In this document: positions 1 to 64,000 of the stretch, piece by piece | Layout of the letters: the number at the start of each line of letters is the position of its first letter | How positions within the stretch are numbered: the stretch's first letter is position 1 | IMG/VR virus record: IMGVR_UViG_3300010885_011343 | Coordinates: 1 to 64,000 of that record | Source of the DNA: a virus | Strand: one strand, 5' to 3' | DNA length: 64,000 nucleotides | The notes under the pieces: model-generated | What the model was told of the DNA's origin: nothing | Seen by the model: only the letters and a program-made list of their open reading frames with translations | Database searches by the model: none | Translations under genes and position numbers: made by a program

Positions 1-221
1 ATTCTATCAATCATCCTAATGCTGGTGCTTGATCTATAAAAATCAAGAGTAGATTTGATGGCGGCAGTGTTGCCAATATTAGAAATATAGATAGAATTGA
101 TTTTATAAGATTTATTACTGCTAGCCGGATTAGAAACAAGCACCGTAGCGGCTGTACCTATGGTAGTACTGGTTGTTTTTCCGTAAACTGAAGTAATTGC
201 GACTAAATTTGGTGCTGCCAT
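1..221 (-). CDS. Small phage structural protein, partial (runs off the left edge)
   Basis: Not in the ORF track. ATG at 221 reads MAAPNLVAITSVYGKTTSTTIGTAATVLVSNPASSNKSYKINSIYISN... and stays open to the edge; TAAATA box upstream at 254-249. Confidence 0.7.
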   Translation of the reverse strand, partial: MAAPNLVAITSVYGKTTSTTIGTAATVLVSNPASSNKSYKINSIYISNIGNTAAIKSTLDFYRSSTSIRMIDR

Positions 222-248
222 CTGGGTATCCTAGCTCTCTTTATTGTG

Positions 249-254
249 TATTTA
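249..254 (-). promoter_or_regulatory. T4-type late promoter core (ATAAATA)
   Basis: CATAAATA on the minus strand, 27 nt upstream of the ATG at 221; the same box recurs before most structural genes. Confidence 0.6.
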
Positions 255-291
255 TGAGATTTAATATGTATGGATCCTGTCCCCAGGATTG

Positions 292-1161
292 TCATTTTCG
301 ACGTACTTTAACATAGCAACATTTTGGGATTCCTACTTGTCCGTGTTGTGTCATCATAGTCCAACTAAACGTATCGTTGCCTGTAAAACCAATTTTAGGC
401 ACGTAGACAATTGTCCTTCTATCTGTTGACAGTCTGGCATATCCGTTGTAGGGCTGTGTAAGTATAACCGGTTCTGAGTATAATCCATTGCTAACGTGTA
501 CGTCCAAGGTAACATTTGCTACTCCCGAGATTGTTCCGTTTTTAATCATTGATGTTCTAGCCAATACATTTGATTCAAAATATACAGCGCCGGCGTCACT
601 GGAAGATATTTGCCAAAATCCATTAAAAATATTTGGTTCGCAACCGTAAATTTGTACGTTACTGTTAGCATAAAAAGTTGCACCGGGTTTGTAATTTACT
701 TTGTATTTTCTACCCACCACTGTTCCGCCTTGAATTGGCCATTCTTCTAATAGGAACTCGGTGTATTCTTTGCGCTCCAGGGGTACTTGTATATTTTCTA
801 AAGGAACTTTTAATCCTCCCCACCAGTGCGATCCTTTGGTATCACAGATAAATTTTAAATTTCCTGAAATAGGTTCACTAAATTTCACTATTCGCCCAGT
901 GACATTGTATGCTTCAAACGATCTCGGAAAAAACGTAGGCTGCTGTCTTGGGGTATTGATCAGTCTAATCCCATCAATATAAACTTCCACCCATTCAGGC
1001 GCACTAGGATCCCAGGGCAACTCAATAACTGTTTCGCTATTGGCCACATAGGCAAATTCTAATGCGTCCCGTTCTCCCTCTGTGGTGTACCTAACTTTAG
1101 TATCAAGTCTAACATCAGGAATTACAGGAATAACTATTTCAAAATTTGGAACTCTTAACAT
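292..1161 (-). CDS. Virion structural protein with C-terminal Ig/cadherin-like (Big_9-type) domain
   Basis: 289 aa. C-terminus PYNGYARL...IVYVPKIGFTGNDTFSW fits the Big_9 pattern; start overlaps the stop of the upstream gene. Confidence 0.6.
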   Translation of the reverse strand: MLRVPNFEIVIPVIPDVRLDTKVRYTTEGERDALEFAYVANSETVIELPWDPSAPEWVEVYIDGIRLINTPRQQPTFFPRSFEAYNVTGRIVKFSEPISGNLKFICDTKGSHWWGGLKVPLENIQVPLERKEYTEFLLEEWPIQGGTVVGRKYKVNYKPGATFYANSNVQIYGCEPNIFNGFWQISSSDAGAVYFESNVLARTSMIKNGTISGVANVTLDVHVSNGLYSEPVILTQPYNGYARLSTDRRTIVYVPKIGFTGNDTFSWTMMTQHGQVGIPKCCYVKVRRK

Positions 1162-4100
1162 TAGCCGCCCCTAATTAACCAGGCCACAGGATATCTTCCC
1201 TTGGGCAATGTACAAACTAATCCAGTATCTAGTACTACGCGATATGTCCAGTAGTCTGTTCCATAAATTTTCATTGGATTAAATTCAGAGTATTTCTGGG
1301 CTGCTTCTACTGCGTCTTCCAGTGTAACAAATGCGCCATACAAATCGCTAATGTCCTGGTACCAGTCAATGCCCTGATCAATTTCTCCTGCGTATGCTTG
1401 CCCAAATGTCTCTCTACCAACACGAATAGGTTGACTCTTTGGTGCAGTAATCACGGCGTCTCCGCCTAATATCTGCAGGCCAAAGTTGCGTACTTCTGCG
1501 TCTACTAGCACATCTGGTTGTTCTCTAACGTAAAGACGTTGGTTATTTACAGCAGTATATTCTTGTGGTAATTCTCTGGTGTAGTCTCGTTGATTGTTTA
1601 CTTCCCCGTACTCATTTGACGACTCGCGCACATATCCGTATTGTGCCGTTAAATCTGTGCCTTGCGCTTCTGTTTTGAATTCTGAACGGCCAGTCATTGA
1701 ACGATCTCTATCCACAGCAAAGGTCAAGTAACCAGACACTATGTCATTCAATTGAATTATATCGTAAGTATCTTTTCCTACCATCTGTGTGCCTGTACCA
1801 AGAACTTTAAATTCTAGTGCCGGCGGAATTGGTAGGGAGACCACTGCGTCTAATTTCACAGAAGGCAGGTCTCCTACGCTAACAAATGATTGGTTTCTTT
1901 CATATATGGCAGTTTGGAATTGGATGTTGTCTGTGCCAAGTACCTTGTATTCTGTACTATCTGTATACACAGATTCGGCATCGGCCCGCAAATATTCCAT
2001 TGTAGATATTGCATATTGCTCGGCACCAATATTTACATAAACACCAGTTTCGGTTTTGTAGTTTAGTACAGTTTTTTCCGGGTCCATTGACTGGTCAAAT
2101 CTAAAATCACTGCGAGAAATACTTGGTATATACGGATCGCTGATTAGTTCTATACCAACAATTTTTGTTGGGTCGGATGGATCAATGCTGATGTAATGGT
2201 CTGCGCCCACGCCTGGTATCATTTCACCAAAAGCATACTGGTATGTAGTTAGCGTTGGCGATTTACCATTGAAAGAATATTTCTTATTAAGTTTCTCCGG
2301 TGGAATAAAACCAACTTGGTACTCCCCCGGGGTAGATATATCTTCTTTTGTTGTGTTGTAGCTATAGTGGTCCGTTACTACTTCTATACCAGTAACACCA
2401 AAGCCAAACGTATCAACGCCCGAAAGCGATGCAAAGATGCGTGGAACTTTTAATAAGTTATCGTTAAAACTATCGGGCGTTGGTGCAACAAAATTTATTA
2501 TTTTATTTTTATTAATATCTGATATTGCCGACATAACACTTAATATTCTATCTAAGTTGTTCTCAGACTTGTTTTGTTTAACACCTAGTAAATGTTCTTT
2601 ATTAGTATCTGTTTTTGCTGATATAACTTTAACCAGTTGTGCCTTGTTAAAAGCTGATTTGCTACTGTTGACATTGAGTATTCTAGTCACGTCAAGTTGA
2701 TTGGTACCAACCGCGCCAGAAAGAATTCTAATTTTATTAATCTTACCGCGACCGGCATTTACCGATATGAATCGCGAGCCAACAAGTCCTGCTTTTATAC
2801 TTGAGTACAGAGACCGTGCATTTTTGTTTAATTCTTCTTTTAGAGATTGACTGGCGATTCTAGGTTGATTTATTTGTTCTTTTAACCCACTTCTAGTTTT
2901 ACTGTAACGAGGTTGATTTATTTCTTCCTTGGCCGGTCTCTTATATGGTTTAATAATATTTGGTCTATTGAAACTTAATTTCACTTCGCCATCTTTACCA
3001 ACTAACTGTAAAGTTTTAGCGTCGCGATCAAACTCTATTGTTGGGGCAAAATCTTTTCTATCAACGGATTTATCAAATTGCACTGGCACATAACTTACAA
3101 AAGTTGTGTTCTTTAATTTTTCAGGATCTCTACCATCTTCTGGAACGTGTTGTTTGTTTGTGTCCAACTCCATTGAAAAATTATAAGATATAATATCTGT
3201 TTCTTTTACAAATTGGTTATCGGGTGCAAAATCTTTTCTGTCATTGGCTTTGTCAAGTTTGGATGTAACTGCGCCAACCGTATTGATAAACGGACTAGGA
3301 TCAAATGTTAAGTTATAGGAGTCCGACATATATGTATCAACATTAAATTCCAAGGTTGCGTTGTCGTCGGTTATTATTGGATTTCCTACTGCTATCTCCT
3401 GTGTTGCTGTGAATACTTTTCTATCTGTAGAAACATCTTTGCTTACATTACTATTGGATACATCAAATAATGTATTTTTTTCTAATAGCACATCGTAGAC
3501 GTCTGTACCAACAATGTCGTTAAGATTTTTATCTAGCTCCAGCACCGAAGCTCGAGCGTTTATATACCCATCTAAATTTAAGTCCTGTGTCGCAACAAAA
3601 ACTTTTCTGTCAGCTCTTTTTTCAATTATAAGAGAAGAAACTTTACCTATCAGCAACTCATTGAACTCAATTTGATTGGTTAATCCGGCAACCAGTCTCC
3701 CTTGAGTTTCTTCAATTTCTTCGTCGTTTTTAGACCAAGCTATTGTATCAACATATTCAAGTGTTTCTTTAGAAACAAACTGTTTTCTATCAGCCGTTCT
3801 ACTTACTTCCCAGGCCGATGTTACTGTGGCCATTACGTATTCGCTACTATCTGGATTTGGTACATCAAAGCTAGTAACAGAGTCGGGTTGTATTGGGTTC
3901 AAGGTTTCAGAAGAAACTGTCCAATGTTGGATCTTCCAACGGCCAATTTCAATATCAATGAATCCCTCGTCCCCGTCTTCTATGTGTTGTGTTAATACTA
4001 CTGGGCCATCATAATATGTTATAACGTTTCTAGCAATAGCCAATGTATTTTGTTGTGTTCTGTCGGGTATTCCCAGAGCATAATTGCCGGTGATTAGTGT

Positions 4101-6536
4101 AGCAGCCGAAATATTGGCTGTTTGGTTGGTAATTACATTTCCGTTAATTACAAGATAACTATCGCCGCCAGATATTGTTACATTTGCAGTTGAATAAATT
4201 GTTGGCATACCCATCGGAATGACATTGGCTGTTTGGTATTGAATTTCAGGAGTTAGTGTAATATTTTTGTAAGTGGCGGTACCACCAACGATAGTCGCTG
4301 TGCCTTCAACCAACCTATCAATTGCTCTAGTGTAAGGACGCACCAGTGTACCAAAGTTTATATAGTTTAGCACACCTAGCAATTTATTTTTTACAATAAA
4401 TTCGTAATTACGAGGTCCCACTAGGTAAACAATTCTTTCATCAAATCTCTTTGGACTTGATTTAAAGGCAATTCTTATGTTGTCACCTATACCAAATTGT
4501 TGATAGTAATTTCCAGACACCACAGTGTTATTTCTTTTAACTACAACATCATAATAATTCGGAATGACGAAATCATACAAGCTAGGAATAGACATATTTG
4601 GCACAACAATTTCAATTGTCTTGTTTGGGTCTATATCATTTAATGTATAAACAATTGGGTTAATGTCCCCTGGATTAATTGTAATCGGTATGGCAAACTG
4701 TCTTTGTCCAATGGTTAGTATAGGTGCGCTAGAAGTTTCATACTGGTCTGTATGTCCAGTTGGTATTTCTACTTTAATAACATCGCCTGCAACAACCAGA
4801 ACTTGTCCTGTATAAATTTCATTATTGACACGAAGTACTCCGTACTCTAAGCTAACCAAGCAAGGCTGTGTTTTTGAAGATAATGTTAACTCGGTGATGT
4901 ATATTCCACCAGGAGGTGGTTTACCAATTGGAATTGATATACTTCTAGGAAAATATGTTTGTGCCACTGCGGTAACTGTGTATGTATACGCAGATTCTCC
5001 TAATACAAAGCTAACGGTTATTGCACCAACTTCTTGTGCGGCAACACTAATTACAATATCATCCTTGTTGAGTAGCAATGCGCCAGCGTCTCTCCAACTT
5101 TGGGTTCTAAAACCATTAGCCCATATGTATGCATTCTCTGAAGTGAATGCAGGAATAGGATTACTGGCAATAGTTTTTAAAGAAACAATGTTACTTGAAA
5201 TATGTGACGGTGGACCAGTGCGTGTTTCAAATGCTGGGTCAATTACTTTGTAAACAGCGTTTTCATCTAAGATATTAAAATCTTTAAGGAAATGGCTGGC
5301 AATGATAGTGTCATCTAATACGCTAACCCAGGTAACTTTATCAGGAAAAACAATTTCTTCAAGTAATACCATTGACGTATTATAAACTTTAACTCGTTCG
5401 CTGTCATTACCACATACATAAAGTTTATTGTTATATACTTTTGTATAACTAGGACTAAAATTTACAGTACGTATCGGTGCTTCAAAAGCATTGGTAACCG
5501 GATTGTAAACCAATATCCAGCCTTGTTCCCCTTCGGGAATATAAATTTTGCCGTTGAAGTTTGCCGGTTGTCCTAGAGCAATACCTTGGTATATTTCTGT
5601 AAAGTTGCCGCTGGTATCCATCAATATAATTTTTTGGCTTTGAGTAGTTAGTAATGCGCCCGACGCACCGGGCAACCAGGCAATACCAAATGTGTATTCA
5701 TCGTAATTAAAACTGGAAATTATTTCAAATCGATTGCTGGGATTTATGATCCAGCAAGTGCCGTTACCACCAGCATACAAGTATGTGCCATCGTAGGTTA
5801 TGCAACTAGCCGGTGGTATTACTCTACGGCTTCTTGCTCTGCGTAGATATGTTACAATATCTTCCCCAGGTATACGTGTTATGTAGGTTAAGTCGCCGGC
5901 AAACTCACTGTAATTACGCAATGCAATAAATGGAGGAAGACCAAAGCTACTACTGTTTAATAATATTTCGCTGGCTTCTCCGCTGGTAGTTAAAACAATT
6001 ACACTGTCTCTGTCAGGAATCCTAACATAATCAATTGGTGCGCCTAAAAAATACGATCTTGTGTACTCTACTGCATATTTGTTAAAGAAATAAACTGATG
6101 TAGTATTTGGATCCATCACCACGTGTTGTTCTGGTTGCGTAATTGCACCAGACAAATCGTAGGGATTCAACGGAGTGATATTTCCACTGGCATCTCTGAA
6201 ACTAAAAGTATGCTTGTCTGGGAAATAAGAGAACCATCTCTTTTTGGCTTCGAGTGGTTTTACGTGAATTGTATAATTGCCAACTGTGGCAATGGCAAAA
6301 CTTTGTTTTATGCCATCAATCTTATAATAGAAAAAGGTGTGCGAAAGGTACTGAGGCGGTGCAACCACTGTTGCCTCAACTGTTGCACCTGCAGGTACTG
6401 AGATTAGACCGCTAGCAGACGAACCGTTTACTTTAATAGAAAAACTGGTTATGGCCTCTAGTACCATACCAGTTCGAGCTGTAAAACTAGTGGTGTGCTG
6501 GTCTAGAGGTGTTGCTCTCGATATTGAAGGGAACAT
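1161..6536 (-). CDS. Large virion protein: N-terminal beta-propeller-like region, Ig-like middle, periodic-repeat C-terminal half
   Basis: 1791 aa with RBS GAGGTGG. Propeller-like blades (YDGTYLYAGG, FNGKIYIP, YNNKLYVCG); DRKxF motif every ~61 aa; 15-aa repeats. Confidence 0.6.
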   Translation of the reverse strand: MFPSISRATPLDQHTTSFTARTGMVLEAITSFSIKVNGSSASGLISVPAGATVEATVVAPPQYLSHTFFYYKIDGIKQSFAIATVGNYTIHVKPLEAKKRWFSYFPDKHTFSFRDASGNITPLNPYDLSGAITQPEQHVVMDPNTTSVYFFNKYAVEYTRSYFLGAPIDYVRIPDRDSVIVLTTSGEASEILLNSSSFGLPPFIALRNYSEFAGDLTYITRIPGEDIVTYLRRARSRRVIPPASCITYDGTYLYAGGNGTCWIINPSNRFEIISSFNYDEYTFGIAWLPGASGALLTTQSQKIILMDTSGNFTEIYQGIALGQPANFNGKIYIPEGEQGWILVYNPVTNAFEAPIRTVNFSPSYTKVYNNKLYVCGNDSERVKVYNTSMVLLEEIVFPDKVTWVSVLDDTIIASHFLKDFNILDENAVYKVIDPAFETRTGPPSHISSNIVSLKTIASNPIPAFTSENAYIWANGFRTQSWRDAGALLLNKDDIVISVAAQEVGAITVSFVLGESAYTYTVTAVAQTYFPRSISIPIGKPPPGGIYITELTLSSKTQPCLVSLEYGVLRVNNEIYTGQVLVVAGDVIKVEIPTGHTDQYETSSAPILTIGQRQFAIPITINPGDINPIVYTLNDIDPNKTIEIVVPNMSIPSLYDFVIPNYYDVVVKRNNTVVSGNYYQQFGIGDNIRIAFKSSPKRFDERIVYLVGPRNYEFIVKNKLLGVLNYINFGTLVRPYTRAIDRLVEGTATIVGGTATYKNITLTPEIQYQTANVIPMGMPTIYSTANVTISGGDSYLVINGNVITNQTANISAATLITGNYALGIPDRTQQNTLAIARNVITYYDGPVVLTQHIEDGDEGFIDIEIGRWKIQHWTVSSETLNPIQPDSVTSFDVPNPDSSEYVMATVTSAWEVSRTADRKQFVSKETLEYVDTIAWSKNDEEIEETQGRLVAGLTNQIEFNELLIGKVSSLIIEKRADRKVFVATQDLNLDGYINARASVLELDKNLNDIVGTDVYDVLLEKNTLFDVSNSNVSKDVSTDRKVFTATQEIAVGNPIITDDNATLEFNVDTYMSDSYNLTFDPSPFINTVGAVTSKLDKANDRKDFAPDNQFVKETDIISYNFSMELDTNKQHVPEDGRDPEKLKNTTFVSYVPVQFDKSVDRKDFAPTIEFDRDAKTLQLVGKDGEVKLSFNRPNIIKPYKRPAKEEINQPRYSKTRSGLKEQINQPRIASQSLKEELNKNARSLYSSIKAGLVGSRFISVNAGRGKINKIRILSGAVGTNQLDVTRILNVNSSKSAFNKAQLVKVISAKTDTNKEHLLGVKQNKSENNLDRILSVMSAISDINKNKIINFVAPTPDSFNDNLLKVPRIFASLSGVDTFGFGVTGIEVVTDHYSYNTTKEDISTPGEYQVGFIPPEKLNKKYSFNGKSPTLTTYQYAFGEMIPGVGADHYISIDPSDPTKIVGIELISDPYIPSISRSDFRFDQSMDPEKTVLNYKTETGVYVNIGAEQYAISTMEYLRADAESVYTDSTEYKVLGTDNIQFQTAIYERNQSFVSVGDLPSVKLDAVVSLPIPPALEFKVLGTGTQMVGKDTYDIIQLNDIVSGYLTFAVDRDRSMTGRSEFKTEAQGTDLTAQYGYVRESSNEYGEVNNQRDYTRELPQEYTAVNNQRLYVREQPDVLVDAEVRNFGLQILGGDAVITAPKSQPIRVGRETFGQAYAGEIDQGIDWYQDISDLYGAFVTLEDAVEAAQKYSEFNPMKIYGTDYWTYRVVLDTGLVCTLPKGRYPVAWLIRGG

Positions 6537-6599
6537 TTACCACCTCTTACTCTTTGTTGCTGCCAGTGTCTCCTTAGTAGCGACCTGTTCCGACATTAG

Positions 6600-7988
6600 T
6601 TAAACTAGAGCCGGCGGAGGATTAGGATTTGTATTTTCTGCTATCACCATAATACGCATCTTAGTACCAAAGCTACCGTGTGCCCACATCGCGTGATATC
6701 TACGAGGAGTTAATTTTGCTTGGCCGTATGCATCTATAACTTTTTCACCATATACATTTACAGTAATATCAGCACCGCCGCCAACTACGTCAGCACTTAC
6801 TGTGCCTACCATATCTAATTCGTCTGCATACTTGAATCGACTGGTATTTAAGTTATTTAAAAATGTAATAACGTACTCGCCGTTTTCTGTTAAACTTTGT
6901 TGTTGATATGGGTTAATAACTGCTCCGCTATCGTCAGAGTTTAATGTAGCATCTTTACGTGCGCTAGGAACACCTAGATCGTGCTCACGTACAACAAACT
7001 TGTAGAAAGCATTATTTGTACTGTTCACACAGAACAATGGGCGATTTCCTGGAACGGCATTGTTGATAGGAGTTGTTAATCCGCGAACTATGCCAGTCTT
7101 TTTGTCCACTGGGCGTTGTGCTAATAACCAGCTATAGTTCTTTCCGGATTCCTCAGGATCCGGGCCCCATACTGAAAGAAACAGTCCGTGATCGGTACAG
7201 GTAATACGATAGCTCATTGGTACAGAATATTGTGTGTCAATGTTTTGTCCCAGGTAAACAGTTTTAGGACCAGCAACAGCCCAACGATTAACAAATAGCT
7301 GTCCTGGATCTGTGACGTTTGGGCCGTCCCAGGTTTGTGGGCTTGTATAAAAAGCTGGTTTACCTGTATAAGGTGTTGGCTTGTTGTATCTGGTTGCTTC
7401 TTCTGTTATGTCAAAGGTATTAGTCCAACGAGCGCCAGTGTTACCAGGGGGCTCTACAAAATCTACACCCTTGTATGATGGCCACTGATACGATGAGAAG
7501 TCAACTTTTCCCGGATCGAATGCGGCGTGGTTATAGTAGTACTGCGGTGTTTGGACTGAAGATTGATTCCAGGCAGTAACCGGGTTGTTGTCGTTATCCA
7601 ACGCCAATGTAGATGCAGTACCTAAATAAACAGCCATACCAAAAATGTCTTTCTGATCTGGCTTTTCCACTGGGTTTGGCGAAGCACCCACTTTTACCAG
7701 TGCGGTTCTATCTTTCCAGTTATTAAGCTGGAAAGCAATGCGCCAAGGATCAGTTGCATTAAACGGATCAATGTTCAATGTGCTTTCCAGGATAACTAGA
7801 TAAGGCTGAGTCACGTCAAATGGTGTAGCCAAGTCCAATGTCGTTGGTGATATTACATTAAAATAAGACTTAGCCGGGCCAGATTCTGGTGATGCATTTG
7901 CCCCTGTTAAATCTTGAACTATAGATCTAAGAAGAACGTGTACGTTAATCTGACCTTCGCCTGAGTATGTTGTTACTGTGTTAGCCAT
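6600..7988 (-). CDS. Virion structural protein, paralogue of 8004-10346
   Basis: 462 aa with RBS AAGGA. Shares QRPVD, VVRE, QQxxLTE and ELDMxGTxSADVV motifs with its neighbour. Confidence 0.65.
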   Translation of the reverse strand: MANTVTTYSGEGQINVHVLLRSIVQDLTGANASPESGPAKSYFNVISPTTLDLATPFDVTQPYLVILESTLNIDPFNATDPWRIAFQLNNWKDRTALVKVGASPNPVEKPDQKDIFGMAVYLGTASTLALDNDNNPVTAWNQSSVQTPQYYYNHAAFDPGKVDFSSYQWPSYKGVDFVEPPGNTGARWTNTFDITEEATRYNKPTPYTGKPAFYTSPQTWDGPNVTDPGQLFVNRWAVAGPKTVYLGQNIDTQYSVPMSYRITCTDHGLFLSVWGPDPEESGKNYSWLLAQRPVDKKTGIVRGLTTPINNAVPGNRPLFCVNSTNNAFYKFVVREHDLGVPSARKDATLNSDDSGAVINPYQQQSLTENGEYVITFLNNLNTSRFKYADELDMVGTVSADVVGGGADITVNVYGEKVIDAYGQAKLTPRRYHAMWAHGSFGTKMRIMVIAENTNPNPPPALV

Positions 7989-8003
7989 TGCTATTCCTTA
8001 ATA

Positions 8004-10346
8004 TTAAATGCCTGTGTATGTAATTGTTACGCTGACTGTTTCGCTGGTGCCATCAAGAGTCAACGTTAAAGTCTTGCTTGGGCCAACAGTTGGATCTGCA
8101 GTAATATTGAACAGTGCAAAATCAGTGTTTGTGTTAACTGTGAAGTTACCAGTTAAACTTGCTCCGCTGATATCGGCCGATGTCACTCCTGTAATAGTAT
8201 AAGGAACAGATGTACCATTGCTTACATTAGTTGTTGTTAATGTAATAGTCAATGCATTACCTTGCTCTATTGGATCTGGAGCACCTGTTACTGCGCGAGT
8301 GGGCGTTCCGCCGCCACCGCCGCCACCGCCATAAGTTTGACCTGGAACGTAGGTATAGAAGAAGTCTTTATCTGCGTATCCTAAATCTTCAGCATTTTTA
8401 GCTCTGAGTGTAAATTTAATAACTGTTGGCTCTGAGTAATCCATAGTGGCAACTGTACCTTGGATTTGGCCGCCGGATGTAACTTCCAGTCCTTTTGGTA
8501 AGCTACCACGGGCTAATGTGTATACTGGGTCTAGCTTATAAGCTATACCGTCTGGTTGTGCTTGTACACCAAATGTAACTGGCTGTCCGTCGATTACATA
8601 ACCCAAGTCGCCATTGCCGCCACTGGAGTTGTCAATCCATTTAGGACCAGCCGGTGCCCACATAACAGCCAAACGCAATCCTGTGTTCAATGCACCGCTT
8701 GGAGGCAACGCACGATAACTACGTGGTCCCCATTCGCCGTATGTTTGGAATTGAATGTCTTGTCCGCTCATTACAACGTCGGCGCTAGTTGTACCAATCA
8801 TATCCAACTCTTCTGTGTAACGGAAACGTGGTGTTGTTAAGTTGTGAGGGAAACTTAACAAGTATGTTTTATCTTCTGTCAGGGCCACTTGCTGATTGCT
8901 ATTAAAAATAGCGTGGTTGTCGGGGCTGTGTGCATCAGCCAAAACACGGAAGGCTGCTAATCCTGGTGGGCTATAAGTCCAATCTATACCAATGTTGCCA
9001 GCTGGTGTTGTTCTAAAGGGCTTGGTTGATATTTGTATAGTGTTACTACTAATTACATTACTAACCAATCCAATTAAATTACCGTTGGCTTCGTATATAG
9101 TACTACCAACAGATAGTTCTTTTGTGAATATCGGCTCCACGGCGTCGCTGTCTGTGACGCCAGTAAGGTTCCAAGGTCCTTTGTTTGTAACTGTATTAGC
9201 AGAAATGTTACCACCAATATTGGAAACAAGAATAATGTTTCCAGATCCGGGCAATGGTGCCGGGCCGCTGGTTGGGTGAAGAATATCACTTTCTCTAACC
9301 ACAGACTTATAATACTTGTAGTTGACTCCGTTGACGTGGAACACTGGAGACTTGCCATATGGCAATATAGTTCCGTTTTCGTCTTGAGTGAAACCCAAGA
9401 TACGACCAGTATTACGATCAACTGGTCGTTGAATCATTACCCAGTTAAAATAGTTACTGTTTGAAGTGGTCGCGGCACGTGTGGTCGACCAAGTACCTTC
9501 CCAAATACCCAAGAAGAAACCTCTATTGGTAATGCTTATCAAGTAAGTTAATGGAAATGTCTCTGGGTTTGGTCCAACACGCAACTTACGATTGTAAAAT
9601 CCCTGATTCAAATTCTCTGAGCTAAAAATACCACCAGGTTGTGCGGCACCAATACTGCCCACGTTGTCAATGACTGTACCTGTATCATCAGTGATTGTGC
9701 TAACCTTAACTTGTCCCAATGCCTCGTCATACTTCATCTGCAACGATGTTGCAGCAGATCCTTTGGCTTTTTGATCTTCAATTACTTCAAAGCTCACTAA
9801 CCAAGGTTGACGATCAGCTGGTGCCAATGTTCCATCATTCAACGGATCTATCAGTGGACCGGCTTCTAGTGCAAAGGCAAAACGTGATGGGCTAGCATCT
9901 TTGCTCAATGTACATTGTACGCCCGAAGGTGTTGCTGTGGTTGCTGTTGTTGATAACTCAATGGTACCTGTGGGTTCTACTGTCCAAACTGGATAGTAGT
10001 AATCGCAATAAAGATCACTCATTCTGATTACGTTGCCAGCAGAGTTGACTTCGGTGACTACAAAATAAGGTGCAGGTCTACTAACACCGTTGTATAACGG
10101 TCTTGTTCCATCGGTCACATATAGTTTTCGTCCAACTGTGTGCCCTGTACTAGAAGTCACAACAGTGGCCTTCCAGGCCTTTAACTTGCCAGTGACTGGA
10201 ATACCAAGACTTACACCATTGGTAATTGGTATAAAACCATTGGCTGTTAAGTCGGCGTAAATATCAACGAACGCGGCGGCTATAGTAGTATATCCTGTTC
10301 GTTCTACTGAAAAAAAGTGCTGTGGCGTATTTAAATTAAATGCCAT
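8004..10346 (-). CDS. Virion structural protein with inserted module and C-terminal Ig-like domains
   Basis: 780 aa with RBS AAGGAG. Core paralogous to 6600-7988; putative-Ig signature GSLPKGLEVTSGGQIQG; poly-Gly linker; terminal Thr-rich beta domain. Confidence 0.65.
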   Translation of the reverse strand: MAFNLNTPQHFFSVERTGYTTIAAAFVDIYADLTANGFIPITNGVSLGIPVTGKLKAWKATVVTSSTGHTVGRKLYVTDGTRPLYNGVSRPAPYFVVTEVNSAGNVIRMSDLYCDYYYPVWTVEPTGTIELSTTATTATPSGVQCTLSKDASPSRFAFALEAGPLIDPLNDGTLAPADRQPWLVSFEVIEDQKAKGSAATSLQMKYDEALGQVKVSTITDDTGTVIDNVGSIGAAQPGGIFSSENLNQGFYNRKLRVGPNPETFPLTYLISITNRGFFLGIWEGTWSTTRAATTSNSNYFNWVMIQRPVDRNTGRILGFTQDENGTILPYGKSPVFHVNGVNYKYYKSVVRESDILHPTSGPAPLPGSGNIILVSNIGGNISANTVTNKGPWNLTGVTDSDAVEPIFTKELSVGSTIYEANGNLIGLVSNVISSNTIQISTKPFRTTPAGNIGIDWTYSPPGLAAFRVLADAHSPDNHAIFNSNQQVALTEDKTYLLSFPHNLTTPRFRYTEELDMIGTTSADVVMSGQDIQFQTYGEWGPRSYRALPPSGALNTGLRLAVMWAPAGPKWIDNSSGGNGDLGYVIDGQPVTFGVQAQPDGIAYKLDPVYTLARGSLPKGLEVTSGGQIQGTVATMDYSEPTVIKFTLRAKNAEDLGYADKDFFYTYVPGQTYGGGGGGGGTPTRAVTGAPDPIEQGNALTITLTTTNVSNGTSVPYTITGVTSADISGASLTGNFTVNTNTDFALFNITADPTVGPSKTLTLTLDGTSETVSVTITYTGI

Positions 10347-10415
10347 TGTGTAATCTCCTTGCCTGCAGGCTTATGTTCTATCATCATAAAGTTATTTATC
10401 AGTTTCAAATATTGT

Positions 10416-11270
10416 TTACGTAGTAGTATGCCAATCGTTATCATACCAAACGTACATTTTTGAGGTGTTTCGAATAATTATCGATTGCCCTGTGTATCCA
10501 TCAATGGGCAAAGAATCTACTACATTCATATCGTAAATTCCCGTTCTAGTGTCGGTTACGCCTGCAAAATAAGTTAAATTTATATCCACATTTCCATTGA
10601 TACCATCAATGTTGCTAACTCGGGCATATACCCGTTGTTCTGCTGGATCTTCTTGATTGGCAAAAATGCTGTATTGTCTTTGTTGTATTACGCTACCGTC
10701 GTCCAATAATACTGTTCCGTCATCGGTTAAGTGATCCAGCGTAGCCCAAAAAGTATAAGGGTTTGTTTCGTTTTTTTCTTTAGTGGCAAAAACTTCTACT
10801 AGACAGGGCCGACTAACTGTTAGGCCGTACACAATACTGCTGACCCCAATATCCATATCAAATTCTTCTATTCCGCCAGCTGGTAAATCATTGATAAAAT
10901 AATTCCATTTTTTACGTTCGATGCCTACAGAATTCTTAGCCCAGCGGGTACCTTGAACACCATCACTGATAATTACGTCTCCGGACTGTCCAGAGTCTGT
11001 GGGCAGTGTAAATGCATTGGCTACTGTAATGCTATTACCAGTTATGTTGTTATTAGCAATAATGTTACCTTCAACAAACAACGTGGCAATAGTTTCTCCA
11101 ATGTCAACTGCTGGGGCAATGTGTACAGTATATTCGGGACTGCTGGTGTTAATACCAACTCGACGACGGTTAACATCAAAGTAGATTAGATTGCCATCAA
11201 CACTGAGATCCAGACCCTGACGTTCAAGGTCTGCAAATAGCATTGGTCCCGAAATACGTCCGATAGCCAT
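10416..11270 (-). CDS. Fibre-type virion protein
   Basis: 284 aa. N-terminus MAIGRISGPML...RVGINTSSP and FTLPTDSGQSGDVIISDG are typical of phage fibre segments. Confidence 0.55.
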   Translation of the reverse strand: MAIGRISGPMLFADLERQGLDLSVDGNLIYFDVNRRRVGINTSSPEYTVHIAPAVDIGETIATLFVEGNIIANNNITGNSITVANAFTLPTDSGQSGDVIISDGVQGTRWAKNSVGIERKKWNYFINDLPAGGIEEFDMDIGVSSIVYGLTVSRPCLVEVFATKEKNETNPYTFWATLDHLTDDGTVLLDDGSVIQQRQYSIFANQEDPAEQRVYARVSNIDGINGNVDINLTYFAGVTDTRTGIYDMNVVDSLPIDGYTGQSIIIRNTSKMYVWYDNDWHTTT

Positions 11271-11271
11271 T

Positions 11272-11694
11272 TTAGTTTTGTGTTACTGTAGTTCCGTATC
11301 CGTGCAATACGACGATAGGTTGGGCATTTCCGGGGGTGCTGGTAAAGCGAATAGAGTCTCCATTGACTTGAAAAGCTACACCTGGGTTTTGAAATACGTT
11401 GCCAATGAATACTAACAATCGAATCTCGTCACCGGAGTTATACGAAAAACTCATCGGGCCAAAATCTCTGTCTGTACCATTGCCAGTAAAGGTATCTTTG
11501 GTTAGTTGTACTACACCTTCTGCGGCAAACGTTCTCCAGGCACCAAGGCTATAATATTGTATCTTGTTGCTGGTTTCGTTGTATCGAACCAACCCGTCTA
11601 CTGGGTTTGTTGGGCCGGCTGCGCTAGGACTATAAGGCACACGGATAGCATAGCCACCTGCGTGAAGTTCTGTATTTTTAACATAACGTCCCAT
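11272..11694 (-). CDS. Small virion structural protein
   Basis: 140 aa. GLVRYNETSNKIQYY...W segment plus a beta-sandwich repeat (TFTGNG...VFIGNVFQNP) common in phage tail proteins. Confidence 0.55.
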   Translation of the reverse strand: MGRYVKNTELHAGGYAIRVPYSPSAAGPTNPVDGLVRYNETSNKIQYYSLGAWRTFAAEGVVQLTKDTFTGNGTDRDFGPMSFSYNSGDEIRLLVFIGNVFQNPGVAFQVNGDSIRFTSTPGNAQPIVVLHGYGTTVTQN

Positions 11695-11696
11695 TG

Positions 11697-12005
11697 TTAT
11701 ACACCAATGTTATTTACAGTGGCTACAATTACACTGTCCACCGGAGACCAAGCATATAGACTATCTCCATCGTCTAGGATAATTTTTTCTGTGTCAATGA
11801 CATAGGTGTCACCGGCAGTCAAATTGACATTATAATAAATGACATTGGTAAGACCCGCGGACTCCCCAGATGGCACTGCGTGAAGATGAAACTGTGCTGG
11901 CGCTGTACCGGTGTTACAAAAATATGCAACCACTACATCATTAGTACCAACGCTGGTATAAATGGCAGTTGGGGTAGATGTCAATAATGTGCTTTGAATA
12001 GCCAT
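11697..12005 (-). CDS. Small phage structural protein
   Basis: 102 aa, beta-rich (EKIILDDGDSL), tightly packed in the operon. Confidence 0.55.
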   Translation of the reverse strand: MAIQSTLLTSTPTAIYTSVGTNDVVVAYFCNTGTAPAQFHLHAVPSGESAGLTNVIYYNVNLTAGDTYVIDTEKIILDDGDSLYAWSPVDSVIVATVNNIGV

Positions 12006-12013
12006 AACTTATC

Positions 12014-12604
12014 CTATAATATCAATGAGTATACAAACGCCTTGCGTTTGGTAATTAATTCGTTTCCTTGAACTTTTTCGTTGGCTACAAAAAATCCAGT
12101 GTCACCTTCTTTAGTAGCTTTAGCATAGATTGTACTGTATCCTGCCTTGGGCACAGGGTCGGTGGTAATTTGTGGTAATCGAACAATAGGCCCAATTTCC
12201 ACAGCCTCACCAGGATCTGCGGTGATCATAAAACCGTTAACGATTAAGTTGCCACCTAGTTTGGGATTTTTATCTAGTTCAACAATTGTTCTACTAAATG
12301 CATTCCATAGAGTACCATCTATAGTATATTGCCATTCCGTTGTTGATTCGTGCCAACGAAGTCCTACTTTAGGCAAAGCACCTCTATCAATTTCAATACC
12401 AGCATCTAAGTTAGGGCCGCCTGCTTGCCCTGCTGCCAATGTAATAAAATTATCGTAGATAAAAGTGTCAACAGATTCAACCTTACTGCTGGTGCCAACT
12501 ACAACCAAATTACCGTTTATAGTAACTGTGGTTGCCGTAACATCAACATTACTGCTGAGTGCTGTTAAATTGTAATCACTGTTTATTCGTTTTATGACGG
12601 CCAT
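12014..12604 (-). CDS. Fibre-associated virion protein
   Basis: 196 aa. ITLAAG...AGIEIDRG...LRWHE...W and PKLGGNL fibre-like motifs; TAAATA box upstream at 12629-12624. Confidence 0.55.
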   Translation of the reverse strand: MAVIKRINSDYNLTALSSNVDVTATTVTINGNLVVVGTSSKVESVDTFIYDNFITLAAGQAGGPNLDAGIEIDRGALPKVGLRWHESTTEWQYTIDGTLWNAFSRTIVELDKNPKLGGNLIVNGFMITADPGEAVEIGPIVRLPQITTDPVPKAGYSTIYAKATKEGDTGFFVANEKVQGNELITKRKAFVYSLIL

Positions 12605-12645
12605 AGATTGTCCTAAGTTAGTGTATTTATGTCAGTTGAATTGAT

Positions 12646-12676
12646 AAAAAAATAGCCGCTTAAGGCGGCTATTTTT
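12646..12676. terminator. Intrinsic terminator (symmetrical, potentially bidirectional)
   Basis: AAAAATAGCCGC-TTAAG-GCGGCTATTTTT perfect inverted repeat with A/T tails, downstream of 12693-13043. Confidence 0.85.
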
Positions 12677-12692
12677 ATACGGCAATACCGGT

Positions 12693-13043
12693 TTAAGCAA
12701 TGTTCCAGTATTCGTATGACTCAATCCATACATAACCTGCAGGGGGTGTAACTTGGTTAACGCTGGCAATCCAGCCAGCTGTTGTACCATTTCTTAGTGT
12801 AACTTTTTTGCTGGTAATTTTAGATACCGTAGTTACATCACCATTGGGCAAATGTGCGTGTAGTGCCATTTCACCAGCAGCAAGGTCGTTGTCGTCTGCA
12901 CCCGTCATTGTGTAGATGTTGCCATCTTCAAGAAGGAACTTTTTAGATCCTTTTTGTTTAACGATTCTAGAACCGCTTAAACCTTCGGCATTGTAGATTG
13001 CTACGATATCTGCTAATTTGTGTTTGTTAATTGGACGTCCCAT
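12693..13043 (-). CDS. Virion protein, short paralogue of the N-terminal domain of 13045-14115
   Basis: 116 aa. MGRPINK...IVKQKGSKKF...VSKITSKKVT parallels MGRPLNK...IVKQTGSKRF...ITKIATHKVT. Confidence 0.65.
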   Translation of the reverse strand: MGRPINKHKLADIVAIYNAEGLSGSRIVKQKGSKKFLLEDGNIYTMTGADDNDLAAGEMALHAHLPNGDVTTVSKITSKKVTLRNGTTAGWIASVNQVTPPAGYVWIESYEYWNIA

Positions 13044-13044
13044 T

Positions 13045-14115
13045 TTAAAAACCTGACCCTTCTGTTGGATTATGTGAAAATTCTAAGTCGTTACCGTTGT
13101 ACTTTGTTCCGTCTGCGGCCTGCAAATAAATTTGGGCTTTACATCCGCCAGTGAATTCACTGAACCAAATACGAATTGGATACCATTGCTGTCCAGCTAG
13201 TGTAACAGAGTTAGCATTTGCAACGCCTGCTATAGTTGCGTTAGCTGGCAAGACTTTATTGGTACTGCCCAATAAACGTGTTGCGTTTGTTGGAGCATTT
13301 AATGCGTCTGTCCCAATCCACATAGCAATGTGATCGTCGCTTTCTGCGTAGAAGTTATAGTTTTGTGCAGTACTACCCGGAGCACGTACATAACCTTTCC
13401 ATTCAATGGAGAAATTATGTTCACCTAGGCCGTCACCATCGGTTTGTTGTCCCCAGCTTACATCTTCATCGGCAATAGATTTGATAAAATCTGCTGTGTC
13501 AAAGAAGCTGTAGTTCCACGATGCCGGAACTGTATTGTTAGCGGCACAGAAATTACCATCATATTTGTTACGTAATAAACCTGGAGTTGCGTTAGTAACA
13601 CTGGCTACGTTGCTCAATGGGTTATATGGAGTGCCTTTGTTTGCAAATGTAATACCTGCAAGTGCAGTGGCAGCAGTTCTATACGTACCAGATCCAGGAA
13701 CCGGATAGTCACCGTTGATATCATCACCTTCTAAGTCGTCACCATCTGTTAGTGTACCATCTTCGCCAGCTTCTTCAATTTGTACTCGAGCATCGCCGGT
13801 GTTATTGCCAAAGGACCAAGGCATAGATTCGCCATTGATTGTAACTTTGTGAGTGGCAATTTTTGTAATTTGACCAACGGTGCTGTTGTCATAGGCCACT
13901 GTAATAGACATTTCGCCTTGGCTTAAATCTGCACTGGCTTTTTCTACTAGGTAGCAAGTTGCGCGGTTGCCGTCTTTATCTTGGCAGATAAAACGCTTGC
14001 TGCCGGTTTGTTTTACAATGAATCCAGGGACACTAGCGTCACCGTTGAAAAATTGTACTTTTAGGTTATCTGCGACATTGACGCCGAAGTACCTTTTATT
14101 AAGGGGTCTTCCCAT
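13045..14115 (-). CDS. Virion decoration protein with C-terminal PA14/GLEYA carbohydrate-binding domain
   Basis: 356 aa. NFSIEWKGYVRAP...YNFYAESDDHIAMWIG...WYPIRIWFSEFTGG matches the PA14 signature including the DD motif; RBS AGGAG. Confidence 0.7.
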   Translation of the reverse strand: MGRPLNKRYFGVNVADNLKVQFFNGDASVPGFIVKQTGSKRFICQDKDGNRATCYLVEKASADLSQGEMSITVAYDNSTVGQITKIATHKVTINGESMPWSFGNNTGDARVQIEEAGEDGTLTDGDDLEGDDINGDYPVPGSGTYRTAATALAGITFANKGTPYNPLSNVASVTNATPGLLRNKYDGNFCAANNTVPASWNYSFFDTADFIKSIADEDVSWGQQTDGDGLGEHNFSIEWKGYVRAPGSTAQNYNFYAESDDHIAMWIGTDALNAPTNATRLLGSTNKVLPANATIAGVANANSVTLAGQQWYPIRIWFSEFTGGCKAQIYLQAADGTKYNGNDLEFSHNPTEGSGF

Positions 14116-14262
14116 TTGTTTTCTCCTGTTAGCGTTCTAGGCCTACGCGGTGGGTGCCGCATAAATCATACTGAACAAAATATTTATCGTTTTGCCTTAA
14201 TTACATTGCAAAATAACTACTAAAGTTTGATTATTGTGTACATAGCTAAAATAAATACTTGT

Positions 14263-14694
14263 ATGATATATACTACCTCCCAAGACAACGATAGACTAAT
14301 GTACCTTAACAACCCCGTTGAGTTTTATAAATTAGTTGACCAAACAATAAGCTCTTTCATTGAGGATGCTATTTTTACCTTAGATGGAGAGTTCCAACAA
14401 GGATTCATCTATTCACTTGGAGAAATACAGCTATTAATTGACACAAGACAACGAGTATTGTTTAAAGAAATTTCAGGAGAAAATAATCCTACTAGAGTTG
14501 CACGTTTAGAAAAATTAGTCAATGATGCTATTACTATCGTTGACAGTTTGCTGTATGCACGAACCGAAGAAGATCTAAGTTATAAAAAGAGATTTGATTT
14601 TGCATTTAAAACGTACCTAGACCAGTTTAATTCCAATAGCATAGATCCAAACAAACGTACTAATATAGATGAGCTGTTTTTTGGCTTACTATAA
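14263..14694 (+). CDS. Hypothetical alpha-helical protein (lone plus-strand gene)
   Basis: ORF track 14227-14694. ATG at 14263 preferred because it follows TAAATA (14252-14257); terminator downstream. Confidence 0.5.
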   Translation: MIYTTSQDNDRLMYLNNPVEFYKLVDQTISSFIEDAIFTLDGEFQQGFIYSLGEIQLLIDTRQRVLFKEISGENNPTRVARLEKLVNDAITIVDSLLYARTEEDLSYKKRFDFAFKTYLDQFNSNSIDPNKRTNIDELFFGLL

Positions 14695-14716
14695 TTCACT
14701 ATAAAATTAAACCAAT

Positions 14717-14742
14717 AAAAAAGCGCCCTAAGGCGCTTTTTT
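14717..14742. terminator. Bidirectional intrinsic terminator
   Basis: AAAAAAGCGCC-CTAA-GGCGCTTTTTT between convergent genes. Confidence 0.85.
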
Positions 14743-14759
14743 GTTTTGTTGATTAAAAA

Positions 14760-15140
14760 TCAATCGTAGCTTAAATTACCGCCACGCAATTCAGCGTTCC
14801 AAACGTAGCAATCTTCGTTGGCGGCAGCATTAACTGCATCTTCTAGTAAACCGTTGCGGTTACCATCTCCGGCTGATCTACCAGCAGGAAAAGGTGCAGT
14901 AGTTGCAGAAGCAATAACAGTTACCATTGAACCGCTAGGACGGCCAACTACGTATAGTTCTAAGCAAGTCTGTAGTCCACGGATAACTTGAGCAAAACGA
15001 CTGTCAGAATCTTCGTAGTCAGTTTCAATGTTGTTATCGCAGTCAACTACGAAAACAGCAAGTTCACGTGTTCCAAATGTTGTTGATGGTTGAGCCTTGA
15101 TGTAGTTGGCTGCAACTGGGGTTCCAATTAATGATGGCAT
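14760..15140 (-). CDS. Small head-associated protein (hypothetical)
   Basis: Start moved to ATG 15140 (MPSLIG..., RBS AAGGA); own TAAATA box at 15188-15183; lies directly after the capsid gene. Confidence 0.55.
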   Translation of the reverse strand: MPSLIGTPVAANYIKAQPSTTFGTRELAVFVVDCDNNIETDYEDSDSRFAQVIRGLQTCLELYVVGRPSGSMVTVIASATTAPFPAGRSAGDGNRNGLLEDAVNAAANEDCYVWNAELRGGNLSYD

Positions 15141-15201
15141 AATATTTCCTTTGTATATTACTACTTGTTGAGTAGACAAACATATTTATTGTATATCCAA
15201 T

Positions 15202-15228
15202 AAAAAAGGCTCCGAAGAGCCTTTTTTT
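15202..15228 (-). terminator. Intrinsic terminator after the major capsid gene, C(UUCG)G tetraloop
   Basis: Minus strand AAAAGGCTC-TTCG-GAGCCTTTTTT. Confidence 0.9.
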
Positions 15229-15254
15229 CCTTCCCATCCCTGGGCATTCCGATT

Positions 15255-16433
15255 TTACTGGAATGATAGGTTCTGAACAGCGATCTCAGAAACGTAGTCG
15301 CCTGCGTTGCCTAGAGAAGAAGCTGTGTTGGTCAACTCAATGTAACCATAACGTGTCATAAAACCAACTACTGGTTCAAAAGTAGCTGGGTCAAGAACAA
15401 CGCCAGAGCTCATTAGAGGAATGTAAGGGCAATAGAACGCGGCTGCATCAGCCTCGCTAGAACCTTTGTAACCAACTAATACTGGTGTGCTGTCGTTAGC
15501 ATAGCTATCAACGTAAACACGCATTGCGCTATTCAATGTACCAACATACTTAGTGTTTGTTGGAGCTTCAAATGTACCTTCTGTAGTGCGAGCAAAAGCA
15601 GAAGTTGTAGCAGACTGTAGAACAGTCAATGCGGCTGGAGATACGATAGCCCAGTTACCTGCGCCACGACGTGTGCGTTGAGCGATCAAGTTACTTGCGC
15701 GGTTAACTAGAACAGCTAGAGCAGCGTGTTCGTCACCAACGAAAGTAGCAGTACCAGAAACAGCAGCCTGGTCGTATGTGAACTCAGTAGCTGCCAAGGC
15801 ACGTAAAGAGCCTAGGATTTCTTGGTCGATTTCAACTGTGATTTCTTGTGCTAGAGCAGCCATAATTTCTGCTTCAACATCCAAACCGTGCATTGCTTGT
15901 GCATCTTGCGCGGCTTCAAATGTCCAACGTGCAGACATTTTACGTGTTTTAGCTTCAACAACTTGCTTAACGATCTGAACGTTGATTTTACGTCCTGGTA
16001 CGCCTTCAAGTGCGCTTGTACCAGCGGCGCGGCCAGTGGCAGCATCACCAGAGTAAGCAACAGCAATTTTGAATGGGCTTAGAGCTTCATCACCAGCAGT
16101 TGTGCTTGTGTTGTAGCCAGATCCATCAGCCATTGATTCTGCATAACGAACACGTAGAGTGTGGATCTGTGCAACAGGTCCTGTCATTGGCTGAACACCA
16201 ATGATTTCGTTAGCAATAACGGTAGGCATAACACGGCGAATAACTGGTAGAATAACACGGTTAAGTGTTGCTACGTTGCTAGCTTGTGTTGCGCCAACAC
16301 TGGCATTTTCAGCCAAGTGTCTACGAGTGTTTTCTAAGACAACAGCCATTGAAGTACGGCGGCTACCTTGTAAGCCTTCTAGTAGGGCATCTTTAGTTTC
16401 GCCCCAACGGCTCTCTAATAGTTCTTGTGACAT
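15255..16433 (-). CDS. gp23: Major capsid protein, T4 gp23 family
   Basis: 392 aa. IIGVQPMTGP, VEAKTRKMSARWTFEAAQD, YCPYIPL and FEPVVGFMTRYG are gp23 hallmarks. Confidence 0.95.
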   Translation of the reverse strand: MSQELLESRWGETKDALLEGLQGSRRTSMAVVLENTRRHLAENASVGATQASNVATLNRVILPVIRRVMPTVIANEIIGVQPMTGPVAQIHTLRVRYAESMADGSGYNTSTTAGDEALSPFKIAVAYSGDAATGRAAGTSALEGVPGRKINVQIVKQVVEAKTRKMSARWTFEAAQDAQAMHGLDVEAEIMAALAQEITVEIDQEILGSLRALAATEFTYDQAAVSGTATFVGDEHAALAVLVNRASNLIAQRTRRGAGNWAIVSPAALTVLQSATTSAFARTTEGTFEAPTNTKYVGTLNSAMRVYVDSYANDSTPVLVGYKGSSEADAAAFYCPYIPLMSSGVVLDPATFEPVVGFMTRYGYIELTNTASSLGNAGDYVSEIAVQNLSFQ

Positions 16434-16461
16434 TTTCTTAATTTCCTTTAAGGTTAACTAT

Positions 16462-17556
16462 TTATTTTAGCCCTGCTAAACGCTTCAATTCAATGACATT
16501 GGTGTCATCTCGTTGATGTGCAGTAGCGGTCTTATCTCCAGTGACTTCAACGCGGCTTTCGTTAAGGACGGCCTTTTCAGACTTCTTAACTACGCTGTTG
16601 TTTAAGACGGCAGGTAGATACTTTTCAAATGCAGACTGTAGTTTGTCAGACTGCACGTTCTCAAGAAGTTCCATCATTACTGATGCTTTTTCCCGAGCCA
16701 GAGGTTTCAACAGGTCAGCCATTACAGCTTTACGATCTGCGGATTCTCTGATGATCTTTAATTCGCGTTCTTTGTTTTCTACCAACTGTACTTTTTCAGT
16801 AACTAGTTGTTCAGCTGATTCAATGACACGAGTTTGTTCAGTGATTTTAGCTTGTAGTTTACGAATTTCTTTATTCTCGTTCAAATGTGTTAGACCGAAT
16901 TCGCTAGCGAAAGCTTCGAATATACGGCGACCAAACATATTTTCCCGAGCAGATTGAATATCTTCTTTTAATTGACTTAGTTCCGACTTTAGATTTGTGG
17001 CAACTGCTTCTTTGACAAGACGTGAGCTACGTGCAACAAATTGTTGTTGTAGTTCACCAAGTTTTTGCTTGGCATTAGTAACTAGGCGAACCTTGGTTTC
17101 TACGACAGCTTTCTTATCTTGTTCAAACTCTTTGATTTCTTCTGCAAGTGCTTTGATAACAAACTGCTCTAGACGCTGGAAGTTTTCATTCTGTGTCTTA
17201 CGATCAGTGCGTAGCTCTTGCATTTCTTCGGCTAATTTCTTAACCAAGAAACCATTGAAACGACTTGCGCTTTCCATCATATGCGTTCTTACACGCACAC
17301 GATCTTCAACGATAGCCGCTTTCTCACTGGCGAACTCTTCAAGTTCAGCAGTAAGACTTTCAGTTACCATTTTGTCCAAAGCTTCGACCATTACCTTCTT
17401 ATCGTGTTCATAGCGGCCGGCAAACTCTTCGCGCAATTCAGCGCGAACTTGTTCTCGTGCTTCAACTAGCTTAGTTTCCCAAGCTTCGTTAATAGCATCA
17501 CGAGTTGCCTCATTGATGATGCCGCTATCGATTAATGGCTTGATAGCATCAAACAT
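16462..17556 (-). CDS. gp22: Prohead core scaffold protein, gp22-like
   Basis: 364-aa coiled coil with FGRRIFEAF motif, between protease and capsid as in T4. Confidence 0.8.
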   Translation of the reverse strand: MFDAIKPLIDSGIINEATRDAINEAWETKLVEAREQVRAELREEFAGRYEHDKKVMVEALDKMVTESLTAELEEFASEKAAIVEDRVRVRTHMMESASRFNGFLVKKLAEEMQELRTDRKTQNENFQRLEQFVIKALAEEIKEFEQDKKAVVETKVRLVTNAKQKLGELQQQFVARSSRLVKEAVATNLKSELSQLKEDIQSARENMFGRRIFEAFASEFGLTHLNENKEIRKLQAKITEQTRVIESAEQLVTEKVQLVENKERELKIIRESADRKAVMADLLKPLAREKASVMMELLENVQSDKLQSAFEKYLPAVLNNSVVKKSEKAVLNESRVEVTGDKTATAHQRDDTNVIELKRLAGLK

Positions 17557-17569
17557 TGTGGTTTATCTC

Positions 17570-18208
17570 CTATATTTTTAAGTCTCTAATCAAGCGATTC
17601 ATTTGCTCAACTAGATACTTTTGCACTCTTTGATTTTCCTTGGCTTCCCCAGCCATTTCTAGAACCTTGTGACCGTGTCTCATATTCATCAAACCCTCGT
17701 ATATTGGAGTTGGATAAGCGTGAGGCGCACTAGGCTGTGCAACAACATCTACTGTGACTATTTCAAAGTCACTCACGTGCCCGTTGCTCTCGTTAACGTT
17801 TCCGCTACCGCGACTTGACACGCCCAATTTAACACCACTTTCCAACATAGTTTTAACTAGTTGGCCCATTGGTGTTGGTAGAATCTTTAATTTACCGTGT
17901 CCGGCAGGACCGTCCATCCACATTTCAGTAATCATATGGCTAACACGATCTAAGTTAATTTTCAAATCATCTGGATGATCAACTTCGCCTAAGACGCTGT
18001 TGCCAGTTTTGATTTGTTCATTAATAGTAGACACGGCTTTTTCAATTTCATTTACAGGGTATACACGTTGGTTAGCGTTACGAACGCCACCTTCAATGAA
18101 TACGCCCTTCATAAAAAGATTCTTACTCTTGCCAGTGGAGTCATCCTCAATGAGAACCTCCATCCTGGCCCGATCAAATGTAAGATTTTCTTTTAAGTAA
18201 AAAGCCAT
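17570..18208 (-). CDS. gp21: Prohead protease, gp21 family
   Basis: NANQRVYP, GEVDHP, TPMG, LGVSSRGSG and VDVVAQPSAP motifs. Confidence 0.95.
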   Translation of the reverse strand: MAFYLKENLTFDRARMEVLIEDDSTGKSKNLFMKGVFIEGGVRNANQRVYPVNEIEKAVSTINEQIKTGNSVLGEVDHPDDLKINLDRVSHMITEMWMDGPAGHGKLKILPTPMGQLVKTMLESGVKLGVSSRGSGNVNESNGHVSDFEIVTVDVVAQPSAPHAYPTPIYEGLMNMRHGHKVLEMAGEAKENQRVQKYLVEQMNRLIRDLKI

Positions 18209-18227
18209 TTCTGTCTACTTTAATTAA

Positions 18228-19109
18228 TTAACGTATTTTGCCGCCAACAAGGCTCTTGGTGTCCACAGGCATTTTACCGCTTGTTGTTTCACCTTCTTTG
18301 CCCTTGGCTTTTTCATAGCTTGTAGACTTGTTTGTATATCCCTTGGTTTTTGCACCAGGAACATTTTCAAAGCTACCAGCGCCTTTTAAGTCGCCACGGC
18401 CTTTTGTGTATTGGTTGTTAGGTGTTGGAGTTGGCTTGCCATCGGCAGCTTGCTCTGTACCACCCTTAACGATGTTAGCAGTAGAACCGCCCATATCGTT
18501 TTTACCGGCTACAATGCTTTTCTTGTTGATAGTAGCTGTGTCACCACGGGCACCAACTGCGCTACCTTCGGATTCGCCTTTTGGCCAATCAGATCCAACT
18601 TTTTCAACGTATTCACGAACAAAGCCTTCTTCAGCTGGCTCGTCCATTCCAAATTCGGCTTCGCCGCCAAATTCCGGATCGTCCATATCATCGCTGTGCT
18701 CTTCTTCGCTACCTTCGTCTGACATTAAAGCATCAAACTCGGCTTTCAATTCGTCCAGTGCAGACTCTAAGTCAGCGATACGATCATCCGTAGATGCTTC
18801 GCCGCCCATCATATCGTCGCCACCCATATCGTCGCCGCCCATATCGTCGCCACCCATATCAGCATCACTGCTCATATCGTCGCCACCAAATTCGTCATCG
18901 GCCTCTTGCATTCCGTGTTCGTCTGCAGAGATTTCGTCAACTAGGCTGTCAACTTGATTGCCGCCAACGGCTTCATCAAAATCTTCTTCATCGATGAGAT
19001 TTTCATAAATGTCGCGACTTTTTTCAACGACGATTTGATGGAAAAGCTCACGGGCTTTGTCTTCTTGCTCATTGATAATAAATTCAATTAGCTGTTCATA
19101 CTTGTTCAT
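18228..19109 (-). CDS. Acidic prohead core / internal scaffold protein
   Basis: 293 aa, highly acidic with DMGGD repeats; between portal and protease, where T4 has gp67/gp68. Confidence 0.55.
   Translation of the reverse strand: MNKYEQLIEFIINEQEDKARELFHQIVVEKSRDIYENLIDEEDFDEAVGGNQVDSLVDEISADEHGMQEADDEFGGDDMSSDADMGGDDMGGDDMGGDDMMGGEASTDDRIADLESALDELKAEFDALMSDEGSEEEHSDDMDDPEFGGEAEFGMDEPAEEGFVREYVEKVGSDWPKGESEGSAVGARGDTATINKKSIVAGKNDMGGSTANIVKGGTEQAADGKPTPTPNNQYTKGRGDLKGAGSFENVPGAKTKGYTNKSTSYEKAKGKEGETTSGKMPVDTKSLVGGKIR
18811..18860. repeat. 15-bp tandem repeat (about 3 copies) encoding (D)DMGG
   Basis: ATATCGTCGCC(A/G)CCC repeated in tandem, with a further partial copy near 18875. Confidence 0.85.
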
Positions 19110-19200
19110 AAGAACTCCTTAAAATAATAAACGCTTGTTAGATATTTACAAAATAACGGAATATTTCTGTTATAATGGTGTTTTTTGAGTCGTTTTGCGG

Positions 19201-19425
19201 TCACAAGGCTGGAGCCGCAGGCTCTTCAGCAGGTTTATACTGCTTCGAGATGACATCAATCTTTTTTTCCCGTTCAAATTTACGCACATCATTCATTGCT
19301 CTAAGACGATTAATCTGTCCTAGAGTTAATTTAGTTTTGCGTAGATCGCTGATACTCAGAACGGTATTATCGTCCTTTTCCGTACGATAACCATCGGGAG
19401 TCTCAAATAGGTCACTGATAAACAT
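19201..19425 (-). CDS. Small head-module protein
   Basis: 74 aa (RKTKLTLGQINRLR), directly downstream of the portal; TAAATA 6 nt before the ATG. Confidence 0.6.
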   Translation of the reverse strand: MFISDLFETPDGYRTEKDDNTVLSISDLRKTKLTLGQINRLRAMNDVRKFEREKKIDVISKQYKPAEEPAAPAL

Positions 19426-19450
19426 ATATGTTATTTAACCCATTTGTCAA

Positions 19451-21154
19451 TTAAATGGCAGGTGCGGGTGCAGGTGCTCCGCCGGGTGCAGGTGCTCCGC
19501 CGGGTGCAGGAGGTGCTCCAAGACCTAGACCTGCGCCAGCGTCTGGCATTGGCAGATCTGTGCTGCCTAGGTCGGCGTCTATACCACCAGGTGTAATACC
19601 TACACTGCGTAGGCCCACATCGTCGCCCGGTCGGCTTTCTGTCTCACCTTTTTCTTCCATCCACATTACTTCGTTTTCGCTCATTTCTTGTTCTGTCATT
19701 CCTAGATAGCGTTTCATTAACCAACGCTTACTAAAGTATGGAAACGCTTCTAACTGTGTAAATGTACCAATTCTAGCTGTGTCAATTTCAGCTTGACGGT
19801 AATTGGCAAAGTTTTGTGGTGCATTGAATATAACATCAAACAGCTGACCGTCAATGTTAATACCGCGCCAGCGCAGGAACATTTTAAATTCTTGATCTAA
19901 CTTTTCTGCTATCATACGCTGTAAGCGCAGGCAGTATTGGTTAAATCTCCACTCTTGAATTAGAGCTGTACCAACTTTTCCGTCTGTATAACTTTGCGAT
20001 CCATCGTCAGTACCAGTGGGCAAATAACTGCTAGGGATACGTAAACCACGGAACAACTTATTAGTAAAAAATCGCAAATCAGTAATTTCACCAAGGTTTT
20101 GTCCTCCTTGTAGTACATCAACGCTGGATCCTCGTCCTTCTGCTGTAGTAGGAAAGAAAAAGTCCTCGTTCATTGACAATGGATTATAGGTTGCATCCAT
20201 CATATTCTGCCCACCACCAGTTTGTGTAGGGATTCTACGCTGTGCAATTTCGTTTTTAATACGTTCAACAAAGGCCATAGCCATATGGCTGGGCATATTG
20301 CCCACGTCAATTTTAAATACTCTGCGCTCAGGAGCACGTTGTACACGATAGATAATAATACTATCTTCTAGCAACTCTTTTTGTTTGAATACTTTAAAAA
20401 CGTTCTCTAATACACTGTTACCAAAGGGCCAAAACGTATCTAGTCCTTCTGTTAAACCAATGTGTACAACGTGTTCTGCATTGATGGCGCCTTCGTTTTG
20501 AGCACGACTAAAGCGACTTCCGCCGCTGTAAGGACTGCCGGGCTGTACATAACTGCCGTTGGGTCCGCCAATTTGCGGGTGGTTTGTATATGTTTCTGTG
20601 GTAGTTACTGCTGTAACTGTTAAATTCTCAAAATTGGGCTGTAGGTCTTTGATTATGTACTGCTCAGGTTTTTTACCTTCTGCTTCGTTGACAATAACTT
20701 TCATAACTTTAGACATCTCGACCCAGTAAAGTTTAAAGTTTTCTGGATCTCGTACAAAGACCTGATCACCATACTTAATTGTATTTCTAAAAACCTTAAA
20801 CAATCGTTTGTTAAAATCGTTTAACGATATCCATTGCTGAAGTTGCTCTTTAATAATCTTAACTTCGCTATCGGTGGGCTTATCTTTAAAATGCAAACCC
20901 AACGGTAAGTTTGTTTCTAAATCAATTTGTGTGCTAAATTCAGCTAATATGTCCAAGGCGGCATTTACTTCCGAGTCCATATCCATCTGCTCATACTGAT
21001 TGTAGCGTTCAACACGATTTGGGTGACCTAAATATATTTCGGGCAAAGTACTTTGAAAGTTCTTATAACCCATATCCCCACCCGAAGATTGTGCGCCACT
21101 AATAGGACTTAGTGCTCCAGTATTAACAGTTCTAAAGTATTTTTTCCAAGACAT
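19451..21154 (-). CDS. gp20: Portal protein, T4 gp20 family
   Basis: LLEDSIIIYRVQRAPERRVFKIDVGNMP, EDFFFP...GRGS and LRIPSS motifs; Pro/Gly/Ala-rich tail. Confidence 0.95.
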   Translation of the reverse strand: MSWKKYFRTVNTGALSPISGAQSSGGDMGYKNFQSTLPEIYLGHPNRVERYNQYEQMDMDSEVNAALDILAEFSTQIDLETNLPLGLHFKDKPTDSEVKIIKEQLQQWISLNDFNKRLFKVFRNTIKYGDQVFVRDPENFKLYWVEMSKVMKVIVNEAEGKKPEQYIIKDLQPNFENLTVTAVTTTETYTNHPQIGGPNGSYVQPGSPYSGGSRFSRAQNEGAINAEHVVHIGLTEGLDTFWPFGNSVLENVFKVFKQKELLEDSIIIYRVQRAPERRVFKIDVGNMPSHMAMAFVERIKNEIAQRRIPTQTGGGQNMMDATYNPLSMNEDFFFPTTAEGRGSSVDVLQGGQNLGEITDLRFFTNKLFRGLRIPSSYLPTGTDDGSQSYTDGKVGTALIQEWRFNQYCLRLQRMIAEKLDQEFKMFLRWRGINIDGQLFDVIFNAPQNFANYRQAEIDTARIGTFTQLEAFPYFSKRWLMKRYLGMTEQEMSENEVMWMEEKGETESRPGDDVGLRSVGITPGGIDADLGSTDLPMPDAGAGLGLGAPPAPGGAPAPGGAPAPAPAI

Positions 21155-21185
21155 TTTTAAATGATTCTCACAGTCTATTATTTAA

Positions 21186-23510
21186 CTAGTTGTAAGTGTT
21201 GTAAACATATTGTTGCTGTAATCCGTTGCTACTAGTCAATGTTTCGTGTATTTCTCTTAGCAGACCAATTTGTTCTTGCATCAAATCCGTTTGATTGGGT
21301 CCAAATAACGATTTACCCATTTCGCCAACTGCACCTGCAGCCATACCCAGTGGCGATGCTGATAATGCACTCTTGCCCACAGACATTGCCGCAGATAATG
21401 CTTCTGTTATTCCGCTTAAATCTACAGGTATACTTCTACCGCCTTCTAGTGGCACAACAGCTTCCATTCCGTGTAGCTTTTCCAGATAACCGGATTCTGG
21501 TCCTTCAGCAACACCGCCTTCGGCTTTACCAGATTTAGCGTCAAACCAGCCGGTAATAGCACCGCCAATACCCCCAATAATACCACCAGCGGCTCCCATT
21601 CCCAAGCCGCCAACTGCTGTTCCTGCAAGAGGCATAATTGCAGTGCCCACAGTCCCGCCTACGGCGCCACCAATCATTGCACCAGTAGTGGCTCCGCCTA
21701 CAGCTCCGGCGCCTGCACTCTTTAATTTGTCCCAGAAGCTTACTTCACCTTTTCCAATGAAGCCAAGATCATTTAATGTATTTGATAGTGCTGTTAATAT
21801 TGACTCGGTTACTTTGGCATATTCTGCAATAGCAGGAGTTAATATTCTTTCTAAAGACACTTTTAATTGCTCAGCGGCAACAGCGGCACCCATAATGCCA
21901 GTGGTTAATGCATCGTTGGAAGCCTTGGCTGCTTCAACGTTAGTCCTGCCAGCGGCAACTGCTTCTGTGGTATACGTTGTTGATTGGTTAACAGCATCTA
22001 ACATACCTTTGCCAACTTCTGTTAATACACCACTTGTAACAAAACTGGCAACTTGTAATTCTTTATTGCCAAGAATACTAGCTTGAATTTGTTCACCGTA
22101 ATCTGCATTTAATTTGGCATTAGATTCTGCTGTTAGTTCGTTGGTTTTAAATAATGCTAATTGAGCTTCACCTTTTTCTCTAGCGCCAGCCACTGTAGCT
22201 TCGTATATAGCACCTTCTTTATTAATAACTTCACCTAGTACTACACGATCCCTTAGATTCTTTTTTTCAGTCTCGGTCATTGTGGCCATAGCGGCATCAA
22301 TTTGAGCACGTTGTTGTGGGCCCATTTTAGCTAGTTCTGCCTGAAAAGCTAAAATTTGATTTTGTTGCTTGGCTGCTTCTGTTTTCTTCTTGGCATCTTC
22401 GCCGGTAATATTGGCAATTATACGTAAATTTTCAGCATACTTTTGTGTTTGTTCTGCTACTGCTTTTTCATCATTCTTGCCGCCTGCACTACGTCGCATA
22501 TTGGCAGCAGTCTCTGCAATCAATCCAGCCTGGTCTTCGATGCTAAAGCCCAGTGTCATTAGTTCTTCGCGTACACTTTTGCCAGAACTACCTACCTGTC
22601 TAGCAAAGTTGCTTGACACGTTGGCAATCATTTTTGTACCAGCAGTTAATCCTAGTCCACTTTGTCCAATGGTTTCGCTGTTTTCTTTTATAACCTTGCT
22701 AAAGGTTTCGAGACTCATACCAGCAAGGTTGGCAGTGGCTCGCATATCACTCATACCACCAGCAAACAATGCGCCAGAACTGGCCATTGCATTAAATGCT
22801 TTGTAGGTTTTTTCTACTTCTTTGGATAATACCTCTATACCAAATTTGGCCAGTTTACCTGCGGCAGTCGCTCCTGCAGATATTGCACTACCAAATATGT
22901 CCAACGCCGCGCCGGCAATTTTTGCCTTGCCGCCAAACTGGCCCATCACTTGACCAGCTTTTGCCATTGAATCGCCAACCATACCTACGCTGCCTGTTGC
23001 TAAATCTACAGCACCGTTAAGCACAGTTGCGCCCAATTCGGACGCACTAGCATTTCCCTGTAATCCTTTAACAAACTGACCTGCTGTTCCTACAACACCG
23101 TTGACTAAACTCTTAGTAAGAGCCTTGCCAGCATCTAGTGCGCCAGCTTGCAATGTTATCATTGCCGCTTTTGTGGCTATTGCGTCACGTTGGTCCTGTA
23201 GGATTTTTTTGTTAACAGTGTCACCTGCTTTTGCAATCATTTCGTCTAGAGTATCAAGGTCTTGTTTAAATTCGTTTAAACTGTCAAACCCTTCTCGTAG
23301 ACCTTTGGCAAATTTGCTTAGGGTGTCACCTCCACCCATTAGCTTCATATTTTTAGTAAAATCCTTTATGGCATTGTCCTGATCAACCCAGTGTGGTTTG
23401 CTTTTGAGTTGGAAAGCCAAGTGGTTCTTATACTCCTTGTTCAAGGAAGCCATTACTTTGGCTTGCTCTTCTAAGGATTTTAGTAACTCTGGTGGGAATT
23501 GATCTGCCAT
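21186..23510 (-). CDS. Tape-measure-like protein
   Basis: 774 aa, Ala/Gly-rich helical, with a hydrophobic Gly-zipper segment and C-terminal GGVAEGP...LHGMEAVVPL; divergent from the chaperone pair. Confidence 0.65.
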   Translation of the reverse strand: MADQFPPELLKSLEEQAKVMASLNKEYKNHLAFQLKSKPHWVDQDNAIKDFTKNMKLMGGGDTLSKFAKGLREGFDSLNEFKQDLDTLDEMIAKAGDTVNKKILQDQRDAIATKAAMITLQAGALDAGKALTKSLVNGVVGTAGQFVKGLQGNASASELGATVLNGAVDLATGSVGMVGDSMAKAGQVMGQFGGKAKIAGAALDIFGSAISAGATAAGKLAKFGIEVLSKEVEKTYKAFNAMASSGALFAGGMSDMRATANLAGMSLETFSKVIKENSETIGQSGLGLTAGTKMIANVSSNFARQVGSSGKSVREELMTLGFSIEDQAGLIAETAANMRRSAGGKNDEKAVAEQTQKYAENLRIIANITGEDAKKKTEAAKQQNQILAFQAELAKMGPQQRAQIDAAMATMTETEKKNLRDRVVLGEVINKEGAIYEATVAGAREKGEAQLALFKTNELTAESNAKLNADYGEQIQASILGNKELQVASFVTSGVLTEVGKGMLDAVNQSTTYTTEAVAAGRTNVEAAKASNDALTTGIMGAAVAAEQLKVSLERILTPAIAEYAKVTESILTALSNTLNDLGFIGKGEVSFWDKLKSAGAGAVGGATTGAMIGGAVGGTVGTAIMPLAGTAVGGLGMGAAGGIIGGIGGAITGWFDAKSGKAEGGVAEGPESGYLEKLHGMEAVVPLEGGRSIPVDLSGITEALSAAMSVGKSALSASPLGMAAGAVGEMGKSLFGPNQTDLMQEQIGLLREIHETLTSSNGLQQQYVYNTYN

Positions 23511-23521
23511 ATTTTTATCTG

Positions 23522-23546
23522 ATAAATAGATATATCAATTATTTAT
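23522..23546. promoter_or_regulatory. Face-to-face pair of late promoter boxes
   Basis: ATAAATA (+; TAAATA at 23523-23528) and TATTTAT (TAAATA on minus, 23545-23540), 11 bp apart, in the 48-bp gap between divergent genes. Confidence 0.65.
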
Positions 23547-23558
23547 GGAGATCAAAAT

Positions 23559-24404
23559 ATGGATCAAAAGCCAGCCAACCCCCTTGCCAAACACTTTAGA
23601 CAGCCAGCAATTTATTTGAAGTTGCCCAGCGGCGGTCGTTATTGGCCCGAGGATGCTATTCGTTTGCCAATGAACGGTGAGATTGCCATTTATCCAATGA
23701 CCACCAAAGATGAGATCACCCTACGCACCCCGGATGCATTAATCAACGGGTCCGGTGTAATTAGTGTAATTGAAAGTTGCTGTCCAGAAATACTTGATGC
23801 TTGGCGTATGCCCAGTATCGATCTAGATGCTACCATTATTGCAATTCGAATTGCCAGTTACGGCACCGAAATGTCTTTCAACAGCAAATGCCCTGCCTGC
23901 GAACAGATCAATGATTATGCAATCGATTTAACTCAGGTTCTCGGCCGTATACGTATGCCCGATTATGATACCCTTGTCGAAGCAGATAGTTTAAAGATTA
24001 AATTGTATCCGCAACCGTATTTTTCTTTTAACAGTAACAACCAAGCAGAATTTGAAGAACAACAACTACTACGTGCTATAGAAGATGTTACCTTAGACCC
24101 CGACGTTCGGTCTGCCAAAATTAAAGAGCACTCGCAAAAAATTATTACATTAGGGATTAGTACAATAGCAAACAGTACTGAATACATTGAAGTTGACGGT
24201 ACTAAAGTCTACGATAAAGACCATCTAAGAGAATTTTATAGCAACGTTGGCAGCTCTGTGGTTAAGCAAATACAAAAACGTTTAGTAGCAATTAACGAAG
24301 AAGGTGCAGTCAAGCCAATGCACGTAAACTGTACCGAATGTCAAAATCCATTTGACATACAAATTACTTTTGATTACGCAAGTTTTTTCGACGTCGGCTT
24401 TTGA
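23559..24404 (+). CDS. gp26: Baseplate hub / tail assembly chaperone, T4 gp26-like
   Basis: YLKLPSGG, PMTTKDE, IRIASYG and two CxxC pairs (CPAC, CTEC); ends ASFFDVGF; RBS GGAG. Confidence 0.8.
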   Translation: MDQKPANPLAKHFRQPAIYLKLPSGGRYWPEDAIRLPMNGEIAIYPMTTKDEITLRTPDALINGSGVISVIESCCPEILDAWRMPSIDLDATIIAIRIASYGTEMSFNSKCPACEQINDYAIDLTQVLGRIRMPDYDTLVEADSLKIKLYPQPYFSFNSNNQAEFEEQQLLRAIEDVTLDPDVRSAKIKEHSQKIITLGISTIANSTEYIEVDGTKVYDKDHLREFYSNVGSSVVKQIQKRLVAINEEGAVKPMHVNCTECQNPFDIQITFDYASFFDVGF

Positions 24405-24619
24405 CTCTGAGTAATGAAGCAGTAGTCCGTATGATTGAGGGCTACGAGAAAGAGTCAAAAGCCTACAAAGAAGAAGCACTTAGACTAAGCTGGTGGATGC
24501 GTGGTGGTTTATCCTATGATGACGCAATGATGCTCAGTCAAACTGAAAGAGATCTAATAGGAAAAATCATTAAGGAAAATATTGAAACTACTAAAAAGTC
24601 TCAAATGCCATTTTTCTGA
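24401..24619 (+). CDS. gp51-like chaperone domain, probably translated as a -1 frameshift extension of gp26
   Basis: 72 aa with weak TTG start and no evident RBS; frame is open back to T-TTT-TTC at 24383-24389. Confidence 0.65.
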   Translation: MTLSNEAVVRMIEGYEKESKAYKEEALRLSWWMRGGLSYDDAMMLSQTERDLIGKIIKENIETTKKSQMPFF

Positions 24620-24638
24620 TTTAATTCTAATCCTTTTA

Positions 24639-24693
24639 AGACTAACTGCGTTAGTCTATCAATTTCGCTATCGCTCATTGATCTTTTTCTTTT
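24639..24693 (+). terminator. Tandem hairpins plus T-tract, likely terminator for the chaperone operon
   Basis: AGACTAAC-TGC-GTTAGTCT (24639-24657), then ATCAAT...ATTGAT (24658-24682), followed by CTTTTTCTTTT. Confidence 0.5.
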
Positions 24694-24704
24694 AATATTA
24701 TTTT

Positions 24705-25087
24705 TTAAGTATCATCTAGATTAATCGGTCATAATTCACCGTAAGCACGGTGAAAATGAAAGGGCATCATCTGAGTAGCACTGTCATTCTATTCTAATGA
24801 GATTGTGTTTGTACACACGGAGGCGGTTGACCGGTACCCCCTACTCAAGCTTCACATATCAACGGAACCCTAGTAATCCGGAATAGACCCAAATCCTACG
24901 AGCAGGGGTTGCTTTTTCTCATTGCCCCAACCATTCAAAACCTTAAGTTAGTTTTTGCCTTTGGCGCCCAAGACTCTGACGGCACAGCACAACCTGTACA
25001 ACCTCAATGGGGCCAGTCCACGACTGGCACGTTGCCTGTATACTAAACGAATTAAAACGAGATAGACTTGGTGTCTGTGAGGGGGGG
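24705..25087 (-). ncRNA. Putative large structured ncRNA downstream of the GIY-YIG gene (family not recognised)
   Basis: No ORF of 60 aa or more; at least 7 stems, a long-range helix and a crossing 6-bp pairing. Two stems close with G-U wobbles only on the minus strand. Boundaries approximate. Confidence 0.6.
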
Positions 25088-25516
25088 TTAGATTTTATTT
25101 AAAATATGGGATCCGTGTACACGAACACTAATCTGTCCGTTGTAGTAGTCCGACGATTCCAGAACTTTACGTTGGAATTGCTCTCGGGCCTCGATGTAGG
25201 AACACACCGCTTTGGAATTACAGTAATATAAAATTTCTCTTTTAAAGATGTCTTGTCCTAATAACTCTACATCTTTGTTTAATTCTATATTGGAACCATA
25301 GTACTCTTGCCAGTCAGAATCAACTTTACTGCGTATCTTTTTCTTTTTCTTGATACCGTTCTTTTGTTTGACTACTTTGTATGTTGTCTTAGAGAATTTG
25401 GATAACTTTTTGCCAATATACTTACGTCCGTTGCTAGTATTTGTAATTTCGTACACAAATCCTATACAATCTTCTGGAAGTTGTTCAACGGGCATATTTT
25501 GATAGGTCCAAGTCAT
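25088..25516 (-). CDS. Stand-alone GIY-YIG (Seg-like) nuclease domain protein
   Basis: GFVYEITN...KYIGKK, YYGS, conserved Glu (YIEARE) and YYN; 142 aa with a Lys-rich insertion and no C-terminal DNA-binding domain. Confidence 0.8.
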   Translation of the reverse strand: MTWTYQNMPVEQLPEDCIGFVYEITNTSNGRKYIGKKLSKFSKTTYKVVKQKNGIKKKKKIRSKVDSDWQEYYGSNIELNKDVELLGQDIFKREILYYCNSKAVCSYIEAREQFQRKVLESSDYYNGQISVRVHGSHILNKI

Positions 25517-25544
25517 TCTAATACAATTGCAAGTGCAACAGTAG

Positions 25545-25997
25545 TTATGACGTTCCTGTTACCTCATTAACTTTTTCTATAATGACGCCTGATTTTTCTA
25601 AAAATTGAATACCGTCACTATTTCTGTAATCTTCTGCGTAGTAAACACTGCCAATGCCTGACTGCAAGATTAGTTTAGAGCATTCTAGGCAAGGTGCGTG
25701 GGTAACGAATAGCTCTGCACCTAGCCCAGACTCACTGCTTCTGGCTAATTTTGCAATAGCATTGGACTCGGCGTGTAATACTTCGGGCTTGGTTGTTAGA
25801 AATTTAATATCCCCATTGGGCCATTTTATTTCGTCTTCACAATTATTATCCCACCCTGCAGGCATACCATTGTAGCCAATACTGATAATACGATCATCTT
25901 TAACCACAACTGCGCCAACGTGTAATCTACGTGCGTGACTAAGCTGGGCGAATCGCCGAGCTGTATCCATATAGGCTAATTTTAGTTTTTCTTTCAT
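25545..25997 (-). CDS. cd: dCMP deaminase
   Basis: VGAVVV, GYNG, HAESNAI and PCLEC zinc motifs. Confidence 0.95.
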   Translation of the reverse strand: MKEKLKLAYMDTARRFAQLSHARRLHVGAVVVKDDRIISIGYNGMPAGWDNNCEDEIKWPNGDIKFLTTKPEVLHAESNAIAKLARSSESGLGAELFVTHAPCLECSKLILQSGIGSVYYAEDYRNSDGIQFLEKSGVIIEKVNEVTGTS

Positions 25998-27763
25998 ACA
26001 AGCTCTACGTCATTGTTATAGGTAGTGAAGCCATTTTCTTTTACCACGGTCAATATATTATTGACACGCCCAGCAAGTTCATCCTTGTGTGACACTAGCC
26101 AAATTGATTTGTTGTTTTCTCTACTCATCTTCTTGAGAATAGCCAAGCTGTTTTCAACACCGCTGGCATCCATACCACTGTCAACCAGTTCGTCAATGAA
26201 CAACAAGTTGATATGTTTATATAAGGATTCCCAAACATCGCGGAATGCCCAACTCAAACTTAAGATAAGTCTGTTGCGCTCACCTCTGCTTAGGTTGTCA
26301 AAGTCCAAGTCTCTACCTAGTTCAGTGATGCTGACAGTTAAGTCGTTGTTGAATTTTACAGTATGCGGCAGGCCTATGCGATCTAAATATTGCCCTAACC
26401 TAGCATTAAGATAACTCAAGTTCTGATCAATGATGCGTTTGCGAATAAACGAATCTTTGTTGGTCAACAGTTTAGCCAGAAACTCTTGATGTTCTTTGAC
26501 TCTGTTAAGTTCGTTCATTGTATCAAAGCTGATGTGCTCTAGGCCTTGTGTTTGCATTTCTGCAATTTGCTCGGAGTAGGGATCTGTTTCATTTTGTTTA
26601 GAAGTTAACTGAGATAAGATATTAGCCATACTACCTCGATGTTCAAAGGCATCGCTTTCTTTATCGTAGTAGACCTTGGGACGAGGTCCTAGCTCGCCTA
26701 ACTCTGCCAATGTACCAGTGTGTTCGACCCACTGCCCACTGGTTGCCAGTGCTTGCAGTGCTGTTTCCTGTAAGTCCCGACGCTTCTTCTCTAACAACGC
26801 CTCTTGCTTTTCATCGTGGAATCCTTGCCCGCAACTGTGGCACGTATGATTTTCTAAGCTGGCAATGTCTGCCTTGAGCTTGTCCATCTCTTTAAGTTCG
26901 CGAGTCTCATCTAGTTTGCAACGGTTAATCCAACCGTTGAGTTCTGCGATTGCCTTGGACTTGACATTATACTCAGAAAGTAATCTATGCGAGTCTAGCT
27001 CTGCTTCGATGTCTAAATGACTTAACTCATCAAATGCTTTTTGTAAGTATTCAATATCGCTGTCGTATTTCTTTTGCCACAACACTTGTCTACGCTTCAA
27101 GCTCTCAATCTGTTCTTCAATACGTTTGTTAGCATCTGTAACAGCCTTGATACGGTATTCCTCTTGGCTAATAGCATCCTTGGTTGCTTTAACCAGTTCT
27201 TTAAGTTTTTCTGCTTTCTCAGACAACAGTGTAATGCCCAGCAACTGCTCAATGATGGTACGCTGGTCGTTGGCTTTTAAACTAAGGAATGGCTCTGTGT
27301 AAGTGTTAAGGCCAATAATATGCTTAAACATATCGTGACTTAATCCCAGTACCCGTTCGATTTCTTGTTGCGTCTCGCGACTATCACCCTGTGACTCGTC
27401 TGTAATTTCTTGTTCAACGTCACCCACGTAAAACGCCATAGTGTTTGGCTTACGCCCGCGCTCAATCTTGTAGTTGTTGCCGTTAACTTCGAAATCAACT
27501 GTGACTAACATATTTTTATTGTTAGTTTTGTTAATTAAATTATCTTTGCGAATGTTAGTTAACGCATTACCATATAAAGCATAGCTCAATGCATTGATAA
27601 TTGTGGTTTTACCAGTGCCATTACGTGCGCCGCTGTCGTCGCCACCCAAGTCCAGATTTTCGCCCAGGACCAAGGTAAGATCCTGACGATCAAAGTCGAT
27701 ACCTTGTGTGGCATTACCCACACTCATAAAATTCTTAACAGTAAGTGTTTTAATTTTTAGCAT
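25994..27763 (-). CDS. gp46: Recombination ATPase gp46 (Rad50/SbcC-like)
   Basis: Walker A NGTGKTT, zinc hook CHSC, signature LSRGE, Walker B LFIDE, H-loop VSH. Confidence 0.95.
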   Translation of the reverse strand: MLKIKTLTVKNFMSVGNATQGIDFDRQDLTLVLGENLDLGGDDSGARNGTGKTTIINALSYALYGNALTNIRKDNLINKTNNKNMLVTVDFEVNGNNYKIERGRKPNTMAFYVGDVEQEITDESQGDSRETQQEIERVLGLSHDMFKHIIGLNTYTEPFLSLKANDQRTIIEQLLGITLLSEKAEKLKELVKATKDAISQEEYRIKAVTDANKRIEEQIESLKRRQVLWQKKYDSDIEYLQKAFDELSHLDIEAELDSHRLLSEYNVKSKAIAELNGWINRCKLDETRELKEMDKLKADIASLENHTCHSCGQGFHDEKQEALLEKKRRDLQETALQALATSGQWVEHTGTLAELGELGPRPKVYYDKESDAFEHRGSMANILSQLTSKQNETDPYSEQIAEMQTQGLEHISFDTMNELNRVKEHQEFLAKLLTNKDSFIRKRIIDQNLSYLNARLGQYLDRIGLPHTVKFNNDLTVSITELGRDLDFDNLSRGERNRLILSLSWAFRDVWESLYKHINLLFIDELVDSGMDASGVENSLAILKKMSRENNKSIWLVSHKDELAGRVNNILTVVKENGFTTYNNDVELV

Positions 27764-28779
27764 TAGAGGTTTCTATAGATATCCAACAATAGGTTAGGGT
27801 CGTAGTGCTTACTATCAATATTAGTCAGCTGACTGGTTACAATTTGATCTACACTCTCAAAGAGTATATTGCCCTGTGCCGCATCGTCGCCAACACTGAT
27901 TTCTTTTTTAGGGATTAGTGTAATTTCGCGCAGGCTGTAGGTATCAATGAATGTTTCTTTGACAAAGGTGGCTTCTTCATAGCTAATGTCAATGTCAATG
28001 TCAACCCTGCAATGCATCCCGGGCTGTAACATCTTTTCTGTATGGTTAAGCACATCGCTTAACTTAAACACTCTGTACTTGGGTTGATCGGGCCAGCTGT
28101 GGAATTCTGGCTCTTTGCCCCACTCTAAGATCATTACACCCCTATCATCGTCTCCTGCATCCGCATAATTATGTGGGAAACAGTTTCCAATATAGGTGAT
28201 ATTCTTAGATGTCTGTCGTTTATGAAAGTGCCCACTGAATACGTGATCAAATCCGGTAAAATGTTCGCTCTTAACATTGCCGTGATCGGGCATCTGAACC
28301 ATAGCATTCATATAAAAATGCGGCAGCTCAAAGTGCCCAAACATATATCTGCCAGTTAGCTTGGGTATGCGTTTATGATCATCGGCAACTAGCCAAGGAG
28401 CAATAACCACATCACCGGCATTGAACCAATCGTTGCAAATTTGTACGTTAGGAAGATGCCGTGCCCACTCAACTGACTGTACATCTCGCTTGTCGCGATA
28501 GTACAAATCGTGGTTGCCGGGAATAAAATAAACTTGACTAAAATTGTCGTTTAAATGTTCCAGCGCCCTGAGGCTATACGATAGTGTAATTATGTTTATG
28601 GACGCCCGATTGTTGTGCCAGTCGCCAAGAAAGAGTGCGGTGTCGCACCCTTCCTCTTTGGCTTTGGCAGTGGCCCATTTAACAAAATTTAAACAATCTT
28701 CGTTGTGTAGCTGACTGTTTGATTTAAGTCCAAAGTGAATGTCCGTAAAAACGGCAGCCTTCTTGAATAAGTTTGTCAT
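27763..28779 (-). CDS. gp47: Recombination nuclease gp47 (Mre11/SbcD-like)
   Basis: DIHFG, GD, GNHD and SGHFH metallophosphoesterase motifs. Confidence 0.95.
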   Translation of the reverse strand: MTNLFKKAAVFTDIHFGLKSNSQLHNEDCLNFVKWATAKAKEEGCDTALFLGDWHNNRASINIITLSYSLRALEHLNDNFSQVYFIPGNHDLYYRDKRDVQSVEWARHLPNVQICNDWFNAGDVVIAPWLVADDHKRIPKLTGRYMFGHFELPHFYMNAMVQMPDHGNVKSEHFTGFDHVFSGHFHKRQTSKNITYIGNCFPHNYADAGDDDRGVMILEWGKEPEFHSWPDQPKYRVFKLSDVLNHTEKMLQPGMHCRVDIDIDISYEEATFVKETFIDTYSLREITLIPKKEISVGDDAAQGNILFESVDQIVTSQLTNIDSKHYDPNLLLDIYRNL

Positions 28780-28785
28780 CTATAT

Positions 28786-28815
28786 AGTATAGCAGGTTGT
28801 CCTACTAGAAATCAA
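28786..28815 (-). promoter_or_regulatory. Sigma70-type promoter for gp47 (probably leaderless)
   Basis: TTGATT-18 nt-TATACT with extended -10 TG; ATG is 6 nt after the -10 box. Confidence 0.6.
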
Positions 28816-28822
28816 ATTTAAT

Positions 28823-29680
28823 TTACTCGTCGTGGTCGTAGTGCCCACCGCCGCCCATACCCTGTCGAGTATAACTAGGAGTCATATTATTCATTTCTAA
28901 AATATCATCACGTAGATTTTGATTACGCTTTTCGATGTTTAATACTCGAGTAAAGCTGTTAGTAATAGCGGCAGTGTAGTAGGCAAACGGGTTTGCCGAC
29001 TTTGATTCGTCAAACTGTAGTCCAATTTGGCTAAGTTGTAGCAATGCTTGGCTACGCATTTCGTCATTGTATGTGTAACCCCGCCAGTTTGACCTAGTGG
29101 CATACCGCTCGCATAGCTTCATAAACATATGGGCTAGTTTTTTAGTCATTGCACCGTGGTCTCTGCACCATACCCCGCTGTCCAAATCGCCTTTCCAATG
29201 GCTTTTACCCACACAAACTGGTTCGCCTTCGTCGTTTACTTTATAGTGGTGGAACGGTGGAAAATTACATTTTACATATTTGGTAGGAACAACGACTTCT
29301 TCATCGTATTCTGTTAGAATAACTTCGTTTTCTTCTTCCTTTAGTGCTTTGGCAGTCTTACTAAGATCAACTGGCACGTGATCCCAGGTCATTACTCGAA
29401 ACACTACATCTGTGTCTTTGATTTCTTTTAACTTAACTTCAAACTCTTCGAGCTTTCTCTTTTCGCCAGTTGCGGCCAGTGCTTCGTCGAATGCCAGCTT
29501 GGTTAAACGATCTGCCCTGTTTTGTCTGGCTTCTTTGATATTCTTTTTGTTAATCTGTTTTAATTCGTGAATAATCATATCATAATCACAGAACTCAGGA
29601 GATGTGTACGAGCAGTAGGTAGTTTTACTTCGATGTATCTCCTTTAAAATATCTTTGTTGTTTAGGTAATTGTGTTTCAT
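28823..29680 (-). CDS. gp55: Late-transcription sigma factor, gp55-like
   Basis: NYLNNKD at the N-terminus, NWRGYTY..EM and FDESKSANPFAYYT; gp55-gp47-gp46 synteny. Confidence 0.85.
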   Translation of the reverse strand: MKHNYLNNKDILKEIHRSKTTYCSYTSPEFCDYDMIIHELKQINKKNIKEARQNRADRLTKLAFDEALAATGEKRKLEEFEVKLKEIKDTDVVFRVMTWDHVPVDLSKTAKALKEEENEVILTEYDEEVVVPTKYVKCNFPPFHHYKVNDEGEPVCVGKSHWKGDLDSGVWCRDHGAMTKKLAHMFMKLCERYATRSNWRGYTYNDEMRSQALLQLSQIGLQFDESKSANPFAYYTAAITNSFTRVLNIEKRNQNLRDDILEMNNMTPSYTRQGMGGGGHYDHDE

Positions 29681-29703
29681 CGGGGTCCTTATAAACTAAG
29701 CAT

Positions 29704-29732
29704 ATATTACACTGAATAAATATAAAAAGCAA
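29704..29732 (-). promoter_or_regulatory. Sigma70-type promoter for gp55, with an opposite-strand late box inside its spacer
   Basis: TTGCTT (29732-29727), 17 nt, TAATAT (29709-29704); plus-strand TAAATA at 29717-29722. Confidence 0.55.
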
Positions 29733-29743
29733 GAGGTTTAACT

Positions 29744-30607
29744 ATGGATTTTAGCTGGGACAGTATTAAAACGGGAATCGGAAGCGCAGCCAGTAAAGTT
29801 GGCAACGTATTAGATCCCAGTAACGCACGACTAAGCATAGCCGGCCTATTAAAAGGCGGCCGTCGTGTGCCCGAAGCACCATACGAAAAAAGAATTGATT
29901 TTGTTAGCCAAAACAACTCTCCGGTTGGTCTTAAAGACGATTGGAAAGTGCGTGTTAGCGTAGGGGAAAGTAGTGGCATTTTTTATAATGGTACAGGGGA
30001 TGTTGGTGTACTTGCTCCATTAAAAAGTACTCTAGGAGTAGTTTTTCCTTATACTCCTACAATTAGTACAAACTTCTCAGCTGACTATAGCTCAGTAAAG
30101 CCAACTCATAGTAACTATCCGTCATTCTTTTACGAATCAAGTCAGGTACAGGAAATTCAACTCAGTTGCCCATTCACGGTACAAAACTACCAGGAAGGGC
30201 AATACCTACTAGCTACTATTTATTTTTTTAGAGCTTGCACAAAAATGTTCTATGGATCGGGCGCCAATGCCGGAAACCCACCACCAATAGTTTTTTTAAA
30301 TGGCTACGGAAGTCATTACCTGCCAAATGTACCTTGCATAGTCACTGGCTTCACACACACAATGCCAGACGAAGCAGATTATTTAGAAGTTCCGATTGGA
30401 ACAGCACCAGATGGCCCGCAACAGCTTGGATTTGGTTATGATATGAGTGATGCTACTACGCAACAGCCGGGCCCACAGATTACAAGACTACCAACCTACA
30501 GTGATATACAGGTTAGATTACAACCTGTTTATAGTAGGAATCGTGTTGCCGAGTTTGATTTGGAAAAATTTGCTCAAGGCAACCTACTAGATAAAGGCTT
30601 TATCTGA
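29744..30607 (+). CDS. Baseplate tail-tube initiator/cap-like protein (gp48/gp54-like)
   Basis: VFPYTP, PPPIVFLNGYG and VPCIVTGF motifs; first gene of the baseplate operon. Confidence 0.6.
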   Translation: MDFSWDSIKTGIGSAASKVGNVLDPSNARLSIAGLLKGGRRVPEAPYEKRIDFVSQNNSPVGLKDDWKVRVSVGESSGIFYNGTGDVGVLAPLKSTLGVVFPYTPTISTNFSADYSSVKPTHSNYPSFFYESSQVQEIQLSCPFTVQNYQEGQYLLATIYFFRACTKMFYGSGANAGNPPPIVFLNGYGSHYLPNVPCIVTGFTHTMPDEADYLEVPIGTAPDGPQQLGFGYDMSDATTQQPGPQITRLPTYSDIQVRLQPVYSRNRVAEFDLEKFAQGNLLDKGFI

Positions 30608-30906
30608 TGGCAACTTATTCCAAATCAAGTCCGTACTATGCTACGGGATCTATGGGATCATTTCTAGATCTATTAGAGTACAGAGATATTCCCAAAAACT
30701 CCAATGACGTGGAGTATGAGATTGATGCAGTTTACAAATATCGACCCGACCTGCTGGCCTATGACCTTTATAGCAATGCTGGACTTTGGTGGGTGTTTGC
30801 AGTACGCAATCCCAATGTTCTTAAAGATCCATTGTTTGATTTTTCTCCCGGCACTATTATTTTTATTCCAACAAAAGAAACGCTAGTGGCCACGTTAGGA
30901 TTATAA
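30607..30906 (+). CDS. Baseplate wedge protein, gp53/LysM-like
   Basis: YRPDLLAYDLY...LWWVFAVRN...IFIP motif. Confidence 0.75.
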   Translation: MATYSKSSPYYATGSMGSFLDLLEYRDIPKNSNDVEYEIDAVYKYRPDLLAYDLYSNAGLWWVFAVRNPNVLKDPLFDFSPGTIIFIPTKETLVATLGL

Positions 30907-33641
30907 TGGCAAACGGACAAGTTCAAATTAAATTAGCCGCAGAGCGCCGAGCTAGGGAGCAGGCAGCGTCGCAGACTGCTGAGTCTTCATTTACCAACGT
31001 TGACCCGATGGGCAACTATGTTGGCGGCTATGATGAATTAGCACCCGAGACAGAACGGAAACTAAAATTAGCAAGCCAGGCAAGAAGTAATTTTGCAAGC
31101 CAGGACCCAAGAAGATTGGACATTGGCGACGGCGGAAAAGCGGCAATAGCAGCCACAGTGGCACAATCGGAACGACGTGACGCTGCCGCGGCAGCCGAAG
31201 AACAACGAAAAGCGGCAGAGGAAGCAAAAAAGCCGGCAGTAGTAGAGCAGGTCAGACCAGTTATTACCAGCTTTCCACCACAAGACAATCCATTATTTCA
31301 ATACGCTGACTACACCTACAATTTAAGTTTGCACGTTATACCACCAAGCAAGTACAATGCATTGGCAACAATTCCTGGATACATTTATACCAATGATGAC
31401 AACACAGTATTAATAGCCAGTGGCGGTAGACGCAATGATAGTAATTTCACACGTCATACAAAGTTTAAACAAGATTTTTATTTTGAAAATTTAAAGTTTA
31501 CTACAATTGTTGGATTGAACAACAAAAGTAGAAATACCAATAGTATTGATCTCAGCTTTACTATAATTGAACCATATGGTGTTACTATGCTAAACCGTAT
31601 GCGAGATCTAATGGACGAGTTAGATGTTAACAGTTGGATGCAATTGCCTTTTATGCTACAGATAGATTTTGTAGGCAACACTGACCAAGGAGAAGTGATG
31701 CACCCAATACCGGATACTACCAAATATATTCCCGTTAGGTTAATTGGTTGCAAGATTAAGGTCACTAACAAAGGCGCAGAATATCAATTACAGGCAATTC
31801 CGTATAGCCATCAAGCGTTTAACGAGTCATCTGCAAGCACACCGGCACAGTTTGAAGTCACTGCCAAGACCATTGCTGATTTTTTTAGTTCTAGTGGAAA
31901 TGCAGGACAAGCAGACAATGTTATATCCACAGGAAATGCACTAGCTGAACGTAGAGAAGCTCTGTCTAAAGAATTAAAAGATGAAAAGTATAAGACTCCT
32001 GACGGAAAAAGAGAAGCAGAAAAGAAAAGTAAAGAATTTTTAGCAGTGCAACAGGGAGTAAGTAGCACAGGCTACGTAGTCGGCAGCTATAGCGCCGCAA
32101 TAAACAGCTTTCAGAAACAACTACAAGCTAATAAGCAAACACAACATCCTGAGATTTATGAGTTTAAATTTCACAAAGATTTTGAATCATCAGAAATTGT
32201 TATTCCAAATAAAGTAGAAGCCAGGAATACCAAGATGATTGACCCTACCACCAAGGCAGCAGTGGCAGCTATCAGGGCACAAGGGGGGATATCTACTGCT
32301 GGTATAGATATGACCAGCGAAAGATTTAGCATCAATGCAGGCACAAATGTTGTTGAAGTAATCAATATGGTTATGCGGGCCAGCAAATACATTAGAGATC
32401 AAATACCTGATCCGGCAACAGATGCAGTGGGTGGTGGGCAAGCGATTGCAGACAAACTTAAAAGACCGATTAATTGGTATAAAATTACTCCAGTGATTAC
32501 CATTGGAGAATTTGATTTCAAGCGTGATTGCTACAGTAAAAAAATTACATATCACGTAGAGCCTTACACTTATTATAATACTAAATTTAGAGATGCACCA
32601 CAAAAACTACCCGACAGCTACAGCAAATCTTACCAATATATGTATACTGGTAAGAATAGAGATATTATTAGTTTTGACATTGACTTTGACACAATGTTTT
32701 ATACTAAAATAACTGCTGATCGAAGTAAAGCACAAAAAGATCGTACACAACCGCAGGCAGAGCAGTCGCAAGAAGATAACACAAACGCACCAAATCGTCC
32801 AAAACGTATAACCAATAATGTGGTAGTACCGGTCGCTGGGCAAGCTGGTGCACCAAACCCGGCCAGCGTGGACAGTAAGTCGGTGTTGGTCAATGATTTA
32901 ACACAATCAATGATGAGCAGTAGTCGTGGTGATATGATCAATGTTAAATTAAAAATTGTAGGCGACCCAGAATTTATTAAACAAGACGATGTTTACTTCA
33001 ACCCAACTAATAATCCTAGCCAACCTAACAAACGGTATGATAAAAATGGCAGTTTGATATTTGATGTCAGCGAAATTTTTGCATTGATTAAATTTAAAAC
33101 GCCAGTGGATTTTAATGCTGAAACAGGATTAATGGAATTTGAAACCTGGGAAACATCTGTGTTCAGCGGCATTTACAAAATCATTACGGTAGAGAATGAA
33201 TTTAGTCGAGGACAGTTTGTACAAACATTAGATTGTATCAGAATGTTTGATCAGCCCGATTACGATATTGTTCAACCGACACCCGACGACGGAAAAAAGA
33301 AAGCTCAAGAAGAACGAGCTCCGGAAGTTACCACATTAGAAGAACAAAAGAAACAAGAAGAGCCAGCACAGGAGTCAAGAAATATGACATTTGGCGAGGC
33401 CTTTAAACAAGCTAGAAAAGATTACGGTGGCGCAGGTGGAGTCTTTACTTGGAATGGCAAGCAATATCAAACAAACATAGTTGGCGAAGATTATGTGTCT
33501 AAACCAAAGTCTGTTTATAACGATAGCAGAGATCTAGGCAAAGTTGCAGTTACTCAACAGGCCAAATTAAAAGCCGACATAGCCAGCGCACCTACAGAAA
33601 ATATCAATGACGGCAACATACAAGATTATGGATTGGGTTAA
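30906..33641 (+). CDS. Baseplate hub protein (gp27-like) with charged extensions
   Basis: 911 aa. FTIIEPYG, LKIVGDP and SGIYKIITVENEFSRGQFVQTL hub-like motifs; precedes the spike gene. Confidence 0.6.
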   Translation: MANGQVQIKLAAERRAREQAASQTAESSFTNVDPMGNYVGGYDELAPETERKLKLASQARSNFASQDPRRLDIGDGGKAAIAATVAQSERRDAAAAAEEQRKAAEEAKKPAVVEQVRPVITSFPPQDNPLFQYADYTYNLSLHVIPPSKYNALATIPGYIYTNDDNTVLIASGGRRNDSNFTRHTKFKQDFYFENLKFTTIVGLNNKSRNTNSIDLSFTIIEPYGVTMLNRMRDLMDELDVNSWMQLPFMLQIDFVGNTDQGEVMHPIPDTTKYIPVRLIGCKIKVTNKGAEYQLQAIPYSHQAFNESSASTPAQFEVTAKTIADFFSSSGNAGQADNVISTGNALAERREALSKELKDEKYKTPDGKREAEKKSKEFLAVQQGVSSTGYVVGSYSAAINSFQKQLQANKQTQHPEIYEFKFHKDFESSEIVIPNKVEARNTKMIDPTTKAAVAAIRAQGGISTAGIDMTSERFSINAGTNVVEVINMVMRASKYIRDQIPDPATDAVGGGQAIADKLKRPINWYKITPVITIGEFDFKRDCYSKKITYHVEPYTYYNTKFRDAPQKLPDSYSKSYQYMYTGKNRDIISFDIDFDTMFYTKITADRSKAQKDRTQPQAEQSQEDNTNAPNRPKRITNNVVVPVAGQAGAPNPASVDSKSVLVNDLTQSMMSSSRGDMINVKLKIVGDPEFIKQDDVYFNPTNNPSQPNKRYDKNGSLIFDVSEIFALIKFKTPVDFNAETGLMEFETWETSVFSGIYKIITVENEFSRGQFVQTLDCIRMFDQPDYDIVQPTPDDGKKKAQEERAPEVTTLEEQKKQEEPAQESRNMTFGEAFKQARKDYGGAGGVFTWNGKQYQTNIVGEDYVSKPKSVYNDSRDLGKVAVTQQAKLKADIASAPTENINDGNIQDYGLG

Positions 33642-33644
33642 TCG

Positions 33645-35801
33645 ATGGGAATGGATAAAAGACTAGGCCGAGAAGTATCGGACACATATAAAAGAGAATC
33701 GTCGGGCCTAAAGTTAGACTCTGGTCCTTTTATTGGCAAAGTAAAAAATAACTTAGACCCCACACGTGGCGGACGCCTGCAGGTATATATTCCAGACTTA
33801 AACACTGGCAATGAAAACGATCCTGATAATTGGAGAACAGTAAGTTGGGCAAGCCCATTCTTTGGCACAACCAGTCAACCCGATACCAACAAGCAAAACT
33901 CGTTTAAGAAAGTTAGGCACAGCTACGGAATGTGGATGGTCCCACCAGACATTGGCAATTTAGTGTTATGTACATTTGTACTGGGCGATCCTAACAGGGG
34001 TTTTTGGTTTGCCTGTATTCCAAACCAGCTTGGGCACCATATGATTCCCGGCATTGCCGGCAGTATCAATGTAGACGCTGGACAGATAAGCGATCCCAAA
34101 GTTAAATCCGGTTATAAAAACAATCCCACAGTGGTCAGTGAGTTTAACGAAAACGACGAAGCAATTGACTGGGCTAATTTTATTAACTTAAAAAAGCCCA
34201 TACACGAAGAACAACTTAAGATATTAATCAAGCAAGGGCTAGATGAAGATTACATCAGAGGAATTATTTCCAGCTCAAGTCAACGCGAAACTCCTAGTTT
34301 TGTATTTGGTATAAGCACACCCGGGCGCCCTGTCAATGATCCTGCAGAAGATCCCAACTATAAAGAAAAGTTACAGTCCGGGGACTTAAAAGAAAGCGAC
34401 TATGCAGTTTCTGCACGTAAAGGTGGCCACCAGTTTGTAATGGACGATGGTAACTGGCAAGGCAAAGATCAATTAATAAGATTACGCACTGCCGGCGGGC
34501 ACCAGATATTAATGAATGACAGCGAACGTGTGATGTACATAGCCAACGGTGACGGCAGTGTATGGATGGAGTTCACAGGACCCGGGCATATCAACGTTTA
34601 CTCTGGATCTGGTATTAACATTAGAACACAAGGTGACTTAAACCTACACGCTGATAAGAATATTAATATCAATGCTGGGGAGAATATCAATGTAGCCGCC
34701 GGCAAAGAAATGACTACCCTTAGTCCGACTGTTAAATTTAATGCCACAGGCGAAATGCTGTTGTTTGGCGGTGATGTAAAAGTTGGCAGTTCTGGCCCAA
34801 TGTCCTTTGTCAGTTCGGGCACAGCCAATTTGAATTCTGGCGGATCGTTGCATTTAGTGGGCAGTAACATTACGTTAAACGACGGTGGCGGTGCCACAGT
34901 TAATAGACCTACTCCGTTAAAATACAATAAACTAACTGAAACAGGATACAAAGACGGTAGCTGGGCCTCTGTTGACGGAGGACTAAGCACCATTGTTCCT
35001 ATTGCACCCGCACACGAACCTTGGGGATTGCATAAAGGAACTGTGTTGGCCGGCGTGACCAGTGGCACAGGTATAAATGGGTCAACGTTTGGGGGTACTA
35101 CCGGAACCGGCAACGGTGTAACGTCCGGGCCCGCACCAACCAAAGAGATACCAGTAGTGGAATGTAAAGGCGGTGCAATGCCAACAGATCCTGGTCCACA
35201 AGCGGCACAAAATGCCGGAGTAAAAAATCCAGTTAACAAAAGCTACTTAAACAGAGCCGATAGCCCATCGCCAACAGAAGGTATAGGACCACTAACACCC
35301 GAACAAACCAAAGCATTGATAACACAAATAGGCTGGAACGAAAGCGGTTGGAAGTATAATATTGAAAATCAATACAACTACCTGGGAAAATATCAAACTG
35401 GAGCAGCCGCATTGGTAGATCAGGGATACATCAAGCGAGATGCTTACCAATTGTACGGCAATAAAGCAGTCAACTATCCAACTAGCTGGACAGGCAAAGA
35501 CGGAATCGGCAGTAAAGAATCATACCTGAACAGCGGCGGCGTACAAGAAAAAGTTATGCTCAATCTTTTAAAATCCAACTACAGTACTTTAATAAGAACA
35601 GGCGCAATAAAAGAAGGTGATGACCAGTGTGCCATTGCTGGTATGCTAGCCGCTAGTCACTTAATTGGTGCAGGTGGCGCCAAGAAATGGCGACAAACCG
35701 GTGGTGGTCAGGATGCCAATGGCACCACAGGCACGGTATATTACAATATGGGACGGTATGCAGTCGATGTACTTGCGGCCCCGGCTACTGCACAGGCTTA
35801 A
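33645..35801 (+). CDS. Central spike (gp5/VgrG-like) with C-terminal lysozyme-like domain
   Basis: OB-fold (DPTRGGRLQVYIP, YGMWMVPPD), beta-helix repeats, APAHEPWGLH, then NESG...LGKYQ...AASHLIGAGG. Confidence 0.75.
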   Translation: MGMDKRLGREVSDTYKRESSGLKLDSGPFIGKVKNNLDPTRGGRLQVYIPDLNTGNENDPDNWRTVSWASPFFGTTSQPDTNKQNSFKKVRHSYGMWMVPPDIGNLVLCTFVLGDPNRGFWFACIPNQLGHHMIPGIAGSINVDAGQISDPKVKSGYKNNPTVVSEFNENDEAIDWANFINLKKPIHEEQLKILIKQGLDEDYIRGIISSSSQRETPSFVFGISTPGRPVNDPAEDPNYKEKLQSGDLKESDYAVSARKGGHQFVMDDGNWQGKDQLIRLRTAGGHQILMNDSERVMYIANGDGSVWMEFTGPGHINVYSGSGINIRTQGDLNLHADKNININAGENINVAAGKEMTTLSPTVKFNATGEMLLFGGDVKVGSSGPMSFVSSGTANLNSGGSLHLVGSNITLNDGGGATVNRPTPLKYNKLTETGYKDGSWASVDGGLSTIVPIAPAHEPWGLHKGTVLAGVTSGTGINGSTFGGTTGTGNGVTSGPAPTKEIPVVECKGGAMPTDPGPQAAQNAGVKNPVNKSYLNRADSPSPTEGIGPLTPEQTKALITQIGWNESGWKYNIENQYNYLGKYQTGAAALVDQGYIKRDAYQLYGNKAVNYPTSWTGKDGIGSKESYLNSGGVQEKVMLNLLKSNYSTLIRTGAIKEGDDQCAIAGMLAASHLIGAGGAKKWRQTGGGQDANGTTGTVYYNMGRYAVDVLAAPATAQA

Positions 35802-35808
35802 ATACTAT

Positions 35809-36183
35809 ATGGCAACATACAAAGGATTCAGCACCTATAACAGGGTTAAAAAATTTAAGTTAACTGACTTTGACTTAGTTAAACAAGACCTGTTCAACCA
35901 TTTTAACATTCGCAAAGGCGAAAAGTTAATGGATCCCAGCTTTGGAACGATCATATGGGGGTTATTATTTGAACCATTTACAGATGAATTAAAGCAATCT
36001 GTAATTAAAGACATCAATACCGTTATAAATTATGATCCTAGGATAAACATAGACAACGTGGTAATAGCACAATACGAGTACGGTCTTCAAATTGATTTGG
36101 CATTAACTTATGTTCCTTATAACCAAACAGAAACATTGCGAATCAAATTTGACCAAGAATCTCAAACTGCTAGTGTACGCTAA
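35809..36183 (+). CDS. gp25: Baseplate wedge subunit gp25
   Basis: KQDLFNHFNIRKGEKLMDPSFG...LLFEP...DPRI; start revised to ATG 35809. Confidence 0.85.
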   Translation: MATYKGFSTYNRVKKFKLTDFDLVKQDLFNHFNIRKGEKLMDPSFGTIIWGLLFEPFTDELKQSVIKDINTVINYDPRINIDNVVIAQYEYGLQIDLALTYVPYNQTETLRIKFDQESQTASVR

Positions 36184-36233
36184 TAAACGGCGTACATTTT
36201 AAAACCGATAAATATTAAAAACGGGTAATATAG

Positions 36234-39200
36234 ATGGCAATCAATACAAGACAAAACAGTTTGCTGGTAGCAGAAAATTGGAAAAAGATCTATCAGACTT
36301 TCCAAGAGGCTGACTTCACTAGCTATGATTTTGAAACTCTGCGTAAGAGTATGATTGATTACATCAAGCTCTACTACCCAGAAGATTTTAACGATTTTAC
36401 TGAAAGCAGTGAGTTTATTGCTCTAATAGACTTAATTGCTTTTATGGGCCAAGCATTGGCATTCCGTACAGATTTAAATGCTCGCGAAAACTTCATTGAC
36501 ACAGCAGAGCGTAGAGACAGCATTTTAAAGCTAGCACGATTAATCAGCTATAATCCCAAGCGTAACATTTCTTCTAGCGGTTTCTTAAAGATTGAAACTG
36601 TTAGCACCACAGAAACACTCTACGACAGCAACGGATTTAATCTAAGCAACTTATCAGTCAACTGGAACGATTTAAGCAACGATAACTGGTTAGAACAGTT
36701 TACCACCATTGTTAATGCCGCATTGATCAGCAGTCAAGTAATTGGTAAACCTGGAAATACACAGACAATTAACAGTGTCAGAACAGAAGAATACGGACTT
36801 AATTTGATCCCTAATGTTCTTGGCGTGTACAAGTTTCAAAGCGCCATTGAAGGCAACAATTTTGATTTTGAAATAGTAAGCCCTACCAGCATAGCTAAAT
36901 CATATATCTACGAGCGCACTCCAAGTAAAAACGCACCGTTTAATATACTGTATCGCAATGACAATTATGGAAACACCAGCAATGACACTGGATTTTTTGT
37001 TTACTTTAAACAAGGCGCATTGGCTAGCCAAGAATTTACCTTAAGTGACAGTATTCCTAATAGAGTGGTTAATTTTAATTTTAGTAATATTAATAACACA
37101 GACGTTTGGTTATACAGTTTAGACAGCAACGGAGAATTAAACGAACTATGGACACAAGTTCCTGCAGTTGGCGGCGTAAACGTAATCTATAACAAGTCTC
37201 AAGAGCGTAACCTATATCAAGTTAACACCAAGGCCAACGATCAAATTGATTTGGTATTTGGCGATGGCAGCTTTGCCAACATTCCAACAGGATCTTACAG
37301 ACTATATTATCGCACCAGTGCAGGCATTGGCTACAAAATTACACCTGATGAAATGAAGGGCGTGGCAATATCCTTTAACTATGTCAGTAGAGATAACAGA
37401 GTAGAAACTCTTAACCTACGTGCCAGCTTGCAGTATACTGTAACTAACGCCAGCTCAAGAGAAACTACTGCGGATATTAAACAAAAAGCTCCTCAGCAAT
37501 ACTACACACAAAACCGTATGATCACTGGAGAGGATTATAACATCCTCCCTTACACAACATTTGGTAACGTACTAAAGGCTAAATCAGTTAACAGAACAAG
37601 TTCCGGGGTTAGTCGTTATCTGGACGTAATTGATCCAACTGCAAAGTATTCTAGTACAAATATTTTTTGCAGTGATGGCTTACTATACCAAGACAACTAC
37701 ATCCGTGCATTTAAATTTAATGCAAATAGCAGTGGCGAGATATCTAAAGTTATCAACAATAATATTGTTAAAGATATTATTTTAAGTCAAGAACTACAGC
37801 ATTTTTACTATGCCAATTATCCTCGCTTTCCTGGAGATAACACTACCAGTGTATTAAAAAATATAAACTGGAATTTAACAACTTTTGGTAGCAATACTGC
37901 CACAGGTTATTTTGTGTTAAATGGAACTCCGGCTGTCATTGGCGGCGTTGCTAAAAACGAAACTCGATATCTACGTCAGGGTGCCATTATTAAGTTTGTT
38001 CCACGAGCAGGATATTATTTTGATACAAGTAATAATATGATTCCTGGTACTGCGCCAATCGGCAGTAATACCAGCATATATGCCTGTGTTACCGTAGTCT
38101 ACGGTAACGGAACAAACAACGGCACGGGAAATTTAGATGACGGCACAGGTCCAGTTATACTAAATGTTAAAGTGCCAACCGGCGCAGTGATAGCAGAAGT
38201 TATTCCTGTTTTTAAGAATGGCTTTACTAGCTTTTACAACGAAGCAATTACTGGACTAATTAAAAGTTTTAAAAACTTTGGTCTGACCTTTGATGTTGAA
38301 AAGCAAATTTGGAAAATTATCTCTTCTGAGAATTTAAATACGTCTGGGCAGTTTAGTTTAACCAATCAAAATGATATTAGTGGAACTGGATTAGATGCCA
38401 GCTGGTTAATACGTTTTGAATACAATCTTGATGGTTACATTGTCTATTACAGAGGCATCGAATATACCTTTGAAAGTGCCGGCCAAACTGGTTTCTTCTT
38501 TGATGATCGTGTCAAGGTGTACGATACTAAGACAGGTACTGTGGTCAATGACCAAGTTACAGTACTAAAAACAAATAGACAGCCAGATTCAAATTTTTCA
38601 TTGGCGCAAGATTGTTCTTGGAAGATTTATAAAAATAGCGTTGGCAGCGACGGTTATGTGGACAAGAATAAAATATATGTAACTTTTGCCGATTCAAATA
38701 ACGATGGAATTCCAGATAATCCAGATTTGTTTAAATTGGTAGTTGACCCTACTGTTAATTCTGCAACTAAGTTTGTGTATTTTCAACGTGAAGCAGGATA
38801 CCAACGTTTTCAAAATTTAATTCCGTTAGATAATAAAACTATTGTTAGTTTGTATGCCACAGCCAGCGACATTGCCGGAGTCAATAATTTATATCTATCA
38901 GGGCAACAATTTTATGCGTATGGCGAAAATGCTTTCTACAAATTGAATAGTGATAGAACATTGACAGCGATCACCGATTACACTGCTAGGATTGGCAGAC
39001 AAGAATTGCAATTTCAATATAGACATAACAGTCCCGATTACCGTCGCATCAATCCAAGCAATACAAATGTAATTGACCTTTACATATTAACTTCTGCATA
39101 TGAAAGTGCCTACCGTGTTTGGATACAGGATACCAGCGGCGCAACAGAACAACCATATGAGCCAACCACTGACAGTCTAAACGACGAGTTCAGTAAGTTA

Positions 39201-39650
39201 AACGATATTAAGAGTATCAGCGATACTATAGTCTTTCAGAGTGCCAAGTTTAAACCAATATTTGGTTATAAAGCAAACAACTCGTTACAGGCTACATTTA
39301 AAGTGGTAAAGAATCCTTCAATTAGCATCAGCGACAACGACATTAAGACTTCAGTTATTAATGCAATTAACAGTTACTTTGATATTACAAACTGGGACTT
39401 TGGTGAAACATTTTATTTCTCTGAGTTAAGCGCATACCTACACAGAGCACTAAGCCCAAATGTTGCCAGTATTATCATTGTGCCTGCTGACGCTGGTACT
39501 AGTTTTGGAACATTATATCAAATCAATTGCGAGCCACACGAAATTATCGTTAGTGCCGCAACCGTGGAAAATGTTGAAGTTATTACATCGTTGACGGCTA
39601 ATCAATTGAACCTAAGCGTGGCATCATTGAATAAAGAAATTTTAATTTAA
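36234..39650 (+). CDS. gp6: Baseplate wedge subunit, gp6-like
   Basis: DFETLR..MIDY, ENFIDTA, FGDG and QNRMITGEDY motifs; TAAATA box upstream. Confidence 0.85.
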   Translation: MAINTRQNSLLVAENWKKIYQTFQEADFTSYDFETLRKSMIDYIKLYYPEDFNDFTESSEFIALIDLIAFMGQALAFRTDLNARENFIDTAERRDSILKLARLISYNPKRNISSSGFLKIETVSTTETLYDSNGFNLSNLSVNWNDLSNDNWLEQFTTIVNAALISSQVIGKPGNTQTINSVRTEEYGLNLIPNVLGVYKFQSAIEGNNFDFEIVSPTSIAKSYIYERTPSKNAPFNILYRNDNYGNTSNDTGFFVYFKQGALASQEFTLSDSIPNRVVNFNFSNINNTDVWLYSLDSNGELNELWTQVPAVGGVNVIYNKSQERNLYQVNTKANDQIDLVFGDGSFANIPTGSYRLYYRTSAGIGYKITPDEMKGVAISFNYVSRDNRVETLNLRASLQYTVTNASSRETTADIKQKAPQQYYTQNRMITGEDYNILPYTTFGNVLKAKSVNRTSSGVSRYLDVIDPTAKYSSTNIFCSDGLLYQDNYIRAFKFNANSSGEISKVINNNIVKDIILSQELQHFYYANYPRFPGDNTTSVLKNINWNLTTFGSNTATGYFVLNGTPAVIGGVAKNETRYLRQGAIIKFVPRAGYYFDTSNNMIPGTAPIGSNTSIYACVTVVYGNGTNNGTGNLDDGTGPVILNVKVPTGAVIAEVIPVFKNGFTSFYNEAITGLIKSFKNFGLTFDVEKQIWKIISSENLNTSGQFSLTNQNDISGTGLDASWLIRFEYNLDGYIVYYRGIEYTFESAGQTGFFFDDRVKVYDTKTGTVVNDQVTVLKTNRQPDSNFSLAQDCSWKIYKNSVGSDGYVDKNKIYVTFADSNNDGIPDNPDLFKLVVDPTVNSATKFVYFQREAGYQRFQNLIPLDNKTIVSLYATASDIAGVNNLYLSGQQFYAYGENAFYKLNSDRTLTAITDYTARIGRQELQFQYRHNSPDYRRINPSNTNVIDLYILTSAYESAYRVWIQDTSGATEQPYEPTTDSLNDEFSKLNDIKSISDTIVFQSAKFKPIFGYKANNSLQATFKVVKNPSISISDNDIKTSVINAINSYFDITNWDFGETFYFSELSAYLHRALSPNVASIIIVPADAGTSFGTLYQINCEPHEIIVSAATVENVEVITSLTANQLNLSVASLNKEILI

Positions 39651-39660
39651 TTGGTAAAAT

Positions 39661-42600
39661 ATGGCAACCAGACGAACTCTAGATTTTTTACCAACAGTAT
39701 TCCAAACCGATACTAACAAAAAGTTTTTACAAGCTACACTGGACCAATTGGTCAGTGAACCAAATTTTGATAGAATTGACGGATATGTTGGCAGACAGTT
39801 TGCACCAACTTACAAAGCTAATGATAGTTACATTAGCGAGGCCAATAAAGATCGCCAAAATTATCAACTTGAGCCCAGCGTATTAATCAAAGGCTCTTCT
39901 GGCGAAGCTACCTTTTACAGCAATTACAGCGATCTTGCTAATAAGATTTCATACTATGGTGGAGTTACCAACGACCACCGTAGATTGTTTTCCAATGAAT
40001 ATTATACCTATACTGGTTTATTTGACTTAGACAAGTTTGTTAACTTTAGCCAGTATTACTGGTTGCCAAATGGACCTAGTCCTATTGCAATCAGCAGTAA
40101 GCCTGTGAGCAGTCAAGCTACGTTTACATTTACTAGAGACGAAGCTAACAATTCTTATACCGTGGCCGGACAGTCCTCGGGTAATCCTGAATTGGTTGTT
40201 GCACGTGGCGGTTTTTATAAATTTGTATTGAACCAACCAAACAGCCGTTTCTACATTCAAACCGAGCCTGGTGTATCGGGCGTTAAACGATTGGCGTTGA
40301 ATACAAGTACCAGAGACATCTATGGCATTACAGCCAATGGAGTTGAGACTGGCACCATTGAATTTACTGTGCCATTGAACAATGTGCAAGACCGCTGGTT
40401 AAAAATACCATTGGTTGAGAACGTTGATTATGCCACAGATGCACTCTATCAAGATCTTGTTGGCACTCCAGTTGACGAATTTAAAATTGACGGAAGCAAT
40501 ATTGGGTTGAATGGCAAGAACGTTATTTTCTTAAATCCTGCAGACACTCACAAAGGTGTGTACAGAATAAGATTTGTCAACAATACAATTACATTTGATA
40601 AAATTAGAGATATTGATCCTGACAGTCGAGTATATGTTCGCTCGGGGCTAACATACAGCAACAACGAATATTATAAAACAGAAAACAATCAATGGGAAGC
40701 AATTCCTAGTCTAACAGCACAACTTGATGTTTTATATTACCAAGATGCAACCAATCCAAATATGTTTGGAAAAATTAAAATCTTGGAAACGCCTGCCGAG
40801 CCATTGAATATAGATGAATTGGTCATTGGAAAAACACAGTACACTACACAAGATGGTATACAATTTACCAATGGATTGGTAGTTAAGTTTGATGATTCTG
40901 TTTTACCGGCCAAGTATCAAAATAAAACTTATATTGTTGAAGGCGTTGGCAGTAGCATTACATTAGTGGATTTTTCTTTACTGGTATTTCCTGAACCCAA
41001 TGCACAAGTTAATACAGTTCCCTGGGATGCTGTGCCCTATAGCTCCGGTACATTAGATGAACCGTTCCGTGGTCCGGCAATACCAGATTACTTTACCAGC
41101 AATCGTGCCAGCATTGATTTAAACGCCTGGGCAAGACATAACCGTTGGTTCCACTCGGATGTAATTGAATTGAGTGCCAAAGCGAATGGGTCAACGCCGT
41201 TGTTTGACCAGGCAGTTCGTGCTCAACGTCCAATCATTGAAGCCGAACCTAATGTTCAACTGTTTCAATTTGGTCGAGTTGGCAAGCGTCCAGTAAACCA
41301 CATTGATGTAACAACCACTGATGCATTTAATCAAGTACAACATAGTAAATCTCTTTTAGTCAATGGAGTACGACTAAAAGAATTTGATCGTATATTATTT
41401 GCCAACGATAAAGATCCATTGGTACGCAGTCAAATTTATACAGTACGTTACCAATTACAAAACGAACCCAGTTATCGTAGTGTTTATGATGGCACCGGCC
41501 GTGGAAGTATTACAAGACGCATTGACGGCCGCAATGATTATGTGGAAGTAATTGGCAGTGGCACAGACTTCACGTCGGAATTAGATGCTGGCAGTACACT
41601 ATATGACGCAGAAGGCAACTACTTAGGTACAGTAACACAGGTTATGTCCAGTACTAGTTTGGGTCTAATAGACACACCCAATACGTTTACGGGAGTTAGT
41701 GTTTTCCAATATAGAAATCCCAAGATACAACTTACGCTCGGTGAGGCAGACGATGCTGTAGACAAGTTTGATTGCGTCGTTGCCATAGACGGCGAAAGCA
41801 AAGGAAAGACATATTGGTACAATGGAGACACCTGGCAATTAGCGCAACAAAAAAGTGAAACTAATCAAATTTTAAAATTTGATGCTTTTGACAATACTGA
41901 TACAAGTTTTGGATCGTATAACGGAACAAACTTTACAGGCACTAACATTTTTAGTTATAAGACTGGCTCGGGCAAAATAGACGCAGTGCTAGGACAAGCA
42001 TTGGCCTATGAAAACACAACAAATAACACTGCCGATTTAGTATTCGATAACAATTTTGATAACGATACATTTACCTACGTTGACGGAACACAACTGCTGA
42101 CTAAGTCCATCAATTCGGGATACATTAGACAAAACGTCAATGGAACTGAATTTGTTAAACGTAATGTTTGGGCAAAAGTTGTTGAGGATACTAAACAATA
42201 TCAAATCTTTAGTAAAACTTATACTGGAAAAACCAATCACATTGAAATTGACGTGTTGCCAGAATCTGAATTAGAGGTTCCAACAACAAAAGTTTTTGTC
42301 AACAACAAGTTATTGGAAAGCAGCCAATACAGTTTTCAGAAAGTTGGAAAACGTAACACGGTAAAAGTTGTTGCTAGTAAATTAGCAGTTGATGATAAGA
42401 TAGATGTTTTAATTTACAGTAAGTCTGCATCTAAACTTGGATATTATCAGGTACCGGCTAACCTTGAATACAATAGCCAGAATAAATCTTTTTCCAAGTT
42501 AACACTGGGACAAATTCGAAATCACTTGACTGCCACCGGACAAAATACAGATAAGGTGTCGGGATTGGTGCCTGGGCCAAGCAATCTTAGAGATTTAAAT

Positions 42601-45600
42601 ATTGCCAGACAGGGCGGCAATATTCTACAACACAGCGCCCCAACAATTTACGCCAGCTTATTTTTAATTGATAAGCAGGCCAATTATGTCAATGGCATTG
42701 AGTACGCACGTAGAGAATATACAAAATTTAAAAATAAATTCATTGAACTGGCCAGCACATTGCCTGGCTTGGATTTAGATAATGCTGGCGCCAGTGTAGA
42801 CATAATATTGTCTAATATCAACGCCATAAAAAATCCTAGCTTTAGTTGGCACTACAGCGATATGGTTCCATACGGCGATTGCCGTATCCTGACATATAAA
42901 ATTAAAGATACAAATAGCTATCAATTTAAAATTGATTCAATTTTCAATGACAAACAGATACAGAACAGAGCTGTCTTGGTTTATCTAAACAATCAACAGT
43001 TAATAAAAGACATTGACTATACATTTGATCAAACCCGTCCTGCAGTAATTTTAAATGAACGCTTCTATCTAACCAATGAAGATGTAATTGAAATTAGAGA
43101 CTATAAAAACACCGACGGCTGCTACATACCAGAAACTCCAACCAAACTTGGATTACACCCTAAATTTAAACCAACGGTTTATCTAGACGACACGTACAGA
43201 GAAGCAGTGGAAGTTATTCAGGGACACGATGGAAGTTTAACTCCTGTGTTTGGCGACTACAGAGATAGTTTCCTACTGGAACTAGAGTTACGTATATACA
43301 ACAACATCAAAATTGATTGCAAAGTTCACCCTACTAGATACAGCCCCGGCCAATTTAGAACAATTGATTACACTCCACTGGAATGGAACAAAGTTTTAAA
43401 CAGTAACTTTTTAAAGTGGGTGGGACAAAATAAATTAGACTTCATTGCCAATGATTGGTTTGATCCTAACGATCCATTTACCTATAACTACAGATACAGT
43501 AAAGATAGTCTTAGCAACCAAAATTTAAATGGGTACTGGAGAGGGATTTATCGTTACTTCTACGACACTGACAGGCCTCACATAGCACCTTGGGAAATGC
43601 TAGGATTTAGCGAGCAACCAACTTGGTGGGAAAACATATATGGTCCTGCACCATATACCAAATATAACACACAATTGTGGTCTGACCTTGAAAATGGCGT
43701 AGTTGCCAGCGGCACACTGGCCGGGATTGACTCTGCTTATATTAGGCCAGGATTAAGTAAAATTATCCCAGTGGATGAAAACGGTGGCTTACTGCATCCG
43801 TTGGCCATTGGTATTTCTACAGAATTTAATAGTGTACAAGCATCTAGTGGATATCAGATTGGTGACGGAGCGCCAATAGAAGCTGCCTGGCAGAGAACCA
43901 GCGAGTATCCGTATGCACTGCAACGTTCGTTGGCATTGACTCGCCCTGCCTGGTACTTTGGCACATTATTTGATGTCAATGGTTATGCCAAAGATGCGGC
44001 ATTAGATCAGTATACTGTTGCCAATACCAGTCGACGTGTTGCGCCCAAGGACATTGTAATCAACGGCGAAACAGTCAACAATCAAATAACACGGGCCAGC
44101 GGATACATAAATTGGATCACTGATTATATGACCAGCTTGGGTCTGGACGCTCGCTCTAAACTTAGAAACAATTTAGACAACCTAACAGTTGAGTTAAGCT
44201 ACAGAGTTGGTGGATTTACCGATAAGAACTATATTACAGTTTTGGCTGAACAATATAGTCCAACCAGTACCAATGCCAGCGTAGTGGTACCAAACGAAAG
44301 CTATTCGTTAATTCTTAATAAGAATGTACCTAAAGAGCGTGTTGCCTATAGTGCCGTAATTATAGAAAAAACTAGCACAGGCTTTGCTGTCAGCGGCTAC
44401 AATCTTAACTATCCTTATTTTACAGTAGTGCCTAGTGACACTGCCGGAGAAAGTTATGCTATAACGCAAGACGGTCAAGCGGCAATGATCTATAAAGAAT
44501 ATAGAAAACAAAAGTTGGTAATTCCATATGGTCACGAGTTTACCACTAAACAACAAGTAGTTGACTTCTTGGTAAGCCACCAACGCTACCTACTATCTCA
44601 GGGATTTATCTTTGATGAATTTGATGATACACTGGCTAAAACCAAAGATTGGGTATTGAGCGCATACGAATTTCTAGGTTGGACTATCCAGGGATGGAAG
44701 CCGGGTAGTATATTAATTTTAAGTCCAGTAAGTACAAAAATTAAACTAATAACAGCCGATGGTGTAGTTGATGAAATTACCAATGAGAGTAATGGCACTA
44801 AAATATTAGATCCAAACTTCTCCGTAATACGTCCGGTAAACTTTACCAGTGTACGTGAACCTGATCTGTTTACATTGGATACTATCAGTGGGCAAACTAT
44901 TGCGTTCCTAGAGCTAGACATAGTTCAATACGAGCACGTATTGCGCTTTGACAACAGTACAGTTTTCAATGATATCATTTATCAACCTGAGTCAGGTAGC
45001 CGACAATTTAGATTAAAGATAGTTGGAAGCAAAACTGCCAATTGGACAGGAGCATTAAATCCTCCTGGATTTATATACAACAATCCAACGGTGCCCGAAT
45101 GGAGACCAGGCAAAGATTATCTCAAAGGTGACATTGTTACATATAAGAGCCAATACTATACTGCGGCACAAAAGATCTCTGCACAAACAACTTTTGTACA
45201 AAGTTATTGGAAACAAATTGAAAAGACACAGATTAAAACAGGGTTGTTGTCTAACTTTGCCAACAATGCTGGAAAATTTGTTGACGTCTATGATCCAGAC
45301 AGTAGTCTACTAGATCATCAAATGGCACGTATGAGTGCCGGATTAATAGGATTCCGTCAGAGAGCATATCTTGATGACTTTTATCTCGACACAACTACGC
45401 AATCTAAATTCTATCAAGGGTTTATTAAACAAAAAGGTACTAAGCAGGCCATTGATGCAATGCTTGGCGCACAATTTGGCGATTTACAAAACAACATACA
45501 GTTGCACGAAGAATGGGGTGTGCGGGTTGGAGAATACGGTGCATTATCCAGCAACCAAACAGTTGAAATTGTATTAAAAGAATCAGAGATTAAAAATAAT

Positions 45601-48600
45601 CCCACAGGCATTACCATTGAAGAAACACCTGTTGAGGCACTAATCAATGTAACGGATAAGCAACTATGGTCCAGACCCCTTGACACCAAACCTATACGGT
45701 TTTTAAATCGTGTATCCAACGATAGGCAAGAAAATGATTTACAAACTGCTGGCTATGTTAACATAAATGATGTTGACGCTACATTGTTTAGTTCTGGCAA
45801 TTATCAATTGCTCACACCAACTACAAAAAACGTTGGCAGCGGTTACATAGTTTGGGTGGCTAAAGATCATAATAAAGAGTGGAATGTTTATCGTGCCACA
45901 GAAACAGATGCCTCTGTATTAAGCATTGAATACAGCTTGGATCAAGCAGGCAAAGTAACCACCAAGAATCCACATAAGTTAGAAGCTAACCAGACTGTGG
46001 TAATTAGAAACTTAAACAATGACTACGACGGATTTTATATTATAAAGAGCGTTTTAGATAGACGCTCGTTTACCATTGGCTTAACTGAAGAAAAATCTAA
46101 AGCACTAAAACAAAATCCAGTAACTGGCGCCGGTATCCTATTCGTACTTGACAGCGTAAGATTTACTTACCCTGGATTGGTTAATGATTACACTCCGCCG
46201 CACGGTTGGAAAGACGGAGATATGGTCTGGGTAGACAATGCCGATGGTATGAACCGTTGGGCCGTTTATGAAAAAGACAGTCGCTGGCACTACATAGAAC
46301 CAGAAGCTATTACTTTGGGCAGTTACAAACCGGGTGGTAATTATGGTACAAATGTCAGAATTGATGACAACAATAGATTTGTTATAGTTAGCTCACCTGG
46401 CGCGGCACAAGCAGCCGGTAGACTACACGTATTTGATTATTACTACGGACAAAAAGAACGTGCAGTATTAAGCGGTGGTATTGAAGACACTGAAACATTG
46501 GGTACAAGTCTAGACATTGCACAGAACATTATTGTTGCTGGCGCCCCAGATAGCAGAGTTCAAACTGGGTTAGTAATGATTTACGCTTTCAGCGAAGATT
46601 TATATTTTGAGCCAGTGCAGGTATTAACATCTCCGGGTACAGGGGAAAATCCTGTGGCCACAGAACAAAACCTATTAGGCACACAAGTTGGCGCACGTTA
46701 TGGTTTCAGTTTGGCACAGAGCAGAGATTCTAATATTCTTTACGTTGGCAGCCCTGGCACCAATGAAGTTTTCATATATGCATATCACAGTGAAATTGAA
46801 ACAAGATTTGATAGATTTAGTTTAGCCCAAGCGGCTACGGGGTGTACTTTACCCTACGAACTCAATGACGAGCGCAGTATAGCAGTATATCTACACGGTA
46901 TTAAGCCAACTGCTGGTCAGTCCAACATTGGGCACAAGTTGTTAATACTAGGCGAAGATTATTCTGTTGTTGACAATACGGTGGTGTTTATGAGTCCACT
47001 AGTCACAGAAGACTACGACTCCTTTGTATTAGAAGACAATGAAGAAATATACTTTGGCAGCGAAGATTCTACCGGCAGTAGAGGGTATATTGTAATTCGT
47101 CGTCGTGGCTATTATGAATATGCTGGAAAAATTGCCGGTAATACCAATAGTAAATTTGGATACAGTGTTGCTACAGGCAACACCGGGGCATACGTAGTTA
47201 TTGGCGCACCCGATCAAACCATAGATAATATTCCGTATGCTGGTCAAGCTAGCATATACGCCACACGCATTAAGTGGATCGAGTCTAATGGCGTAATGAG
47301 ACCCGATGCAGAATATGCCCTAGTAGAAAAGCTCACAGCAGAAACACCAACCTACAAAGCAAACTTTGGATATAGCGTTGAGATGGGAGTCACTGACTCT
47401 GTTGTTTTTGTTGGTGCTCCGGGATTCGCTACAGCAGCCTATGACGGAGGCACTGTATATAGATATATAAACTACGGAAAAGAATTTGGTACAATAGTTG
47501 GATCTGTCATTGACCCGGTTGTAGCAGCCGGGGATCTGATGGTTATCAACGAAATAGATGTACTCTTTACTGGCGGCGATTTAACTAAGATTATTAAAGA
47601 TATTAACAATAAAAAAATAATTGGAGTTCAAGCATCTGCCACTGCCGATCGTCGATTGGTAATAAGTTCCATATTGCAAGCCAGTAACAATAAGCTAAAC
47701 ATTATTCCAACAGGTAATATTGTTGTCAAACTGGGAATTAAAATATTTGAAACTACACAAAAAATTAAGAGACCATCAACCACCGAAGGTGATAATTTTG
47801 GATCTCTTGTACGAGTAGACAATAGCGGAAAGACTTTAACAATTTCCAGTAGAACTGGTACAATCTACGATTATGCCACATACGACAACGAACAAACTAC
47901 CTATGATGGAAATATAACTAGGTTTGTTGAAATAGTAAAAGGCAGCGGTGCTGTCTATATGTACAACTTGTTTGACAATCCAAACGATGCACCGGATCCA
48001 TACGGTAATTATGTATTTGGTGAGGAATTTAATGCGCCAGGAGTTGCACTTGGTGACAGGTTTGGTATTGGAGTAGATTTTAACAATAGTCAATTGTGGA
48101 TTGGTGCTGCCTTCAATGACACCAAGGGCCAGAATGCAGGACAAGTCTACAAATATACAAACGAATCAGGCAACCCAAGTTGGTATAAAAAACGTGCCAA
48201 GTCTAAGAATGTAGACGTCAGTGGTATTAACGGAATTAGCCTTTATAAGAAAACCACAGGCGAATTTATAACCAGCTTGGATTATATAGATCCGGTCAAA
48301 GGAAAGAACCTGGGCATTGCTGAACAAGACATTAGTTACAAAACCAGCAGAGACCCAGCAGTATACAACAACGGTTCTAAAGATATTGATTTCTACTGGA
48401 GTACACAGCAAGTTGGAGAAACCTGGTGGAATTTAGATCGTCTTCGATATATTGACTACGAACAGGAAGAATTATCCTACAGATTAAACAACTGGGGCCG
48501 TTTGTTTACAGGCAGCAAAGTAGAAGTCTATCAATGGATTGAAAGTGGTTACTTACCTAGCGAATATGTGGCCAATGGGCAGCCTGGGACTCCGCTAGCA

Positions 48601-51600
48601 GAAGACAATTCTTCTTATACAATGACTACCTACGTTGATGTAGACACAGGTATTATCAAAACTCGCTACTATTACTGGGTCCGCGGAATCAGCACAGTAC
48701 CAGTAAATTCTAGTAGAAAATTAAGTGCATTGGCCTTAGAGAATGTGCTGTTGAACCCACTGGCACAAAACTTGCCATATGCCGCTATCTTAGATGATCA
48801 TAGTATTGGTATTTTTAATTGCGTTGGTTACTTAAACAGCAACGACACTATTTTGAGAATTGATTACGATAAAGAATTAAACAATAATTTAATTCATAGC
48901 GAATACGAATTAATTCAAGAGAACAACCCGGATAGTGATCTGCCAGACCGTATATACAACAAACTAGTAGACAGTATCAGTGGCAGAGATAAAGAAAGAC
49001 AGCGGGTACCAGACGTTAAACTACGCCCTAGTCAACAAGTTGGCTTAGAGTTGCGCCCCCGTCAAACCATTGTTTTAAACAGATATGCCGCGCTAAAGAA
49101 TCTAGTAGAATATTGCAATCGTGTTTTTGCAGAAAAGACTATCGCTTACAAATTACAAAACAGCAAACCTTTTGTAAACAACTATTTCTTCCAAAAGGAT
49201 CCGTTGCCCAGTAACGCTCATTATGATTACCTGGTAGAGAATCTGACAGAGCGTGATTATGTAAAAACAGATGAAGGTATTCGGGTCTGTGTTAAGCACG
49301 ACAGCAACTTCTTAGGTCTGTGGACAATATACGAATACACTGATGGCGCTTATAAAGTAATTAAAAACCAAACGTTTGATACAACAATGGTTTGGGACTA
49401 TGTAAATTGGTATGCCATTGACTTTGATTCTAATACAAAAATAACGTACACTGTTGATTATGCTAAAGATTTAGAAAAGTTATATTTAAAAGCAGGTGAC
49501 ATTGTTAAAATAACCAATGGTAGCAATGGTTACGAAATCTATCGCTATACCAGCAGTGATACCAGCGACTTGGTAGCAGTGGAAAACGGTACCGTTGCGC
49601 TAAGTTCTAAGCTATGGGACATTGAAGCCAATGATGTTGGATTTGACAGTAACGGTTTAGACAGCGTCGAGTTTGACCTGGACTACAGCACAGAAATTAG
49701 AAACGTCATCAACGGATTGCGAGAAACAATTTTTGTTGACGATCTAATAGACCATAGAAATAAAGTACTATTCTCTTTAATTAATTATATCTATAGCGAA
49801 CAGAAACAGGTTGATTGGATTTTTAAAACTAGTTTTGTTAGTGTTACGCACCAAATTAAACAATTAGATCAGTATCCAAACTTTAGTAAAGACAATCAAA
49901 CCTATTACGAAGATTATATCAAAGAAGTTAAGCCTTACAGAACTAAGTTACGTGATTACAGATTGAAATATACTGGCACCGATACTGCCACCCTGAACGT
50001 TACAGACTTTGACATACCAGGACACTGGGATTCTGAACTTGGCCGCTTCCGTAGTCCCAGTGGAGAGATACCTGAAAAGGACTCAAAACTTTGGTTGAAG
50101 CCTGAATATCAGGATTGGGCCAACAACTTTACATATGGCATTGAAACAATCACAATGTCCAGCACCGGTATAGGATACAATCAGCCTCCGGTGATTACCA
50201 TTGTTTCCAATGGTGACAAAGGAGCGGGCGCAGTAGCAGAAGCAGTATTAGATTCAACCACCGGTGCAATAATTAAAATTAACGTTGTTAAGTCGGGTCA
50301 GGGATATAAAAATACCCCGTTGATAGTTATCAGTGGTGATGGCGCCGGGGCAGTGGCAGTGGCAACATTGGCCAATAACAAAATTCGTAGTATTAAAACT
50401 ACATTGAAATTTGATAGAACGTCTTACACTACATCTGTTCGCGAGTGGGTACCTTTTGCTATGTTTGGCATTGGTGACTTGGTTGCATACAAGGGTGTTG
50501 GATACAAAGCTATATCCAATGTACCATCATTGGATAAATTTGATCCTAAGTATTTTGTTACAGTCAAGGACACAGAGCTGGTTAATGCCAATGATAGAAT
50601 TGCTGTAAAATACCAACCTACTTCTTATCAGATTCAACGAGATGTAAAAATTGACGGATCAATTGACTTAACTAGACTTATCCCCGGCACAGTATACGAT
50701 GCACACAAAATTGACAGTACCATAGCTGTTAAGTCAGACACTGACTTTGACGTAATATTAGCTGAAAATAGTAATGAAATTCAACTTGGATTTGATACAA
50801 ACATATCCGGTGGTGCTTTTTACGATGAAGAAAAATCATATGCTCCTGAAGAATTAGTGCCAGGGGTAATGTACGATCATTTGGCTATGACGGTGATTAC
50901 TGATATCACAGTTGATTCTCAAACATCTCAGGTTGCCTATAGAATTAGCAAAGATATAAACAACAATGTTGATTACGAAGCTGTTGCCGGAATAGCAAGC
51001 ACAACACTGGCACAAGATCTAGCCTGGGACGATACAAAAATATATGTAACAAGTTTAGATGGGTTAAGTGTTCCTAATCCAAGTAAAGGCAAGCCTTGTT
51101 ATGTTTATGTCAATGGCGAAAAAATTAGTTATTACCAAATTGATCAGCAAGAGAACTATTTGCACCAAATTCGGCGCGGCATAGGCGGCACAGGAACACC
51201 ACTGGTACACCAAGCGGATTCTAAGTTGTACAATGCCAGCTCGGATTTACGAATCCCAAATGTCATTGAAGATAAAAAAGACAACTACAAGTTTAATTCT
51301 AGCGACGCTAGATACACACCGTCTTTTACAGTCTTGAACAATCAAGATTTTGTAACCCGTGCGCTAACATTGTTTATCTCAGAAAACCAGCTGACTTACG
51401 GCAAAGACTACATTATTACATTAACTCCTAAGCCAAATACAACACAAGCTACCGCAAATGTTGTTTTTACAGACTCTGCTAAACAGCGATATGTTGAGGG
51501 ACTGATCATTCGTGCTGTGTACACAGAGCACACAATATGGTTGAATCCGGGCATAAATTCGGTTACTGACGGCACAGGACTAGACGGTAGTACCACCGAT

Positions 51601-51636
51601 ACAGCTGAGTTTATTAAGGGATTTTCCTACTTTTAA
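39661..51636 (+). CDS. Giant baseplate wedge / structural protein (gp7-position) with FG-GAP-like and CBM-like modules
   Basis: 3991 aa. FLP.VFQT start, FG.S...VGAP repeats, EVKPYRTK and two W...GD.V.Y modules; follows gp6. Confidence 0.65.
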   Translation: MATRRTLDFLPTVFQTDTNKKFLQATLDQLVSEPNFDRIDGYVGRQFAPTYKANDSYISEANKDRQNYQLEPSVLIKGSSGEATFYSNYSDLANKISYYGGVTNDHRRLFSNEYYTYTGLFDLDKFVNFSQYYWLPNGPSPIAISSKPVSSQATFTFTRDEANNSYTVAGQSSGNPELVVARGGFYKFVLNQPNSRFYIQTEPGVSGVKRLALNTSTRDIYGITANGVETGTIEFTVPLNNVQDRWLKIPLVENVDYATDALYQDLVGTPVDEFKIDGSNIGLNGKNVIFLNPADTHKGVYRIRFVNNTITFDKIRDIDPDSRVYVRSGLTYSNNEYYKTENNQWEAIPSLTAQLDVLYYQDATNPNMFGKIKILETPAEPLNIDELVIGKTQYTTQDGIQFTNGLVVKFDDSVLPAKYQNKTYIVEGVGSSITLVDFSLLVFPEPNAQVNTVPWDAVPYSSGTLDEPFRGPAIPDYFTSNRASIDLNAWARHNRWFHSDVIELSAKANGSTPLFDQAVRAQRPIIEAEPNVQLFQFGRVGKRPVNHIDVTTTDAFNQVQHSKSLLVNGVRLKEFDRILFANDKDPLVRSQIYTVRYQLQNEPSYRSVYDGTGRGSITRRIDGRNDYVEVIGSGTDFTSELDAGSTLYDAEGNYLGTVTQVMSSTSLGLIDTPNTFTGVSVFQYRNPKIQLTLGEADDAVDKFDCVVAIDGESKGKTYWYNGDTWQLAQQKSETNQILKFDAFDNTDTSFGSYNGTNFTGTNIFSYKTGSGKIDAVLGQALAYENTTNNTADLVFDNNFDNDTFTYVDGTQLLTKSINSGYIRQNVNGTEFVKRNVWAKVVEDTKQYQIFSKTYTGKTNHIEIDVLPESELEVPTTKVFVNNKLLESSQYSFQKVGKRNTVKVVASKLAVDDKIDVLIYSKSASKLGYYQVPANLEYNSQNKSFSKLTLGQIRNHLTATGQNTDKVSGLVPGPSNLRDLNIARQGGNILQHSAPTIYASLFLIDKQANYVNGIEYARREYTKFKNKFIELASTLPGLDLDNAGASVDIILSNINAIKNPSFSWHYSDMVPYGDCRILTYKIKDTNSYQFKIDSIFNDKQIQNRAVLVYLNNQQLIKDIDYTFDQTRPAVILNERFYLTNEDVIEIRDYKNTDGCYIPETPTKLGLHPKFKPTVYLDDTYREAVEVIQGHDGSLTPVFGDYRDSFLLELELRIYNNIKIDCKVHPTRYSPGQFRTIDYTPLEWNKVLNSNFLKWVGQNKLDFIANDWFDPNDPFTYNYRYSKDSLSNQNLNGYWRGIYRYFYDTDRPHIAPWEMLGFSEQPTWWENIYGPAPYTKYNTQLWSDLENGVVASGTLAGIDSAYIRPGLSKIIPVDENGGLLHPLAIGISTEFNSVQASSGYQIGDGAPIEAAWQRTSEYPYALQRSLALTRPAWYFGTLFDVNGYAKDAALDQYTVANTSRRVAPKDIVINGETVNNQITRASGYINWITDYMTSLGLDARSKLRNNLDNLTVELSYRVGGFTDKNYITVLAEQYSPTSTNASVVVPNESYSLILNKNVPKERVAYSAVIIEKTSTGFAVSGYNLNYPYFTVVPSDTAGESYAITQDGQAAMIYKEYRKQKLVIPYGHEFTTKQQVVDFLVSHQRYLLSQGFIFDEFDDTLAKTKDWVLSAYEFLGWTIQGWKPGSILILSPVSTKIKLITADGVVDEITNESNGTKILDPNFSVIRPVNFTSVREPDLFTLDTISGQTIAFLELDIVQYEHVLRFDNSTVFNDIIYQPESGSRQFRLKIVGSKTANWTGALNPPGFIYNNPTVPEWRPGKDYLKGDIVTYKSQYYTAAQKISAQTTFVQSYWKQIEKTQIKTGLLSNFANNAGKFVDVYDPDSSLLDHQMARMSAGLIGFRQRAYLDDFYLDTTTQSKFYQGFIKQKGTKQAIDAMLGAQFGDLQNNIQLHEEWGVRVGEYGALSSNQTVEIVLKESEIKNNPTGITIEETPVEALINVTDKQLWSRPLDTKPIRFLNRVSNDRQENDLQTAGYVNINDVDATLFSSGNYQLLTPTTKNVGSGYIVWVAKDHNKEWNVYRATETDASVLSIEYSLDQAGKVTTKNPHKLEANQTVVIRNLNNDYDGFYIIKSVLDRRSFTIGLTEEKSKALKQNPVTGAGILFVLDSVRFTYPGLVNDYTPPHGWKDGDMVWVDNADGMNRWAVYEKDSRWHYIEPEAITLGSYKPGGNYGTNVRIDDNNRFVIVSSPGAAQAAGRLHVFDYYYGQKERAVLSGGIEDTETLGTSLDIAQNIIVAGAPDSRVQTGLVMIYAFSEDLYFEPVQVLTSPGTGENPVATEQNLLGTQVGARYGFSLAQSRDSNILYVGSPGTNEVFIYAYHSEIETRFDRFSLAQAATGCTLPYELNDERSIAVYLHGIKPTAGQSNIGHKLLILGEDYSVVDNTVVFMSPLVTEDYDSFVLEDNEEIYFGSEDSTGSRGYIVIRRRGYYEYAGKIAGNTNSKFGYSVATGNTGAYVVIGAPDQTIDNIPYAGQASIYATRIKWIESNGVMRPDAEYALVEKLTAETPTYKANFGYSVEMGVTDSVVFVGAPGFATAAYDGGTVYRYINYGKEFGTIVGSVIDPVVAAGDLMVINEIDVLFTGGDLTKIIKDINNKKIIGVQASATADRRLVISSILQASNNKLNIIPTGNIVVKLGIKIFETTQKIKRPSTTEGDNFGSLVRVDNSGKTLTISSRTGTIYDYATYDNEQTTYDGNITRFVEIVKGSGAVYMYNLFDNPNDAPDPYGNYVFGEEFNAPGVALGDRFGIGVDFNNSQLWIGAAFNDTKGQNAGQVYKYTNESGNPSWYKKRAKSKNVDVSGINGISLYKKTTGEFITSLDYIDPVKGKNLGIAEQDISYKTSRDPAVYNNGSKDIDFYWSTQQVGETWWNLDRLRYIDYEQEELSYRLNNWGRLFTGSKVEVYQWIESGYLPSEYVANGQPGTPLAEDNSSYTMTTYVDVDTGIIKTRYYYWVRGISTVPVNSSRKLSALALENVLLNPLAQNLPYAAILDDHSIGIFNCVGYLNSNDTILRIDYDKELNNNLIHSEYELIQENNPDSDLPDRIYNKLVDSISGRDKERQRVPDVKLRPSQQVGLELRPRQTIVLNRYAALKNLVEYCNRVFAEKTIAYKLQNSKPFVNNYFFQKDPLPSNAHYDYLVENLTERDYVKTDEGIRVCVKHDSNFLGLWTIYEYTDGAYKVIKNQTFDTTMVWDYVNWYAIDFDSNTKITYTVDYAKDLEKLYLKAGDIVKITNGSNGYEIYRYTSSDTSDLVAVENGTVALSSKLWDIEANDVGFDSNGLDSVEFDLDYSTEIRNVINGLRETIFVDDLIDHRNKVLFSLINYIYSEQKQVDWIFKTSFVSVTHQIKQLDQYPNFSKDNQTYYEDYIKEVKPYRTKLRDYRLKYTGTDTATLNVTDFDIPGHWDSELGRFRSPSGEIPEKDSKLWLKPEYQDWANNFTYGIETITMSSTGIGYNQPPVITIVSNGDKGAGAVAEAVLDSTTGAIIKINVVKSGQGYKNTPLIVISGDGAGAVAVATLANNKIRSIKTTLKFDRTSYTTSVREWVPFAMFGIGDLVAYKGVGYKAISNVPSLDKFDPKYFVTVKDTELVNANDRIAVKYQPTSYQIQRDVKIDGSIDLTRLIPGTVYDAHKIDSTIAVKSDTDFDVILAENSNEIQLGFDTNISGGAFYDEEKSYAPEELVPGVMYDHLAMTVITDITVDSQTSQVAYRISKDINNNVDYEAVAGIASTTLAQDLAWDDTKIYVTSLDGLSVPNPSKGKPCYVYVNGEKISYYQIDQQENYLHQIRRGIGGTGTPLVHQADSKLYNASSDLRIPNVIEDKKDNYKFNSSDARYTPSFTVLNNQDFVTRALTLFISENQLTYGKDYIITLTPKPNTTQATANVVFTDSAKQRYVEGLIIRAVYTEHTIWLNPGINSVTDGTGLDGSTTDTAEFIKGFSYF

Positions 51637-51654
51637 GACGTGATAAATAATACT

Positions 51655-52317
51655 ATGAACCAAGATCTTGACAAGAACGAGCCAAAATTAGAAGAAGAGC
51701 ACAAGCCCGATGACCAGGCTGGTATTCATATTCGTGGACATATCAAAATCTTTGATCCAGAATCTGGCGAAGTTTTTATAGACAAGTCTAATGCTATTCA
51801 TTACGAAAATATGAGCGAGGCTATTGCTAATAGCCTGGGAAATTTGGGTAACCAGTTTATATACGAAATGCATTTTGGTAACGGTGGAACCACTGTTGAT
51901 CCTACTGGTGTTATTAATTACTTGCCACCTAACGTAAAGACGCAGAACAGCGATTTATACAGTCCTACATATTTTAAGAACGTTGACGGAAATAGTGTGG
52001 ATAACACAGACAAAACTAGAAATCGTATGCAGGTTCGTCACGTACCCGGAACTGTGTACAGCGATATCTTAGTAAGCTGTTTATTGGATTATGGCGAGCC
52101 AGCTGGGCAAGAAGTATTTGATAACAGCCAGAATTTAGATGGTAATTTTATTTTTGATGAGCTAGGACTAAAAGGTTACACCGCAGAAGGTGCAGGCCTT
52201 GGAAAATTGTTAACTCACGTTGTTTTCCACCCAGTGCAAAAAAGTTTAAATCGTATCATTCAAGTTGACTATACCGTTAGAATTCAAACAATAACTAATT
52301 TAAGTAATACAGCGTAA
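51655..52317 (+). CDS. Baseplate / tail-collar structural protein
   Basis: NAIHYENMS, FGNGG, FDELGL and HPVQKSLNR motifs; ATG 51655 preferred (TAAATA at 51644-51649). Confidence 0.6.
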   Translation: MNQDLDKNEPKLEEEHKPDDQAGIHIRGHIKIFDPESGEVFIDKSNAIHYENMSEAIANSLGNLGNQFIYEMHFGNGGTTVDPTGVINYLPPNVKTQNSDLYSPTYFKNVDGNSVDNTDKTRNRMQVRHVPGTVYSDILVSCLLDYGEPAGQEVFDNSQNLDGNFIFDELGLKGYTAEGAGLGKLLTHVVFHPVQKSLNRIIQVDYTVRIQTITNLSNTA

Positions 52318-52318
52318 T

Positions 52319-53344
52319 ATGTCACAGCCCTATGTAATACGTCGTACCAATGGTAATAACTATATTATCATACAAGAAGGTACAGTTGATACTTCAACCG
52401 CAGTTAATCTAGTAGGTCGGGGCGTTCCTGGCTATGGTGGAATGATTGCGGAGAACTTTGTACGCTTAATAGAAAATTTTGCCAACGACTATCCACCACA
52501 AAACCCACTTGACGGGCAGCTTTGGTATGATACTGTTGCTAAACGATTAAAATTTTGGTCAGAAGAAACCTGGACTAATTTTGCCGACGTTGGGCCAGTG
52601 GGCTCACAGGGTGCGACTGGTCCAACCGGTCCGTTGGGTGCAACCGGTCCAACCGGTGATGCTGGACCCCGGGGCGCAACTGGTTTAACAGGCCCGCAGG
52701 GTGCAGATAGTACAGTACAAGGTCCAGATGGATCTACAGGGCCAATTGGCCCAGTGGGATACACAGGTAGCGTTGGCAATAGTGGCCCAATTGGACCAAT
52801 TGGCTACACAGGCAGCAAAGGTGCCCAGGGCATTGGAATAGCTGGCGGAATTGGCGCAACCGGGCCGCAGGGTTCTACAGGCGTACAAGGACCACAAGGC
52901 GCCCAAGGTGATAAAGGTGACACTGGAGATACTGGCGCCACTGGCGCGAGAGGACCCGGTGCACAGGGCAATTTGTCAATCATTGATCATACAATCAACG
53001 GTTCAGTAAATAATCAAAACATTATTATCAACCCGCTAGGCACAGGAGTACTTACAGTTAACCAACGTATTATTCCAGGTGCAAATGTCAGTTACGGGAT
53101 TGGTGATAGTTCTAGGTACTGGACTAGCATTTATTGTACTGCTATACGTTTTGCCGACGGTAGCTTTTCAACAAGTAACAAATCAATTCAAGGAACAACA
53201 GCACCTAATTCGAGCAGAGGATCTCCGGGAGATTCAGCTGGTTTGATAGCGTTTACAACTAGTTATGTGTATTATTGCACAGGTCCGTATGACGGATTTA
53301 CTAATATTTGGAGACGTGTGGCGTGGGACAATTCGACTTGGTAA
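52319..53344 (+). CDS. Collagen-like tail fibre protein
   Basis: About 40 Gly-X-Y triplets with short interruptions; N-terminal anchor (LVGR...YG...ENF...GQLWYD) shared with the next gene. Confidence 0.8.
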   Translation: MSQPYVIRRTNGNNYIIIQEGTVDTSTAVNLVGRGVPGYGGMIAENFVRLIENFANDYPPQNPLDGQLWYDTVAKRLKFWSEETWTNFADVGPVGSQGATGPTGPLGATGPTGDAGPRGATGLTGPQGADSTVQGPDGSTGPIGPVGYTGSVGNSGPIGPIGYTGSKGAQGIGIAGGIGATGPQGSTGVQGPQGAQGDKGDTGDTGATGARGPGAQGNLSIIDHTINGSVNNQNIIINPLGTGVLTVNQRIIPGANVSYGIGDSSRYWTSIYCTAIRFADGSFSTSNKSIQGTTAPNSSRGSPGDSAGLIAFTTSYVYYCTGPYDGFTNIWRRVAWDNSTW

Positions 53345-53381
53345 ATATACAAATAAATAATTAATTGCGGAGCAATACAGA

Positions 53382-54656
53382 ATGGCTTATAATATAACAC
53401 TATCCGACGGTTCACCGTTGGTAACTGTGGCAGATGGCACAGTTGACGTAAACTTTACTAGTTTAAACCTAGTAGGTAAAAACTTTGCTGGATACGGCGC
53501 ATTGTTCAATGAAAACTTTGTGTATCTATTAGAGAACTTTGCCAACAACTCAGAACCTACCAACCCAGTTGTCGGACAATTGTGGTATGATACAAGTAAG
53601 AGAGTAATGAAAGTTTACACTACAAATAATACTTGGAAAGTTATTAGCTCTGCACAAGCTAGTCCTACACAACCGCCAAACCCAGTGCTAGGTGACCAGT
53701 GGTGGGATACTACCAACGAACAGTTAAAAATTTGGAATAACACTGAGTGGAAACTAATAGGACCACTATGGTCGTTGGCGCAAGGATTAACTGGTGCGAT
53801 CCCCGACACTATTATGGACTCGGACGGCAACAGTCGTGTTGTATTAAAGTTCTATGTTAAGAACGTTGTTACAGCTATATGGAGCCAAGAGTACGACTTT
53901 GATGTAGATCCTAGTGCTAATGTCCCTGGATTTACAGACGAAGACGATAATATGGTTCTCAAGACCGGTCTTACATTGGCCAACTTAGATCCATTGGCTA
54001 ACATTATTCACGGTACCGCTGAAAATGCGTTACTGTTAGATGGAATACCTGCAACTAGCTTTATTCGTAATGACATCACTGACGAACAACAAATCAGTGG
54101 ACCAATTAATTTCCAACCCGATACCGACGAGCAAATTGCTATTAAATTAGCTGGGCACGTTGTCATCGATGATACTAACAGTGAACTATTTGATGTTGGT
54201 AGCCCCGATGGTAAACTACGTACAATCTATGCACAAAGTTTTGATGGTGTTGCTAGCTCAGCACGTTACGCCGACTTGGCAGAACGCTTTGAAGCAGACG
54301 TGGCCTACGAACCGGGTACAGTTGTTGAATTGGGCGGTGCTAAAGAAGTTACACAAGTTGGCGAAGAACTAAGCGACAATGTATTTGGCGTTATCAGTAC
54401 CAAGGCTGCTTACTTAATGAACAGTGCTGCCGGCAATGATCAAACACATCCACCAATTGCTGTCAGCGGGCGTGTTCCAGTTAAAGTAAAAGGTAAAGTT
54501 ACAAAAGGCGACCGTTTAGTCAGTGCTGGTAAAGGCATTGCTCGAGCCGCGACCAAAGAAGAAATTACACCTTGGAATGTTATTGGTCGTGCTCTGGCAC
54601 ACAAGACAGATGACGGACTAGGTACAGTAGAAGCAATCGTTAAACTAAGCTCTTAA
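53382..54656 (+). CDS. Tail fibre protein with C-terminal intramolecular chaperone (peptidase G2-like) domain
   Basis: ENF...GQLWYD anchor; YADLAERF...GRVPVKV.G.V.KGDRLV...IGRAL terminus. Confidence 0.7.
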   Translation: MAYNITLSDGSPLVTVADGTVDVNFTSLNLVGKNFAGYGALFNENFVYLLENFANNSEPTNPVVGQLWYDTSKRVMKVYTTNNTWKVISSAQASPTQPPNPVLGDQWWDTTNEQLKIWNNTEWKLIGPLWSLAQGLTGAIPDTIMDSDGNSRVVLKFYVKNVVTAIWSQEYDFDVDPSANVPGFTDEDDNMVLKTGLTLANLDPLANIIHGTAENALLLDGIPATSFIRNDITDEQQISGPINFQPDTDEQIAIKLAGHVVIDDTNSELFDVGSPDGKLRTIYAQSFDGVASSARYADLAERFEADVAYEPGTVVELGGAKEVTQVGEELSDNVFGVISTKAAYLMNSAAGNDQTHPPIAVSGRVPVKVKGKVTKGDRLVSAGKGIARAATKEEITPWNVIGRALAHKTDDGLGTVEAIVKLSS

Positions 54657-54657
54657 T

Positions 54658-55722
54658 ATGGCACAACTAGCACCAAATTACGTTTCGGGCAATGTTATAC
54701 AGCACGAGGACTATGATCTTTTAGTCTCTGGCAGTACTACAGGCGCAGTAAACATTCAGAACCCTAGCATTGGGACAGTCTGGGGAACTGGATATGGCCG
54801 TTATGGATTTGGGCAAGATGATTTATATCTCGAACCTGTGCAAAAGGGCGACCTAGTCAGAGCACAGCATTGGGACAACATAGATGCCGCATTGAGCGCA
54901 GTAATCAAACACCAAGGCAATAACTACAACGGGCTACCTGGCGAGACGATCCAAGCCGGTAGAAGAATTTCACCTATCCCGGCGTTTGATGCTTTAATCA
55001 AACAAGCATTTGGTGATGCCGGCAAGATTTATGCTACCAGCGACACACCACCTTATAATACATCTTATACAGGGCTATGGGGTGACACTGGCCGCCGTGA
55101 TTTAAAGTTTATTCAAACATTATCGTTTGCCAATGCAGACAAGGCACGTTACTTTTTTAATGCTGGCGGAAAAATTAAATTAAGTTTTTCTCGCACAGGC
55201 GGCGCCAACAAAGCACGTAACAGCGATTGGTCAGGGCTGTGTGCGGCAGCAGGAACTGTTGAAATTGGATATCGCAATACCAGAAAAGTTCCTGGATCAG
55301 ACGGCGGATATGGCGGCTACAGCTATGGCGGCTACGATAACAATAATTACACTGCACTAGATCAAAACAACGGCGGATTCTGGGCCAATAGCCCAAACCT
55401 AATCAAGACGCATTTTAGACAAAATAGCAGTGGTTATGGACAATATTCCAACGCTGGCAATAATGGCTATACCGGAGACACCGCAGATTTTATCAAGGTT
55501 GAGCTTCGTGTTTACGGTAATACCGGAAACAATGGCGGTCTGGGTCTTGTAGTAGAAGTAACAACCACATTCGAAAATGGTGCAACAGCAACACCAAATA
55601 GCCAGGACACTATATCCGGAACGGCCAACACAGGCCTAGTACTGTCGTACCCAGGCGAAGACTATCTGGAATCCAATACCTGGGGAACCCCATCTTTTAA
55701 TGGAGTGGTGTCCGCAGTCTGA
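54658..55722 (+). CDS. Tail-associated structural protein
   Basis: 354 aa. GYGRYGFGQ and ARYFFNAGGKI motifs with Gly/Tyr/Asn-rich loops. Confidence 0.55.
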   Translation: MAQLAPNYVSGNVIQHEDYDLLVSGSTTGAVNIQNPSIGTVWGTGYGRYGFGQDDLYLEPVQKGDLVRAQHWDNIDAALSAVIKHQGNNYNGLPGETIQAGRRISPIPAFDALIKQAFGDAGKIYATSDTPPYNTSYTGLWGDTGRRDLKFIQTLSFANADKARYFFNAGGKIKLSFSRTGGANKARNSDWSGLCAAAGTVEIGYRNTRKVPGSDGGYGGYSYGGYDNNNYTALDQNNGGFWANSPNLIKTHFRQNSSGYGQYSNAGNNGYTGDTADFIKVELRVYGNTGNNGGLGLVVEVTTTFENGATATPNSQDTISGTANTGLVLSYPGEDYLESNTWGTPSFNGVVSAV

Positions 55723-55750
55723 TTAAATACTTAATCTAAGTATTTTAATC
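55721..55750 (+). promoter_or_regulatory. Late promoter box embedded in an inverted repeat, upstream of the glycosyltransferase cluster
   Basis: GATTAAATACTTA-ATC-TAAGTATTTTAATC; TAAATA at 55724-55729. Confidence 0.5.
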
Positions 55751-55754
55751 AACT

Positions 55755-56078
55755 ATGACCCCAGATGATCTCAAATCCCTTGCGGACTTTAATTTTGAAC
55801 GCTCAATACATTTAAAAAATATACGCGAGTCTGCACACGCTAAATTAAATGTAACTTACAACGGTGGAACGTTTACAGCCACTGTTGACCTAATAGGATT
55901 TTTAAATGTATGGCCCGATGAAACTGTAATCATCAAAGACATTTACCTCAATCCTATAGAAGTAAAACGCACAGAACTTTTATCGCTGATTATCCCTGCC
56001 TACAAAAATAGTATGCAATGGTGGCTTGGCGAGTTTGACTCTGGCAATCGTACTAGCTGGCTTGGTCCCGATGTCTAA
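55755..56078 (+). CDS. Hypothetical protein (possible fibre assembly factor)
   Basis: 107 aa (YNGGTF...IIKDIYLNPIEV), first gene after the fibre genes. Confidence 0.55.
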   Translation: MTPDDLKSLADFNFERSIHLKNIRESAHAKLNVTYNGGTFTATVDLIGFLNVWPDETVIIKDIYLNPIEVKRTELLSLIIPAYKNSMQWWLGEFDSGNRTSWLGPDV

Positions 56079-56904
56079 GGGTGTATTAATATTTGCCTAT
56101 AATTCTAATTTAGACTATGTTGCTCTTGCCACAGTAGCCGCTAAGTTAGTTAAAAAGCATTTGGGCCTGCCGGTGACATTGGTCACTGATACAGACAATG
56201 TTGACTATTCTGTATTTGATCAAGTTATACGCAAAGACCTTGATGGCAAAATTTTTGAACGTGTTTTTAATTTTGGCGGCCCCGGAAAAAAGATGCCCTG
56301 GCACAATCAAAATAGAAGCAGCGCATATGATCTAAGTCCGTATGATCAGACATTGTTGATTGATGCAGACTACTTAATTTTTTCCAACGACCTGAAAAAA
56401 CTATTTGACACAAAATTAGAATTTGCCTGTTATAATAGTGTACAAGAAATATCCGGATGGGACGGATTGCAAAACGGTGCCCGAGTGGGCGTTCCTGGCA
56501 TATCTATGCAATGGGCCACAGTGGTATATTTTACTAAGGGTCATTTGGCACAAGGCGTGTTTAGTTATATGTCGATGATCAAAGAAAATTACAAATACTA
56601 TGCTGCCGCGTTTAATTTTAAAACAGAATTGTTTCGTAATGACTACACTATTAGCATAGCATTACAGACATTAACAGGCTATAGCGACAGTAACTTTACT
56701 GCTATACCTGGGCAATTAATTTCTGCAAATACCACTGTTCAATTAGCCGAAGCTAACCCCAATGGACAGTTAGTGTTCACCTGGAGTAGTTCAGACGGGT
56801 CAAAGAACGTCACTGGTATTAAAAACACCAGCGTTCATATTATGAATAAAGAGATATTAACAAATCCAGAAATATTAGATCAACTTACGGAGCTGTCTAA
56901 ATGA
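56071..56904 (+). CDS. GT-A fold glycosyltransferase-like protein
   Basis: LSPYDQTLLIDADY (DxD), WATVVYF, RND and HIMNK; start revised to ATG 56071. Confidence 0.65.
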   Translation: MSKGVLIFAYNSNLDYVALATVAAKLVKKHLGLPVTLVTDTDNVDYSVFDQVIRKDLDGKIFERVFNFGGPGKKMPWHNQNRSSAYDLSPYDQTLLIDADYLIFSNDLKKLFDTKLEFACYNSVQEISGWDGLQNGARVGVPGISMQWATVVYFTKGHLAQGVFSYMSMIKENYKYYAAAFNFKTELFRNDYTISIALQTLTGYSDSNFTAIPGQLISANTTVQLAEANPNGQLVFTWSSSDGSKNVTGIKNTSVHIMNKEILTNPEILDQLTELSK

Positions 56905-57737
56905 GCCGCGGCTATCTAACGTTTGCACAAAATAATAGTCAAACAGATTATTTAAATCTAGCCTATGTGCAAGCACTGAGTATCAAGGCTACTCAAACTA
57001 TAAATTCTTGTGCAGTGGTAGTGGATAAACACACAATGGAATTAGTCACTGACAAACACCGAGATGTGTTTGATTACATTATCCTTTTGCCAGGAATAGA
57101 CAACTCATCTGATGATTTTTGGAAATTAAAAAACGAGTGGAAAGCCTATGTCGCTAGCCCTTATCTTGAAACAGTAAAAATTGAAGCTGATATGCTGTTC
57201 ACTGCCAATATAGATCATTGGTGGGATATAATGAGTCAGAAAGATATTTGCTTTACCACCGATGTTGTAAACTTCCGTGGAGAAGTTTCAAATAGTAGAT
57301 TGTACAGAAAATTATTTGATTTAAATAACTTGCTTAACGTGTATAATGGATTTTTTTACTTTAAAAAAAGTTTGCTGGCAGAACAGTTTTTTAATTACGC
57401 AAAAGATATCTATGAGAATTGGGACTCTGTCAGGAAAGAAATATTAGTAGAAGCAGACACTGAGCAAGTGACAACAGATGTAGTTTTTGCTATAGCTTGT
57501 AAATTAATTGGCGAAGAAAAATGCTATTTGCCAAATTGGAACGTTCCTAGATTTGCACATATGAAAGGCGCAATTAATGGATTCCACTCCACTGAGGATT
57601 GGAGAACAAAATTAATTTACCAATTTGATCAAAGTACGCTGACTGTTGGGTTTACTAGACAGGCTGTGCCGTTCCACTATCACTACAAAGATTTCATAAC
57701 AAAAGAATTAGTAAGTCATTATGAGACCCTCGCTTAA
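56901..57737 (+). CDS. GT-A fold glycosyltransferase-like protein, paralogue of the upstream gene
   Basis: ASPYLETVKIEADM (ExD), TTDVVFA and FAHMK; ATGA coupling. Confidence 0.65.
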   Translation: MSRGYLTFAQNNSQTDYLNLAYVQALSIKATQTINSCAVVVDKHTMELVTDKHRDVFDYIILLPGIDNSSDDFWKLKNEWKAYVASPYLETVKIEADMLFTANIDHWWDIMSQKDICFTTDVVNFRGEVSNSRLYRKLFDLNNLLNVYNGFFYFKKSLLAEQFFNYAKDIYENWDSVRKEILVEADTEQVTTDVVFAIACKLIGEEKCYLPNWNVPRFAHMKGAINGFHSTEDWRTKLIYQFDQSTLTVGFTRQAVPFHYHYKDFITKELVSHYETLA

Positions 57738-58047
57738 AAGAAAACCTCTTGCTGAGATAATTTATAGAGTATACTATAATACAGATACCGGCGACTGTAC
57801 GGAAAAGTCAATTAACCTGCTGTTGGGCAAAGACTTTATTTGTGTAGAAAAAGAAATATACGAATCAATTGAGTTTTGTAGTTATTTTAAAGTTGTTGAT
57901 GGCAAGTTACGTAGGAAATCTAAGGAAAGTGCCAAACTCAATTTGAAATTAACAGACAGCGGGCAGTTTACTACAATAAAAAACAATATGCTATTTGTCG
58001 TAAATAATGACTATAAAGGATTAGTGGAGAATTGGGAGTATCAATGA
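57721..58047 (+). CDS. Hypothetical protein
   Basis: 108 aa overlapping both neighbours in the operon. Confidence 0.5.
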   Translation: MRPSLKRKPLAEIIYRVYYNTDTGDCTEKSINLLLGKDFICVEKEIYESIEFCSYFKVVDGKLRRKSKESAKLNLKLTDSGQFTTIKNNMLFVVNNDYKGLVENWEYQ

Positions 58048-58937
58048 ACATTGCAGATTTAGATTGCATATACTTAACCTACGACGAACCTCAAAAAGAA
58101 GAATTCTGGGTTAAAATTAAAGATATAGCGCCTTGGGCAAAACGTGTAGACGGAGTCAAGGGCAGTGACGCCGCACACAAAGCGGCCGCCGCAGCCAGTA
58201 GTACAGACCGTTTTATCTTAATTGACGGAGATAACATACCTAACGGCGAGTTCTTCGGTGAACAGTTAAATCTTAACGATGGTAATAAAGATTGCGTGTT
58301 CCGATGGAGAGCACGTAACGAAATAAATGGGTTAGTATATGGTAACGGTGGTATCAGTTGTTGGACTCGCGACTATATAAACAATATGCGTACTCACGAA
58401 AACACCGACGGAAGAAACGAAACTGTAGTAGAATTTTGTTTTGACCCTAAGTACCTGCCAATGCATAACTGTTATTCAACTACATATCCTAACGGAACAC
58501 CATTCCAGGCCTGGCGAGCAGGATTTAGAGAAGGTGTTAAAATGGCACTGGACAGAGGCCGTCGAACCTCTATGACAGAATTTTTAAATATGCGAAGATA
58601 TCAAAATATTGAATATCTATCAATTTGGCACAATGTTGGCGCAGACGTTGAAAACGGATGGTGGGCTATGTACGGCGCCAGGCTAGGAACATACTTGACA
58701 CTGCTCGACGAAAATTGGAATTACACAGAAGTACAAGATTTCAATGCATTGAGATACATTTTTAAAAAAGTAGATTCAATTCCAGACACAACAAGGCAAA
58801 AGCATTATGCCAGGATATCCAATGATCTTAGAGAAAAACTTCAATTGCCAATTATGGAAATGGATGCAGAACAAAGTGCATTTTTTAAAAAGTTTTACAC
58901 AAGGCTTCACCAAAATAAAGGTATAATGGACAGATGA
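58044..58937 (+). CDS. Glycosyltransferase-like protein (GT-A)
   Basis: FILIDGDN (DxD), NGLVYGNGG and AWRAGFREGVKM; start revised to ATG 58044 (RBS GGAG, ATGA coupling). Confidence 0.6.
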   Translation: MNIADLDCIYLTYDEPQKEEFWVKIKDIAPWAKRVDGVKGSDAAHKAAAAASSTDRFILIDGDNIPNGEFFGEQLNLNDGNKDCVFRWRARNEINGLVYGNGGISCWTRDYINNMRTHENTDGRNETVVEFCFDPKYLPMHNCYSTTYPNGTPFQAWRAGFREGVKMALDRGRRTSMTEFLNMRRYQNIEYLSIWHNVGADVENGWWAMYGARLGTYLTLLDENWNYTEVQDFNALRYIFKKVDSIPDTTRQKHYARISNDLREKLQLPIMEMDAEQSAFFKKFYTRLHQNKGIMDR

Positions 58938-59890
58938 AAAAAATAGAATATATGAAATTAGTACACAACGAACAGTCTTACAATGACTGGTTTGTGGTCA
59001 ATTGGTGTTTAGGTAATACCTGCAATTTTAGTTGCTCTTACTGCCCCGACAACTTACACGACGGTAGTAAAAAATGGCCAGAGTTGGAAACCATTAAACA
59101 GTTTATACTTAAAGTAAAAAATCAACACTCCGGTAAAAAGTTATATTTTGATTTCACTGGTGGAGAAGTTACTTTATACAAACACTTCATTGAGCTTTGT
59201 GAGTTTTGCAAAGAACAAGACGTACGAGTTGGTATGATTAGTAATGGTAGTCGTACACTACGTTGGTGGGAAGAAAATGCACACCTATTTGATCACGTGT
59301 GTTTGAGTTTCCACCCCGAGGAAGCTAAGCCGGATCATTATTTGGCAGTGGCTAAAATATTAGAAAATAAGTTTAGGTTACACCTGAACATTATGATGAG
59401 CCCGGACAAGTTTGACGAATGCTATCAGGTTGCTCTTAAAGCAACAGAGTTGCAAAATACTAGCATTGCATTACAACCGTTAATACACGACTTTGGTGAT
59501 ACACTGTATGACTACACAGACGAGCAAAAGAAGGTCTTTGAAGATCAGTGGAAACTCATTGGCAGCAAAACTGTTTGGACTAAGTCATTGGAAAACTATC
59601 GTGGCGCAATGACAATGGTCACCGAAACAGGATCTAAAACTAGTTTGCCTCCGCACGAATTTATTTCTAAAGGGATTAACAATTGGTTTGGTTGGAAATG
59701 CTATTCTGGTGTAGAACAACTTATTGTAGATATGGATGGTAGTATACATCGTGGCTGGTGTAAAGTAGGACGCCCAATTGGCAACATATGGGATGAAAAA
59801 ATTCATTTCCCAAAAGATCCTATTACCTGCAATAAAGTAATGTGTCATTGTAACTTTGACATTATGTCTACTAAGGAAAAAGTTCAATGA
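58934..59890 (+). CDS. Radical SAM protein with C-terminal SPASM/Twitch-like domain
   Basis: CNFSCSYC, TGGE and SNGSR; C-terminal Cys cluster C...C...CxxxxCxC. Confidence 0.9.
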   Translation: MKKIEYMKLVHNEQSYNDWFVVNWCLGNTCNFSCSYCPDNLHDGSKKWPELETIKQFILKVKNQHSGKKLYFDFTGGEVTLYKHFIELCEFCKEQDVRVGMISNGSRTLRWWEENAHLFDHVCLSFHPEEAKPDHYLAVAKILENKFRLHLNIMMSPDKFDECYQVALKATELQNTSIALQPLIHDFGDTLYDYTDEQKKVFEDQWKLIGSKTVWTKSLENYRGAMTMVTETGSKTSLPPHEFISKGINNWFGWKCYSGVEQLIVDMDGSIHRGWCKVGRPIGNIWDEKIHFPKDPITCNKVMCHCNFDIMSTKEKVQ

Positions 59891-60933
59891 AGCAATTGGC
59901 TGTTGGGACTGACAACGGATACGTTAATGCCAGCATAGAGGATTTAATTAGTTCCAAGTTAAATCAATTTCAAGGATGGCACTGTCAAGCTGGCGTACAA
60001 AATTTGTATATAGACTTTGATGGCAAAGTTTGGATATCTAATTGTGCCAGTACGCCCGGGACAAATCGTGTACACTTCCAAGGAACAAGACGTTGGGGAA
60101 ATCTTGGCACTATAGAAGAAAAGTACACATTCCCTACCAATGGGGTGATCTGTCCAATGGCCAGCTGTGGTTGCGGTTCAGACATTGTAATCACAAAATG
60201 GTCCTCGGGCACAGAACCTGCGCACTCCAATGTTCGATTTGTGCCCTTTAAAGATGTCACAGAGATAACATCAGTCAGAACCAATTATCATATGCCCAAA
60301 CAAGTATTGTGGGATATAAGTCGCCGGTGTAATTATGATTGTAGTTATTGCTGGCCTGAGGTACATAATACCACAGATGAACATAAATCTTTGGCAGTAC
60401 TAAGATCGGCGGCAGATCACATCATTGACAATTGGGCCGGCGGTGAGGAAGTTCGTTGGTACTTTGGTGGCGGCGAACCTACTTTAAATCCAGACTTTGA
60501 ACCATTTGTTGAGCATCTAGCTAACAGGAATCAATGGATTATGCTAGTATCCAATGCAAGCCAAGGACCTAGCTACTGGGCAAAAAATGCTAACCACTAC
60601 AACACATTAATTTTTAGTGCTCATTTTGAATTTATGAAACCTGCGCTGTTTGCTAAAAATTATAAACAAGTTGGCGAAGTAATACTCAATGGCGCAACTA
60701 GATTAAACGATTTTATAGTAAAGCTAATGACCAAACCTGGAGAAATTAAACAGAGCATAGACTTTGTGAATGAACTAAAAGAGTCAGTTGGATACGACTT
60801 GTTAACAACGGGCAATAAAAATAAATTTGGATTTGATATGGTCCCACTGCGATCAATCAATGACGGCAGTAAGTTACATCCAGACTACACTGACAGCGAG
60901 TTGCAGGAAATTCTTGAGTTTAATAAGCAGTAA
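59887..60933 (+). CDS. Radical SAM protein with N-terminal SPASM/Twitch-like domain
   Basis: CNYDCSYC and GGGEP lie mid-protein; the Cys-rich auxiliary domain precedes them. Confidence 0.85.
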   Translation: MKQLAVGTDNGYVNASIEDLISSKLNQFQGWHCQAGVQNLYIDFDGKVWISNCASTPGTNRVHFQGTRRWGNLGTIEEKYTFPTNGVICPMASCGCGSDIVITKWSSGTEPAHSNVRFVPFKDVTEITSVRTNYHMPKQVLWDISRRCNYDCSYCWPEVHNTTDEHKSLAVLRSAADHIIDNWAGGEEVRWYFGGGEPTLNPDFEPFVEHLANRNQWIMLVSNASQGPSYWAKNANHYNTLIFSAHFEFMKPALFAKNYKQVGEVILNGATRLNDFIVKLMTKPGEIKQSIDFVNELKESVGYDLLTTGNKNKFGFDMVPLRSINDGSKLHPDYTDSELQEILEFNKQ

Positions 60934-60938
60934 TTAAA

Positions 60939-61988
60939 ATGAGATATAGGATTTTTTATATTGATTGGTTAAACAATTCTGGTACTAAATCTTGGATAGA
61001 CTTAACTCGTAGGTTTCCTAGTGTAACCCGTATAAGTCCCAAAGACACAATAGCAGAGACCTTAAGGTATTGTGCCGAGAATTCAGACACTGCTTATTTT
61101 TGGGTTGCTTCCAGTCTAGTAGACTACAAAAACTTTCATTTCAAGGATTACGGAGAATATGGCTTTGAACCGTATTTGCAAGTATTCAATTCTAGCACGT
61201 GGTTTGGTAGTAAAGAATACTTTAGACATTTGGACGGAGATTTAAAGTATGTTGAAGCATTTCCAAATTTACACTTTGTTAAAGACTCTACTTTAAAAGC
61301 CTCTGATGGATTGCTGGACATTGTCTACATAAGCAATGGCGAGCCGCTGGCAGAAAACCACTACCAGCACTTGCAAGAAACAGTAAAAACAGGCAATATG
61401 ATACGTAGAATTGACGGAATCAATGGCCGCACGGCAGCATATCAAGCAGCCGCTCGTGCTAGTACTACCGCCTGGTTTTTTGCGGTATTTGCAAAAATAG
61501 AAGTAGATCCGAACTTTGATTGGACCTGGCAACCAAAACAGGAACCTTGGCACACTATTTTTTATGCTAAGAACCCAGTCAATGGATTGACCTATGGGCA
61601 TATGGCTGTGGTGGCCTATAACAAATATCAAACTTTGGTCACAGACAAAACTGGATTAGATTTTGTAATGACTAAACCACACGAAATAGTTCCAACAATC
61701 AGCGGCACTGCACACTACAATCAGGACCCGTGGACCACGTGGCGTACAGCATTTAGAGAAGCAATTAAACTGAAACAAAGCAATAGCGACGAGTCTCGCA
61801 CTAGATTAAAGGCGTGGACTGATAAAGGAACGGGTAAATTTGCTACCTGGAGTAACAGGGGTGCTCGTGATGGTGCAAAGTACTACGACGAAGTCAACGG
61901 GGAACAAAGCCAACTGCTTCTTAGCTATGACTGGGCGTGGTTGAACGATCGGTACCAGTCTTTATACAGTCAATTACCGCCTCAGTGA
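60939..61988 (+). CDS. Two-domain glycosyltransferase-like protein, paralogue of 58044-58937
   Basis: DIVYISNGEP, NPVNGLTYG and WRTAFREAIKL; the DxD position reads FAK. Confidence 0.55.
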   Translation: MRYRIFYIDWLNNSGTKSWIDLTRRFPSVTRISPKDTIAETLRYCAENSDTAYFWVASSLVDYKNFHFKDYGEYGFEPYLQVFNSSTWFGSKEYFRHLDGDLKYVEAFPNLHFVKDSTLKASDGLLDIVYISNGEPLAENHYQHLQETVKTGNMIRRIDGINGRTAAYQAAARASTTAWFFAVFAKIEVDPNFDWTWQPKQEPWHTIFYAKNPVNGLTYGHMAVVAYNKYQTLVTDKTGLDFVMTKPHEIVPTISGTAHYNQDPWTTWRTAFREAIKLKQSNSDESRTRLKAWTDKGTGKFATWSNRGARDGAKYYDEVNGEQSQLLLSYDWAWLNDRYQSLYSQLPPQ

Positions 61989-63108
61989 TATATTCAACTT
62001 CGTTGTCGGTTAATTCTGGATATATCGGTAAACTTAATTCTGTTCTACAAAAAGATTCCCCATATGGGTATGCGCCCAATTGGCTTAAGAATTGTGTGTG
62101 CGGGTTGCAGGGCAGTTCGTTGAGCGGTGTTGAATAATGTATTTTGGTATCAATGCCGCGGTGTTCTAAGTTGCTTTTAACTTGGTTTCTAACTGGCAAA
62201 AATACTTGGTCACGGTGGGTTCTATTAAAAGCAAAAGAATCATCGATCCAAATTGGAAATTTATGCCAGGCGTGTTCTATATCATTGCTGGTCTCCGTCA
62301 CTCGTACGTGGGGCCGTAGGCGTTCACAGTAATATTCGGCAATTTGTTGTCGACGTTGTTGCCAAGTGTCAAAGTACTTTAATTTAACAAGCATCTGAGC
62401 GCAGTCTGACTCACTCATTTTACTATTAGTTCCGGTACTGATATGACCGTCGTCTTTACCATTGTCTCTTAAGTTGCGTACAGATTCTGCAATTTTCCAG
62501 TCGTCTGTAAGCAACATACCACCAGATCCATAGTTGGGTAAATTTTTAGTAGGATCAAAACTAAGAACACTAACATCGCCTAGCTTACCAGATGGGGTAT
62601 CTTTGTAATAAGCGCCAAAACTTTGTGCGGCATCTTCGATGACAAATAGTTCATCATTGTTAAAGAACTCGTTGATAAGGCGCATACGATCAAAGTCAAC
62701 TATGTTACCAAATAAGTTAACATACATCAACCCGCCAATTTTGTGTGTCCTAGGATGAAACGTTAATGTTTCTAAATCTATTAGACCGTGTTTGTCAACG
62801 TCACAGTAAACAGGATCATTGTTGGCCATAAGCACACTATTAGTAGTGGCAGCAAAACTAACAGTAGGAATAATAATCCTATCCTCTTTTAAGTCTGCGG
62901 CTATCTGTGCAAAGATTAATGCTTGGGTGCAACTATTAACAGCAAATGCATAGTCCCTGTGGCACCTTGCGGCCATTAGTGTTTCAAATAGTTTAGTCTT
63001 TTCGCCATCGAGTACTTGGCCGCTGGCGTAAACCTCATCGGCAGAATTGAGAAGTTCTTCTCGTAAATTTTCGTACTGTCTTTTCAGACCAAAGAACGGA
63101 ACTTTCAC
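61921..63108 (-). CDS. DegT/DnrJ/EryC1/StrS family sugar aminotransferase
   Basis: VNSCTQAL, IEDAAQSFGA, SFDPTKNL (PLP Lys), GGML and LSLPIYP; GTG start at 63108 couples to the epimerase stop. Confidence 0.9.
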   Translation of the reverse strand: MKVPFFGLKRQYENLREELLNSADEVYASGQVLDGEKTKLFETLMAARCHRDYAFAVNSCTQALIFAQIAADLKEDRIIIPTVSFAATTNSVLMANNDPVYCDVDKHGLIDLETLTFHPRTHKIGGLMYVNLFGNIVDFDRMRLINEFFNNDELFVIEDAAQSFGAYYKDTPSGKLGDVSVLSFDPTKNLPNYGSGGMLLTDDWKIAESVRNLRDNGKDDGHISTGTNSKMSESDCAQMLVKLKYFDTWQQRRQQIAEYYCERLRPHVRVTETSNDIEHAWHKFPIWIDDSFAFNRTHRDQVFLPVRNQVKSNLEHRGIDTKIHYSTPLNELPCNPHTQFLSQLGAYPYGESFCRTELSLPIYPELTDNEVEYITEAVIDCIKTGTDRSTTPSHS

Positions 63109-64000
63109 TTTGCAATTTTTTGTTGCCAATACGGGCTAGTGCTCAGCCAATCGTAGTAGTGTTGAAACCCTTCTTCTACATCTACTTTGGGTGAGAATCC
63201 AAAGTCATTGCGAGCGGCATCGATGTTTAAAGCGCCACGGCTAGGAAAGTCTGCATCTTTATCTCGCACATTGATATTGCCCTGGCCTACAACTTTAACA
63301 GCAAGCTCGGCAGCTTCAAGTAGTGTTCTGCTATGCGACTTGGTGATGTTATAAGTCTTATTTTCTGTGTTATCACTGAGTGCGGCTGCTACAATACCAT
63401 CGGCAGCATCATCAACATAGGTAAAGTCCAGTGTTTCATTGGCACCATTTACGTTTAACGTGCCGCCTCGCATTGCGGTAAGCATAAACTTAGCAATAAC
63501 TCTATCCTCTACATCCAACGGTCCATACACAGCACTGGGACGAATAATAGTGTAAGCAAGATTATCTCGGCGTGCATAGTCTTTAACCAGCCATTCACCA
63601 GCTAGCTTCATAATGCCATATTGACCTTGTGGGTTGCACACTGCATCTTCTGTAACATCGTCAGTGAAGTCTCCGTAGACCATTGAGCTACTGATGTAGA
63701 TAAACTTTCTTGTTTCGTATTTCTTTGACGATTCTAACAGGTTAATCAACCCTTCGCTCATAACACGACTACCCCAGGCTGGATTAGCATTGACAACTTT
63801 TTGTCTAGGGAAGCTGGCCATATGAATAACAATTTCAGGCTCGTGCAGTGCAAACGCCCAGTCTACGTTAGCAGCCAGTGATATATCAATAGGATATACC
63901 CACGGGTTGGACATATCAATTTTCTTTGTACGCTCTACCATAAGGTAGTTGAGTTCTTCCTGATCAACAATACCATAGTTAGTGCGTATATCTAGGATAG
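63105..64000 (-). CDS. NAD-dependent sugar epimerase/dehydratase (extended SDR), 5' end outside the window
   Basis: ISSSMVYG, YGIMK (YxxxK), RPSAVYGP and DFTYVDD; frame stays open to the right edge. Confidence 0.9.
   Translation of the reverse strand, partial: ILDIRTNYGIVDQEELNYLMVERTKKIDMSNPWVYPIDISLAANVDWAFALHEPEIVIHMASFPRQKVVNANPAWGSRVMSEGLINLLESSKKYETRKFIYISSSMVYGDFTDDVTEDAVCNPQGQYGIMKLAGEWLVKDYARRDNLAYTIIRPSAVYGPLDVEDRVIAKFMLTAMRGGTLNVNGANETLDFTYVDDAADGIVAAALSDNTENKTYNITKSHSRTLLEAAELAVKVVGQGNINVRDKDADFPSRGALNIDAARNDFGFSPKVDVEEGFQHYYDWLSTSPYWQQKIAK

What the first reader, a model, noticed from the sequence alone, without database searches (positions are those of the whole stretch)
24620..25516. 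Putative large pseudoknotted ncRNA directly downstream of a minimal GIY-YIG nuclease: candidate RNA-protein system
Seen: the only large ORF-free gap in this dense window (24620-25087) begins right at the GIY-YIG stop. It is visibly more GC-rich than other spacers and packed with stems: GCCAGTC/GACTGGC (25012-25028), GGGG/CCCC (24905-24928), a stem at 24871-24898, TGTGT/ACACA (24804-24817), TCATT/AATGA (24784-24800) and TTCACCGT/ACGGTGAA (24735-24754). A long-range helix TGAGTAG/CTACTCA (24772-78 with 24841-47) closes a multi-way junction, and CGGTCA/TGACCG (24726-31 with 24828-33) crosses it, giving a pseudoknot. GGGGG/CCUCC and GAUUUGG/CCGGAUU pair through G-U only on the minus strand, the nuclease strand. 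AGAUGAU occurs twice (24772-66, 24717-11). The nuclease is 142 aa with a Lys-rich insertion (KTTYKVVKQKNGIKKKKKIRSK) and no C-terminal domain. Known: GIY-YIG homing endonucleases such as I-TevI and Seg proteins use appended DNA-binding domains, and IscB/TnpB sit beside structured guide RNAs. Inference: the RNA may scaffold or target this nuclease, or may be an independent ribozyme, packaging RNA or replication RNA. I recognise no group I/II intron, RNase P or tmRNA core.
Basis: partly seen in the sequence, partly recalled or inferred. Interest (0 to 1): 0.9.

Follow-up and report, generated by a model that had tools for sequence, protein, structure and literature searches.

The report
Twin-box structured RNA of T4-like phage
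The gene-free gap behind a small nuclease gene of this uncultured T4-like phage encodes a real, knotted non-coding RNA of about 400 bases that carries the same fast-changing 7-letter word twice; it is an uncatalogued relative of the orphan Polynucleobacter-1 RNA, its job is unknown, and the nuclease looks more like a neighbour than a partner.

Summary
The 468-nt gap (24620-25087) is the only large ORF-free stretch inside the window. It holds a real structured RNA gene on the minus strand, about 25037 to 24636.

- **Conservation:** more than 110 homologues in viral contigs share an invariant 60-nt core. About 80 base pairs are 93-100% canonical, and 58 pairs show compensatory changes. G-U outnumbers A-C 811 to 68.
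most local stems hold. The 7-bp long-range helix and the TCATT/AATGA hairpin do not. The proposed pseudoknot is unproven. A different pseudoknot, between the Hf loop and 24788-24794, covaries strongly.
- **Twin boxes:** two 7-nt boxes (24766-24772 and 24711-24717) are identical in 110 of 110 loci across at least 10 haplotypes. No partner was found.
- **Rfam:** the window matches no family. Sister RNAs carry Polynucleobacter-1 (RF01718) as their 5' domain and share the 3' twin-box domain.
- **Nuclease link:** in 2010 that motif was already reported downstream of this same gene family (PSSM2_218 homologues). The RNA occurs without the GIY-YIG gene, and the gene occurs widely without the RNA. A guide role is therefore unsupported.

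Function is unknown. This scan has reported the same RNA family before on other DNA.

The parts
24636..25037 (-). Whole structured RNA, type-A twin-box RNA, about 400 nt. It runs from the 5' AGGCA motif to the tail after the last hairpin. Neither end has been mapped experimentally.
   Evidence: 76-87% nucleotide identity in relatives with no conserved ORF. nhmmer full-length matches reach E=1e-122. Covariation; corrected coordinates.
25088..25516 (-). 142-aa stand-alone SegE-type GIY-YIG gene directly upstream of the RNA. It has no C-terminal DNA-binding domain and is a homologue of PSSM2_218, which is annotated 'NAD synthetase'.
   Evidence: Pfam PF19835 E=4.9e-32. BLASTP against PSSM2_218 gives 38% identity, E=1e-19. 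341 cultured phage records carry a homologue.
25012..25028 (-). Hairpin P1 (GCCAGUC/GACUGGC). Its sequence varies between relatives but the pairing is conserved.
   Evidence: Alignments. Its columns are among the highest-scoring covarying pairs, columns 26-46.
24963..25036 (-). 5' subdomain closed by helix Ha (GGC 25034-25036 with GCC 24963-24965). It contains P1, helix Hb (CCCA 25008-25011 with UGGG 24967-24970) and hairpin Hc (GUACAG 24994-24999 with CUGUGC 24982-24987).
   Evidence: Ha is 96% canonical, GC:69 and CG:15. Hb has 4 of 4 pairs with double changes. Hc in the window comes and direct reading of the sequence.
24939..24953 (-). Hairpin Hd (AACU/GGUU).
   Evidence: 97.6% canonical; 4 of 4 pairs with double changes.
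24905..24928 (-). Hairpin He (GGGG/CCCC plus an inner stem).
   Evidence: 97.7% canonical; 76 double-change cells.
24871..24898 (-). Hairpin Hf (UAG-GAUUUGG / CCGGAUU-CUA). Its loop, 24881-24888, forms pseudoknot PK1.
   Evidence: 98.5% canonical. 299 G-U cells, which are possible only on the minus strand.
24788..24794 (-). 3' strand of pseudoknot PK1 (GAAUAGA). It pairs with the Hf loop UCUAUUC at 24881-24887.
   Evidence: 9-column helix; 7 pairs with double changes; 81 double-change cells; for example UA:45, CG:34, UG:10.
24798..24847 (-). Three-way junction closed by helix Hg (UGAG 24844-24847 with CUCA 24798-24801). It holds hairpin Hh (GGGGGU 24836-24841 with GCCUCC 24819-24824, and the loop UACCGGUCAACC at 24825-24835, constant in every type-A copy) and hairpin Hi (24805-24816).
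   Evidence: Hg closing pair is UA:46 and AU:45. Hh shows GC:67 and AU:26. Hi has 77 double-change cells. The core is invariant in the 15 loci that were found through the protein and not through the core pattern.
24766..24772 (-). Box 1 (AGAUGAU). It sits in the apical loop of a hairpin whose arms are roughly 24776-24791 and 24754-24765.
   Evidence: Identical to box 2 in 110 of 110 loci. Flank duplexes average -7.0 kcal/mol for self pairs and -5.4 for non-self pairs, p=8e-11.
24735..24754 (-). Hairpin Hj (UUCACCGU/ACGGUGAA), between the two boxes.
   Evidence: 98.2% canonical; 4 pairs with double changes.
24727..24731 (-). It remains unproven.
   Evidence: 96-100% canonical, but with one-sided changes only. 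UGACU of unit A (24782-24786) fits nearly as well. Type-B loops GGACA and GGAUGA break the pairing without compensation.
24711..24717 (-). Box 2 (AGAUGAU). It is single-stranded and is followed by a variable A-rich linker.
   Evidence: No flanking hairpin signal.
24658..24682 (-). Hairpin Hk (AUCAAU-GA-GC / GC-GA-A-AUUGAU), containing a tandem G-A motif.
   Evidence: 8 of 8 pairs with double changes; 157 double-change cells.
24640..24656 (-). Terminal hairpin Ht (GACUAA/UUAGUC), followed by a run of only 2 U in the window (3-4 in relatives). It is the probable 3' end or a weak terminator at the convergent junction with the plus-strand baseplate genes.
   Evidence: 5 of 6 pairs with double changes; 127 double-change cells. 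It does not meet the strict terminator scan.

Best explanation
The gap encodes a non-coding RNA gene of about 400 nt on the minus strand. It is the last element of the leftward gp55-gp47-gp46-dCMP deaminase-GIY-YIG gene block.

Shown:
- The RNA folds into a 5' domain, then a pseudoknotted three-way junction with a 12-nt loop that is constant in every type-A copy, then a 3' 'twin-box' module.
- It is a type-A member of a wider phage RNA family. In other members the 5' domain is the Rfam motif Polynucleobacter-1.
- The same 7-nt word is displayed twice, about 55 nt apart. Box 1 sits in a hairpin loop and box 2 in a single-stranded stretch. The word differs between phages but the two copies never differ from each other.

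Inferred:
- The RNA is made by read-through from the upstream gene, or from a weak promoter in that gene's 3' end. It ends at the last hairpin.
- It acts in trans as a folded scaffold that presents two identical words to one sequence-reading partner. That partner could be a nucleic acid that differs between host or phage lineages, or two copies of one protein. The RNA would then act as a bivalent adaptor or decoy.
- The GIY-YIG gene is a syntenic neighbour and not an obligate partner.
For: - **Real RNA:** about 350 nt are conserved at 76-87% identity with no conserved ORF. 93 non-redundant homologues were aligned.
- **Structure:** 14 helices with about 80 pairs are 93-100% canonical. 58 pairs have changes on both sides. 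There are 759 double-change cells against 67-119 when partners are slid by 1-3 columns. An APC-corrected G-test over all column pairs recovers the same helices and the pseudoknot without any folding model.
- **Strand:** 811 G-U cells against 68 A-C cells.
- **Twin boxes:** identical in 110 of 110 loci with at least 10 haplotypes, and also in type-B sisters. There are at least 24-26 concerted changes on trees. The boxes are not paired internally. The arms around box 1 covary.
- **Family link:** type-B loci score 71-118 bits on RF01718 just after the GIY-YIG stop codon. Their 3' halves match the type-A profile at E=1e-9 to 1e-29.
- **Independence from GIY-YIG:**. In L107 the upstream ORF is on the opposite strand, so the RNA must be able to start on its own.
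Against: - No expression data.
- The last hairpin lacks a proper U-tract.
- No partner for the boxes was found in the RNA, in about 1 Mb of flanks, or in the 93.9-kb fragment. 'Read by a trans partner' therefore rests only on elimination.
- Adjacency to the GIY-YIG gene holds in 75 of 102 loci. Where it fails, another small nuclease (PDDEXK_15) directly precedes the RNA in 4 loci and lies nearby in a fifth. This is also what a functional nuclease-RNA pair with non-orthologous replacement would look like.
- The homologue set was fetched with an exact 19-mer of the core. Invariance of that core in the large set is therefore by construction. It is independent only in the 15 loci.
Confidence: 0.55

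Rival explanations
1. The RNA is the functional partner of the small nuclease encoded just upstream, as a scaffold, specificity subunit or guide. The 7-nt words set the target.
For: - A nuclease gene directly precedes the RNA on the same strand in 75 of 102 loci.
- In GIY-less loci a nuclease of an unrelated fold, PDDEXK_15 of about 172 aa, directly precedes the RNA in 4 loci (L101, L133, L147, L160) and lies nearby in a fifth, L107. Those contigs hold no GIY-YIG homologue, though they are fragments.
- The 142-aa protein lacks any DNA-binding domain.
- The words are variable and single-stranded.
Against: - Unrelated genes are inserted between the nuclease and the RNA in 18 loci.
- L111 and L084 have non-nuclease genes upstream.
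- About 9 GIY-YIG loci have no detectable RNA within 3 kb.
- The GIY-YIG family occurs in 341 cultured phage records. No RNA is detectable by blastn in the whole collection, nor by RF01718 in three complete genomes.
- 7 nt is too short for a guide. The phage's own word is neither depleted nor enriched nearby.
- No protein column follows the boxes, but only 3-4 well-supported independent pairs were available, so the test is underpowered.
Confidence: 0.15
2. It is a cis-acting 3' untranslated element of the operon mRNA. It would act as a stabiliser against 3' exonucleases, a processing site or a terminator at the convergent gene junction, and not as a trans-acting RNA.
For: - In most loci it starts within about 10 nt of the upstream stop codon, with no room for its own promoter.
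- It is on the same strand as the upstream gene in nearly all loci.
- It ends in hairpins at a convergent junction.
Against: - 400 nt, two pseudoknot-level interactions, an invariant 60-nt core and twin words are far more than stabilisation needs.
- It is kept behind many unrelated upstream genes.
- In L107 it follows a divergent ORF.
Confidence: 0.1
3. The two identical words are jump sites for a polymerase that copies the 49-64-nt unit between them repeatedly. From my own knowledge, this resembles the R repeats of retroviral RNA or the repeat motifs of DRT2 template RNAs.
For: - Identity without sequence conservation, in parallel register, sharply limited to 7 nt.
- A stable hairpin lies inside the unit.
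Against: - No reverse transcriptase gene in the 93.9-kb fragment, which is only 27% complete.
- Unit length is not fixed, at 49-64 nt. Concatenated units are not open reading frames more often than shuffles: 10 of 82 against about 20%.
- No locus with three boxes was seen.
Confidence: 0.05
4. The conservation acts on DNA rather than RNA. The element would be a replication origin, a recombination site or a homing-endonuclease target, with the boxes as protein-binding direct repeats.
For: - Homing-type nuclease genes cluster at its 5' side: a SegE+NUMOD3 gene in L129 and L192, and a phrog_314 gene in L177.
- A 60-nt invariant core would be a good endonuclease target.
Against: - Dozens of compensatory pairs, and a 12-fold excess of G-U over A-C on one strand, are signatures of a transcribed single strand and not of duplex DNA.
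Confidence: 0.05

Closest known systems
Polynucleobacter-1 RNA motif (Rfam RF01718; Weinberg et al. 2010, Genome Biol 11:R31, PMC2864571, Additional file 1)
   Same: - It lies directly downstream of the same gene family. The paper says most examples follow GOS11034 genes with possible homology to PSSM2_218. The window's GIY-YIG protein is 38% identical to PSSM2_218, E=1e-19.
- RNAs that carry RF01718 in L002, L006, L013, L025, L026, L029, L031 and L060 continue, in those checked, into a 3' domain homologous to the window's. This includes the hairpin loop, the twin boxes and the last two hairpins.
- Function is unknown in both. Neither is found in any cultured phage.
   Different: - The window's RNA does not match the RF01718 model even at E<=10.
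- Its 5' domain (25037-24905) has a different set of helices.
- The catalogued motif is 141 positions long and does not include the 3' twin-box domain, which is the part conserved across both types.
Guide RNAs of IscB/TnpB (OMEGA) and CRISPR nucleases
   Same: A structured RNA encoded next to a nuclease gene on the same strand, with a short variable segment.
   Different: - There is no RuvC or HNH effector. The neighbour is a 142-aa GIY-YIG domain alone.
- The variable words are 7 nt long and duplicated, not a terminal guide of about 16-20 nt.
- Co-occurrence is not obligate.
- No matching targets were found.
- The description of OMEGA systems is from my own knowledge and PMC13565253, seen as title and abstract only.
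Large orphan structured RNAs of phages and bacteria (GOLLD, ROOL, HEARO, OLE class; from my own knowledge of the Breaker and Weinberg surveys)
   Same: Several hundred nucleotides long, with many covarying helices and pseudoknots, found in phage genomes, and no known function when discovered.
   Different: No Rfam model of these families matches. None is described with a duplicated word that stays identical while it changes.
Free-standing homing endonuclease genes next to conserved RNA genes (for example T4 segB in the tRNA cluster; from my own knowledge)
   Same: Nuclease genes of several families sit beside a highly conserved structured-RNA gene: GIY-YIG, SegE+NUMOD3, phrog_314 and PDDEXK_15.
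   Different: The 142-aa GIY-YIG gene is 70-85% identical across more than 590 contigs and is widespread in cultured T4-like phages. It behaves as a conserved phage gene, not as a sporadic selfish one.

Membership tests
Polynucleobacter-1 RNA (Rfam RF01718) | Scores at or above the family's gathering threshold (37 bits) with the Rfam covariance model | tested here: not met
   No match at the gathering threshold. No match at E<=10 on 1401 nt, on 416 nt or on the whole 93.9-kb record. The same model scores 71-118 bits in sister loci.
Polynucleobacter-1 RNA (Rfam RF01718) | Lies downstream of a GOS11034 / PSSM2_218-family gene (Weinberg 2010, Additional file 1) | tested here: met
   Text of the paper. 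PSSM2_218 was located and aligned to the window's GIY-YIG protein at 38% identity, E=1e-19.
Extended Polynucleobacter-1 / twin-box phage RNA (uncatalogued; named in earlier notes of this scan) | Homologous 3' domain: the GGGGG-loop-CCUCC hairpin, two repeat units each ending in the same 7-nt word, an internal hairpin, and two terminal hairpins | tested here: met
   The nhmmer profile of type-A RNAs matches the 3' halves of 39 type-B loci at E=1e-6 to 1e-29. The architecture was read directly.
Extended Polynucleobacter-1 / twin-box phage RNA (uncatalogued; named in earlier notes of this scan) | The two 7-nt boxes are identical within every RNA but variable between RNAs | tested here: met
   110 of 110 loci, at least 10 haplotypes. 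In the window both boxes are AGAUGAU, at 24766-24772 and 24711-24717.
RNA-guided nuclease system (OMEGA / CRISPR type) | Obligate co-occurrence of the nuclease gene and the RNA | tested here: not met
   RNA without the GIY-YIG gene in 9 of 102 loci, and separated from it in 18 of 102. The GIY-YIG gene occurs without the RNA in cultured phages and in about 9 metagenomic loci.
RNA-guided nuclease system (OMEGA / CRISPR type) | A variable guide segment long enough to specify a target, with matching targets | tested here: not met
   The only hypervariable conserved-position segments are the 7-nt boxes. There is no enrichment or avoidance of a phage's own word or its complement in about 1 Mb of flanks or in the 93.9-kb record.
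Group I intron carrying a GIY-YIG homing endonuclease (I-TevI type) | Interrupts a host gene, with structured RNA on both sides of the endonuclease ORF, and matches the intron model | tested here: not met
   Only 28 nt separate the GIY-YIG start codon from the dCMP deaminase stop codon, and no split exons are present. No Intron_gpI match.
GIY-YIG nuclease superfamily, SegE type (the neighbouring protein) | Full-length match to the GIY-YIG catalytic domain model | tested here: met
   PF19835 E=4.9e-32, residues 3-129 against profile positions 1-123 of 123. The GIY and YIG motifs are readable in the sequence.
GIY-YIG nuclease superfamily, SegE type (the neighbouring protein) | Nuclease activity | not testable with these tools
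   No close solved structure by sequence; the best PDB match has E=0.057.

The most novel reading that the evidence does not exclude
The two identical 7-nt words are programmable seeds. Through them the folded RNA base-pairs with a lineage-specific nucleic-acid partner and recruits the small stand-alone nuclease encoded just upstream. That nuclease is GIY-YIG in most phages and PDDEXK_15 in others. This would be an RNA-directed nuclease system unrelated to CRISPR or OMEGA.
Probability: 0.07. Interest if true: 0.95.

Novelty: new variant of a known kind. Interest (0 to 1): 0.55.

Why it matters
Large RNAs with this many conserved helices and pseudoknots are rare. Those that have been solved turned out to be ribozymes, riboswitches or core machines.

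This one is widespread in uncultured T4-like phages. It extends an orphan Rfam motif that has stayed unexplained since 2010, and shows that motif to be only one interchangeable 5' domain of an RNA of 400 nt or more.

The pattern of its two 7-nt words is unusual. They always match each other, and they changed at least 24 times on the tree. This predicts an unknown reader and gives a clean experimental handle: mutate one box, or both.

If not, the RNA is still a well-defined new target for structural and functional work on phage non-coding RNAs.

Tried and rejected
- **Rfam:** searched at the gathering threshold and at E<=10 on three stretch sizes, plus RF01718 on the whole record. Nothing matched the window.
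- **tRNA/tmRNA scan:** none.
- **Decayed gene:** all six frames are full of stop codons, and no ORF is conserved in relatives.
- **Single-sequence folding:** not significant.
- **blastn against cultured phages:** no match with the type-A RNA or a type-B RNA.
- **17-mer scan of 185,579 species genomes:** 90 hits, of which 88 are chance matches. The 2 real hits are T4-like phage contigs inside one MAG.
- **Partner for the boxes:**
  - No internal complement.
  - No word enrichment or avoidance specific to a phage's own box.
  - No twin complement in the phage's own record.
  - The 'hits' in the Hf loop for GAUAAU-type boxes do not follow the box in other haplotypes.
- **Pairing between the middles of the two repeat units:** self pairs are no better than non-self pairs.
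- **Template-jump idea:** no endless ORF in concatenated units and no fixed unit length. No reverse transcriptase gene in the fragment.
- **GIY-YIG residues tracking the boxes:** the raw association disappears with phylogenetically independent pairs, and the test is underpowered.
- **Coordinate error:** coordinates printed were 1 too high because of my own offset error. They are corrected.
- **PDDEXK_15 in the window's own record:** none found, but the record is only 27% complete and the control search was silent, so this is uninformative.
Full report
**The observation.** The window is a fragment of a T4-like myophage. Its genes include gp55, gp47, gp46, dCMP deaminase, baseplate hub and portal, and the whole record is 93.9 kb. 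Positions 24620-25087 are the only internal stretch over 150 nt without an ORF of at least 50 aa. All six frames there are full of stop codons. The gap begins at the stop codon of a 142-aa ORF that matches the SegE-type GIY-YIG domain end to end (PF19835, E=4.9e-32). G+C is only slightly raised: 0.427 for the gap and 0.461 for its core, against 0.407 for the window. Folding the single sequence is not better than shuffles on either strand (z -1.4 and -0.9). On its own, then, the sequence does not prove an RNA.

**Homologues settle it.** The GIY-YIG protein has more than 590 relatives in viral contigs at 70-85% identity.
- In 15 of the first 80 loci, the DNA after the gene matches about 350 nt of the window's gap (24628-24978) at 76-87% nucleotide identity, always in the same orientation. 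No ORF is conserved across it.
- A MAFFT alignment of these shows a 60-nt invariant core and many hairpins whose two arms change together.
- An exact 19-mer from the core then retrieved at least 119 further viral contigs.
- After removing near-duplicates I aligned 93 sequences.

**Structure and strand.** I applied an APC-corrected G-test to all column pairs, with no folding model. Its top scores are stacked antiparallel pairs. A scan for conserved canonical stacks gives the same helices. The model has 14 helices and about 80 pairs, which are 93-100% canonical. 58 pairs show changes on both sides. There are 759 double-change cells, against 67-119 when the 3' partners are slid by 1-3 columns. 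G-U cells number 811 and A-C cells 68. The transcript is therefore the minus strand, the strand of the GIY-YIG gene.

In window coordinates (searches printed values 1 too high), the RNA runs from about 25037 to about 24636. Its parts, 5' to 3', are:
- helix Ha (25034-36 with 24963-65), closing hairpin P1 (25012-28), Hb and Hc;
- hairpins Hd (24939-53), He (24905-28) and Hf (24871-98);
- a three-way junction closed by Hg (24844-47 with 24798-801), holding Hh (24819-41, with a 12-nt loop that is constant in every type-A copy) and Hi (24805-16);
- box 1;
- hairpin Hj (24735-54);
- box 2;
- an A-rich linker;
- Hk (24658-82);
- Ht (24640-56).

The loop of Hf pairs with 24788-94. This is a pseudoknot with 7 covarying pairs.

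- Five local hairpins are right.
- The 7-bp 'long-range helix' is not. Only GAGU/ACUC is constant and its outer pairs are 26-70% canonical. The same UGAG pairs with CUCA at 24798-801, where the closing pair is UA in 46 sequences and AU in 45.
- The TCATT/AATGA hairpin is replaced by the pseudoknot above.
- The proposed CGGTCA/TGACCG pseudoknot stays canonical but never covaries. It has a rival UGAC. In sister RNAs the loop reads GGACA or GGAUGA while UGAC is unchanged. It is unproven.

**The twin boxes.**
- In the G-test, the columns of the two copies covary by identity: A with A and G with G.
- The two 7-mers are identical in 110 of 110 loci, while at least 10 different words occur. The rule also holds in the divergent sister RNAs.
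- On a tree built without these columns, the word changes at least 26 times. On the GIY-YIG tree it changes at least 24 times. No half-changed intermediate was seen.
- Identity stops sharply at 7 nt.
- The flanks of box 1 form a hairpin whose arms co-vary: self duplexes average -7.0 kcal/mol and non-self -5.4, p=8e-11. Box 2 has no such hairpin.
- I found no complement inside the RNA.
- I found no enrichment or avoidance of a phage's own word in about 1 Mb of flanks, and no twin complement in the 93.9-kb record.

**Relation to known RNAs.** No Rfam family matches the window, even at E<=10 on 416 nt. Earlier notes of this scan pointed to Polynucleobacter-1, and I tested that lead.
- RF01718 does not match the window's record.
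- It does match 8 sister loci at 71-118 bits, directly after the GIY-YIG stop codon.
- The 3' halves of such sister loci match my type-A profile and show the same loop, boxes and terminal hairpins.

The catalogued 141-position motif is therefore one of at least two alternative 5' domains of a larger RNA. The window carries the other, uncatalogued one. Weinberg et al. 2010 wrote that most Polynucleobacter-1 RNAs lie downstream of GOS11034 genes, possibly homologous to PSSM2_218, and that no purified phage had the motif. PSSM2_218 is indeed a homologue of the window's protein, at 38% identity and E=1e-19. The gene-RNA adjacency is thus an old observation. Neither RNA type is detectable by blastn in 50,697 cultured phage records.

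**Is the nuclease a partner?** I examined 102 RNA loci with enough upstream sequence.
- 75 have the GIY-YIG gene directly upstream on the same strand.
- 18 have one extra gene in between. These extra genes come from at least 5 unrelated families, mostly with no Pfam or PHROG match.
- 9 have no GIY-YIG gene within reach. In 5 of these a PDDEXK_15 nuclease gene lies upstream, directly so in 4. Two have a full-length SegE+NUMOD3 gene about 700 nt upstream. One has a phosphorylase and one an unknown gene.

In the other direction, about 9 GIY-YIG loci lack a detectable RNA within 3 kb. The protein family occurs in 341 cultured phage records: cyanophages and phages of Methylophilales, Acidovorax, Sinorhizobium and others. 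No RNA-sized gap follows the gene in the three I looked at, and RF01718 matches none of them. No protein column follows the boxes once phylogeny is allowed for, but only 3-4 well-supported independent pairs exist. I read the gene as a syntenic neighbour at the end of the gp46 block. The recurrence of small nucleases of two different folds in that slot is the one fact that keeps a functional link possible.

**Mechanism.**
- Shown: a conserved, pseudoknotted, minus-strand RNA with two identical exposed words.
- Inferred: it is released from read-through transcripts, or starts from a weak promoter-like site at 25121-25092. In L107 it follows a divergent ORF and so must be able to start on its own.
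- Inferred: it ends at Ht, which has only a short U run and fails a strict terminator scan.
- Inferred: it works in trans by offering the same word twice to one reader.

Selection for sameness rather than for any particular sequence points to a base-pairing reader, or to a process such as template jumping. I tested the second idea and found no support: no endless ORF, no fixed unit length, and no reverse transcriptase gene in the fragment.

**Limits.** There are no expression data. The large homologue set was seeded with an exact core 19-mer. All contigs are metagenomic fragments. The host is unknown. The only two hits among species genomes are phage contigs binned with a Haliscomenobacter MAG.

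**Verdict.** This is a real RNA. It is a new variant of an orphan family that this scan has already reported many times on other DNA. The guide hypothesis is not supported and the function remains open.

Noticed in passing
L239:460-876 and L251:4010-4417 (contigs NZ_JBBAKG010000003.1 and NZ_JBBAKG010000001.1): The only true copies of the RNA among 185,579 species genomes lie on two contigs (148 kb and 183 kb) of one MAG labelled Haliscomenobacter sp. EUL_031. Both contigs carry T4-like phage genes next to it (GIY-YIG and baseplate hub on both, gp46 on L251). They are either phage contigs binned with the MAG or a hint at the host.
   Followed up: partly
Loci L087, L088, L096, L120, L146, L162, L166, L177, L185, L194, L196, between the GIY-YIG stop codon and the RNA start: The junction between the GIY-YIG gene and the RNA is an insertion hot spot. 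It holds single genes of 243-356 aa from at least 5 mutually unrelated families. Ten have no Pfam match, the six of those searched have no PHROG match, and one (L177) resembles a homing endonuclease (phrog_314).
   Followed up: partly
L101:335-853, L133:11831-12352, L147:2293-2805, L160:9825-10343, L107:9422-9925: In RNA loci without the GIY-YIG gene, a gene of about 172 aa lies upstream of the RNA, directly so in four of the five. It is PDDEXK_15 (PF24608), which matches phrog_244 'RusA-like resolvase' in the one tested (L101). The contigs hold no GIY-YIG homologue, but they are only 5-13% complete.
   Followed up: partly
window 25088-25516 and 341 cultured phage records (for example PSSM2_218 at NC_006883 176711-177148): This GIY-YIG family is annotated 'NAD synthetase' in many GenBank and RefSeq phage records and in PHROG 447. 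The sequence is a GIY-YIG nuclease domain (PF19835), so the annotation looks wrong.
   Followed up: partly
L124, L113, L177, L117, at the position of window hairpin Hi (24805-24816): Some relatives carry insertions of about 30-95 nt inside the Hi hairpin. This hairpin is therefore a tolerated expansion site of the RNA.
   Followed up: no
window 24383-24619: The 72-aa ORF after the baseplate hub gene starts with TTG and overlaps the hub gene's stop codon. Another first-stage note of this scan proposes a -1 frameshift fusion here. I did not examine it.
   Followed up: no
L023, L027, L028, L046, L047, L057, L062, L066, L070, just after the GIY-YIG gene: In these loci a 350-400-aa ORF starts exactly at the end of the GIY-YIG gene, overlapping its stop codon, and no RNA is detectable within 3 kb. 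The ORF is conserved among them at 65-97% nucleotide identity. It was not characterised.
   Followed up: no
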